Below, piece after piece: positions 1 to 32,000 of a stretch of DNA of 32,000 bases. Where the stretch lies: the NCBI GenBank assembly GCA_004284765.1, contig NQJD01000018.1, positions 16,304-48,303 of the forward strand, written 5' to 3'. Numbering within the stretch: position 1 is the stretch's first letter; the number at the start of each line of letters is the position of its first letter. The notes under the pieces were generated by a model. That model was not told the DNA's origin and did no database searches. It saw only the letters and a program-made list of their open reading frames with translations. Source of the DNA: Candidatus Electronema aureum (GTDB lineage: Bacteria > Desulfobacterota > Desulfobulbia > Desulfobulbales > Desulfobulbaceae). A program made the translations under genes and the position numbers.

Positions 1-362
1 TCATGGGCCGGAGAACGTGGGATTCCATAGGCCGCGCTCTACCCGGACGACACAGCATCGTGGTGACACGAAATACTGCTTTCCAGCCTGATGATTGCGA
101 GGTTGTCCATTCGCTGGCCGAGGGCATTAAAGCCGCCCGCAGCAGGCTGGAAACTAAGCTCTTCGTCATCGGCGGGGAACAGCTCTACGGCATGGCCTTG
201 TCGCTGGCTGACACCTTGATTCTCACCCGGCTTGAGCAGGCGTTCGTTGGTGATGCTTTTTTCCCGCCCTTCTCTTCTCCACCGTTCCAGCTCATGAAGA
301 CAGAACAGATCAACGGGCCGATACCCTATCAAATAGAGACGTGGCGACGGCGCAGTGCTTGA
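1..362 (+). CDS. folA: dihydrofolate reductase, C-terminal part (5' end lies outside the window)
   Basis: The frame is open to the window edge. The translation (I)MGRRTWDSIGRALPGRHSIVVTRN...LFVIGGEQLY matches the DHFR core motifs (GRxTWxSIG, VIGGxxxY). The first Met is the internal Met of the conserved IMGRKT motif. Confidence 0.85.
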   Translation, partial: MGRRTWDSIGRALPGRHSIVVTRNTAFQPDDCEVVHSLAEGIKAARSRLETKLFVIGGEQLYGMALSLADTLILTRLEQAFVGDAFFPPFSSPPFQLMKTEQINGPIPYQIETWRRRSA

Positions 363-386
363 CCGCTTCTTTTTTGCGCAAACACG

Positions 387-416
387 TTGACAGCAAGCCA
401 CTCGGTGGGATATCAC
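387..416 (+). promoter_or_regulatory. possible sigma70-type promoter for the downstream haem protein gene
   Basis: TTGACA at 387-392, an 18-nt spacer, then TATCAC at 411-416, about 60 nt upstream of the ATG at 479. Pattern match only. Confidence 0.3.
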
Positions 417-478
417 TCAGTAATTGTCCGCAAAATAGTTTGCTGGTCATTGCGTCATTCTAAAAAAGGAGAAAACAA

Positions 479-1201
479 ATGTGCGTCACCACCAAGAAGG
501 TTGTTCTATTCAGCGTACTGTCCCTGTTTATCAACGCGGCAGTCTGCAACATGTCTGAAGCAGCTGGTAAACCTGAAGTAAAGGTGCCAGAGGCTACCGC
601 ACCGCAAGGAAGCGGACAGGTTGAGCCGATTGCCGCAGCGGAGAAGAAGGTCGAAGTTACTGACGCATCTTTCCGCTGTCTTCATAAGATGACCAAAGTG
701 GGCAACATGTATGTTGACAATCTGCTTGGTGATCTTGAAGGAACACTTGCTGTTGCCAAGTCTTCTGCTGGCGGAGTGTATCCTGCTGGCTCGGTTGTGC
801 AACTCCTTCCCACCGAGGTTATGATCAAGCGGGAAAAAGGAGCTAATGATGAGACTAATGACTGGGAATTCTTTGTGTTAGAAGTTTCACCAGAAGGCAG
901 CAAGATCAAACAGCGTGGCTTCAATCCACCAGTGAAGAATATGTTAGGAAGCTGTATTTCTTGTCATAAGCAGGTGGCACCGCAAGCGGACATGGTTTGC
1001 GCGGCAGGTCAAGGCTGCCCGCCCATCGTTTTTCCGGGTGGTATCGATAATGCAAAGCTGATCTCGGCCCTGCAAAAGACAGACAAACGCTGCCCTTCTC
1101 CTGAGCCGCCCACCCCAGAAGAGATGGCAGAGTTGATCAAGCTCAAGAAAATGCTTGAAGCGCAGGCAGCAGCAGCAGCAGCAGCCGCTGGTCAGCCATA
1201 A
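479..1201 (+). CDS. secreted mono-haem c-type protein, possibly cytochrome P460 / c'-beta-like, with a poly-Ala C-terminal tail
   Basis: AGGAG lies 7-8 nt upstream of the ATG. The N-terminus is a signal peptide (KKVVLFSVLSLFINAAVC). There is a single CxxCH haem motif (CISCHK) preceded by NDWEFFVLEV...G, a layout reminiscent of the P460 family. The protein ends EAQAAAAAAAAGQP. Confidence 0.6.
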   Translation: MCVTTKKVVLFSVLSLFINAAVCNMSEAAGKPEVKVPEATAPQGSGQVEPIAAAEKKVEVTDASFRCLHKMTKVGNMYVDNLLGDLEGTLAVAKSSAGGVYPAGSVVQLLPTEVMIKREKGANDETNDWEFFVLEVSPEGSKIKQRGFNPPVKNMLGSCISCHKQVAPQADMVCAAGQGCPPIVFPGGIDNAKLISALQKTDKRCPSPEPPTPEEMAELIKLKKMLEAQAAAAAAAAGQP

Positions 1202-1216
1202 CCGTAACATCCAACG

Positions 1217-1241
1217 CAGGCGGAACGTAGCGTTTCGCCTG
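1217..1241 (+). terminator. terminator-like hairpin after the haem protein gene
   Basis: An 11-bp stem CAGGCGGAACG / CGTTTCGCCTG (one G-U pair) with a 3-nt loop TAG, followed by TGTTG. It starts 16 nt after the stop codon. The T tail is weak. Confidence 0.45.
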
Positions 1242-1293
1242 TGTTGCAGGCTCTTTCCCCGCCAGAACCCATTTCCCCCACCTATTTGTTAAT

Positions 1294-1959
1294 ATGCCCA
1301 GCAAGAGAATTGCTGTTATTCTGTCCGGCTGCGGTCATCGTGACGGCTCAGAAATCCACGAAGCCACGCTGACCCTTTGGGCCATTCACAAGCACAGAGC
1401 CGAGTATCAATGCTTTGCGCCGAATGTGCTGCAACATCATGTGCTGAACCATCTCACCGGCGAGGCAATGCCAGAGCAGCGCAACGTGCTGATCGAATCC
1501 GCCCGCATCGCTCGCGGTAAGATCAAGGACTTAGCCTTGTTTGATGCCGCTGCCTTTGATGGCTTGGTTATTCCCGGTGGAGTTGGGGCAGCCAAGAATC
1601 TCTGCACCTACGCCTTTGATGGCGCAAACTGCACGGTCAACCCAGACGTGGAGCAGGCGATCATCGCCATGCACAAGATAGGTAAGCCCATTGGTGCGCT
1701 TTGTATTGCCCCGGTTATTCTGGCTAAAGTCTTGGGCAAAGTAATTGTCACTGCTGGACAGGACGCAGCCACTGCAGCGGATATCAGCGCAATGGGCGGC
1801 TGTCATGCACCCACGTGGCAGGGAGAGATCATCGTTGATCGGGATAACAAGATCGTGACTGCGCCTTGCTATATGCTCGATTCTCGGCTTGATCAAATCA
1901 GCATAGAGACTGACAAGGTAATCGAGGCATTGATAGGCTTGATGGAGCCGAGCGCATGA
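1294..1959 (+). CDS. elbB: isoprenoid biosynthesis glyoxalase ElbB (DJ-1/PfpI superfamily)
   Basis: The protein is near-colinear with E. coli ElbB as I remember it: IAVILSGCGHRDGSEIHEATLTLWAI, NHLTGEAM, RNVLIESARIARG, LVIPGGVGAAKNL, KPIGALCIAP, DRDNKIVTAPCYM. Confidence 0.85.
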   Translation: MPSKRIAVILSGCGHRDGSEIHEATLTLWAIHKHRAEYQCFAPNVLQHHVLNHLTGEAMPEQRNVLIESARIARGKIKDLALFDAAAFDGLVIPGGVGAAKNLCTYAFDGANCTVNPDVEQAIIAMHKIGKPIGALCIAPVILAKVLGKVIVTAGQDAATAADISAMGGCHAPTWQGEIIVDRDNKIVTAPCYMLDSRLDQISIETDKVIEALIGLMEPSA

Positions 1960-2375
1960 AGAAGAGTCCCGCGCAGCTGTCCGATATCTTCACCTGTACC
2001 CGCTGTGGTTATTGCTGCCAAGGCGAGACCACGGTTTCGCTTGACCAAGAAGATCAGGCGCGGATGATGGCGGAACTCGGCCTGAGCCGCGAGGAGATGG
2101 AAGAACAATACTGGCGCGTGACTGAAGGCGTAGTGCAAATGCGAATCGTTGATCATCACTGCATTTTTTATACCGCAGAGAGCGGCTGCGCAGTGCATGA
2201 AGGCCGTCCTTGGCGATGCGGGCAGTGGCCACTGCATCCCAGCATCTTGGCCGATGAAGACAACTTCCGCACCATCCGTGAATCCTGTCCTGGTATCAAT
2301 CAAGAACTGAGCTGGGAGCAGTTCTGTGGGGTCTTCCGGCTGCTGCTGGAACAGGACAAGCGATTGCTCTGCTGA
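1956..2375 (+). CDS. YkgJ-family cysteine-cluster protein (putative Fe-S/Zn protein)
   Basis: N-terminal CxxCxxCC motif (FTCTRCGYCCQGE) and a later C...C..H pattern. ATGA start/stop overlap with elbB. Confidence 0.7.
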   Translation: MKKSPAQLSDIFTCTRCGYCCQGETTVSLDQEDQARMMAELGLSREEMEEQYWRVTEGVVQMRIVDHHCIFYTAESGCAVHEGRPWRCGQWPLHPSILADEDNFRTIRESCPGINQELSWEQFCGVFRLLLEQDKRLLC

Positions 2376-2402
2376 ACAAATGCAACTTCAACGAGATTCT
2401 GC

Positions 2403-3263
2403 ATGGGACAAACTGTCATCCTTTTCCTCGCAGCCAACCCGGACGGCACAGTCTGTCTGCGTGTTGATCGGGAGATCAAAAAGATAGAGCAAGGTCTGCG
2501 TGTTGCCGAGCAGCGCGACTGCTTTGTCTTCAAGACCTGTCAGGCTGTGACTGTGCCTGATCTGCGCCGGGCCATGCAGCAGCACAGGCCGCAGATCGTC
2601 CATTTCAGCGGACACGGCGACGGTGCGGCAGGGTTGTGTTTTGAGAGCGGGCAGGGCAAAATCCAGTTCGTTCAAGACGAAGCTCTGGCAGCCTTTTTCA
2701 GCATGTTTTCCGCCGAGGTGCGCTGTGTTGTCCTCAATGCCTGCTATTCCGAGGTGCAGGCTGAAGCCATTGCCCGGCATGTTGATTATGTGATCGGCAT
2801 GAGCGATTCCATTACCGATCAGGCGGCAATCGCCTTTTCTGTTGCCTTTTATGAAAGTCTTGGCAATAGTGAATCTATTGAATCCGCCTACAAATTCGCC
2901 TGCGCTGAAATAGCCCTTCTCGGCCTGAAAGAAGAGCATATTCCCAAGTTGATCCGCCGCCATGCGGCTGAGGAACGGAACATCGTGCAACCCTTTGTCA
3001 AAAGCGAGATTGAACATATCCAGCGGCTCGTTGCGGAAGACAAGCTCGAAAAAGCTCTGGCCGAATTTTTGATTTTCGCCGCATCAGCCGATGCAGAGAT
3101 AAAGCAGGAGGTGATCGTGCATCAGGCGGCACTGGCCAAGGCAGGAAAAGAGCGGCGGAAAGGCTTGATGGATACTGACAAGGAAGAGCAGATGCGGAAT
3201 AAGGTTCGTTATGCGCTGCTGGAACTGCTGAACGAACAGGCGGCGCGGCAGTTTGAAAATTAA
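2403..3263 (+). CDS. minimal CHAT-like (caspase-fold) peptidase domain fused to a C-terminal helical adaptor (effector-associated-domain-like) module
   Basis: ILFLAANPDGTVCLRVDREIKKIEQGL, then QIVHFSGHG (His71, nt 2613-2615), then CVVLNACYS (Cys114, nt 2742-2744). This is the strand-His-Gly / strand-Cys dyad layout typical of CHAT domains. Residues about 203-280 form a helical module homologous to the next ORF. Confidence 0.7.
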   Translation: MGQTVILFLAANPDGTVCLRVDREIKKIEQGLRVAEQRDCFVFKTCQAVTVPDLRRAMQQHRPQIVHFSGHGDGAAGLCFESGQGKIQFVQDEALAAFFSMFSAEVRCVVLNACYSEVQAEAIARHVDYVIGMSDSITDQAAIAFSVAFYESLGNSESIESAYKFACAEIALLGLKEEHIPKLIRRHAAEERNIVQPFVKSEIEHIQRLVAEDKLEKALAEFLIFAASADAEIKQEVIVHQAALAKAGKERRKGLMDTDKEEQMRNKVRYALLELLNEQAARQFEN

Positions 3264-3280
3264 GCTGACAGTTTTCCCTT

Positions 3281-3559
3281 ATGCCTGCGGCAAATGACAT
3301 AAAAGAACGGCATTCAGAAGTGCAGATGCTGTTTGCTGAGGACAACATCAACGAAGCCGTCAAGCGGCTCATGGATTTTGTCCGTGATTTTTCGCAGGAT
3401 AACAGTGACAACTTGAACGAGGTGATTGTCATCAGCAGCAGTTTTAGCCGATTAGAGAAGGCGGAACGACGTGGGACGCTCAGTTATGACGAGGTGGATC
3501 AGAAACGAAATAAGCTGCTGTATCAGGCTCTCGATCTTATGGAGACTGTCATCGCATGA
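3281..3559 (+). CDS. stand-alone helical adaptor protein (same module as the CHAT protein C-terminus)
   Basis: The 92-aa protein aligns with CHAT residues 205-277: VQMLFAEDNINEAVKRLMDF..NEVIVISSSFSRLEKAERRGTLSYDEVDQKRNKLLYQALDLM versus IQRLVAEDKLEKALAEFLIF..QEVIVHQAALAKAGKERRKGLMDTDKEEQMRNKVRYALLELL. Its stop overlaps the next start (ATGA). Confidence 0.55.
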   Translation: MPAANDIKERHSEVQMLFAEDNINEAVKRLMDFVRDFSQDNSDNLNEVIVISSSFSRLEKAERRGTLSYDEVDQKRNKLLYQALDLMETVIA

Positions 3560-4812
3560 ACAAGGAGCAGGCAATGCAGGGTATTGAACAGGCTGCCGCA
3601 GACCTTCGTGCCGCTATTGCCAGCAATCCCGGAGAGCACGGCACTGGTCTGGTGCAGTTTGCTAACACATACGCCTTGAAGAGCAGTCAGCGGCATTCTG
3701 CGGTTCTTCTCAAGCTAAACTGGACCAAAGCAGCGGACGAGGAGCAGCAGCATCGTGTTCTCCAAGACATGCTGGCCTTGCTTGAGGAAATTGTTGCCGA
3801 CTCTGCCAGCGGCACGGCGGGCGGGGAGCCGCCGCTGAACCAACTCATTGTCCGCGCTCAGGAACATGTTCCTGAGCCGCCGCATGATGTAGTTTTCAGC
3901 TGCGAAAATCTCGGCAAAACCTACAAAAAATCCGGTTTTCAGCTCAACGGCGTGAATTTGCAGCTTCGCTTCGGCGAAATCACCGGCGTGGTCGGCGAGA
4001 ACGGCAACGGCAAAACCACGCTGTTCCGCATCGTTGCCGGTGAACTGCTGCATGATCAGGGCAGCATCGCATATCCGCTGTTCGGTCAGGACAGCGCGGC
4101 AAAAAAGGGCATCAACTGGATCAAAGTCAAGGAGCAGATTGCCTATGTGCCGCAGGAGCTGCCCAAGGTGTATGGCAAATTAGAGGAGATGCTTCAGTAC
4201 GAGGCCGCCATTCACGGCATCCGGGGCAAAAAAAATCTGCGGGAAGTGGATTTCATTGTCCAGCGGCTGGAACTGAGCGAGCACTTGGAAAAACGCTGGA
4301 AAGAGCTGTCCGGCGGCTTCAAGCTGCGTTTCGCCTTAGCCTGCGCCTTGGTCTGGAAACCCAAGCTGCTAATCATTGACGAGCCGTTGGCCAATCTTGA
4401 TTTCAAGGCCCAGCAGGTGGTGCTAAGAGATTTGCGCAATTTGGCGGAGAGTCTGCGCTATCCCATGTCTGTGCTGATTTCCTCTCAGCATTTGCACGAG
4501 GTTGAGGCGATTTCTGATCAGATCGTCTTCCTTGACAAAGGCAAGGTTGAATTCAACGGGCCGAAAGAGCAGCTTGGCGAGGAACGCCGTTGCAACACCT
4601 TTGAGATGCTGGTGTCCTGCAAAGAGGAAGAACTGCGTGAGCATCTCCGGCGGCTTGCGCCGCAGCGGATTCAGCATTCCGGGGTTTCTTATGTGGTCAC
4701 GCTGCCGCTGGCGGTGGATGGAAGTAGGCTGCTGCGGCATCTGCTGGAATGCGGCGTGGAGGTGGAATATTTCCGGGACATCAGCCGGTCAATCAAGCAG
4801 TTGTTTCATTAA
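3556..4812 (+). CDS. ABC-transporter-type ATPase with a roughly 110-aa helical N-terminal extension
   Basis: Walker A GENGNGKTT, Q-loop VPQE, signature LSGGFKLR, Walker B LLIIDEPLANLD, H-loop SSQHLHE, and a C-terminal domain of about 90 aa as in ABC-2-type ATPases. The first 110 aa are non-ABC, helical and acidic. Confidence 0.85.
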   Translation: MNKEQAMQGIEQAAADLRAAIASNPGEHGTGLVQFANTYALKSSQRHSAVLLKLNWTKAADEEQQHRVLQDMLALLEEIVADSASGTAGGEPPLNQLIVRAQEHVPEPPHDVVFSCENLGKTYKKSGFQLNGVNLQLRFGEITGVVGENGNGKTTLFRIVAGELLHDQGSIAYPLFGQDSAAKKGINWIKVKEQIAYVPQELPKVYGKLEEMLQYEAAIHGIRGKKNLREVDFIVQRLELSEHLEKRWKELSGGFKLRFALACALVWKPKLLIIDEPLANLDFKAQQVVLRDLRNLAESLRYPMSVLISSQHLHEVEAISDQIVFLDKGKVEFNGPKEQLGEERRCNTFEMLVSCKEEELREHLRRLAPQRIQHSGVSYVVTLPLAVDGSRLLRHLLECGVEVEYFRDISRSIKQLFH

Positions 4813-4829
4813 TTGGCAGAGCATTTACG

Positions 4830-5615
4830 ATGATTCCTATTTTTTTCAAGAAATTGGATCAGAATTTGAGGGTGAATTATCCGATAGTTTGGCGGACGCG
4901 AATTCACTATTTTTTCTGGTATCTTTTAATACTTTTAATGTTGACTTTCTTAGCGAAATTATTTAATTCAAATAAGCTGGATTTTTTATATAAATCAAAA
5001 GGAAATCAAGAACTTTGCATGATTATATTGACATTTCTGTCAATCTTTGTACTGCATCCGTTTTATCATCCAATCGGTGACAATCGATTAGTTAAATGTA
5101 TTTTTACTACATTATGCTATAGTTTATGTTTTTTTTCTATGTCGTCAATTATGATCCTGACCATATTACCACGTATAGATTTGTCATATTATATTTTAAT
5201 AAATATATCTACGGCTTTAATAGTTACAGTTTCTTCGTCACTTAGAAGAATAAGCGATGACAATATGAAGATTTTATCTTCGTGTTGTTTAAGTGTAATT
5301 TTTTTGTTTGCTTTCATGTTCATGATTTATTACATAAACGATACAACAATAAAATATAAATATAGTTATATATTTACAATACCTTTGATTACAATGTTTT
5401 ACATTGCATTATTTATCGTTTTATCGCGACGCATCGCATCTTTTGTATTTATGTTTTTAACATTCTTCATTCTTATTTTCTTTTTATTGATTCCAGAGAA
5501 TTTCTATTTTTTTTATCCAGCGGAAAAATTGAGAGTAATTTATCTGTTTATAGCATTCAATACTATGATTGCTTTTAAAGTGCTGATTCGATATATATAC
5601 TGGCCAAAGCCGTGA
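4830..5615 (+). CDS. polytopic membrane protein (about 7-8 hydrophobic segments), probable membrane partner of the ABC ATPase; no family recognised
   Basis: The ATG at 4830 lies 17 nt after the ABC stop. The track start at 4749 overlaps the ABC gene and is GC-rich, so it is unlikely. The protein has successive F/I/L/Y-rich 18-25-aa segments. The gene is very AT-rich, and its stop overlaps the rlmH GTG (GTGA). Confidence 0.6.
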   Translation: MIPIFFKKLDQNLRVNYPIVWRTRIHYFFWYLLILLMLTFLAKLFNSNKLDFLYKSKGNQELCMIILTFLSIFVLHPFYHPIGDNRLVKCIFTTLCYSLCFFSMSSIMILTILPRIDLSYYILINISTALIVTVSSSLRRISDDNMKILSSCCLSVIFLFAFMFMIYYINDTTIKYKYSYIFTIPLITMFYIALFIVLSRRIASFVFMFLTFFILIFFLLIPENFYFFYPAEKLRVIYLFIAFNTMIAFKVLIRYIYWPKP

Positions 5616-6076
5616 GATTCATCCTCCCCTTCCTCGGCAAAACCAAGGAAAGCTACCTTGATCACGGCATCCGCGACTACGCCGAACGCCTGCGCCGCTA
5701 CGTGCCGGTGGACATCAAGGTGCTGAAAGAGCCAGGCAAAAATGAGCCGGATGCGGTGCTCATGGCCCGCGAGGCGGATTTGCTGCTGAGTCAGGCTGCC
5801 GCAGCTTCTCTGCTCGTGGCCCTTGATCCGGCTGGCCGCGAGCAGACCTCAGAAGATATGGCCGCTGCTTTAGAAAGCTGGGAAAGCCGAGGTCTGCACA
5901 CTATCTGCTTTCTCATCGGTGGCCATCTTGGCTTAGACCCGCGTGTACGCCAGCAGGCCAACGCACTTTGGTCGCTCTCCCGCCTCACCTTCACCCACGA
6001 GATGAGCCGCTTCATCCTGATCGAGCAGCTGTACAGGGCCTGTTCGATCAAGGCCGGACACAAGTATCATCGATAA
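5612..6076 (+). CDS. rlmH: 23S rRNA (pseudouridine1915-N3)-methyltransferase RlmH (SPOUT)
   Basis: LIGGHLGLDP...WSLSRLTFTHEMSRFILIEQLYRACSIKAGHKYHR matches the conserved RlmH C-terminus. GTG start. Confidence 0.9.
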   Translation: MRFILPFLGKTKESYLDHGIRDYAERLRRYVPVDIKVLKEPGKNEPDAVLMAREADLLLSQAAAASLLVALDPAGREQTSEDMAAALESWESRGLHTICFLIGGHLGLDPRVRQQANALWSLSRLTFTHEMSRFILIEQLYRACSIKAGHKYHR

Positions 6077-6078
6077 GA

Positions 6079-7299
6079 CTACACTTCCCCGCGCAGCACT
6101 GGCGAAATGATCTCATAGACCTGTTCCACGGTGATTGCCTTTAGGCATTGGTTGTCTGTGCAAGGAGTCTTGCGGTGATTAGCCGCGCTCACACAAGGCG
6201 AACAAGCTAATCCAGCAAAGATAGGCGTGGAATTGCCAAGCGAGCCGTACAGCTTCGGTGTTTCTGGGCCAAAGAGGACAAAGGTAGGCAGCGAGGTGAT
6301 AGACGAGAAATGGCCAGGTCCAGAGTCGTTCGTCACCATCAAGGCGGCAATGCTATAGAGCAGCGGCAACTGTCCCAGCGTCACTGCCCCAGCAAAATTA
6401 CTGCAACGTGGATGATTGACACTGAGACGCTGTTGCTCTGCCTCTGCATGTTCTGCGGGCGCACCGGTGATCAAGACCAGCGTATCCGGGGTAGTAATCA
6501 AGATGCACTGCATCAGCTTGATGTACCGCTCTGATGGCCAGCGGCGCTGCGGCAGCATCTCGCTGGCGTTAGGGTTAATCAGCACTAATCGGTGCCACGT
6601 GCGATCATAAGCAGGATAATGCCGCGCCACCAATTCGTGCATTGCCGCCAGCTGCTGTTCGGTGAAGCTGACCAATGGTAGGCTGATTTCTGCATCGTTG
6701 ATCGTTTGCTTGGAATACGGCAGCTCTGGCGTATCTGCCAGCAGACTGTTGACCAAGGCGATGAAATTCTTGGCAATATGCTGATGCGGATTATACGCCA
6801 CCCGATGCGTAAGCAGCTCGCCCCGATATAAGCCCTCGTTGCAAAAGCGGTAAAAACCCACCCGGTTGACGGCTCCACTTGCACCGGTGAGTAGGGCGGT
6901 AAAGCGCGAGAACAGCTCCAGATCAATCACTGTGTCGATCTGGTGTTGCCGTGTCCAACGCAGGAAACGCAGGGTGTCCCAAGCCAAGGTAACAAGGTTG
7001 TCTTCACGCAACGTAAACACGTTCGCGGGCGGGATGGTGCCGGTGAGGTCAAGACTAGCCCGGTTATGAGCGAAGATAACGAAAAATAACTCCGCGTCGA
7101 ACTGCTGCCGGGCTTTGCGCAAGGCTGGATCAGCTAAGATAGTTGATCCCATCTCAGACAACTCGATGAAGAGTATCTTCTTTGGCAGCAGCTGCGGGCT
7201 GCGCAGAACAGCCTCTCTCAGCTTCACCGCAACGGTAAGGAGAAAGGTCAGCGGGATACCTATCCAGCGATCCACTGCACGCATGGTGTCAACATTCAT
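6079..7299 (-). CDS. glycosyltransferase family 9 (LPS heptosyltransferase-like)
   Basis: GT9 hallmark C-terminal region: LGQLPLLYSIAALMVTNDSGPGHFSSITSLPTFVLFGPETP. Convergent with rlmH, with 2 nt between the stops. Confidence 0.8.
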   Translation of the reverse strand: MNVDTMRAVDRWIGIPLTFLLTVAVKLREAVLRSPQLLPKKILFIELSEMGSTILADPALRKARQQFDAELFFVIFAHNRASLDLTGTIPPANVFTLREDNLVTLAWDTLRFLRWTRQHQIDTVIDLELFSRFTALLTGASGAVNRVGFYRFCNEGLYRGELLTHRVAYNPHQHIAKNFIALVNSLLADTPELPYSKQTINDAEISLPLVSFTEQQLAAMHELVARHYPAYDRTWHRLVLINPNASEMLPQRRWPSERYIKLMQCILITTPDTLVLITGAPAEHAEAEQQRLSVNHPRCSNFAGAVTLGQLPLLYSIAALMVTNDSGPGHFSSITSLPTFVLFGPETPKLYGSLGNSTPIFAGLACSPCVSAANHRKTPCTDNQCLKAITVEQVYEIISPVLRGEV

Positions 7300-7379
7300 A
7301 CAGCCCTCTCAATAAAAGAACACGGAACATCTTCGATGCTCTCTTGGTAGTTTTCCCGATAAGGCGTTCGGGTTGATAT

Positions 7380-7421
7380 CGAGGCCTGCGTCGAGATTAC
7401 TCCGAGGCCTGCGTCGAGATT
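7380..7421. repeat. 19-nt direct repeat at 23-nt spacing, spanning the stop codon of the flippase-like gene
   Basis: CGAGGCCTGCGTCGAGATT occurs at 7380-7398 and again at 7403-7421, separated by ACTC. Confidence 0.9.
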
Positions 7422-8356
7422 TCCTCGGCTTCTTTTACCTGCGGCTTGCCTTGTTGGGTCAGATAAATCACCAAGCCGGGCAATGAGGAAGCCAGCGTAG
7501 TCAGACCACAAAGCAGGGAAAAGGCCAGCACCTTGGTCTTGTCTGCGCCTACCAGCATGAAGAAGCCGACCATCGCGCCCTCGCGCACGCCCCAGCCAGC
7601 CAATGATACAGGCAGGATAGTCAGCAGGACAACAGGCGGCACCAAGGCAAGATAGACGTGCAGCGGAAAATCTAACCCAACTGCCAAACCGTTCATGAAG
7701 AAGGCACTGATCGACAGCAGATGGATAAAGATAGACAGCCCCAACTGAAGGCTAATCGCGCTGGGCGAGGAATAGACTTGGAAATACCGTTCTGACAGAT
7801 TGCCGAGGAAACCGAGATATTTGCCTTGAGCAAAGAAGGCGAACTTGCGCAGCAGGAAAAGCATGAGCAGCCCGATAGCTAAGGCAACGAGAATCAGGAG
7901 CAGCGGGTATTCCACCTGCGGTGGCAGCAGCTTATGGCTCATGAGCAGGGCCGCAATGTTGAGCAGCAGCAGTCCGGCCAAGCCCACAACTCGGTCGATA
8001 AAGACACCGAAGAAGGCTTCTTTAGCTGAACCGATCCGAGAGCAGTCAAGAATACGGATGCCGTCACCGCCAATACTGGAGGGCAGTCCTTGGTTGAAGA
8101 AAAGACCTTTGAAATAGCTGCGCAGATAGAACAGGCGCGGCGCATGAAAGCCGAGTCGTTCCATAATCAGTCGCCAGCGGCAGGAGGCAACCGTGTTGCA
8201 GAGTATCTGGACTGCAACAGCGATCAGTAGATACAGGGGCGAGGCAGCACGCAGAGCAGCTGCGGTCTCTCCGGGGTGAATATGGCTGAAGATGAAGTAC
8301 AGCAGGAGGCCAGCCACACTCAGCTTGAGGCCGTAAGTCAGCAGAGTTTTCTTCAT
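7397..8356 (-). CDS. lysylphosphatidylglycerol-synthase-TM-region-like / flippase-like membrane protein (UPF0104-type)
   Basis: N-terminus MKKTLLTYGLKLSVAGLLLYFIFSHI and an 8-TM-like profile with GGDGIR and GWGVREG motifs typical of this family. The C-terminus is probably truncated (see findings). Confidence 0.7.
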   Translation of the reverse strand: MKKTLLTYGLKLSVAGLLLYFIFSHIHPGETAAALRAASPLYLLIAVAVQILCNTVASCRWRLIMERLGFHAPRLFYLRSYFKGLFFNQGLPSSIGGDGIRILDCSRIGSAKEAFFGVFIDRVVGLAGLLLLNIAALLMSHKLLPPQVEYPLLLILVALAIGLLMLFLLRKFAFFAQGKYLGFLGNLSERYFQVYSSPSAISLQLGLSIFIHLLSISAFFMNGLAVGLDFPLHVYLALVPPVVLLTILPVSLAGWGVREGAMVGFFMLVGADKTKVLAFSLLCGLTTLASSLPGLVIYLTQQGKPQVKEAEEISTQASE

Positions 8357-8358
8357 GG

Positions 8359-9771
8359 TTATTTAAGCTGTTGTTCGCAGCGCGGACAGGGTTTAAAGCC
8401 TGCTGTCCGCGCCACTCTGACATTGATAAATTGCAAGGAGGATTGGGGACTGCGGTGCTGCGGGCAGTCGGGCAGATGAAAGAGGCGGGTTTCTGGGTTA
8501 GCATGAACGAGCAGGCCAAGACTGACTGGCAGCACGGGCCTCTTCCGCCGATGATGTTTTCTCTGCCAGCGGGCGGACAGCTTTTGCCACGGCTTGAGCA
8601 GCATGGCCTCCAGTAGCCAGCGGCCAGCGGCGGTCAGCGGTTCAGGCAATACAGGCCGCTCTTGCTCGACTCGGTGAAAGATAAACAGCACCAGCACCGC
8701 AAACAGGGCATTGGGCAGCCAGAGACCGATGAACACCGGTACAGCCCGGTCTTCAGCCATCACTTGGCCAATGGTAGAAATTATGTAGTAGAGCACAAAG
8801 AAAGCTAATCCCAGCGGAATACCAATCGCCTTACGGCCCAACCCAGCCTGAAGACCGAGCGGCAAGCCAAGCAGACTGAGGATCAGGCAACCAACCGGCA
8901 TGGCCAAGCGATGATGATACTCGCTCATGAAAGTGATCACATCCTGAGGATGCGCGTCAGGACGATGAGCCTCTGCCAAGAGCTGCTCCTGCGACATGCT
9001 GCTTTTACTGAGCTGGGTGACATCGTCACCGTCAATCTTCGTGGGTGGCTTGAGCGGAATGCTCAACTGGTAGCGACTGAAACGGACGGTTTGACCGTCA
9101 AAGCCGCTGGTGCTGTGTAGGGTACCGTCGTGTAGTACGATGGTGACGGCCATCCGGCTGATATCAGCCTGCATCCGACCGTCTTTGGCCATGATGATGA
9201 TTGGCTGCTGACGACCCCGCATGTCTGAGACATAAACCCCCCGCCAAGCCCCGTCTTGATCTGTCTCATCAACATAGACTACCACCTCGCCCAAGGCTTC
9301 AGTGAACTTCTTCTCTTTAATCCCCTTGTCGATCTTCTCCTTAGCTAACTGATACATGAGCTGGCGCATGGCAATCTCACCTGCTGGGATCAAGCGGACA
9401 GAGAAATAACCGGTCAATGTCGCAATCGCGGTAGCCAAAAGCACCACGGGCGGCAGCATCTGACGCAAACTGATACCACAGGCTTTGAGGGCCAGCATCT
9501 CGCGATCATTGGTCAGGCGGGTGAAACCAATGATCACCCCAGTCATCCCGGCCATCGGAATGACATAGAGCAGGAGATGGGGAAAGATGTACGAGAAGAG
9601 ACGAATGAAGTCAGAGAGGCCGATGCCTAAGTCCAGCACGATTTCCAGTAAAGGAATCAGCCGAACGAGAAAGAACACGCTGTACAGGATGAGAAAACTG
9701 GCGAAAAACGGTGCCAGCAGCTCAGATGCAACGTAGCTGTACAGCAGCGGGGACAGGCCGTTACGGCGCAT
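8359..9771 (-). CDS. LptF/LptG-family LPS export permease with a C-terminal Ada-type zinc-ribbon-like extension
   Basis: YjgP/YjgQ-type N-terminus (LLYSYVASELLAPFFASFLILYSVFFLVRLIPLL), a periplasmic beta-jellyroll-length insert, then 3 C-terminal TM segments. The tail is FHLPDCPQH...ARTAGFKPCPRC. Confidence 0.8.
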   Translation of the reverse strand: MRRNGLSPLLYSYVASELLAPFFASFLILYSVFFLVRLIPLLEIVLDLGIGLSDFIRLFSYIFPHLLLYVIPMAGMTGVIIGFTRLTNDREMLALKACGISLRQMLPPVVLLATAIATLTGYFSVRLIPAGEIAMRQLMYQLAKEKIDKGIKEKKFTEALGEVVVYVDETDQDGAWRGVYVSDMRGRQQPIIIMAKDGRMQADISRMAVTIVLHDGTLHSTSGFDGQTVRFSRYQLSIPLKPPTKIDGDDVTQLSKSSMSQEQLLAEAHRPDAHPQDVITFMSEYHHRLAMPVGCLILSLLGLPLGLQAGLGRKAIGIPLGLAFFVLYYIISTIGQVMAEDRAVPVFIGLWLPNALFAVLVLFIFHRVEQERPVLPEPLTAAGRWLLEAMLLKPWQKLSARWQRKHHRRKRPVLPVSLGLLVHANPETRLFHLPDCPQHRSPQSSLQFINVRVARTAGFKPCPRCEQQLK

Positions 9772-11209
9772 GAGTCTCCGCTGCGGGTTGAGACGGCTGC
9801 TGCTCTTGTTGAACAGTCGGAGTCTGTTCAGGCTTGCCGATGATGTTCTTGATATTTACGTTGATCCAATTCTGATCCCACCATTCGACTGGGGTAACAA
9901 AGATGCCGTGGACGAGCATAGAGAAATGAAGATGGTCGCCTGCGGCCATGCCAGAAGTACCGGAACGGCCTATGATCTCATTCTTTTCAACCAGTTTATC
10001 GACGGTAGTTTCAATCCGACTGAGATGGGAATACAGGCTGCTGATGCCTTGGCCGTGGTCGAGGATCACCACATTACCGTAAATGCCAAGGTAATCAGCA
10101 AAAGCCACCCGGCCCCGGTTAGCGGCCCGGATTTCCGCGCGCTCATTGGAAGCGATGTCAATGCCGAGATGCGTCTGCTTGTCGATCTCCTGTCCCTTGT
10201 GAAAATATGTACGCTGATCGGCAAAACCAGCCCGACCCGCGCCCGGCATCCGCAGAAAGCGGTCCTGCCAGAGCTGGTCCGCCGCTGTGTTCTGACAGAT
10301 TTCACTGATCTTCTCCGCATTCCTCACCCGGACGGACTGATTAACAAAGAGATATTTCTCCAAGTCCGTTCCTTTCATTTCAGGGTAAGCCTGCTGGAAT
10401 TCAGGAATCTTCTTTTGCAGAAAACTCTCAGAGATTTCAATCCGATCATGCTTCTCTTTTGCCTGCTTAAAATACACGGAAAATGTCGCCTGTCCCTCAT
10501 TGCCGGCTTGGTCTGATCCCACTACCCGCGTATTTTCTGGTTTGGCACTGTCCCACGGTAACGCGATATAGGCGATATAGGTTTTGTCCTTCCCTTGCAG
10601 AGGAAAACCTTGGAAGAACTGTTTTTCGATCATCACCCCGTGCCGAGATAATGGTTCTGAAGAACTGTACAACACCATGCCGCTACCGCCCTGCTGGAGG
10701 TGCATCTGTGCATGTTCGACAGTGAGCATGGGCGGGGCAGAATCAACCAGCACCGAAAAACGGAGTTCGGTGCTGTTGCGCTTGAGCGAGAAGTCACAAA
10801 CAGCCACCACTAATTCAGCTGCGCCTTCCTTCAAGCCGAGGTTCTTTGGATCAATGGTCACAGTTTCTTTCACTTCCGCCGGACCAGCTTTGGCAAACCA
10901 CGACAAGCGAGGATACTGTCGATCAAAGAGCGGAAAAGTTGTGCCGTTCTGGAGTAGATTGATAGTAATCTGGCGGATGCCGCTCTTTTTATCTGCGGCT
11001 TGAACAGGCATATCCATTGCCCCACCGACAAACTTGATTTCCTTTTCAACCGCGACGGTAGGTTTTTCAAATTCAAACAGCACAAACAGTGCCGCGCCTG
11101 CCGCAACTACCAACAGCATCGACAGAGAGATCAGCACTAAGCGAGCTATTTCTTTAGCGTTGGCGGAACGGAAATATGTTTTGAAACCGCGTCGATTCTG
11201 TTTGATCAT
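9761..11209 (-). CDS. membrane-anchored M23-family metallopeptidase
   Basis: N-terminal TM anchor. The C-terminal LytM/M23 motifs are HLGIDIAS, GNVVILDHGQGISSLYSHL and GTSGMAAGDHLHFSMLVHG. Confidence 0.85.
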   Translation of the reverse strand: MIKQNRRGFKTYFRSANAKEIARLVLISLSMLLVVAAGAALFVLFEFEKPTVAVEKEIKFVGGAMDMPVQAADKKSGIRQITINLLQNGTTFPLFDRQYPRLSWFAKAGPAEVKETVTIDPKNLGLKEGAAELVVAVCDFSLKRNSTELRFSVLVDSAPPMLTVEHAQMHLQQGGSGMVLYSSSEPLSRHGVMIEKQFFQGFPLQGKDKTYIAYIALPWDSAKPENTRVVGSDQAGNEGQATFSVYFKQAKEKHDRIEISESFLQKKIPEFQQAYPEMKGTDLEKYLFVNQSVRVRNAEKISEICQNTAADQLWQDRFLRMPGAGRAGFADQRTYFHKGQEIDKQTHLGIDIASNERAEIRAANRGRVAFADYLGIYGNVVILDHGQGISSLYSHLSRIETTVDKLVEKNEIIGRSGTSGMAAGDHLHFSMLVHGIFVTPVEWWDQNWINVNIKNIIGKPEQTPTVQQEQQPSQPAAETHAP

Positions 11210-11238
11210 AGTCAGTCTCTTGTTATGGCGTATACTTT

Positions 11239-12795
11239 TTATTCATTCCAGATGATCTCATATCGTTGGACATGGAGATCAGGTACGGGGATCACAGTGA
11301 TCCGCTTGCTGATTGACTGCTCCAGCACGCGCACGTGTCCGGCCTCTTCCCGCAGCAACAGGTCGGCGACGCGAGGATTGACCCGCAGCGTGATATTATT
11401 ACTGCCGTTGATCTGCAACGCATCACGGGAGATTTTACGGAAGATTTCGTAACAGATCGTGCGCCGGGCTTTGACCACCCCTTCACCGCCACAGCACGGG
11501 CAATTTTCATTCAGCGTTCGCGAAAGGTTCTCGCTGGAACGCTGCCGGGTCATCTGCACTAAACCGAAGTCAGACATTCTGAGGATGTTCACCCGGGTGC
11601 GATCTTTTGTCATCGCCTCTTGCAACGTTCGGTACAATGTCTCCCGGTCTTGCTCGGTCTCCATGTCGATGAAATCAATGATGATGATCCCGCCGATATT
11701 GCGCAGCCGAAGCTGGGCCGCGATCTCGCGTACCGCTTCCATGTTGGTCTTGAAGATGGTCTCGCTGAGATCATTTTTACCCACATAGCGCCCGGTATTT
11801 ACATCGATTACTGTCAGGGCCTCAGTCGTCTCTATGATAAGATACCCGCCGGAGCGCAGCCAGACTTTTTTATCCGCAGCCCGATTGATAGCAGTCTCGA
11901 TGCCGTAGGCTTCAAAAAGCGGCACTTCGCTGTCATAATGGACAATCCGGCTTTTCAACTTGGGCGCAAAGGTGCTGACAAAGGCCAGCAGCCGTTCATG
12001 CACCTCTTGAGAGTCAATTACCACCTCGTTGACATTGTCGGTGAGTAGGTCACGGGCCGAGCGCAAGGCGAGGTCGATATCTTTGTGGACTATGCCGGGC
12101 ACGGGCGACCGAGGGGCGGCAGATTTAATATCATCCCAGAGCAGAAGCAAAAACTCCATGTCTGCTTCAATTTCCGCACTGGTGATGTTCTCCGCAACTG
12201 TGCGGACAATAAAACCGGTTCCAGCAGGCCGCAGGCTTTCAATCTTCTGCCGCAGTTCCTCGCGCACTCGCTCATCTTCAATTTTACGCGAAATGCCAAT
12301 GTGATTGGTTAGCGGCATGAAGACCAGATTACGGCAGGCCAAGGTGATGTGGCAAGTCAACCGCGCTCCCTTAGTCCCAATCGGGTCTTTGGCGATTTGC
12401 ACCATGACCGTCTGCCCTTCTTTGAGCAATTTTTCAATACCAGGACGAGTAGTGGCGGTGCAGCGATCGGTCAGCGAAGGATCATCGGGATAATGGCGAC
12501 GGCAGCAATGTGGCTCGTCATCAGCCATCCGCTCTTCTAATTGCGGTAAGGAAGAAGCATAAACATCATCTACATAGAGAAAACCGGTGCGATCAAGACC
12601 GATATCAACAAAGGCCGCCTGCATTCCCGGTAGCACGCGTACCACTCTGCCGCAGTAGATACTGCCGACTAATCCTTTTTCCGCAGGCCGCTCAATATGA
12701 AATTCAAGCAGATTACCACCCTCGACCAAGGCGATCCGGTTTTCATAAGGCGCGGCGTTGATCAGAATGTCTGTGTACATTGGTTTATTTTTCAT
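11239..12795 (-). CDS. rng: Rne/Rng-family ribonuclease (RNase G size class)
   Basis: S1 domain GSIYCGRVVRVLPGMQAAFVDIGL, a DNase-I-like catalytic core (IDVNTGRYVG, GGIIIIDFIDM) and the Zn-link CPCCGGEG. At 518 aa it lacks a long RNase E scaffold tail. Confidence 0.88.
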   Translation of the reverse strand: MKNKPMYTDILINAAPYENRIALVEGGNLLEFHIERPAEKGLVGSIYCGRVVRVLPGMQAAFVDIGLDRTGFLYVDDVYASSLPQLEERMADDEPHCCRRHYPDDPSLTDRCTATTRPGIEKLLKEGQTVMVQIAKDPIGTKGARLTCHITLACRNLVFMPLTNHIGISRKIEDERVREELRQKIESLRPAGTGFIVRTVAENITSAEIEADMEFLLLLWDDIKSAAPRSPVPGIVHKDIDLALRSARDLLTDNVNEVVIDSQEVHERLLAFVSTFAPKLKSRIVHYDSEVPLFEAYGIETAINRAADKKVWLRSGGYLIIETTEALTVIDVNTGRYVGKNDLSETIFKTNMEAVREIAAQLRLRNIGGIIIIDFIDMETEQDRETLYRTLQEAMTKDRTRVNILRMSDFGLVQMTRQRSSENLSRTLNENCPCCGGEGVVKARRTICYEIFRKISRDALQINGSNNITLRVNPRVADLLLREEAGHVRVLEQSISKRITVIPVPDLHVQRYEIIWNE

Positions 12796-13147
12796 CGCTT
12801 ATTCGCAACAGGCATAGTCTGACAACGCGGCGCGGGCAACTCAGGCAGGCAGAGGCGGTGAAAGATGTCGTTTCGGATCAGGGAACTCGTTTAGGTTAAC
12901 AGAAAAAGCCGAACAGACAAGCTGTGGCTGACTGATAAAACAAGTTATGATACCCGACTTACCTCGCTCTGCCAAGGAGGGATTGGTTGGCTTTGCCGGT
13001 TCTTATAAAAAAAATAAACCTCCTGCGTAACTCATAGAGAGTACAGCCTGAGCTGCGGCCTCTTCCGTTGAGCAGTGACAAATTGACAGACGAGACGATC
13101 AGCAATGACCGTCCCGGCTGATTGACAGAATGACAGAAACGCTTGCC

Positions 13148-13435
13148 TTATTGCTGCGGTTTATCGGTCTGCTCTCCGCTATCTTTGACCATCTCCTCCA
13201 TCTTTTGATTTTGTGCGTTTTGCAAGGCCTGTGAGTCATTGGCCTTATTTAAGGGCTTCTGGATTTGCTCAACCGCTTTTTGCGCTACCTTATCTGAGGC
13301 TTGCTCCACCACGCCTTTTTTTTCCTCACCCGGATTTTCCTCCGAGCAGCCGACCAGCAGCCCGAAAAGTGCTAGCCCACAGGCAGTGGCTTTGAGATAA
13401 CTTATGTTTTTCATTTTGTTGCGCATGGTTCTCAT
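13148..13435 (-). CDS. small lipoprotein, function unknown
   Basis: GAGGAA lies 8 nt upstream of the ATG. There is a signal peptide with a lipobox (LFGLLVGC) and a low-complexity E/K/Q-rich mature part. Confidence 0.55.
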   Translation of the reverse strand: MRTMRNKMKNISYLKATACGLALFGLLVGCSEENPGEEKKGVVEQASDKVAQKAVEQIQKPLNKANDSQALQNAQNQKMEEMVKDSGEQTDKPQQ

Positions 13436-13523
13436 CGTATTGTTCCTCTAGTTATAGTTGCAGGAGCGAACCCTTGTGTTCACCCTGTTTTTAAGATCAG
13501 TTATTCGCGAGGATAGCATAGCC

Positions 13524-15116
13524 TCATTTTCTGAATCGCTGCTTTATTTTTCCGGTGATCTCATCAAACTCTGGCAGCTTGAGAAAATGCAGGGCAGCGG
13601 CATAGAGCAACGATGCGCTGCCGATCAGCAGGGCCACGCCAACAAGCTGCATGGGAAGTCTTCCTTGCAGCAGCGAACTGAGCAGCATCTTCAGTCCGAT
13701 GATGCCCAACGCCATGACCGCGCTGGCAGCAATGATCTTGAGCGTGCCTATGGCAAGCTGCTTCAGGGCGAAACCAGCCAGCTTGCGGTTCAAGACAAAG
13801 CCAAGGAAGAGGAAGTTGAGCACCATTGAGCAAGAGGTAGAAAGGGCAATGGCGCGGAAGGAAAGCCGGTCAATGGTCAGGGTGATGAAAAGGACATTGA
13901 CCGCCACAGCGAGGAATGAGCTGATCACCGGGTACTTGGTGTCGTTGAGGGCGTAGAAGACCGGTACCATGATCTTGACGGCTGAATAGGCGAAGAGGCC
14001 GCAGGAGTAGCAGATCAGGGCTTCGGCAGTGCGGGCAGTGTCTTCGGCAGTGAAAGCCCCATGCTCGAAGATCAGGCGGATGATCGGCCCAGCAAGGAGC
14101 ATCAGGCCGACTGCTGCCGGGATAGTCAGGCTGAAGACCATGACTAACGAGGACGAGAACGTTTGCCGCAGCCCGGCCATGTCCTTCTGCGCGGCATGAC
14201 GGGCTAAAACCGGCATGGCGGCGATGGAGAAGGCCACGCCGAACACGCCGATGGGCAGCTGGACGAGACGAAAGGCGTAATTCAACCAGGAAACCGAGCC
14301 TTCCTGGCAGGAAGCGGCAAAATTGGTGTTGACAAACACGTTGATCTGGGTGGCAGAGAGGCCAACTGTGGCTGGTAGCATCAGCCAGAGGATGCGCCGC
14401 AAGCCTGGATCGCGGAGATTAAGGCGCGGACGGAAGCGGAAGCCGGTCTTGCGCAGCGCGGGCAGTTGGACAAGCAATTGCAGCAGGCCGCCGAGCAGCG
14501 TTCCCCAGGCCATGCCGACAATCGCAGGCTGGCCAAACTTGGGCAGCAGCCAGGCCAAGGACACGCCGCCGATGATCGAGCCAAGGTTGAAGAAGGACGA
14601 GGCCATAGCCGGAACAAAGAACTTGCCCTTGGTGTTGAGCATTCCCATCACCACCGCTGCCAAAGCGACCAAGATCAGGAAAGGAAACATGATCTGGGTC
14701 ATCAGGGCGGTGAGTTCGGTCTTGCCTGCAACTTGAGCGAAGTCTGGCGCGAGCAGGCGGGCAATGGGTTCAGCCAGCAGGATGCCGACCAAGGTGATTA
14801 AACTGAGCAGCACGGTGATGAAGGAGAGCACGTTCGAGGCAAGCTGCCACGTCGCCTCTTCACCCTTGTTGGTGTCGTGGTCGGAAAAGACAGTGACAAA
14901 GGCGGCAGACAGCGCGCCCTCACCGAACAAATCCCGCAGCAAGTTGGGAATGCGGAAGGCGACGACAAAGGCATCATAGGCATAACCCGCGCCGAACATC
15001 CCCGCAAAGACTTGCTCGCGTGCCAGACCCAGTACCCGGCTGCACATCACTGCGCCGCTCACCGCACCGGCGGACTTGGCTATCCGCCCAGTTGAACTAC
15101 TTGCTTTTTCTGACAT
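13524..15116 (-). CDS. murJ: lipid II flippase MurJ
   Basis: SRVLGLAREQVFAGMFGAGYAYDAFVVAFRIPNLLRDLFGEGALSAAFV is the canonical MurJ/MviN N-terminus. 530 aa with a profile of about 14 TM segments. Confidence 0.92.
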   Translation of the reverse strand: MSEKASSSTGRIAKSAGAVSGAVMCSRVLGLAREQVFAGMFGAGYAYDAFVVAFRIPNLLRDLFGEGALSAAFVTVFSDHDTNKGEEATWQLASNVLSFITVLLSLITLVGILLAEPIARLLAPDFAQVAGKTELTALMTQIMFPFLILVALAAVVMGMLNTKGKFFVPAMASSFFNLGSIIGGVSLAWLLPKFGQPAIVGMAWGTLLGGLLQLLVQLPALRKTGFRFRPRLNLRDPGLRRILWLMLPATVGLSATQINVFVNTNFAASCQEGSVSWLNYAFRLVQLPIGVFGVAFSIAAMPVLARHAAQKDMAGLRQTFSSSLVMVFSLTIPAAVGLMLLAGPIIRLIFEHGAFTAEDTARTAEALICYSCGLFAYSAVKIMVPVFYALNDTKYPVISSFLAVAVNVLFITLTIDRLSFRAIALSTSCSMVLNFLFLGFVLNRKLAGFALKQLAIGTLKIIAASAVMALGIIGLKMLLSSLLQGRLPMQLVGVALLIGSASLLYAAALHFLKLPEFDEITGKIKQRFRK

Positions 15117-15154
15117 AATCCCCCCGACTCTGAACAGCCGGTTTGATGATTATC

Positions 15155-15254
15155 GCTTGACTTGAAAGGGATTAAGGAGCAGAATGCGACTCATCATTTC
15201 CCGACAGATGGTTGTTACCATTCTCGGAGAAAAAGGGGAAGCCCTTTTCCGCGC
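15155..15254 (+). promoter_or_regulatory. promoter plus conserved leader module, copy 1 (upstream of the helicase gene)
   Basis: TTGACT at 15157-15162, a 17-nt spacer, then CAGAAT at 15180-15185. A 55-nt conserved block follows at 15200-15254, containing the hairpin AAAAGGG-GAAG-CCCTTTT. The 31-nt promoter block is 31/31 identical and the 55/56-nt block about 91% identical to the copy at 18612-18711. Confidence 0.6.
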
Positions 15255-15275
15255 AAAAAAAACAAGCTTTTCATC

Positions 15276-18200
15276 ATGCCAAAAGCCCTCCATCCCAAAG
15301 CCGCCGCCTTTGTCAGCCAGAATTTTTTTGTCGGACTGACTTCTTTTGCCGAACTGGAAAACCGCATCGCCGCTCTGCCTGACAATCAGTCTCGCGGCGA
15401 TGCCTTTGAAGTTTTTGCAGAAGCGTACTTATCCACGCAGCGCAGGCATGAGGCAGCGCATGTCTGGCCGTTGAATGCGGTTCCAAGTGCTGTGCTTCAG
15501 CGGCTCAATTTGGGGAGCAAAGATTACGGCATTGACGGCGTGTTCCAAACGCAGCTTGGCCAGCTCAACGCGTATCAGGTGAAATTCCGCACTGACCGGC
15601 CTGCGCTGACATGGCGCGAGCTGTCCACGTTCATGGGACTGGCGGACAGTCCGCAGATTGGCAGCCGAGTTTTGATCACCAACTGCGATGACTTGGCATC
15701 AGTTCTCAACAACCGGCAGGGATTTTTCTGCATTCGCGGCTCAGACTTGGACGAGCTGGAAGCGGATGATTTCCGCGCCATCGAAGCATGGCTGGCAGAT
15801 TCGGCTTTCACAGCGCGGAGAAAAACGCCGAAACAGCATCAGCAGGAAGCATTGGCCGCGCTGCTGCCTGCGCTGGAACAGCATGACCGCGTTTCCGCAA
15901 TCATGGCCTGCGGCACCGGCAAAACCTTAGTCGCGCTGTGGGTTGTCGAGCAGATGCAGGCTGACCGGGTGCTGGTGCTTGTTCCCTCGCTGGCTTTGCT
16001 GCGGCAGCTACTCCATGAATGGCTGCGTGAAACCAGCTTGCCTAATCTTGCTTATCTCTGCGTCTGCTCCGACAAAACAGTGACGGACGGCGTGGACTCT
16101 ATTTCCACGGCGCAGTCTGATCTAGATTTTCCTGTTTCCACCGATGCCGCCAATGTGCGCGGATTTCTTGACGCGCCGTTTGCAGGCCGGAAAATTGTCT
16201 TATCCACCTATCAGTCAGCGGATGTGGTGGGGAAAGCCTTGCGGGAAGGCGAGGCGTTTGATCTGGCGATTTTCGATGAAGCGCATAAAACCGCAGGCCG
16301 GGAGGGGCGCAATTACGCCTTTGCCTTGGACGATGCTAATCTGCTCATCCGCAAGCGGCTATTTTTCACCGCCACGCCGCGCCATTACAATCCGCAGCAG
16401 AAAGACAGCGAAGGCGAGGCGCAGCTTGTCTTTTCCATGGATAAGCCGGAAGTGTACGGCCCGCAGGCATATCGTTTGACCTTTTCCGAAGCTGCTCGGC
16501 AAGACATCATCTGCGGCTACAAGGTCATCATTTCGGTGATCACTTCGGATATGGTGACAAATGAGCTGCTCAGTAAAGGCGAAGTGATGGTGCAGGGCGA
16601 TGCCGTCCGCGCCCGGCAGGTCGCCAATCAAATTGCCCTGCGCGATGCCATTGAGAAATACGGAGCAAAGAAAATCTTCACCTTCCATAAAACGATTGGC
16701 TCTGCCGCGTCTTTTGTCGCCAAGGGCAGCGAGGGCATCCGCACTCATTTGCCGGATTTTGAGACCTTTCATGTCAGCGGCAAGATGGCCACTGCCCAGC
16801 GTGAACGGGAAATGCGCGACTTCAGGGCTGCGGCCCGCGCTGTCATGTCCAACGCCCGTTGTTTGACCGAAGGCGTAGACGTACCTGCCGTGGATATGGT
16901 CGCCTTTCTTTCGCCAAGGCGCAGCCGGGTGGATATTGTGCAGGCCGCTGGCCGTGCCATGCGCCGGGCTGATGGCAAGACGGTCGGCTATGTGCTGGTG
17001 CCGCTTTATGTGGAGCAGGCTGCCGGTGAAACGGTCGAGGAGGCTGTCAGCCGCTCGGAGTTCACTGAAGTTTGGGATGTGCTGAACTCGCTTCAGGAGC
17101 AGGATGACGTGCTGGCTGAGATAATTCGTCAATTTGGCGAGCAGAAAGGGAGCGGCAAAGGACATGATGACAGCCGGATGAGTGAGCGCGTGGACTTTGG
17201 CGGCCCGCGTCTCAGCTTGGAAACGCTCCGTGCTTCTGTTGCAACCCGCTGTTTGGACAGTCTTTGCTCATCGTGGGATGTTTGGTTTGGCAAATTGAAG
17301 GCATTCAAAGAGCGTTTTGGTCATTGCAATGTTGAAACTGGCTGGGAGGAAGACCCTGCTTTAGCAAGTTGGGTAAGTGCTCAACGAACACGTCGGAACA
17401 AAGGACAGCTTTCGCCGGAGCGGGTTCAATTGCTGGAGGAACTTGGCTTTGTTTGGGATTTTCAAACACAAAAGAGCCAAGAGACGTGGATAAAATGGTA
17501 TCGTGAGCTGGAAAGCTACACCAGAGAACATGGTCATCCGCATGTTCCGCAGAGTAGGCCCAAGACTAAATTGGCAAATTGGGTCATGATTCAAAGGGGT
17601 TGTCGTGATAAAAGTTGCTACGGCAATCCACCACTGACAAAAGAGCAGATTGAATTGTTAGACAGACTTGGCTTTCGTTGGAACGTACACGAAGAAAAAT
17701 GGCAGGAGCAGCTTGAACAGCTCAAGCTGTTTAAGGAGCAGAACGGGCATTGCAACGTTGAATTGATGGCTGATGACGGTGATAAATTGCTCGTCTGGGT
17801 AAATAACCAACGCTCAATGTTGGCACAAGGCAAATTAGATGAGGGGCGAAAAGAAAAGCTTGATGCACTTGGCTTTTCTTGGGTTGCAGAATTCTATGAT
17901 CCAAAATGGGAAAAAATGTATGACCGCCTGAAAAATTATCATTCCGAGCATGGTGACGCAGACGTACCAGATGGCCGAACAGAAAACCATCAGCTTGCCA
18001 CTTGGGTTATCAATCAGCGGCAACGGAGGAAAAAGGGACTTGTCCCGGATGAGCAAATTCAACGACTGGATGCGCTCGGCTTTACTTGGCAGCACCGAGA
18101 ACGAGGTGCTTGGGAAGATCGCTATCAAGAGCTGATTGAATTTAAAGAGAAGAATGGTCATTGCAATGTGCCGTTTGGATACAAGGAAGTTCCAAAGCTC

Positions 18201-18530
18201 GGTGCATTTGTAAATAATTCGCGAACACAAAAAGCTGATGGACGCTTGAGCCAAGAGCGAATTGAGCTGCTGGAGCAAATCGGTTTTCAATGGGCAGGTG
18301 AAGTGATTACTGACAAATGGGAAGACCGTTATCTCCAATTACTGTATTTCAAAGAAGAGCACGGGCATTGCAAGGTGCCGTATAATTATCCTGACAACCC
18401 GCAGTTAGGCAAATGGATTAGCAATCAGCGGCAGAAGCGAAAACAGAATAAACTTACGCCGGAGCGGGAACGCCTGCTGGATGAAATCGGCTTTCTGTGG
18501 TCGGCAATTCCAGAGTGCGACGAACTGTAG
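15276..18530 (+). CDS. PD-(D/E)xK-like nuclease domain + SF2 DEAH helicase + six C-terminal helicase-associated (HA) repeats
   Basis: I prefer the ATG at 15276 (MPKALHPK...), because the track start at 15162 is a TTG inside the promoter module. The N-terminus has GDAFEVFAEAYL...DYGIDGVF...YQVKF, an Mrr/restriction-endonuclease-like pattern. Helicase motif I is ACGTGKT, motif II is FDEAHK, and motif VI is the QAAGRAMR region. The C-terminus is the 6x HA repeat array. Confidence 0.85.
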   Translation: MPKALHPKAAAFVSQNFFVGLTSFAELENRIAALPDNQSRGDAFEVFAEAYLSTQRRHEAAHVWPLNAVPSAVLQRLNLGSKDYGIDGVFQTQLGQLNAYQVKFRTDRPALTWRELSTFMGLADSPQIGSRVLITNCDDLASVLNNRQGFFCIRGSDLDELEADDFRAIEAWLADSAFTARRKTPKQHQQEALAALLPALEQHDRVSAIMACGTGKTLVALWVVEQMQADRVLVLVPSLALLRQLLHEWLRETSLPNLAYLCVCSDKTVTDGVDSISTAQSDLDFPVSTDAANVRGFLDAPFAGRKIVLSTYQSADVVGKALREGEAFDLAIFDEAHKTAGREGRNYAFALDDANLLIRKRLFFTATPRHYNPQQKDSEGEAQLVFSMDKPEVYGPQAYRLTFSEAARQDIICGYKVIISVITSDMVTNELLSKGEVMVQGDAVRARQVANQIALRDAIEKYGAKKIFTFHKTIGSAASFVAKGSEGIRTHLPDFETFHVSGKMATAQREREMRDFRAAARAVMSNARCLTEGVDVPAVDMVAFLSPRRSRVDIVQAAGRAMRRADGKTVGYVLVPLYVEQAAGETVEEAVSRSEFTEVWDVLNSLQEQDDVLAEIIRQFGEQKGSGKGHDDSRMSERVDFGGPRLSLETLRASVATRCLDSLCSSWDVWFGKLKAFKERFGHCNVETGWEEDPALASWVSAQRTRRNKGQLSPERVQLLEELGFVWDFQTQKSQETWIKWYRELESYTREHGHPHVPQSRPKTKLANWVMIQRGCRDKSCYGNPPLTKEQIELLDRLGFRWNVHEEKWQEQLEQLKLFKEQNGHCNVELMADDGDKLLVWVNNQRSMLAQGKLDEGRKEKLDALGFSWVAEFYDPKWEKMYDRLKNYHSEHGDADVPDGRTENHQLATWVINQRQRRKKGLVPDEQIQRLDALGFTWQHRERGAWEDRYQELIEFKEKNGHCNVPFGYKEVPKLGAFVNNSRTQKADGRLSQERIELLEQIGFQWAGEVITDKWEDRYLQLLYFKEEHGHCKVPYNYPDNPQLGKWISNQRQKRKQNKLTPERERLLDEIGFLWSAIPECDEL
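17274..18506 (+). repeat. six tandem coding repeats of about 63-70 aa (helicase-associated HA domain)
   Basis: The pattern W..xx..L..F...(H/N)GH..VP......LG.WV..QR.....G.L...R...L..lGF.W recurs six times (WDVWFGKL.., WIKWYREL.., WQEQLEQL.., WEKMYDRL.., WEDRYQEL.., WEDRYLQL..). At nucleotide level GG(T/G)CATTGCAA(T/C/G)GT recurs four times. Confidence 0.85.
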
Positions 18531-18611
18531 ATGCCGCTGCCTGCGGAATTGCTGAGGAGCTATGCCATTTTTATGCGGATACCGAGAAGAGTGAGGCGAG
18601 TCTTGGTTACT

Positions 18612-18711
18612 GCTTGACTTGAAAGGGATTAAGGAGCAGAATACTGTTCAACAGTCCCGACAGATGGTTGTTACCACTCTTGGCGCAAAAAGGGGAAGTC
18701 CTTTTCCGCGC
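18612..18711 (+). promoter_or_regulatory. promoter plus conserved leader module, copy 2 (upstream of the EF-G paralogue)
   Basis: TTGACT at 18614-18619, a 17-nt spacer, then CAGAAT at 18637-18642. A 13-nt palindromic core ACTGTTCAACAGT follows, then the conserved 56-nt block at 18656-18711 with the hairpin GGCGC-A-AAAAGG-GGAAGT-CCTTTT-CC-GCGCC. Confidence 0.6.
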
Positions 18712-18754
18712 CAACCCTCTGCCGACAGATCAATACTTGGCACCGGAGGCATTC

Positions 18755-20824
18755 ATGCGCGACGTTCAGCAGATCAGGAACATGGTTATCCTTGGACACG
18801 GTCACAGCGGCAAAACCACTCTTTCTGAGGCTCTGCTTTTCACTGCTGATGCGGTCGGTCGGCTGGGCAGGGTGGACGAGGGCAGCTCCGTGCTGGACTT
18901 CGAGGAGGAGGAAATCCACCGGAAAATCTCCATCAGTGCGGCGTTCGGCCATCTCCAATGGCAGGGCTGCGAAATATTTTTGACTGATACGCCGGGTGAT
19001 GACAACTTTATCAACGAGACTAAATTTGCAGCTCGATTAGCGGACAGCGCACTGCTGACTGTAGGCGGCGTACTGGGCGTACGCAGCCAGACAGAGCGGT
19101 TTGTTGATTTGATTACAGAGCGCAAACTGCCTTGTCTGATCTGCATCACCAAAATGGACCGAGAGCGGGCCAATTTTTTGGAGACCTTTGATGAAATCCG
19201 CCAAACTTTTGCAACCCTGAACCCGGCGGTGATTTATCTGCCCATTGGCGCAGAAAAGGACTTCAAAGGTGTGGTCGATGTTATCAACAACCGTGCTTTA
19301 TTCTTCCGGCCAGACGGCACAACGGATCGTGCCGAGATACCTGCTGAACTCGTCGATGAGGTTGATGCTCGCCGCGCCAGCCTAATGGAGTATGTTGCCG
19401 AGACTGACGACGACCTGCTGGAGCATTTTCTTGAGGAAGGTGAGCTGTCTGACGAAGCATTGAAGAATGGGCTGGCGGCGGCGGTGCGGCAAGGTAAAAT
19501 CGCGCCAGTGCTGCCTTGCTCGCCGCTGAATAATGCAGGCAGCTCGGTGATTCTTGACACCATCGCTCACCTGTTGCCCTCACCGGATCAGCGTCCGGTG
19601 CTGATTGGCACTCATCCCAAAACCAAAGAGTTAGTGCAGCGAAGAGGTTTGGCAGAGGCACCGTTCTCCGCGCAAGTTCTGAAAACCACTGCTGACCCTT
19701 TTATCGGGCGGCTGACCGTCTTCCGGGTGCTGTCTGGTACGCTCAAAGGCGATAGTTTTTATAACTCTACCAAGGGTGAAAGCGAGCGATTCAGCCATCT
19801 TTTTCTCATCCACGGCAAAGAGGAGAAGGAGGTGGAGAGCGTCTGCGCAGGCATGATTGCGGCTGTTGCCAAGCTGAAGAATACTGGCACGGGCGATACC
19901 CTTTGCGAAGAAGGCAATCCGGTGGTCTATGAACCGATAGAGCCGCTGCCTCCGGTCATTTCCTACGCGGTCACGGCCAAAGTTGAAAAGGACGAGGAAA
20001 AACTTTTCTCTGCCCTGACCAAAATGCTGGACGAAGATTTAACCCTACGTTTAACCCGTCAAACGCAGACTCACGAGGTGCTGCTCTCTGGTATCGGCCA
20101 AGTCCATTTGGAAGTGATCAAAGAGCGTCTCAAGCGTAAGTTTGGCGTGGAAATGGATTTAGCCGTGCCAAAAATTCCCTACCGCGAGACGTTAAAAGGC
20201 AAGGCAACCGCGCAGGGCAAGCACAAAAAGCAATCCGGTGGCCGAGGTCAGTTCGGCGATTGCACCATTGAGATTGAACCGCTGAAAAACGGCGAGCATT
20301 TTGAATTTGTCGATAAGATTGTTGGCGGCACAATTCCTCAGCAATATCGACCGGCGGTAGAGAAAGGCATTGTCGAAGCAATGGAAAAAGGCGTACTGGC
20401 GGGCTATCCTTTTGAGGGACTCAAAATTAGCCTCCTTGACGGCTCCTATCACAACGTTGATTCTTCAGAAATGGCCTTCAAAATTGCCGGTTCCTTAGCC
20501 TTTAAGCAAGCAGTGATGCTGGCTCATCCTGTGTTGTTGGAGCCGGTCATGGAGATGGAAATTAGGGTCGATAAGGAGCATGTTGGTGATGTGATGGGCG
20601 ATCTCAATTCGCGCCGAGGCAAGGTGCTGGGTATGGACTCCAACAGCAGGCGTGAGATCATTCGGGCGCAGGTTCCGCAGGCAGAAATCCAGCTCTACGG
20701 CTTGGAGCTGACCTCCATGACTGGTGGCCGAGGCACCTTCACGGTCAAGTTCTCCCACTACGAGGAAGTGCCCGCGCATATCGCTCAGAAGATTATCGCG
20801 GCGCATGTAGTGGATGTTGAGTAG
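18755..20824 (+). CDS. elongation factor G paralogue (EF-G-like translational GTPase) with a divergent G domain
   Basis: GGAGG lies 5 nt upstream of the ATG at 18755. G1 is GHGHSGKTT, G3 is DTPGDDNF, G4 is TKMD. All five EF-G domains are recognisable (GDTLC domain II, domain IV HKKQSGGRGQFG, domain V). The track start at 18668 lies inside the leader repeat. Confidence 0.85.
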   Translation: MRDVQQIRNMVILGHGHSGKTTLSEALLFTADAVGRLGRVDEGSSVLDFEEEEIHRKISISAAFGHLQWQGCEIFLTDTPGDDNFINETKFAARLADSALLTVGGVLGVRSQTERFVDLITERKLPCLICITKMDRERANFLETFDEIRQTFATLNPAVIYLPIGAEKDFKGVVDVINNRALFFRPDGTTDRAEIPAELVDEVDARRASLMEYVAETDDDLLEHFLEEGELSDEALKNGLAAAVRQGKIAPVLPCSPLNNAGSSVILDTIAHLLPSPDQRPVLIGTHPKTKELVQRRGLAEAPFSAQVLKTTADPFIGRLTVFRVLSGTLKGDSFYNSTKGESERFSHLFLIHGKEEKEVESVCAGMIAAVAKLKNTGTGDTLCEEGNPVVYEPIEPLPPVISYAVTAKVEKDEEKLFSALTKMLDEDLTLRLTRQTQTHEVLLSGIGQVHLEVIKERLKRKFGVEMDLAVPKIPYRETLKGKATAQGKHKKQSGGRGQFGDCTIEIEPLKNGEHFEFVDKIVGGTIPQQYRPAVEKGIVEAMEKGVLAGYPFEGLKISLLDGSYHNVDSSEMAFKIAGSLAFKQAVMLAHPVLLEPVMEMEIRVDKEHVGDVMGDLNSRRGKVLGMDSNSRREIIRAQVPQAEIQLYGLELTSMTGGRGTFTVKFSHYEEVPAHIAQKIIAAHVVDVE

Positions 20825-20851
20825 AGATACATTTTCCGTATCCCTAAATAT

Positions 20852-20877
20852 CAGGGGCAGGCGCAAGGCTGCCCCTG
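20852..20877 (+). terminator. stem-loop after the EF-G paralogue
   Basis: A perfect 9-bp GC-rich stem CAGGGGCAG / CTGCCCCTG with an 8-nt loop, 28 nt after the stop. There is no clear U-tract, so intrinsic terminator function is uncertain. Confidence 0.45.
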
Positions 20878-20932
20878 AGTATGCCGTTATTCATCAAGGC
20901 TTTGAGCTGAACGTATTGATGTTCTTATTGGC

Positions 20933-20961
20933 TTACGGCATCGGGAAAATTATTCTATAAT
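20933..20961 (+). promoter_or_regulatory. possible sigma70-type promoter for the RACo-like gene
   Basis: A perfect -10 TATAAT at 20956-20961 and a weak -35 TTACGG at 20933-20938 with a 17-nt spacer. Confidence 0.35.
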
Positions 20962-21027
20962 TCACAACTTGGGTTGGATATTTCAACGAGCAGATGTGAA
21001 TCCTGCCCGCAGACCACGGAGCCGTCC

Positions 21028-22953
21028 ATGAAGCACACTGTCACCTTTTTGCCTGACAACATCACTGCCTTTGTCAATCAAGGCGAGAACCTGCTCACTG
21101 CGGCTGCGAAAGCCGGGGTCTATGTCCATGCCTGTTGCGGCGGCGATGGTGTTTGCGGCAAATGTAAGGTGCTGGTCAAAGGCGAGGTGCGCTCGGACAA
21201 GGCCAACCTCAAGCAGGAAGACTGGGACAAGGGCTTCCGGCTGGCCTGTCGTTCGACGGTAGAAAGCGATGTGGAAGTGACTATCCCAGAGCTAACTACC
21301 AAGGGCGGCAAGGCTCTCAAGCGCAAGCCGAAGACCACCCGCACCGTCTCGGCAAAAGCCTTAGACAGCTTGGTCGGCAAGTGGGATATTGACCCACCAG
21401 TGAGCAAGCTCTACTTAGAGCTGCCGCCGCCGACCATCGAGGATAACATCGCTGATATGCAGCGGGTAATGCGTGGCATCCGCCAGCATTGGCCTGATCC
21501 CCGTGACCCTTACTACGACCTGCCACAGCTCATCAAATATCTACCGAGAACGCTGCGTGAGGCAGACTGGAAAGTCACGCTTCTCTTACTACGGGGCAGA
21601 CACAAGGGTGATCCGTTCCGCATCATTGATATCGAAGCAGGCGATACCACCGGCAAGCTCTATGGGCTGGCCGTTGATATCGGTACTACGACCTGCTCTG
21701 GCGTGCTGATCAACCTGCATACCGGCGAGGTGCTGGCTGAGTCCTCAGGCTATAACGGCCAGATCAGCTTTGGCGAGGATGTCATCTCGCGCATTATCTA
21801 TGCCGCCCGGCCCGGTGGCTTGAAGGCCCTGCAAGCGAAGGTGGTTGCCACCATCAACGCGATCATTGATGATATCTGCCGCCAGCTGATCATCAGTCCG
21901 TCGGACATTGCCTATATGATGGCCGCTGGCAACACGGTCATGTCGCACTTACTGCTAGGGATTGACCCCAAATATCTGCGCGAGGCTCCCTATGTGCCGA
22001 GTGTCAGCGAGTTCCCCTTGACCAGAGCAGCGGAGCTGGGTCTTCATGCCCATCCTTCTACCCGCCTCTTCCTCTATCCCTGCGTGGCCTCCTATGTGGG
22101 CGGGGATATTGTTTCCGGTGCTCATGCCTGCCAGATGGCGAAGTCGGACAAGGTGAGCTTGTTTATAGATATCGGCACGAATGGCGAGATCGTGGTCGGC
22201 GGCAAGGATTGGTTAGTCTGCGCGGCTTGCTCGGCTGGCCCGGCCTTTGAAGGCGGCGGCATCCAATACGGAATGCGGGCCTCCACCGGGGCGATAGAGA
22301 AGTTTAAGATACACCCAGAAAGCCTTGAGCCGATGCTGGTCACGGTGGGACAAACCAAGCCGAGTGGCATTTGTGGCTCTGGCCTGATTGCTATTGTTGC
22401 CGAGCTGCTGGAGAACAAGGTCATTGATCAGCAAGGTAAGTTCCGCCACGACTTAGACACGCCCCGCGTGCGTCAGGGCAGCAGCGGCTGGGAGTACGTC
22501 CTTGCTTGGAAGCACAACTCGATGATCGGCGAAGATATCATTCTCACCGAGGTGGACATTGATAACCTGATGCGGGCTAAGGGCGCGATGTATGCAGGTT
22601 ATCGGACCCTGCTTGAATCCGTGGGCCTCAGCTTTGCTGATTTAGAGCAGGTGATCTTGGCGGGTAACTTTGGTGCTTACCTTGAGTTAGAGCAGGCGAT
22701 CTGCATTGGCCTGCTGCCAGACATTGACCGCAACAGCTTTTATTATCTTGGTAATGCCTCGATGCTCGGCTGCCAGATCAGCATGACTGACATGAACCGC
22801 TTCCGCGAGCGGGACGGGGTACGTCAGCTCATGACCAACATGGAGCTTTCGGAAAGCCCAGACTTCATGCAGCACTATATGGCGGCCCTCTTCCTACCGC
22901 ACACCGACATGCGCCTCTTCCCTTCGGTGAGTAAGAAGTTGGAGGACGTTTAA
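21028..22953 (+). CDS. ASKHA-fold corrinoid-activation (RACo-like, DUF4445-type) protein with an N-terminal plant-type [2Fe-2S] ferredoxin domain
   Basis: I prefer the ATG at 21028 (MKHTVTFLPD...), which has GGAG upstream. The ferredoxin motif is CCGGDGVCGKCKV...LAC. The ATPase phosphate motifs are LAVDIGTTT and FIDIGTNGE, and GICGSGL is present. This is the typical RACo family architecture. Confidence 0.8.
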   Translation: MKHTVTFLPDNITAFVNQGENLLTAAAKAGVYVHACCGGDGVCGKCKVLVKGEVRSDKANLKQEDWDKGFRLACRSTVESDVEVTIPELTTKGGKALKRKPKTTRTVSAKALDSLVGKWDIDPPVSKLYLELPPPTIEDNIADMQRVMRGIRQHWPDPRDPYYDLPQLIKYLPRTLREADWKVTLLLLRGRHKGDPFRIIDIEAGDTTGKLYGLAVDIGTTTCSGVLINLHTGEVLAESSGYNGQISFGEDVISRIIYAARPGGLKALQAKVVATINAIIDDICRQLIISPSDIAYMMAAGNTVMSHLLLGIDPKYLREAPYVPSVSEFPLTRAAELGLHAHPSTRLFLYPCVASYVGGDIVSGAHACQMAKSDKVSLFIDIGTNGEIVVGGKDWLVCAACSAGPAFEGGGIQYGMRASTGAIEKFKIHPESLEPMLVTVGQTKPSGICGSGLIAIVAELLENKVIDQQGKFRHDLDTPRVRQGSSGWEYVLAWKHNSMIGEDIILTEVDIDNLMRAKGAMYAGYRTLLESVGLSFADLEQVILAGNFGAYLELEQAICIGLLPDIDRNSFYYLGNASMLGCQISMTDMNRFRERDGVRQLMTNMELSESPDFMQHYMAALFLPHTDMRLFPSVSKKLEDV

Positions 22954-23069
22954 CGTGTTAAACTTTTTGCGCAAGCAGAAATTATCCGACAAACCTATCT
23001 GAATGAGATAGATGTCGCGCAATCCTGCACTGACATCAGATCAGCGCAGCCGTATTCTTCAGCAAATGC

Positions 23070-23098
23070 TTGACAGGTCGCGCTGTTGGGCATAAAGT
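23070..23098 (+). promoter_or_regulatory. probable sigma70-type promoter for fmt
   Basis: TTGACA at 23070-23075, a 17-nt spacer, then TAAAGT at 23093-23098, about 55 nt upstream of the fmt ATG. Confidence 0.45.
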
Positions 23099-23153
23099 GG
23101 AGTCTCCTTTACAAACTCTGCTTTCCATTAAGAAGAAACCCACAGCGTTGCTA

Positions 23154-24095
23154 ATGACCTCTTCCTTGCGCATTGTTTTCATGGGCACCCCGCTCTTTGC
23201 CCTGCCTACTCTTCAAGCTCTGCTCGATGGCCCAGATAACGTAGTTGGCGTGGTTTGCCGGACAGACAGCGTACAGGGTCGAGGCCGGAAATGCTGCTCG
23301 CCGCCGGTGAAAACGCTGGCCGAGCAAGCTGGGATTCCAGTGTTCCAGCCAGAATCCATCCGCAATGACGAGTTTTTTGAGATTATCCAGACTCTCCAAC
23401 CGGATATGATGGTGGTTATTGCCTACGGTAAAATTCTGCCGGGCCGCTTGCTGCGGCTACCGCGTTTCGGTACCATCAACGTGCATGGCTCACTCTTGCC
23501 CAAATACCGGGGAGCTGCGCCCATTCAGCGGGCACTGATTAATGGCGAGAAGGAAACCGGGGTGACGATCATGCAGATGGATGAGGGCATTGACACCGGC
23601 GACATTCTTCTGCCCGCCCGCTTGCCGATTACCGATGACGACACCAGCGGCAGTCTTTCCAGCAAATTAGCCCAGCTCGGCAGTGAGGCTTTACTTGAGG
23701 CCATCGTCCGGCTTAAACAAGGCCATCTTCCGGCAATCAAGCAAGATGAAGCGCAGGCCACGTATGCGGCCATGCTCGACAAAGAGCTGGGGCATATCGA
23801 CTGGAACCGCTCGGCCCGCGAGCTGCATTGCCTGATTCGAGGTCTTGATCCTTGGCCTTCTGCGTATGGCTTCATTGACGGCAAACGCTTCCGTTTCTTC
23901 CAGCCGCACGTGGTGCTCGGCAAGGTAAACGAGCTGCCGGGTACTATCTGTCGGGCTGATTGCAACGGAATTCTGGTCGCCACCGGTAAGGATTATCTGC
24001 TGATTCGGGAAATCCAGCCAGAGGGCAAGAAGCGAATGTGTGTGCAAGCCTGTATCTGCGGGATGCAGCTGCCCATTGGTCAGCAATTTACCTGA
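23154..24095 (+). CDS. fmt: methionyl-tRNA formyltransferase
   Basis: LRIVFMGTPLFALPTLQALL, INVHGSLLPKYRGAAPIQRALINGEKETGVTIMQMDEGIDTGDIL, and a C-terminal PUA-like domain. I prefer the ATG at 23154 over the track start, which is the T of the promoter TTGACA. Confidence 0.9.
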   Translation: MTSSLRIVFMGTPLFALPTLQALLDGPDNVVGVVCRTDSVQGRGRKCCSPPVKTLAEQAGIPVFQPESIRNDEFFEIIQTLQPDMMVVIAYGKILPGRLLRLPRFGTINVHGSLLPKYRGAAPIQRALINGEKETGVTIMQMDEGIDTGDILLPARLPITDDDTSGSLSSKLAQLGSEALLEAIVRLKQGHLPAIKQDEAQATYAAMLDKELGHIDWNRSARELHCLIRGLDPWPSAYGFIDGKRFRFFQPHVVLGKVNELPGTICRADCNGILVATGKDYLLIREIQPEGKKRMCVQACICGMQLPIGQQFT

Positions 24096-24101
24096 ACGGC
24101 C

Positions 24102-25265
24102 ATGCGCATCTGCTATTTCGACTGTTTTTCCGGGATTAGCGGCAATATGCTGCTCGGTGCGCTGCTTGATGCTGGTTTGCCAGAAGCACTGCTGCGGGCT
24201 GAACTCGACAAGCTCAAACTGACCAGCTGGCGGTTAGAAATCAAGCCGGTAGTCAAGGCCGGGCTGCGGGCGGTGATGGTCAAGGTGCGGGCCGAGGTAG
24301 AACAGCAGCGGCATCTCGCTGATATTCAGACACTGCTGGAGCAATCTGAGTTGAATAGAGTGATTATCCGTCGCGTCTTGGCTGTGTTCCAGCGGTTAGC
24401 TGAAGCCGAGGCTCGCGTTCACGGCACGACCGTTGAAGAAGTGCATTTTCACGAAGTTGGCGCGGCAGATGCCATCATCGACATTGTCGGCGCAGTGGTT
24501 GGGCTGCATCATCTCGGCATCAACGAGATTGTTTGCTCGCCTTTGCCCATGCCGCGTGGCTGGGTGCGCTGTGCGCACGGCGAGCTACCTCTGCCTGCGC
24601 CTGCGGTCTGTGAGCTACTAAAAGGCATACCGGTGCAAGGCGAAAACTTGGCACAGGAATTAGTCACGCCAACTGGTGCAGCTTTAGCCGTGGAATTGAG
24701 TCGTTCCTTCGGGCCGCTACCGCCCATGTTCATTGAACAAACGAGTTATGGCGCAGGCTCCAGAGAGCGCAGGGATAGGCGACCAAACCTGCTTCGCTTA
24801 CTGATCGGACGCAGGCAAGCGGTTGAAGAATCGCAGCTTGTTGAAGTGATCGAAACTCAGATAGATGACTGGAACCCAGAGTTCTGGCCGCATGTCTCAG
24901 CTCGGCTGCTGGCAGCAGGTGCGCTGGATGTCAGTCTGCTGCCTATTCAGATGAAAAAGGGGCGGCCCGGCTTTCTACTGCGTTTGCTTGCTGATCCTGC
25001 TCACGCCATCCAATTGAAAGAGCTGGTTCTGAGCGAGACCAGCGCGATTGGTCTCCGTTTTCATAATATGCAGCGCATGACCTTGCCTCGAACCGTGGTT
25101 GAGTTGGAAACCCCTTGGGGAATAGTACGAGGAAAGAAAGTGGAATTACCGGACGGCAGCAGCCGCATCAAGCCCGAATACGAAGACTGCGCAAGGTTAG
25201 CAAAGAAGTCAGGCGGTTCTCTTCAGCAGATTCATGCAGCGGCCTTGGAGAATAGCAATGGATAA
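24102..25265 (+). CDS. larC: nickel-pincer cofactor biosynthesis protein LarC (DUF111 family)
   Basis: MRICYFDCFSGISGNMLLGALLDAG, HFHEVGAADAIIDIVG and the C-terminal KKGRPG motif are typical of LarC/UPF0272. Confidence 0.85.
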   Translation: MRICYFDCFSGISGNMLLGALLDAGLPEALLRAELDKLKLTSWRLEIKPVVKAGLRAVMVKVRAEVEQQRHLADIQTLLEQSELNRVIIRRVLAVFQRLAEAEARVHGTTVEEVHFHEVGAADAIIDIVGAVVGLHHLGINEIVCSPLPMPRGWVRCAHGELPLPAPAVCELLKGIPVQGENLAQELVTPTGAALAVELSRSFGPLPPMFIEQTSYGAGSRERRDRRPNLLRLLIGRRQAVEESQLVEVIETQIDDWNPEFWPHVSARLLAAGALDVSLLPIQMKKGRPGFLLRLLADPAHAIQLKELVLSETSAIGLRFHNMQRMTLPRTVVELETPWGIVRGKKVELPDGSSRIKPEYEDCARLAKKSGGSLQQIHAAALENSNG

Positions 25266-25719
25266 GCTTTTCCTGTTCATCGCTACCGGCGCAGGCAGTG
25301 GCTATTTGCCCAAGGCTCCGGGTACTTGGGGTTCGCTGGTGGGTGTGTTGCTTTGGTTAGCTGGAATGCACCGGCTTGCCCTTGGCTCTTATCTGGCAGT
25401 GCTGGCGGTGCTGTTTATCATCGGCACCGTTGCTGCCAGTGCAGCGGAAAAAATCGTTGATCAAGGCGATCCCGGCATTGTAGTGATTGACGAAATTGTC
25501 GGCCAGCTGCTTACCCTAACTTTGGCTCCTGCCCACCCGTTAGCTGCCTTGGCGGGCTTTGCCTTATTCAGGCTTTTCGACATCCGCAAGCCCTTTCCGG
25601 TGGGCTGGCTTGATCAGCGCATCCACGGTGGTTTGGGCATCATGCTGGATGATGTGGCAGCAGGGATTTACGCCTTGCTTATTCTTCAGGCCGGAGTTTG
25701 GCTGTGCAGTAGTATCTAA
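25258..25719 (+). CDS. pgpA: phosphatidylglycerophosphatase A
   Basis: GAGSGYLPKAPGTWGSLVG, VIDEIVGQ, FRLFDIRKPFPV and DDVAAG are PgpA signatures. The ATG overlaps the larC stop (ATGGATAA). Confidence 0.85.
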   Translation: MDKLFLFIATGAGSGYLPKAPGTWGSLVGVLLWLAGMHRLALGSYLAVLAVLFIIGTVAASAAEKIVDQGDPGIVVIDEIVGQLLTLTLAPAHPLAALAGFALFRLFDIRKPFPVGWLDQRIHGGLGIMLDDVAAGIYALLILQAGVWLCSSI

Positions 25720-25733
25720 TCGTCTGAAAAACA

Positions 25734-27623
25734 ATGAAGCCTGACTTTCTTGAATATGTCCATGATCATGTGGTGCTGGGCGATGGTGCGCTTGGCTCCT
25801 ATCTCTTTGAGCAAGGGGTAGAGCGGGGCCGTAACTTAGACCTACTCAATATCCAATCACCAGAGATCATCTTTGCCGCGCATGAGGAGTACATCCGGGC
25901 AGGCAGTCAGCTGATTGAGACCAACACCTTTGGTGCCAATCGTTTTAAGCTGCGTGAAGCAGGTGCTGGTGAGCGGGCGCGGGAGATCAGTCGTCTTGGG
26001 GCGGAGATTGCCGCCAAAGCCGCTGGGCAGCAGGTCTATGTGGCTGGTTCAGTTGGGCCAACCGGTCTTGCCTTTCCTTTGGATGAAGAAGAAACAGCCG
26101 TCGATGCGATTCAAGACAGCTTCCGGGAGCAGGTGCTTGGATTAGCTGAAGGCGGGGCTGATCTGCTGATTTTGGAGACCTTCTCTAACCTTGAGGAAAT
26201 TCTCTTGGCAATAGAGGCGGCCCGCAGCGTGGCACCGCAGCTACCGGTGGTCGCGCAGATGGTTTTTCCTGCCAAGGGACTGACTGTACTCGGCGAGGAT
26301 GCCTTGATTTGCGGCCAGCGGATGCGGGCTGCCGGGGCAGCCTTGGTTGGCACTAACTGCGGGCGCGGCGTTGATGCGACGGTGCAGGCCATTGTCCGTA
26401 TGTCGCCTTTGGCTGCCGAAGGCACACCGCTTTCCGCATTCCCCAACGCAGGCCTGCCGGAGATGCTGGATGGTCGTATGATCTACCCGGCCCAGCCTAG
26501 CTACATGGCAGTACGAGCCAAGGAGATGATCCGCAATGGCGTGCATCTGATCGGCGGTTGCTGCGGTACTCAGCCTGCACATATCCAAGAATTTCGCTCC
26601 GTATTGCGGATCAAGCCGGTGCGGGTACAGGTCTCAGGCATAGCGGTCAAAGCAGAGGAGCCTGCGACCGCGCCTGTTGCAGCCAAGAACGGCGGCTTCC
26701 TTGATTCTCTGCAACCGGGCCGTCTGCCGATCATTGTGGAGCTTGACCCGCCTGCCCATTTGGATGTAGAACCCGTGCTGCGCGGGGCAGCAGAGCTGGT
26801 TAAGGCCGGAACAGATGCCATCTCGCTCGGTGAGAATCCCTTGGCGGTTTTGCGGGCAGGCAATCTGAGCTTGGCCGCGCTCATCCGTCAACGCACCGGC
26901 ATTCAGACTATCCTCCATCAGACAGGCCGGGACGTGAACGCCCTTGGTCTCCAATCGAGGATGATGGATGCGCATCTGCTCGGTATCGAGGCGGTACTGG
27001 CCGTGTCTGGTGACTCTGCGGCAGGTACCGATCAACCAGGCGTGAGCGGCGTGTTCGATCTGCGCTCCTACGGTCTGATCAGTATGCTAGAGGGCCTCAA
27101 TCGCGGCCAGAGCATGGCTGGGCAGCCGCTCCGTCAGCAGTGCAACTTCTCTATCGGCTGTGCCTTCAGCTATCGTCCCTCTGACCCTGAAACCCAGCTC
27201 CGGCGCTTAGAGAAGAAGGCAGAGCTGGGTGCCCGCTTTGCTATGACTCAACCGCTCTTTTCCGTTGCTGCGGTGGAACAAATGTTGGAGCAGGTAAGGC
27301 ATCTTGACATCTTGGTCTTTCCGGGTATCTTTCCTCTGATCTCAGCCCGCAACGCCGAGTTTCTGCATAATGAAGTACCAGGGATCTCAGTGCCACAGGA
27401 GCTGCGTAATCGCTTGGCCCAGTTCAGCCAAGTCGCAGATCAACGCAAGGCTGCGCTGGAGTACACCGCAGCATTAGTTGCCCAGATCGCCCCATTTATT
27501 GACGGGCTGTACCTGATTAGTCCACTTAACAAATGGGACATCGCGCTGGAATTTGTTGTCCAAGCCCGCCAAGCCGGATGGAAAGGCAGTGGCAGGGCTG
27601 ACCGGATTCATCAGCATTTTTAA
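25734..27623 (+). CDS. bifunctional homocysteine S-methyltransferase / 5,10-methylenetetrahydrofolate reductase (YitJ-like fusion)
   Basis: The N-terminal Hcy-binding domain has [15 protein letters not shown] and the Zn ligands GTNCG and IGGCCGT. The C-terminal MTHFR barrel has [15 protein letters not shown] and LAVSGD. Confidence 0.85.
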
Positions 27624-27648
27624 ACTCTCACTACGGAGCTTTCCTTCT

Positions 27649-28812
27649 ATGTCGCGTCACCTCTTCACCTCTGAATCTGTTTCTGAAGGCCATCCTGACA
27701 AGGTGGCTGATCAGATATCTGATGCCATTCTCGATGCCATTCTCAAGCAAGACCCTTATGCCCGTGTTGGCTGCGAGAGCTTAGTTACCACAGGCTTGGC
27801 CATGATTGCCGGGGAAATCACCACCACAGCTTGGGTGGATATGTCGGATATCGTCCGCCAGACCATCCGCGAGATCGGCTACAACTCTTCGGACATGGGC
27901 TTTGACTGGCAGTCTTGCGCGGTCATGACCTCGATTGACAAGCAGTCGCCGGACATTGCCCAGGGCGTGAACGAGGGCAGCGGCCTTGACTTGGAGCAGG
28001 GCGCGGGCGACCAAGGTCTGATGTTTGGTTATGCCTGCGATGAGACGGAAGTGCTGATGCCGATGCCCATCACCTACGCCCACCGTTTAGTGAAGCGACA
28101 GGCTGAAGTGCGCAAAAGCGGCCTGCTGCCGTGGCTGCGTCCCGATGCCAAAAGCCAAGTCACGATTGAGTACGACAACAAGGTCGCCAAGCGGATTGAG
28201 GCCGTGGTGCTGTCGAGTCAGCACAGCCCGGATATCTCCTATGCTGACCTGAAAGAAGGCATCATGGAGGAGATCATCAAGCCCATCCTGCCTGCGGAGA
28301 TGATCGACAAAAATACAAAATACTTCATCAACCCGACCGGTCGTTTCGTCATTGGTGGGCCGGTTGGGGACTGCGGCGTGACTGGCCGCAAGATCATTGT
28401 GGACTCCTACGGCGGGCGCGGCTCGCACGGCGGCGGTGCATTCTCTGGTAAAGACCCGTCTAAAGTGGATCGCTCCTCATCGTACATGGGCCGCTATGTG
28501 GCAAAGAATATCGTTGCTGCGGGGCTGGCTTCGACCGTGGAAGTACAGGTTGCTTATGCCATTGGTATCGCCCGGCCTGTGTCGATCAATGTCAACACCT
28601 TTGGTACGGGTAAAATTTCCGAGGAACGGCTGACTGAGCTGGTGCGGCAGATATTCGATCTGCGGCCCAAGGCGATCATTCAGCAGCTCAATTTGCTCCG
28701 CCCGATCTATCGCCAGACCGCCGCTTATGGTCACTTTGGCCGCGAGCTGCCTGATTTCACTTGGGAGCGCACCGACAAGGCCGAGGAGCTGAAGGCTGCG
28801 GCGGGGATTTGA
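27649..28812 (+). CDS. metK: S-adenosylmethionine synthetase
   Basis: [37 protein letters not shown] and [16 protein letters not shown] are canonical MetK motifs. The ATG at 27649 has GGAG 10 nt upstream. Confidence 0.95.
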
Positions 28813-28854
28813 TCTTTTTATCTCTTACCAAAAGAGACCGCTTTTTCAAAAAAT

Positions 28855-28900
28855 GTTCATAGAGAACCTTGGGAAAAAACCTTCAAGATTCTCTATGAAC
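28855..28900. repeat. 46-nt inverted repeat at the metK / low-GC region boundary
   Basis: GTTCATAGAGAA (28855-28866) is the perfect reverse complement of TTCTCTATGAAC (28889-28900). An inner CTTG/CAAG pair extends the structure. Confidence 0.85.
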
Positions 28901-28982
28901 AAACTTCTGAGGAAATCGGAAAAGGAATCCTGTGGCTCTGGCAGGAGTTGGAACTATAAGATTTTTTTAAAAAAGAGAATAA

Positions 28983-30509
28983 ATGAAAAAAAATGTTTTG
29001 CAGATTACCGTGCTGTTTAGCGCGGCAGCTTTGCTCTTTGGATGTCATAGCGATCCAAATGAAAATGCAAATAAGATGTATGTGGAAATTTCTCAATCTC
29101 TGCAAAAAATTCAGGAAAACAAAGGAAGTTTTACCGCTGAATATGAAGCCTACAAACAAGCGAAGATTAAGTTAAACACGTTATTGGCTGATTATCCATC
29201 TTCTGCTGTTGCAGTTACTTTGCTGTCTGGACAGACAAAAATTTTTGGATTGACGTTGAATCAGTTTCAAGAAAAGGAAAAATCGATGAAGCTGCTGGCT
29301 GATGCAGAACAGTCTCCGTTGGATGCTGCGTTAGCTATTGTTGAAACAATTGACAAAACTAGTTACCACATTTCTCCGTTATTAACGGAAATAGCGATCA
29401 CGTATGCTGAAGCAGGAGATAAAGAAACAGCAAATAGTCTTACATCCCGTTCTATCGAAACGGCTAAGTCTATCAATGATTCAGATGAGAAAGCCAATGT
29501 ATTAACTGAAATAGCGAACGAGTACGCTGAATCTGGACAGAAAGATCAGGCGGAATCGTTATTATCTGAGTCTCTTACAATAGTTAATAATGCTAATTTA
29601 GACCCTTCACGGCGATTAGGGCGTATTGCAATTGGGTATGCTAAGATCAGACAGTGCGGTCAAGCTGATAAATTAAGCAAGATGATTGGCGATATAGGTT
29701 GGATGAAAGGAATCGCTGGCGAATGTGCAAAAGCAAGGCAATTCGCCCATGCCATCAATATCGCAAAAGCCATCAAAGTTACAGGCGCACAAGCTGCTGC
29801 GTTGACTGAGATTGGAATAGCCTATGCTGAATCCGGTGGGAAAAGAGAAGCGGCACAGCTATTTTTTCAGATTTTGGAAATGATAAAGAGTATCGAGAAT
29901 TCAGGATGGAAGGCTGAATTGGTAGCTAAGGTTGCAGATGGTTATGCAAAAATTGAAAAGCAGGGAAAGGCAGAATCTTTGCTCTCCGAAGCTGCTATCG
30001 CAGCTGACACAATCAAGGGAACTGGAAATAATTTTTTATTTGCTTTTTCAGGGAAACTTGCTGCAATGGCAGTGATTTATGAAAAAAACAATAAAAAGGA
30101 TGAAGCAGAAAAAATGCTATCCAAAGCTGTTGACATAGCTAATACAATTAGCAACGATCCAAATTTCATGAAAGAACAGGCGTTATTGCATATTGTACGT
30201 AGTTGGGCTGAAGCTGGAAGGTCTGAGAAAGTCATTGAGATAGCTAAAACGATCAAAGAAGATTGGTGGCGATCTCAATCATTTTTTGCTATCATAGATG
30301 ATATTGCTAAAAAAGAAAAATTTAATCAATCAATTGCATTGGCGGAGCAAATTGAAGATTTGAGCTGGAAAGCTAAGGCGTTAAATAATATTGAAAAAGC
30401 ATACATCAGAGCCAGAAAACAACCAAGTGATGCCGATAAAGCCATCCTTCGTGAAATTGTTCATTCTGTAATAGAAGTTAGCCCATTGTTTGAGCAGGCA
30501 ACACAATAA
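28983..30509 (+). CDS. lipoprotein built from about nine TPR/Sel1-like helical repeats of roughly 40 aa
   Basis: Signal peptide with a lipobox (AALLFGC). The anchor motif (I/L)A..YA..G...(A/E)..L recurs: EIAITYAEAGDKE, EIANEYAESGQKD, RIAIGYAKIRQCG, EIGIAYAESGGKR, KVADGYAKIEKQG, AVIYEKNNKKD, IVRSWAEAGRSE and others. G+C is lower than in the core genes. Confidence 0.65.
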   Translation: MKKNVLQITVLFSAAALLFGCHSDPNENANKMYVEISQSLQKIQENKGSFTAEYEAYKQAKIKLNTLLADYPSSAVAVTLLSGQTKIFGLTLNQFQEKEKSMKLLADAEQSPLDAALAIVETIDKTSYHISPLLTEIAITYAEAGDKETANSLTSRSIETAKSINDSDEKANVLTEIANEYAESGQKDQAESLLSESLTIVNNANLDPSRRLGRIAIGYAKIRQCGQADKLSKMIGDIGWMKGIAGECAKARQFAHAINIAKAIKVTGAQAAALTEIGIAYAESGGKREAAQLFFQILEMIKSIENSGWKAELVAKVADGYAKIEKQGKAESLLSEAAIAADTIKGTGNNFLFAFSGKLAAMAVIYEKNNKKDEAEKMLSKAVDIANTISNDPNFMKEQALLHIVRSWAEAGRSEKVIEIAKTIKEDWWRSQSFFAIIDDIAKKEKFNQSIALAEQIEDLSWKAKALNNIEKAYIRARKQPSDADKAILREIVHSVIEVSPLFEQATQ

Positions 30510-30579
30510 CCTGTTCTGTATTGCCATTTCAATAGGGTGAATACAATATTTGCCCCCACTTGTTTACGGAGAGCACACT

Positions 30580-30992
<413 letters not shown>

Positions 30993-31090
30993 TGATCAAA
31001 GAAGTCAAACGCGGCCATGACGATCATGCGGCAGAAACCCGCACCGATCACGCCAGAGCGGAAAACAAGCTGAACAAACTCCGCCATGAA

Positions 31091-31399
31091 TTGGAACGCT
31101 TTCAGATTGAACTCAAACGTGCAAATGCCATTGATGAAATCAAGCTGAAAGCGCATTTCGAGGAATTTAAAACGCTGACCGCTCAACTGGCGCAGCTTCC
31201 TGAAATAAAAAGAAATATGCAACTTACTCAGCAGCTTACTACCATAGCCGAAGAATCTTCTGGCATGAGCATCAAATTGACAGCTTCCTTGCTGCCAAAA
31301 ATTATTGAGCAACTTCTACCCATAAACATTGAGTTTGAATGCGATCTGGGAGATATCATAGAAAAGCTGCTGGCTGTATTTAAAAAGATTGTTTCGTAA
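31091..31399 (+). CDS. hypothetical coiled-coil protein or gene fragment
   Basis: The first listed start is a TTG at 31091, but the frame is open from 30875 with no start codon before 31091. No family is recognised. It may be the 3' part of a disrupted gene. Confidence 0.25.
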   Translation: MERFQIELKRANAIDEIKLKAHFEEFKTLTAQLAQLPEIKRNMQLTQQLTTIAEESSGMSIKLTASLLPKIIEQLLPINIEFECDLGDIIEKLLAVFKKIVS

Positions 31400-31465
31400 G
31401 AGGAACGATTGTGTTCGCCTTTTTTATGACCTCTTGCATATAGTGTTTAAGTTTTAAATCAGTTG

Positions 31466-31474
31466 TGTTATAAT
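31466..31474 (+). promoter_or_regulatory. extended -10 promoter element upstream of the IS630-family transposase
   Basis: TGTTATAAT (TGn + TATAAT) lies about 40 nt upstream of the GTG at 31515. Confidence 0.4.
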
Positions 31475-31514
31475 TTACAACCTGAGAGGTTATTTTTTTA
31501 TTTAACTAATTAAC

Positions 31515-32000
31515 GTGTTACGTGAAACGGCTAAAGCATACAGCAATGACTTGAGAGAAAGGGTGATCAAGAATTATGAATCAGGGATATCCAAAAAAGA
31601 AATTCTTGATATTTTTATTATAAGTTTGGATGCCCTGAATAGATGGATAAGAAAATACAAAGAGACAGGAAGCATTGAATCTTATAAAAGGACAAAATAT
31701 CGTGCGAAAAAATTCAGCGACGAGGCTCTTCTTGAGCATGTTCTGAAAAATCCTTCAGCGACTCTTGAGGAAAGAGCGATGTTCTTTTCTGTCAAGCATC
31801 AGTCTGTTTATACAAGAATGAAGGCTCTTAGGATAACGCGTGAAAAAAGATTTTCCTCTATGAAGAAAGAGACGAGGAGAAAAGAAATGAGTTCTCCTCT
31901 GAGATAGAGGCCGAGAAAGAAAATAATATTGTTTATATTGATGAATCAGGCATAAAAAACACATTGAGAAATGAATACGCTTGGTCTCCTCGCGGAAAAT
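31515..32000 (+). mobile_element. IS630-family insertion sequence, 5' part (transposase in two frames; continues beyond the window)
   Basis: The N-terminal HTH region KAYSNDLRERVIKNYESGISKKEILDIFIISLDALNRWIRKYKETGSIESYKR is typical of IS630/Tc1-type transposases. After the A6G run at 31843-31849, the -1 frame reads KKIFLYEERDEEKRNEF...IVYIDESGIKNTLRNEYAWSPRGK, which is the start of the DDE domain. That frame is open to the window end. Confidence 0.8.

Follow-up and report, generated by a model that had tools for sequence, protein, structure and literature searches.

Nucleotides 2403 to 5615 of the forward strand of the window (the whole 32,000-nucleotide stretch of Candidatus Electronema aureum DNA analysed here) carry a 4-gene cassette which probably represents a conflict or programmed-cell-death system coupled through EAD11 adaptor domains, with a membrane ABC machine rather than a soluble STAND, MoxR or GTPase module as its NTPase core. 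We infer this function from sequence: related genomes retain the core and encode other killing enzymes in place of the protease, a pattern suggestive of a membrane-based system for defence or cell suicide that is so far uncharacterised.

The 4 open reading frames (ORFs) are closely packed, and all features described below lie on the + strand. The stop codon of the first gene (3261-3263) is separated by a 17-nt gap from the ATG of the second (3281), the second and third genes overlap in an ATGA (3556-3559), the stop codon of the third (4810-4812) is followed by another 17-nt gap and the ATG of the fourth (4830), and the fourth gene overlaps rlmH in a GTGA (5612-5615). The product of rlmH, which lies directly downstream, was recognised as a SPOUT methyltransferase (SPOUT_MTase, E 1.7e-45), and the gene upstream of the cassette encodes a CxxCxxCC (YkgJ-type) protein. 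The preliminary description had placed 4 same-strand genes between a ykgJ-like gene and rlmH, and its coordinates and all junctions were confirmed from the ORFs and the sequence.

The first gene (2403-3263) encodes a 286-aa effector composed of a CHAT protease and a C-terminal EAD11 adaptor. The minimal catalytic core of caspase fold (residues 21-162, nucleotides 2463-2888) matches the Pfam CHAT family (PF12770; 37.8 bits, gathering score 24) and the PADLOC 'chat' model (E 6.5e-18), and its closest solved relative is the protease of the SAVED-CHAT/PCaspase cascade of type III-B CRISPR (PDB 8TL0, E 4e-18). His71 (IVHFSGHG; codon 2613-2615) and Cys114 (VVLNACYS; codon 2742-2744) align to the 8TL0 motifs ILHFIGHG and VVLNACCT, respectively, the counterparts of the 2 residues being the published dyad H375/C422 (bioRxiv 10.1101/2023.06.23.546230), with a chain index offset of 20 for both. 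The adaptor module (residues 202-278, nucleotides 3006-3236) matches Pfam EAD11 (PF19964; 55.1 bits, gathering score 26, E 7.5e-15) and belongs to a subtype which is C-terminal on CHAT and N-terminal on TIR effectors, in a pattern of domain shuffling. A minimal CHAT-like protease with this dyad and a C-terminal helical module had both been proposed from the letters alone; the fold and the dyad are upheld by the profiles and the solved structure, and the module is EAD11.

The second gene (3281-3559) encodes a 92-aa adaptor-only protein, described earlier as nothing but a second copy of the module on the protease. Indeed, residues 11-88 match EAD11 (56.9 bits, E 2.1e-15), and the 2 copies are 28% identical (E 1e-9). 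A third, divergent copy appears to form the N-terminal extension of the ABC ATPase, where 4 helices are predicted by the AlphaFold2 (AF2) model at residues 3-84 (nucleotides 3562-3807). The extension (approximately 110 aa) has zero Pfam matches of its own, but residues 8-80 match the profile of the solo EAD11 proteins (hhalign probability 97%, E 9e-11), and the extensions of related ABC ATPases match EAD11 directly (P0089, and L009 at 2e-12). The effector module also matches the solo profile (hhalign 97%), whereas comparison of the profiles of the ABC extension and the effector EAD11 yielded no significant match. The solo protein thus matches both other modules, which do not match each other, as fits a bridge. 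The idea that a small helical module of the EAD type is common to the protease and the NTPase therefore holds. EAD11 itself is already catalogued, both in Pfam and in the supplement to Kaur et al. 2021. Searches of phage and plasmid collections recovered no homologues of the solo adaptor.

The third gene (3556-4812) encodes a 418-aa ABC ATPase of the ABC-2/ABCA-like type, complete in its motifs and bearing the EAD11-like 4-helix bundle at its N-terminus. The nucleotide-binding domain (NBD; residues 112-345, nucleotides 3889-4590) includes the Pfam ABC_tran match (residues 130-279, E 3.5e-25), and the alignment columns of Walker A (G147-T155, with K153), Q200, LSGG (251-254), Walker B (D275/E276) and H312 are invariant or nearly so. 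It is followed by a family-specific alpha/beta domain (residues 346-418, nucleotides 4591-4809), delineated by the model and conserved columns, which ends in YFRDISRSIKQLFH. The AF2 model (pLDDT 90.8) matches ABCA, TM_1403, NosF and PmtCD in Foldseek, and the alignments to ABCA proteins and TM_1403/NosF span 310-512 columns, beyond the length of the NBD alone. Pfam, the alignment columns and the model agree with the earlier reading of a transporter-type ABC ATPase with all motifs behind a non-ABC helical extension.

The core, namely solo EAD11, EAD11-ABC and the membrane protein, is also found in Proteobacteria and in Bacteroidota, and the effector upstream of it is optional and exchangeable, being CHAT, EAD11-TIR (5 loci, including L090, L007 and L099) or a C14 caspase, the gene of which overlaps the ABC gene in Dyadobacter. 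The gene order is CHAT-EAD11/EAD11/ABC/490 aa in E. laxa, EAD11-TIR/EAD11/ABC/591 aa in a tubeworm symbiont and TIR/98 aa/ABC/569 aa in Burkholderiales. A solo EAD11 gene (approximately 95 aa) immediately precedes the ABC gene in most loci read from the closer clade (L001, L003-L005, L007, L087, L089-L091, L093-L096, L098 and L099), with L088 lacking it, and in nearly every locus read with downstream DNA present the ABC gene is followed by a member of the same uncharacterised polytopic membrane family. Co-localisation of the homologues elsewhere, which had been named as a check, was thus found, and the unrelated genomes concerned differ in their effector. Of the loci in the closer clade, about a third (L087, L089, L091 and L004) have the solo adaptor without an adjacent effector, and in a Bacteroidota clade at greater distance (33-42% identity) neither of these accompanies the ABC/membrane pair. 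There, in many Bacteroidota, the pair neighbours GNAT acetyltransferases, XseA and an M20 peptidase, and has the appearance of housekeeping genes inherited vertically.

These effector-free loci and housekeeping contexts speak for a different reading, in which the ABC/membrane pair is an ordinary exporter of the ABC-2 type or a pump for self-protection, directed for instance against a peptide or lipid that acts on membranes. Here as in Bacteroidota the pair would have the same role, the EAD11 modules would only regulate or localise it, CHAT or TIR would be later add-ons responding to pump overload, comparable to flux sensing in BceAB-BceS, and the variable membrane domain would follow a variable substrate rather than a pathogen. 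Consistent with this, the ATPase has its best NCBIfam and structural matches among exporters and immunity pumps (DrrA, GldA, lantibiotic-protection ABC, PmtA/PmtCD, NosF, ABCA and BceAB). However, every NCBIfam match falls far below the curated family cut-off, neither the permease families of Pfam and NCBIfam nor any PDB sequence match the membrane protein or its family, and there is no evident reason why an ordinary pump should require an EAD11 domain, an EAD11-only subunit or TIR, CHAT and caspase partners bearing the same adaptor. We therefore regard the pump as unlikely.

The fourth gene (4830-5615) encodes this membrane partner, a 261-aa polytopic protein with about 8 hydrophobic helices (pLDDT of the predicted structure 53, too low for a usable model). 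An alternative ATG lies upstream at 4749, but the public annotation has the 261-aa form (P0146). The GC content of the gene is 27% compared to 52-55% in the surroundings, and its GC3 is 0.29 compared to 0.6-0.7 in neighbouring genes, in keeping with the AT-rich polytopic protein described earlier. Comparison with other cable bacteria, the cassettes of which are 94-98% identical in DNA and occupy 3 different chromosomal sites, shows that the membrane gene alone is swapped for unalignable alleles: blastn identity is 94% over 2408-4813, ends at the ABC stop codon, is absent across the membrane gene (AT-rich segment 4814-5576) and returns 39 nt before the gene end. At the protein level, identities are 90-97% for CHAT, 87-100% for the solo adaptor and 97-98% for the ABC ATPase compared to 30-45% for the membrane protein, which is the hypervariable component of the cassette.

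The peculiarities of this gene raise the question of decay, with the membrane gene halved and drifted to extreme AT content and the system dead in this genome, whatever its role in others. The protein is much shorter than its counterparts in the closest relatives (483-490 aa) and elsewhere (440-709 aa), remains a singleton when 1.84 billion representatives are clustered at 50% identity, and is of extreme composition (41% Ile+Leu+Phe, GC1 0.24). Yet the reading frame is intact, with a probability of approximately 3e-9 of lacking stops by chance and none of 20,000 shuffles open, and the other 5 frames contain 11-33 stops. The family motifs, N-terminal LDxxLxxxYPIVWRTRIHYF and C-terminal RYxYWPKP, are retained, as is the stop/start overlap with rlmH, and the 3 partner genes are intact. 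Furthermore, the protein can be aligned with either half of the long forms, indicating a complete single repeat which could work as a homodimer, and AT-richness extends to the full-length alleles of L093 and E. laxa (GC3 0.28-0.36), so that it is a property of the lineage and not a sign of decay. A remnant is accordingly quite improbable. Export of a peptide or protein through the ABC/membrane pair with cleavage of its leader by the EAD11-docked CHAT protease, in the manner of the C39 peptidase domains of bacteriocin exporters, would explain a cysteine protease tied through a common adaptor to an ATPase resembling the PSM exporter PmtA and lantibiotic-related ABCs, but is highly improbable, given that TIR, which cannot process a leader peptide, replaces the protease in homologous cassettes, that the ORF list of the cassette holds no candidate precursor gene and that those CHAT proteases that have been characterised work in immune cascades of the cytoplasm (bioRxiv 10.1101/2023.06.23.546230).

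The closest known counterparts of the proposed EAD11-coupled conflict system are the EAD systems described by Kaur, Burroughs, Iyer and Aravind (PMC7159879, PMC8195603), in which, as here, one adaptor copy lies at a terminus of the core NTPase and others on swappable, caspase-like or TIR effectors encoded next door, with the adaptor at the protein terminus and a sporadic distribution that includes multicellular or filamentous hosts. The cores of those systems are MoxR-vWA ternary systems, GAP1-type GTPases, STAND NTPases, NucA-trypsin, EACC1 and TRADD-N; by contrast, the present core combines a transporter-type ABC ATPase with a polytopic membrane protein dedicated to it and, as a constant subunit, an adaptor-only protein. 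The term 'ABC' is absent from the main texts of both papers, and in the accessible part of the PMC8195603 supplement EAD11 occurs only in the architecture LRR + AP-GTPase + COR + EAD11 from Haliscomenobacter. What is new, within the literature searched and the available part of that supplement, is thus a probable EAD-type conflict system with a membrane ABC machine as its core, EAD11 having been found there only on AP-GTPases. Consistently, none of the 4 proteins matched a specific named system, PADLOC returning only generic CHAT and ABC models, and no description of an ABC-linked EAD11 system was found in the literature searched, in agreement with the earlier statement that the combination is no named defence system. 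Compared to SAVED-CHAT, in which a SAVED domain binding cA3 from Cas10 is the sensor, the cassette has no SAVED domain, cyclase or CRISPR context, and the EAD11 tail replaces the ligand-binding domain. The ATPase shares the NBD fold, motifs and extra C-terminal domain with ABC-2/type V exporters (ABCA1/3/4/7, TM_1403, NosFY and PmtCD), which, however, lack the N-terminal EAD11-like bundle, and its membrane partner has no match among known permease families. In BceAB-BceS and FtsEX, the ABC machine can be a sensor or mechanotransmitter and not a plain pump; the output there is a histidine kinase or hydrolase, whereas here it would be a death-fold-like adaptor with a protease or TIR. The homotypic-adaptor logic, including an adaptor-only protein, resembles that of animal death-fold signalling (receptor to FADD/ASC-type adaptor to caspase, with CARD-only and PYD-only regulators), an analogy already drawn for EADs by Kaur et al. 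2021 (PMC8195603). The likeness is one of signalling logic; in the profile network of that study (supplementary table), EAD11 found no family other than itself, and thus none of the Death-like domains.

Under the conflict-system reading, 2 ABC subunits would sit on the membrane protein, a homodimer of the single-repeat form here and a fused 2-repeat protein elsewhere, with contacts through the conserved N-terminal amphipathic motif and the C-terminal tail of the membrane protein. The variable transmembrane part could sense an envelope trigger, for instance a phage entering or assembling, a toxin acting on the membrane or an overloaded flux of substrate, and ATP-dependent closure and opening of the NBD dimer would alter the presentation of the 2 N-terminal EAD11-like bundles. 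These would bind solo EAD11, intermediate in sequence between the ABC and effector modules, which would then recruit and cluster CHAT-EAD11. The preliminary description had likewise supposed that the ABC/membrane pair recruits or activates the protease through homotypic contacts, with the solo adaptor as a putative bridge or decoy. Clustering may switch on the protease, as death-fold adaptors do with caspases and as induced oligomerisation does in SAVED-CHAT (bioRxiv 10.1101/2023.06.23.546230), and the active protease would stop growth or kill the cell, protecting the rest of the filament. The adaptor steps follow the EAD principle of Kaur et al. 2020 and 2021 (PMC7159879, PMC8195603), and a filamentous cable-bacterium host is in line with the enrichment of EAD systems in multicellular hosts (PMC7159879).

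The genomic setting of the cassette varies among hosts. In E. laxa it adjoins a DDE transposase, a HepT/Polbeta pair, PDDEXK_2 and an AAA_15/DUF3696 gene, at L087 a RES-Xre pair and at L098 a ResIII helicase; these mobility and defence-like neighbours speak for the conflict-system reading. Against it, the cassette of Electronema, a cable bacterium growing as a multicellular filament, lies amid housekeeping genes (folA and rlmH) and may be co-transcribed with them.

The four open reading frames (ORFs) of the cassette lie on the same strand, flanked by a CxxCxxCC (YkgJ-type) gene and by rlmH, at precisely the positions given in the preliminary description (2403–3263, 3281–3559, 3556–4812 and 4830–5615), and the junctions, checked on the sequence, are a 17-nt gap, an ATGA overlap, a 17-nt gap and a GTGA overlap into rlmH. 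No terminator-like site stands out in a terminator scan of the cassette, and nothing in the promoter and terminator scans within it rises above the shuffle background, except for AT-rich promoter-like noise in the membrane gene. The latter comprises 8 of the 9 sigma-70-like promoter matches in the scanned region, which fall at 5077–5601 on both strands; this cluster is probably a composition artefact, although it could supply internal promoters for rlmH or for antisense transcription. The window is cable-bacterium DNA: one public contig (L092, Logan SRR14559658) is 100% identical to it over 1801–4912, and a Candidatus Electronema aureum protein (P0121) matches the 92-aa product of the second gene with 100% identity.

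The first gene (2403–3263, + strand) encodes a 286-aa protein in which a minimal CHAT protease, delineated by Pfam, PADLOC and PDB entry 8TL0, precedes an EAD11 adaptor. The CHAT profile PF12770 matches residues 21–162 with 37.8 bits (gathering score 24), the PADLOC chat model matches with an E value of 6.5e-18, and among solved structures the SAVED-CHAT protease 8TL0 is the closest relative (E 4e-18). The His71/Cys114 dyad proposed from the sequence alone was confirmed, with the 2 residues aligning to positions 355 and 402 of the 8TL0 chain and thereby matching the published H375 and C422, the offset being 20 in both cases. With a profile match above the curated threshold and the catalytic His-Gly and Cys in aligned positions, the product belongs to the CHAT/caspase fold and is a predicted protease. 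Its tail (residues 202–278) matches the effector-associated domain (EAD) family EAD11 (PF19964) with 55.1 bits, the gathering score being 26.

The second gene (3281–3559, + strand) encodes a single EAD11 domain and nothing else (92 aa, 56.9 bits in Pfam against the gathering score of 26), which is indeed a second copy of the tail module of the CHAT protein (28% identity, E 1e-9). A further relative of this module lies at the N-terminus of the ABC ATPase. This extension of the window protein had no Pfam match at E≤1, and direct BLASTP against the 2 EAD11 modules returned no alignment, the relationship being visible in profile-profile comparison only: a profile built on the extensions of 114 family members matches the solo-EAD11 profile with 97% probability (hhalign, E 9e-11, residues 8–80). 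Because, in addition, the extension of one relative (P0089) carries a precomputed Pfam EAD11 annotation and the solo-EAD11 HMM directly matches the extensions of Bacteroidota relatives (loci L009, with an E value of 2e-12, L008 and L024), we treat the N-terminal bundle as a putative third, divergent EAD11. With the effector modules, too, the solo profile aligns at 97% probability, and the match of the ABC extension to the effector modules is not significant in hhalign; the adaptors thus form 3 tiers, with the solo protein intermediate in sequence space. The same EAD11 subtype (…QEvIvHQAALAK..KERRrGL.D...EEQ.RN+vRYALL-LL) is found at the C-terminus of CHAT and at the N-terminus of TIR effectors, indicating that the adaptor has been shuffled between effectors. 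The third homologue round of the EAD11 family search returned 25 small proteins, a metagenome scan with a narrower adaptor alignment yielded 7 loci, and no match to the solo adaptor was obtained in the plasmid and phage collections. Some homologues carry the NCBI name 'Effector-associated domain-containing protein'.

The expectation that these genes recur together was borne out by the genes surrounding ABC homologues of 45% identity or more, where the same solo/ABC/membrane core is co-localised across relatives and the upstream effector varies. The constant core consists of a solo EAD11 protein (92–101 aa), followed by an EAD11-ABC protein (409–423 aa) and a large protein without a Pfam match (483–604 aa). 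The effector upstream of it is CHAT-EAD11 in all cable-bacteria loci, EAD11-TIR in 5 loci (L003, from a tubeworm symbiont, L005, from Burkholderiales, L090, L007 and L099) and, in the Dyadobacter locus L014, a C14 caspase with a helical tail, the gene of which overlaps the ABC start; nothing recognisable precedes the core in L087, L089, L091 and L004. In L004, a 114-aa upstream protein was not counted as an effector, since its GIY-YIG score is 16 bits against 22.6 and it contains no EAD11, and a 207-aa ORF upstream of the solo gene in L098 was rejected because it looks spurious. Two of the features considered by Kaur et al. 2020 (PMC7159879) are present: an EAD occupies the terminus of a core component (the ABC N-terminus), with more copies on adjacent effectors (the CHAT C-terminus and the TIR N-terminus) and as a solo protein, and the effectors vary (CHAT, TIR, C14 caspase, none) over the constant solo/ABC/membrane core. 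The claim that the cassette is an EAD-type conflict system is supported as a candidate, with its function predicted. One member of the ABC clade, L088 (2427–4274 and 1–1801), has no solo adaptor, and its membrane gene is split into ORFs of 203 aa and 380 aa; genes for ArdA, PcfJ and DUF6878, which are typical of conjugative elements, lie nearby. A Trypsin + Endonuclease_1 fusion adjoins this locus and corresponds to the NucA-trypsin type of system of Kaur et al. 2020 (PMC7159879).

The ABC ATPase itself (3556–4812, + strand, 418 aa; ABC_tran in Pfam, E 3.5e-25) possesses a complete motif set, with the Walker A lysine K153, the Q-loop Q200, the LSGG signature (251–254), Walker B with the catalytic Glu (D275/E276) and the H-loop H312 invariant or nearly so across 44 homologues. 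Against named equivalogs (GldA, DrrA, PQQ-ABC, PmtA and others), its best scores are 105–118 bits, far below all the family cut-offs of 302–403, and it therefore represents a separate ABC clade. The closest named source of a homologue is Candidatus Electrothrix laxa (84% identity). The public gene call in L092 (412 aa) begins at Met7 (MQGIEQ…), at window position 3574 instead of 3556; however, the ABC start overlaps the solo stop, or is only a few bases away, in L001, L003–L005, L087, L089–L091 and L093–L096, which favours the 418-aa form. The AlphaFold model built from the 44 homologues (pLDDT 90.8) contains a four-helix bundle (residues 3–84), a linker helix, the nucleotide-binding domain (NBD) and a C-terminal alpha/beta domain, and its nearest Foldseek matches are ABCA1/3/4/7, TM_1403, NosF and PmtCD, which we take to represent the ABC-2/type V exporter class, with BceAB also listed. 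A scan of genome contigs with the ABC alignment, from which generic ABC ATPases aligning over residues ~100–340 only were excluded (over half of the matches listed), revealed a distant clade with 33–42% identity, mostly from Flavobacteriales and Chitinophagales, that contains, among the matches listed, the ABC/membrane pair only, next to genes that look housekeeping (a GNAT acetyltransferase at 3 loci, XseA and an M20 peptidase). The nearest relatives of the ATPase and the Bacteroidota distribution of the pair suggest the main alternative explanation, in which the pair acts as a true exporter or immunity pump and acquired its effectors secondarily; we consider this unlikely. The best-supported reading, and in our judgement a fairly probable one, is a conflict or cell-suicide system of the EAD type, built on an ABC/membrane core.

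The fourth gene (4830–5615, + strand) encodes a polytopic membrane protein of 261 aa with ~8 hydrophobic helices after an N-terminal amphipathic helix. No match was found in Pfam, NCBIfam and PADLOC scans or in a sequence-profile search of the PDB, and an exhaustive phmmer search produced 10 matches, all via the N-terminal ~110 residues, with the window allele a singleton at 50% identity; the model from the 10-sequence alignment, with a pLDDT of 53, is of too low quality to interpret. The GC content of the gene is 27%, compared to 52–55% in its neighbours, and the shift affects all codon positions (GC1/2/3 of 0.24/0.28/0.29 against about 0.64/0.34/0.67). A chance ORF or a non-coding insertion was ruled out (P ~3e-9, with none of 20,000 shuffles open), and the possibility that the cassette persists in the window genome as a decayed remnant is a poor candidate, less likely than the exporter or pump. 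The membrane protein and the downstream proteins of the other loci belong to one family, with a common N-terminal motif (LDxxLxxxYPIVWRTRxHYF) and a C-terminal RYxYWPKP. In the long forms, the N-terminal motif occurs twice and one half aligns with the other (hhalign 95.6%, E 1e-8); either half can also be aligned with the 261-aa protein of the window. The long forms are thus built of two repeats in tandem, and the 261-aa protein of one. ABC transporters usually have 2 membrane domains per NBD dimer, an arrangement that the two-repeat/single-repeat architecture appears to match. The family HMM matches 17 of the 37 loci among the matches listed, and nearly all 37 have a downstream gene of 440–709 aa. 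Conserved adjacency and the two-repeat architecture, which constitute the positive support, make the protein a candidate cognate permease. The long proteobacterial forms (L003:7264–9039, L004:7245–8960 and L005:7264–8973) contain a non-hydrophobic insert of ~130–150 aa between the repeats (residues ~140–300), with conserved Cys, Trp and Tyr (…YAFHERYGFWCC…), which is missing from all cable-bacteria alleles.

The membrane gene is hypervariable among close relatives. Compared to the cable-bacteria contigs L093–L096, the window is ~94% identical in DNA over 2408–4813, up to the ABC stop codon; no DNA similarity is detectable across the membrane gene, and it returns at 5577, 39 nt ahead of the end of that gene. 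The corresponding protein identities to the window are 90–93% for CHAT, 87% for the solo EAD11 and 97% for the ABC ATPase, as opposed to 30–41%, mostly within the first ~110 residues, for the membrane protein. The same holds for L093 and L094, which share 96% DNA identity over 5.1 kb and protein identities of 97% (CHAT), 100% (solo) and 98% (ABC), whereas their membrane proteins are 45% identical over just 91 residues. At least 4 alleles are present in the cable-bacteria lineage, of 261 aa (window), 483 aa (L093), 490 aa (E. laxa, L001) and a fourth that is partial (L094/L096), and GC3 is 0.28–0.36 in all 3 complete alleles measured. That the ends are conserved and the middle is exchanged suggests that alleles were replaced by recombination, and the conserved N-terminal motif and C-terminal tail may form the contact surface for the conserved ATPase. 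L092, the only public contig identical to the window, stops 27 codons into the membrane gene (window 4912), and L094 and L096 likewise end within theirs. Short-read assemblies seem to break at this extreme shift in composition, so that databases probably under-represent the membrane gene.

Among cable bacteria, the cassette occupies 3 different chromosomal sites: between the ykgJ-like gene and rlmH in the window, between TelA and an AF2212-like gene in L093–L096, and, in E. laxa, between a DDE transposase on one side and a cluster of PDDEXK_2, HepT/Polbeta and AAA_15/DUF3696 genes on the other. The E. laxa flanks (L001:2749–4500 and 8782–13263) encode DDE_Tnp_1 and, further, DUF6922, PDDEXK_2, a multihaem cytochrome, a Polbeta/HepT toxin-antitoxin pair and an AAA_15/AAA_21/DUF3696 ATPase, a neighbourhood that resembles a defence island. 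In L093 (8963–9069) and L095 (4231–4337), the cassette is succeeded by ~70 nt from the start of rlmH (85% identity to window 5577–5683), after which the similarity breaks off, rlmH itself being missing at this site, which indicates that the L093/L095 copy moved from an rlmH-adjacent site with its 3′ junction.

If the cassette is an EAD-type conflict system, an envelope event would be sensed by the membrane/ABC complex, and ATP-driven movement of the NBDs would alter the presentation of the N-terminal EAD11-like bundles. The solo EAD11 could serve as a bridge to the effector EAD11 or as a regulator of that contact, and the resulting clustering would activate CHAT. The general adaptor logic is as proposed by Kaur et al. 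(PMC7159879, PMC8195603), and the activation of SAVED-CHAT via filament formation provides a precedent for the clustering step (bioRxiv 10.1101/2023.06.23.546230). More tentatively, the membrane-bound ABC transporter-like machine may represent a previously unrecognised class of bacterial immune sensor, in which the hypervariable membrane subunit would set the specificity, being exchanged by allele replacement and detecting phage or toxin activity at the envelope, and ATP-driven NBD movement would be relayed through the ABC-solo-effector EAD11 chain to caspase-like or TIR executioners; if true, receptor-adaptor-caspase signalling would have a bacterial counterpart, located at the membrane of a multicellular filament. 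That the cassette is instead a leader-processing secretion system is hardly credible.

In line with the earlier statement that this combination was not recognised as any named defence system, matches in PADLOC-DB v2 are generic only (chat/SAVED_CHAT and, for ABC, mad3, mad8, AriA and PtuA), and the solo and membrane proteins have none. To our knowledge, the ABC-like ATPases of anti-phage systems (AriA, PtuA, GajA, LmuB) are soluble, whereas the core of the cassette would combine a transporter-type ABC ATPase with a dedicated membrane protein. The adaptor principle is already known and EAD11 is a catalogued Pfam family; the literature searched contains no description of the ABC transporter-like core, of the constant subunit that is adaptor only, or of the hypervariable membrane component. 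If the conflict-system reading is right, a new kind of core is added to the EAD family of predicted conflict systems. With four small genes, and natural CHAT/TIR swaps as controls, the cassette is a simple system in which adaptor-mediated activation of a bacterial caspase-fold protease can be tested. The cassette also brings to light an unannotated membrane protein family with alleles replaced between near-identical strains, a pattern that usually marks the part of a system touching the adversary, and it is among the few candidate cell-suicide modules in cable bacteria, where the sacrifice of one cell in a conductive filament has obvious costs and benefits. A full-text literature search for 'EAD11' found no relevant paper, nor did a search combining ABC transporter, TIR, caspase and anti-phage, although a brief earlier mention is possible, as the 2020 supplement and the text of the Pfam entry were outside its scope. 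Both 'EAD11' and 'ABC' are missing from the main texts of Kaur et al. 2020 (PMC7159879) and 2021 (PMC8195603), and in the part of the 2021 supplementary tables consulted (PMC8195603), EAD11 occurs solely in Haliscomenobacter proteins of the architecture LRR + AP-GTPase + COR + EAD11.

Two further observations concern the region upstream of the cassette. At 479–1201, the window contains a 240-aa ORF with an N-terminus resembling a signal peptide, several Cys pairs and 8 consecutive alanines at the C-terminus (…EAQAAAAAAAAGQP), for which the public record lists no Pfam match. Directly 5′ of the first base of the window, L092 (467–2587) carries recA, upstream of folA; the 706-aa product, with a LAGLIDADG_2 domain between 2 RecA_N segments, is an intein-containing RecA.

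Follow-up and report, generated by a model that had tools for sequence, protein, structure and literature searches.

Effector-associated domains (EADs) were described by Kaur, Burroughs, Iyer and Aravind in two studies (eLife 2020, PMC7159879; eLife 2021, PMC8195603), where EADs act in pairs that connect an NTPase core with its effectors. EAD11 is one of these domains. In both papers it is found only in the supplementary tables, in the architecture LRR+AP-GTPase+COR+EAD11, and the term 'ABC' is absent from the main text of either; in the HHpred network of the 2021 supplement, EAD11 recovers only itself and has no link to a death-like domain (PMC8195603). The EAD-coupled systems in the literature we searched have soluble cores, namely vWA-MoxR with VMAP or iSTAND, GAP1 GTPases and STAND NTPases. 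Here we analyse a stretch of 32,000 nucleotides from the cable bacterium Candidatus Electronema aureum (the window), in which EAD11 is accompanied by an ABC ATPase and a polytopic membrane protein. The predicted cassette lies on the forward strand in the order CHAT-EAD11(E), EAD11(S), EAD11-like-ABC ATPase and polytopic membrane protein. One EAD11 is carried by the effector and another is tied to the NTPase core in the same operon, an arrangement that may correspond to the EAD principle, although the core copy is here a gene of its own next to the ATPase.

The effector-borne copy (E-type) comprises residues 202-278 of the CHAT protein (3006..3236, +), and the free-standing copy (S-type) is a protein of 92 aa (3281..3559, +). 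Pfam EAD11 (PF19964) matches the former at 55.1 bits (E 7.5e-15) and residues 11-88 of the latter at 56.9 bits (E 2.1e-15), both above the gathering score of 26 bits. Direct BLASTP aligns the two modules over 74 columns with 30% identity and 57% positives (E 2e-10), and their Smith-Waterman score of 102 compares with 28.1 +/- 5.1 in shuffles (z = 14.4), with 0/2000 shuffles as high. A sequence-only reading of this DNA had proposed that the same helical module occurs as the CHAT C-terminus and as a free-standing protein, and the comparison with shuffled controls bears this out; on sequence grounds, we conclude that both are adaptor domains of the EAD11 family and paralogues of each other. It had also likened the module to adaptors on CHAT, TIR and NTPase proteins, an idea that holds because the module belongs to a known adaptor family. 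Indeed, the partners fused to EAD11 relatives are STAND NTPases (nSTAND1, NB-ARC, AAA_16, KAP), LRR proteins and ABC ATPases, besides CHAT, TIR, caspase, trypsin and subtilase. The domain is placed C-terminally in CHAT and N-terminally in TIR and ABC fusions, or it makes up the entire protein.

The window modules are small, non-enzymatic, all-alpha and terminal, as expected of EAD11. The AlphaFold2 model of the 92-aa protein (pLDDT 90.3) is a four-helix domain (H3-19, H23-37, H42-64, H69-91). The NEVIV motif, previously taken for a strand-like core, is helical in this model, where it opens helix 3. A link to the death fold also finds no footing, as the domain has four helices, no profile link is found in the 2021 supplement, and a Foldseek search of the PDB with this model gave a best match of E 0.72, with death-fold entries absent.

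The first gene of the cassette encodes a CHAT-EAD11 effector of 286 aa (2403..3263, +), matched by Pfam CHAT (PF12770, E 2e-09) and by PADLOC 'chat' (E 6.5e-18). It consists of a minimal CHAT (caspase-like) protease domain, residues ~1-175, followed by the C-terminal EAD11. The predicted catalytic dyad is H71/C114, within an HFSGHG motif that starts at residue 67 and an NACYS motif at residue 112; family HMM match and His-Cys dyad together place the protein among the CHAT/caspase-like (clan CD) peptidases. The gene shows dN/dS of 0.11-0.20. In related cassettes this effector is exchanged: cable bacteria have CHAT-EAD11, symbionts and metagenomes have EAD11-TIR, and one locus (L031) has EAD11-CHAT. 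CHAT and TIR proteins share 59% identity in their E-type modules. These comparisons show that different effectors, CHAT or TIR and with EAD11 at either terminus, can stand in for one another, whereas the other three genes, the core, are constant.

An S-type gene followed by an orthologue of the ABC ATPase is found in the window and at 9 further distinct genome loci; in metagenomes the S-type is upstream of the ABC gene or fused to it at 10/10 loci, and the same holds for 3 more sampled places. Wherever it was sampled in Desulfobulbaceae, gammaproteobacterial symbionts and Bacteroidota, the S-type gene immediately precedes a single ABC ATPase orthologue. The junction between the two genes is often an ATGA overlap, and in the window the stop of the S-type gene overlaps the first possible ABC start in this way (ATGA at 3556-3559). 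Several proteins are EAD11-linker-ABC fusions (P0081, P0094, P0101, P0161, L027), whose EAD11 is nearer to the S-type (33-46% identity) than to the E-type (21-31%). A separate EAD11 gene upstream of the fusion is absent in L017-L019, the three loci with upstream sequence, the contigs of L016 and L027 beginning only 94 and 27 bases before the fusion gene. Homologues of the membrane protein follow the ABC gene in every locus whose contig continues far enough. No adjacent effector is present at the Bacteroidota loci L012 and L013, nor at the fused-type loci L017-L019. These data show that EAD11(S), the ABC ATPase and the membrane protein make up a core that is constant across three phyla. The two constant partners, ATPase and membrane protein, were missing from the sequence-only reading.

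Literature searches (EAD11, EAD with ABC, and CHAT/TIR of cable bacteria) returned no description of this system and no experimental work on EAD11. In PADLOC-DB 2.0, neither the S-type EAD11 nor the three membrane proteins examined had a match, the only matches being generic chat, TIR and ATPase-motif ones, and a scan of viral contigs found no relatives. The ABC/membrane core appears to be undescribed in the literature searched, the EAD11 domain itself being already known.

The ABC ATPase has 418 aa (3556..4812, +; Pfam ABC_tran, PF00005, E 3.5e-25), with an alternative start at 3574 that is preceded by AAGGAG. A four-helix N-terminal extension and a disordered linker (87-109) precede an ABC-2/type V-like nucleotide-binding domain (NBD, 112-340), and the C-terminus (346-418) is an alpha/beta regulatory-type domain. 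All motifs are intact: Walker A at 147-154, Q200, LSGGF from 251, Walker B with D275/E276, and H312. Among NCBIfam families it comes closest to PQQ-system, GldA and DrrA-type ATPases. The best Foldseek matches of the model are ABCA4/7/3/1, TM_1403, NosF and PmtCD, with E values of 4e-18 to 1e-16 for ABCA4/7/3, TM_1403, NosF and PmtCD. With the full set of motifs and a predicted type V exporter-like fold, the protein falls among ABC transporter NBDs of the ABC-2/type V-like kind. The AlphaFold2 model (pLDDT 80.4) was built from a 6-sequence alignment, and the fused orthologues therein may bias the fold of the N-extension. Intact dyad and motifs, with purifying selection on every part, predict that CHAT and ABC are active enzymes.

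The N-terminal extension of the ATPase (residues ~3-84; 3562..3807, +) probably is a third, degenerate EAD11-like module. Compared by hhalign with a profile of 210 EAD11 domains, it gives a probability of 82%, E 1.1e-5 and a score of 31.0; column-shuffled controls score 9.6 +/- 1.7 (maximum 15.4; 0/200 reach the real score) and the reversed control 15.1. The ABC N-extensions at L022 and L023 match a custom HMM of the same 210 domains directly (E 7.8e-8 and 1.3e-5). In addition, MAFFT aligns the extension, with a gap of 12 residues, to the genuine EAD11 found in natural EAD11-ABC fusions. The extension lacks the ERRG loop, and the AlphaFold2 model gives it four helices, as in EAD11. For the window's own extension the kinship is detected only via profile-profile comparison and intermediate sequences: a plain HMM search against EAD11 is not significant (E 0.3-0.5), nor is pairwise comparison with the two EAD11 copies (z 1.9 and 0.7), and a homologue search with the ABC N-terminus as query found a single fragment.

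The last gene encodes a polytopic membrane protein with ~8 predicted transmembrane helices (4830..5615, +; 261 aa from the M at 4830, or 288 aa from 4749), and its stop overlaps the start of rlmH. It has no match in Pfam, NCBIfam or PADLOC, and none to a permease family of Pfam or NCBIfam in particular. An N-terminal motif (LDxxLRxxYPIVWRTRIHYF) and a C-terminal one (RYIYWPKP) are both conserved, and in long forms of the protein (461-591 aa) the N-terminal motif recurs once internally, a sign of internal duplication. We considered whether the short gene of 261-288 aa could be a truncated pseudogene and rejected this: both conserved ends and ~8 predicted transmembrane helices are kept, and L017 and L019 likewise have short forms with a single module.

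GC content and blastn show that the body of this gene (4814..5576, +) has been replaced between close relatives. GC is 0.24-0.38 across 4814-5576 (0.27 in the gene body) against 0.52-0.58 in the flanks, and blastn against the closest relative, L006, finds 94.4% identity over 2408-4813, none over 4814-5576 and 85% over 5577-5683. Between L006 and L004 the membrane subunit is 49% identical and the ABC ATPase 84%, so that the membrane subunit evolves fastest. Fast evolution and a replaced body are what one would expect of a recognition element. A composition rich in Ile, Phe, Leu, Tyr, Asn and Lys accounts in part for the low GC of this gene.

The free-standing copy has a history of its own. Its orthologues, of 92-102 aa, are found in Desulfobulbaceae, gammaproteobacteria and Bacteroidota, and the gene is under purifying selection (dN/dS 0.13-0.20); the 92-aa ORF is a real gene. 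Among the best 150 cluster representatives, 67 of the 71 short proteins are S-like; an exhaustive search of representatives recovered the fusions, which a search with a mixed EAD11 alignment (36 short proteins) had missed. Adjacent S-type and E-type copies are only 25-31% identical, whereas the S-type is 67% identical to free-standing copies of another bacterial class; likewise, the window E-type shares 59-60% identity with the EAD11 at the N-terminus of the TIR protein in tubeworm-symbiont loci, and 63% with the CHAT copy of Electrothrix laxa. Thus, the copies in adjacent genes are not each other's closest relatives (E-E 59% and S-S 67% across classes). A (K/A)ERRxG loop is common to both types. 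Because of the 67% S-S against 25-31% S-E identity, the constant ABC partner and its persistence without an effector (retained at L012 and L013), the S-type is better understood as a core-side adaptor than as a recently duplicated decoy. The data show it to be an adaptor that belongs to the core itself, either as a protein of its own or joined to the ATPase.

Our preferred reading, to which we would give a probability of roughly 55%, is that these four genes form a compact conflict cassette, serving immunity or programmed death, in which a membrane ABC complex is the sensor or switch that recruits EAD11-tagged effectors via the S-type. The ABC ATPase and the membrane protein would assemble into a complex resembling type V ABC transporters, with the composition (NBD)2(TMD)2 or (NBD)2 with a tandem TMD, which would act as an ATP-dependent sensor or switch at the membrane, its fast-evolving membrane subunit being exposed to the trigger, e.g. 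phage or envelope damage. Once the complex is activated, the S-type and the EAD11-like N-termini of the dimeric ATPase would gather E-type-tagged effectors by helical-bundle contacts between paralogues. This clustering would switch on the effector, either CHAT as a protease or TIR as an NADase, and one cell of the multicellular cable-bacterium filament would be sacrificed. The free-standing S-type would be a bridging adaptor, following the logic of ASC, FADD or MyD88, and not a decoy.

It is tempting to go further and to speculate that the triad is an undescribed, widespread, membrane-embedded immune or death core, the missing core for EAD11, which senses an envelope-level or phage-derived cue via the rapidly replaced membrane subunit of a transporter-like ABC complex and relays it heterotypically through EAD11 to CHAT or TIR. 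The three tiers of such a relay would be the ATPase N-terminus, the free adaptor and the effector tag. We offer this broader proposal tentatively, as less likely than not.

Since EAD11 is also present on sensor proteins (STAND NTPases, LRR proteins and LRR-AP-GTPase), the ABC/membrane pair could be an output and not a sensor. EAD11 would then serve as a general wiring domain: sensors that bear it and are encoded at other sites of the genome would call on CHAT, TIR and the ABC/membrane pair alike, the last of these damaging or depolarising the membrane. The fusions of EAD11 to nSTAND1, NB-ARC, AAA_16, KAP and LRR proteins, its presence on LRR+AP-GTPase+COR in Haliscomenobacter, and the several triad loci without an adjacent effector (L012, L013, L017-L019) are in line with this possibility. 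However, neither the window cassette nor its relatives contain another candidate sensor, and the CHAT and TIR proteins are a bare enzyme plus adaptor. Moreover, effectors are usually the conserved part of such systems, yet in this one no subunit varies more than the membrane protein, and a constant triad with variable enzymes is the published signature of a core. We therefore consider an output role unlikely.

The sequence-only reading had compared the free-standing copy to the CARD-only and pyrin-only regulators of animals, an analogy that gives way here to a distinct conserved lineage, found with an ABC ATPase orthologue at every locus sampled. As a recent or closely similar decoy the S-type can be rejected: it is an ancient lineage across phyla, ABC-linked and sometimes ABC-fused. 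It could still act as a negative regulator in the same manner, capping the effector EAD11 or the ATPase N-terminus until displaced, as a single-domain paralogue encoded between an effector and an NTPase might do. Where adaptor and ATPase are split, the ATPase still has an EAD11-like N-terminus of its own, so that a separate S-type copy is not obviously required for tethering. Several findings speak against such a role, which we judge distinctly improbable: the low identity to the E-type (25-31%) next to 67% among S-types across classes, and the occurrence of the S-type without an adjacent effector (L012, L013). In fused systems, furthermore, the S-type replaces the N-extension on a ~90-residue proline-rich tether of the ATPase and looks like a recruitment arm, and the (K/A)ERRxG loop of S-type and E-type is lost from the ATPase N-extension.

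Very improbable, in our view, is that the cassette is no conflict system at all but an ABC exporter to which a processing enzyme is tethered, much like peptidase-bearing bacteriocin exporters, with EAD11 docking the protease. An NBD of transporter type with a polytopic membrane partner encoded after it, in a cassette that sits among housekeeping genes, would suit such an exporter; however, TIR domains replace the protease in orthologous cassettes, no precursor peptide gene is evident, the other partners of EAD11 are typical conflict-system domains, and the membrane gene body differs through replacement between close relatives. Finally, that the modules are alike by chance or helical composition, or that the 92-aa ORF is no gene, has the low pairwise identity (30%) on its side and is already refuted by z = 14.4 against shuffles, by two matches above the Pfam gathering threshold, and by conservation of the ORF across phyla at dN/dS 0.13-0.20.

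The repeated module is itself a catalogued domain and in this sense ordinary; its wiring partners are what matters, as does the exchange of a membrane gene body between near-identical cassettes. If the ABC/membrane pair is the sensor, as we favour, the cassette would provide a membrane-level trigger of caspase-like or TIR cell death in filamentous multicellular bacteria. With three diverged EAD11 paralogues of separable roles, it is also a compact four-gene model for adaptor-domain pairing, and these paralogues would allow homotypic pairing, as proposed, to be told from heterotypic pairing.

How does this cassette compare with known systems? It differs from the EAD cases of Kaur et al. in that the window's core copy is a separate protein abutting the ATPase and not a fusion, true EAD11-ABC fusions being present in orthologous systems. 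The adjacent copies, at 25-31% identity, are not closest relatives, the opposite of the published trend, and a third, degenerate copy on the ATPase is likewise unlike the published pairs. The vWA-MoxR ternary systems (VMAP, iSTAND) and the GAP1 GTPase systems (PMC7159879) share with it an NTP-dependent constant core, interchangeable caspase-like or TIR effectors and paired EADs, and they are mainly found in multicellular or filamentous bacteria (PMC7159879), as is the case for this cable bacterium. In contrast, the core of the present cassette combines a transporter-type ABC ATPase and a polytopic membrane protein, and no vWA, MoxR, STAND or GTPase was found in the cassette or in the scanned larger ORFs of the window.

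Like the animal death-fold adaptors (CARD, PYD, DD, DED), the system has a helical module on platform and effector plus an adaptor-only protein. Unlike the death-fold superfamily (CARD, PYD, DD, DED, bDLD), with its six-helix Greek-key bundle, the module has four helices, and unlike CARD-only or pyrin-only decoys, the S-type has an evolutionary pattern that fits a core adaptor.

Type V exporters (ABC-2, ABCA/ABCG-like; NosFY, PmtCD, TM_1403, ABCA1/4/7) resemble the ATPase in NBD sequence, predicted fold, intact motifs and C-terminal regulatory domain, and, as in these exporters and in sensing ABC systems (BceAB-BceS), the membrane partner is encoded immediately downstream. The cassette departs from both in a membrane partner that matches no known permease family, in an NBD with an EAD11-like N-terminus and an EAD11 adaptor, and in having no apparent substrate. 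An ABC-type ATPase in a defence context is also known from PARIS AriA, Septu PtuA, Gabija GajA, Lamassu LmuB and MADS mad3/mad8. The ABC ATPase has weak PADLOC matches to mad3 (E 1.6e-20) and to AriA, PtuA, LmuB and GajA (E 2e-4 to 9e-3). The matches to these anti-phage ATPases span generic ATPase motifs only. AriA, PtuA, GajA and LmuB are soluble ATPases paired with nucleases, whereas the ATPase of the window has an NBD of transporter type, a membrane partner and a coupling through EAD11.

The CHAT gene (2403-3263) encodes a 286-aa effector in which a short CHAT (caspase-like) domain is followed by a C-terminal EAD11 domain (residues 202-278, PF19964, Pfam E 7.5e-15), and the 92-aa ORF downstream of it (3281-3559), identical (100%) to CDV28_11819 of the cable bacterium Candidatus Electronema aureum, consists of EAD11 alone (Pfam E 2.1e-15). 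A BLASTP alignment of the two modules spans 74 columns at 30% identity (E 2e-10), and their Smith-Waterman score lies 14.4 standard deviations above 2000 shuffles, a control named beforehand as the test. Thus, the sequence-only reading was correct in proposing that a module of ~75 aa occurs twice, as the CHAT C-terminus and as a free-standing protein. It erred in taking the NEVIV segment for a strand-like core, which the AlphaFold2 model of the free-standing protein (four helices, pLDDT 90.3) places where helix 3 begins. That the 92-aa ORF is a genuine gene is shown by its conservation at 92-102 aa in many taxa and its dN/dS of 0.13-0.20. Indeed, every part of the cassette is under purifying selection (dN/dS 0.07-0.35), and the catalytic sites are intact in both the CHAT domain (H71 and C114) and the ABC ATPase described below.

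Directly 3' of the 92-aa ORF lie two genes, encoding this ABC ATPase (3556-4812) and a polytopic membrane protein of no recognised family (4830-5615). The initial description of the locus captured the EAD11 pair and missed these two constant partners. In Electrothrix laxa and Desulfobulbaceae UBA5173, an upstream CHAT-EAD11 gene is followed by the same gene order; in tubeworm endosymbionts and a Chromatiales MAG, EAD11-TIR replaces CHAT-EAD11 and the downstream order is the same. All three downstream genes were found in the Bacteroidota loci L011-L013, with no effector adjoining them in L012 and L013. The pattern is repeated in 10/10 metagenome loci and in a further three sampled places, where the effector is EAD11-TIR or EAD11-CHAT, located either upstream or 3' of the membrane gene. 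Moreover, EAD11 and the same ABC orthologue form a single protein in four cluster representatives (P0081, P0094, P0101 and P0161) and one metagenome locus (L027), the linker between them being rich in proline in some cases. The same membrane-protein family follows each fusion, and a separate EAD11 gene is absent upstream in the loci with upstream sequence (L017-L019). Across these loci, the triad of free-standing (S-type) EAD11, ABC ATPase and membrane protein is constant, and the effectors tagged with the effector-borne (E-type) copies are interchangeable.

Some loci deserve separate mention. In the Bacteroidota MAG locus L013, the S-type frame (5986-6276) has no ATG, GTG or TTG upstream of domain residue 31, which suggests a non-canonical start or decay; its EAD11 is also the most divergent S-type (31% identity). 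In the metagenome contig L028, the ABC orthologue (419-1645) occupies two ORFs (419-919 and 920-1645) and is either a frameshift/stop-codon pseudogene or an assembly error. In L001, the EAD11-TIR protein (6967-7860) weakly matches PDC-S66, a single-gene PADLOC candidate (E 3.3e-5, residues 21-180); a similar protein may therefore already be catalogued as a defence candidate, separately from its ABC partners.

S-type copies from cable bacteria and from gammaproteobacterial symbionts share 67% identity, and the ATPase-fused EAD11 groups with them (33-46% identity to S-type versus 21-31% to E-type), a Rosetta-stone argument for the S-type protein being the ATPase's adaptor. Where adaptor and ATPase are separate proteins, the ATPase retains ~85 additional N-terminal residues, and in the window this extension (residues about 3-84, 3562-3807) resembles a degenerate EAD11 without the ERRG loop. 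Against a profile of 210 EAD11 domains, hhalign scored it at 31.0 (probability 82%, E 1.1e-5), compared with 9.6 +/- 1.7 (maximum 15.4) for column-shuffled and 15.1 for reversed controls. The window's own extension is detectable by profile-profile comparison alone, and the same region in the metagenome orthologues L022 and L023 matches our 210-domain HMM directly (E 7.8e-8 and 1.3e-5). In a MAFFT alignment, the extension falls on the genuine EAD11 of the fusions, with 12 residues gapped where the ERRG loop would be, and AlphaFold2 models it as four helices followed by a disordered linker. Therefore, the locus carries three EAD11-type modules, the third being degenerate.

The ATPase is nearest to ABC-2/DrrA/GldA-type NBDs and retains all catalytic motifs (Walker A, Q-loop, LSGGF signature, Walker B D275/E276 and H-loop). 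Its gene has two candidate starts within 3556-3576: ATG 3556, whose overlap with the upstream stop (ATGA) is kept in L001, L004 and L012, and ATG 3574, which has a good Shine-Dalgarno sequence (AAGGAG) in front of it. The membrane proteins are 261-745 aa long. Those analysed in detail (261-606 aa) have 6-12 predicted helices and share the N-terminal motif PxhWR[ST]RhHY directly before the first helix; this motif is likely an NBD-coupling element. Five of the forms above 450 aa have a second internal copy; the window's 261-aa form and those of 273-288 aa in L017 and L019 have one. The family is compatible with a transporter-like complex in which each ATPase dimer is paired with two transmembrane modules.

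The membrane gene has a GC content of 0.27 against a background of 0.52-0.55; across its body (4814-5576), GC is 0.24-0.38 against 0.52-0.58. The window and its closest relative, L006, share 94.4% DNA identity over 2408-4813, which runs from the start of CHAT to the stop codon of the ABC gene; across 4814-5576 there is none, and similarity resumes at 85% over the membrane gene's last 39 bases and the rlmH start. Only the N-terminal motif and a C-terminal RYxYWPKP are common to the two proteins (261 aa in the window, 483 aa in L006). A comparison of L006 with E. laxa gives 49% identity for the membrane protein and 84% for the ATPase. Thus, the membrane subunit is the fastest-changing component, its body swapped between close relatives.

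The GTG start of rlmH (5612-6076) overlaps the membrane-gene stop (GTGA). In L006, the first 24 rlmH codons are kept (8998-9069) before the sequences diverge, and the sequence 5' of the CHAT gene also differs, so the surroundings of the cassette have been rearranged. The remainder of the window holds mostly housekeeping genes; a 1122-aa protein ~10 kb away (15162-18530), with an Mrr-like restriction endonuclease domain, a ResIII/DEAD helicase and six helicase-associated (HA) domains, is possibly a separate restriction or defence gene.

EAD11 was defined by Kaur, Burroughs, Iyer and Aravind as one of the effector-associated domains, small terminal adaptors found on core NTPase components and on effectors, for which mutual pairing was proposed (PMC7159879, PMC8195603). 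When 1.84 billion cluster representatives were searched exhaustively with a profile, 3289 EAD11 proteins were retrieved at E <= 1e-3. A Pfam scan of 46 longer matches revealed fusions to ABC_tran (6 proteins), TIR_2 (6), CHAT (5) and AAA_16 (4), as well as to caspase, LRR, peptidoglycan-binding, subtilase, trypsin, SEFIR and EAD7 domains and to nSTAND1, NB-ARC and KAP NTPases, and self-tandem arrays of up to 6-7 copies. The module is thus joined to effector and NTPase domains elsewhere, as had been predicted, and since its alignment is also significant, its reading as an adaptor is right. A death fold was considered for the four-helix domain and discarded (best Foldseek PDB match, E 0.72); in the network of profile links drawn by Kaur et al. 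2021, EAD11 retrieves only itself (PMC8195603). Large proteins with 4-7 tandem EAD11 copies, among them P0039 (1276 aa), P0045 (1574 aa), P0049 (1133 aa), P0043 and P0042, some without any other Pfam domain and others with LRR or caspase, may be multivalent scaffolds for EAD11-tagged partners. Similarly, the Saprospiraceae loci L014 (5998-7716) and L015 (525-2288) encode proteins of 572-587 aa with an N-terminal EAD11 and TPR repeats, with no linked ABC gene in the sequence available; these may be sensor or scaffold partners in the EAD11 network.

In the reading that we favour, the ABC/membrane complex would be a membrane-located sensor or switch driven by ATP, with its variable membrane subunit facing the trigger. 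The S-type adaptor would dock on or beside the ATPase N-terminus and gather E-type-tagged CHAT or TIR effectors, whose activation by proximity would kill one cell of the filament. We give this reading a probability of roughly 0.55, the cassette architecture being much more certain than the signalling direction. The ABC/membrane pair could instead be the output, brought in by STAND or GTPase sensors that carry EAD11 and are encoded elsewhere, although we consider this reversal unlikely. Somewhat less likely still, the S-type protein would be a decoy inhibitor, as the sequence-only reading suggested. A peptide exporter with a tethered protease is improbable, as the CHAT-to-TIR swap opposes it, and with a score 14.4 standard deviations above shuffles, chance similarity of the modules is negligible.

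The EAD11 domain and the paired-adaptor logic are already known, and the repeated module is of moderate interest; the ABC/membrane system behind it deserves more. Full-text searches found no description of such a core for EAD11, which may still have been noticed elsewhere. 'ABC' is absent from the main text of both EAD papers (PMC7159879, PMC8195603); the EAD11 entries consulted in their supplementary tables all show one architecture, LRR+AP-GTPase+COR+EAD11, and the positional table counts a single EAD11 architecture (PMC8195603). Neither the S-type protein nor the membrane protein has a model in PADLOC. The modelled ATPase (pLDDT 80.4) matches ABCA1/3/4/7, TM_1403, NosF and PmtCD, all of them type V exporters that have a regulatory domain at the C-terminus. 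In published EAD systems, adjacent copies tend to be each other's closest relatives. In contrast, E-type copies here are 59% identical between the C-terminus of CHAT and the N-terminus of the TIR protein and only 25-31% identical to S-type, which contradicts that trend and points to a heterotypic S:E pair.
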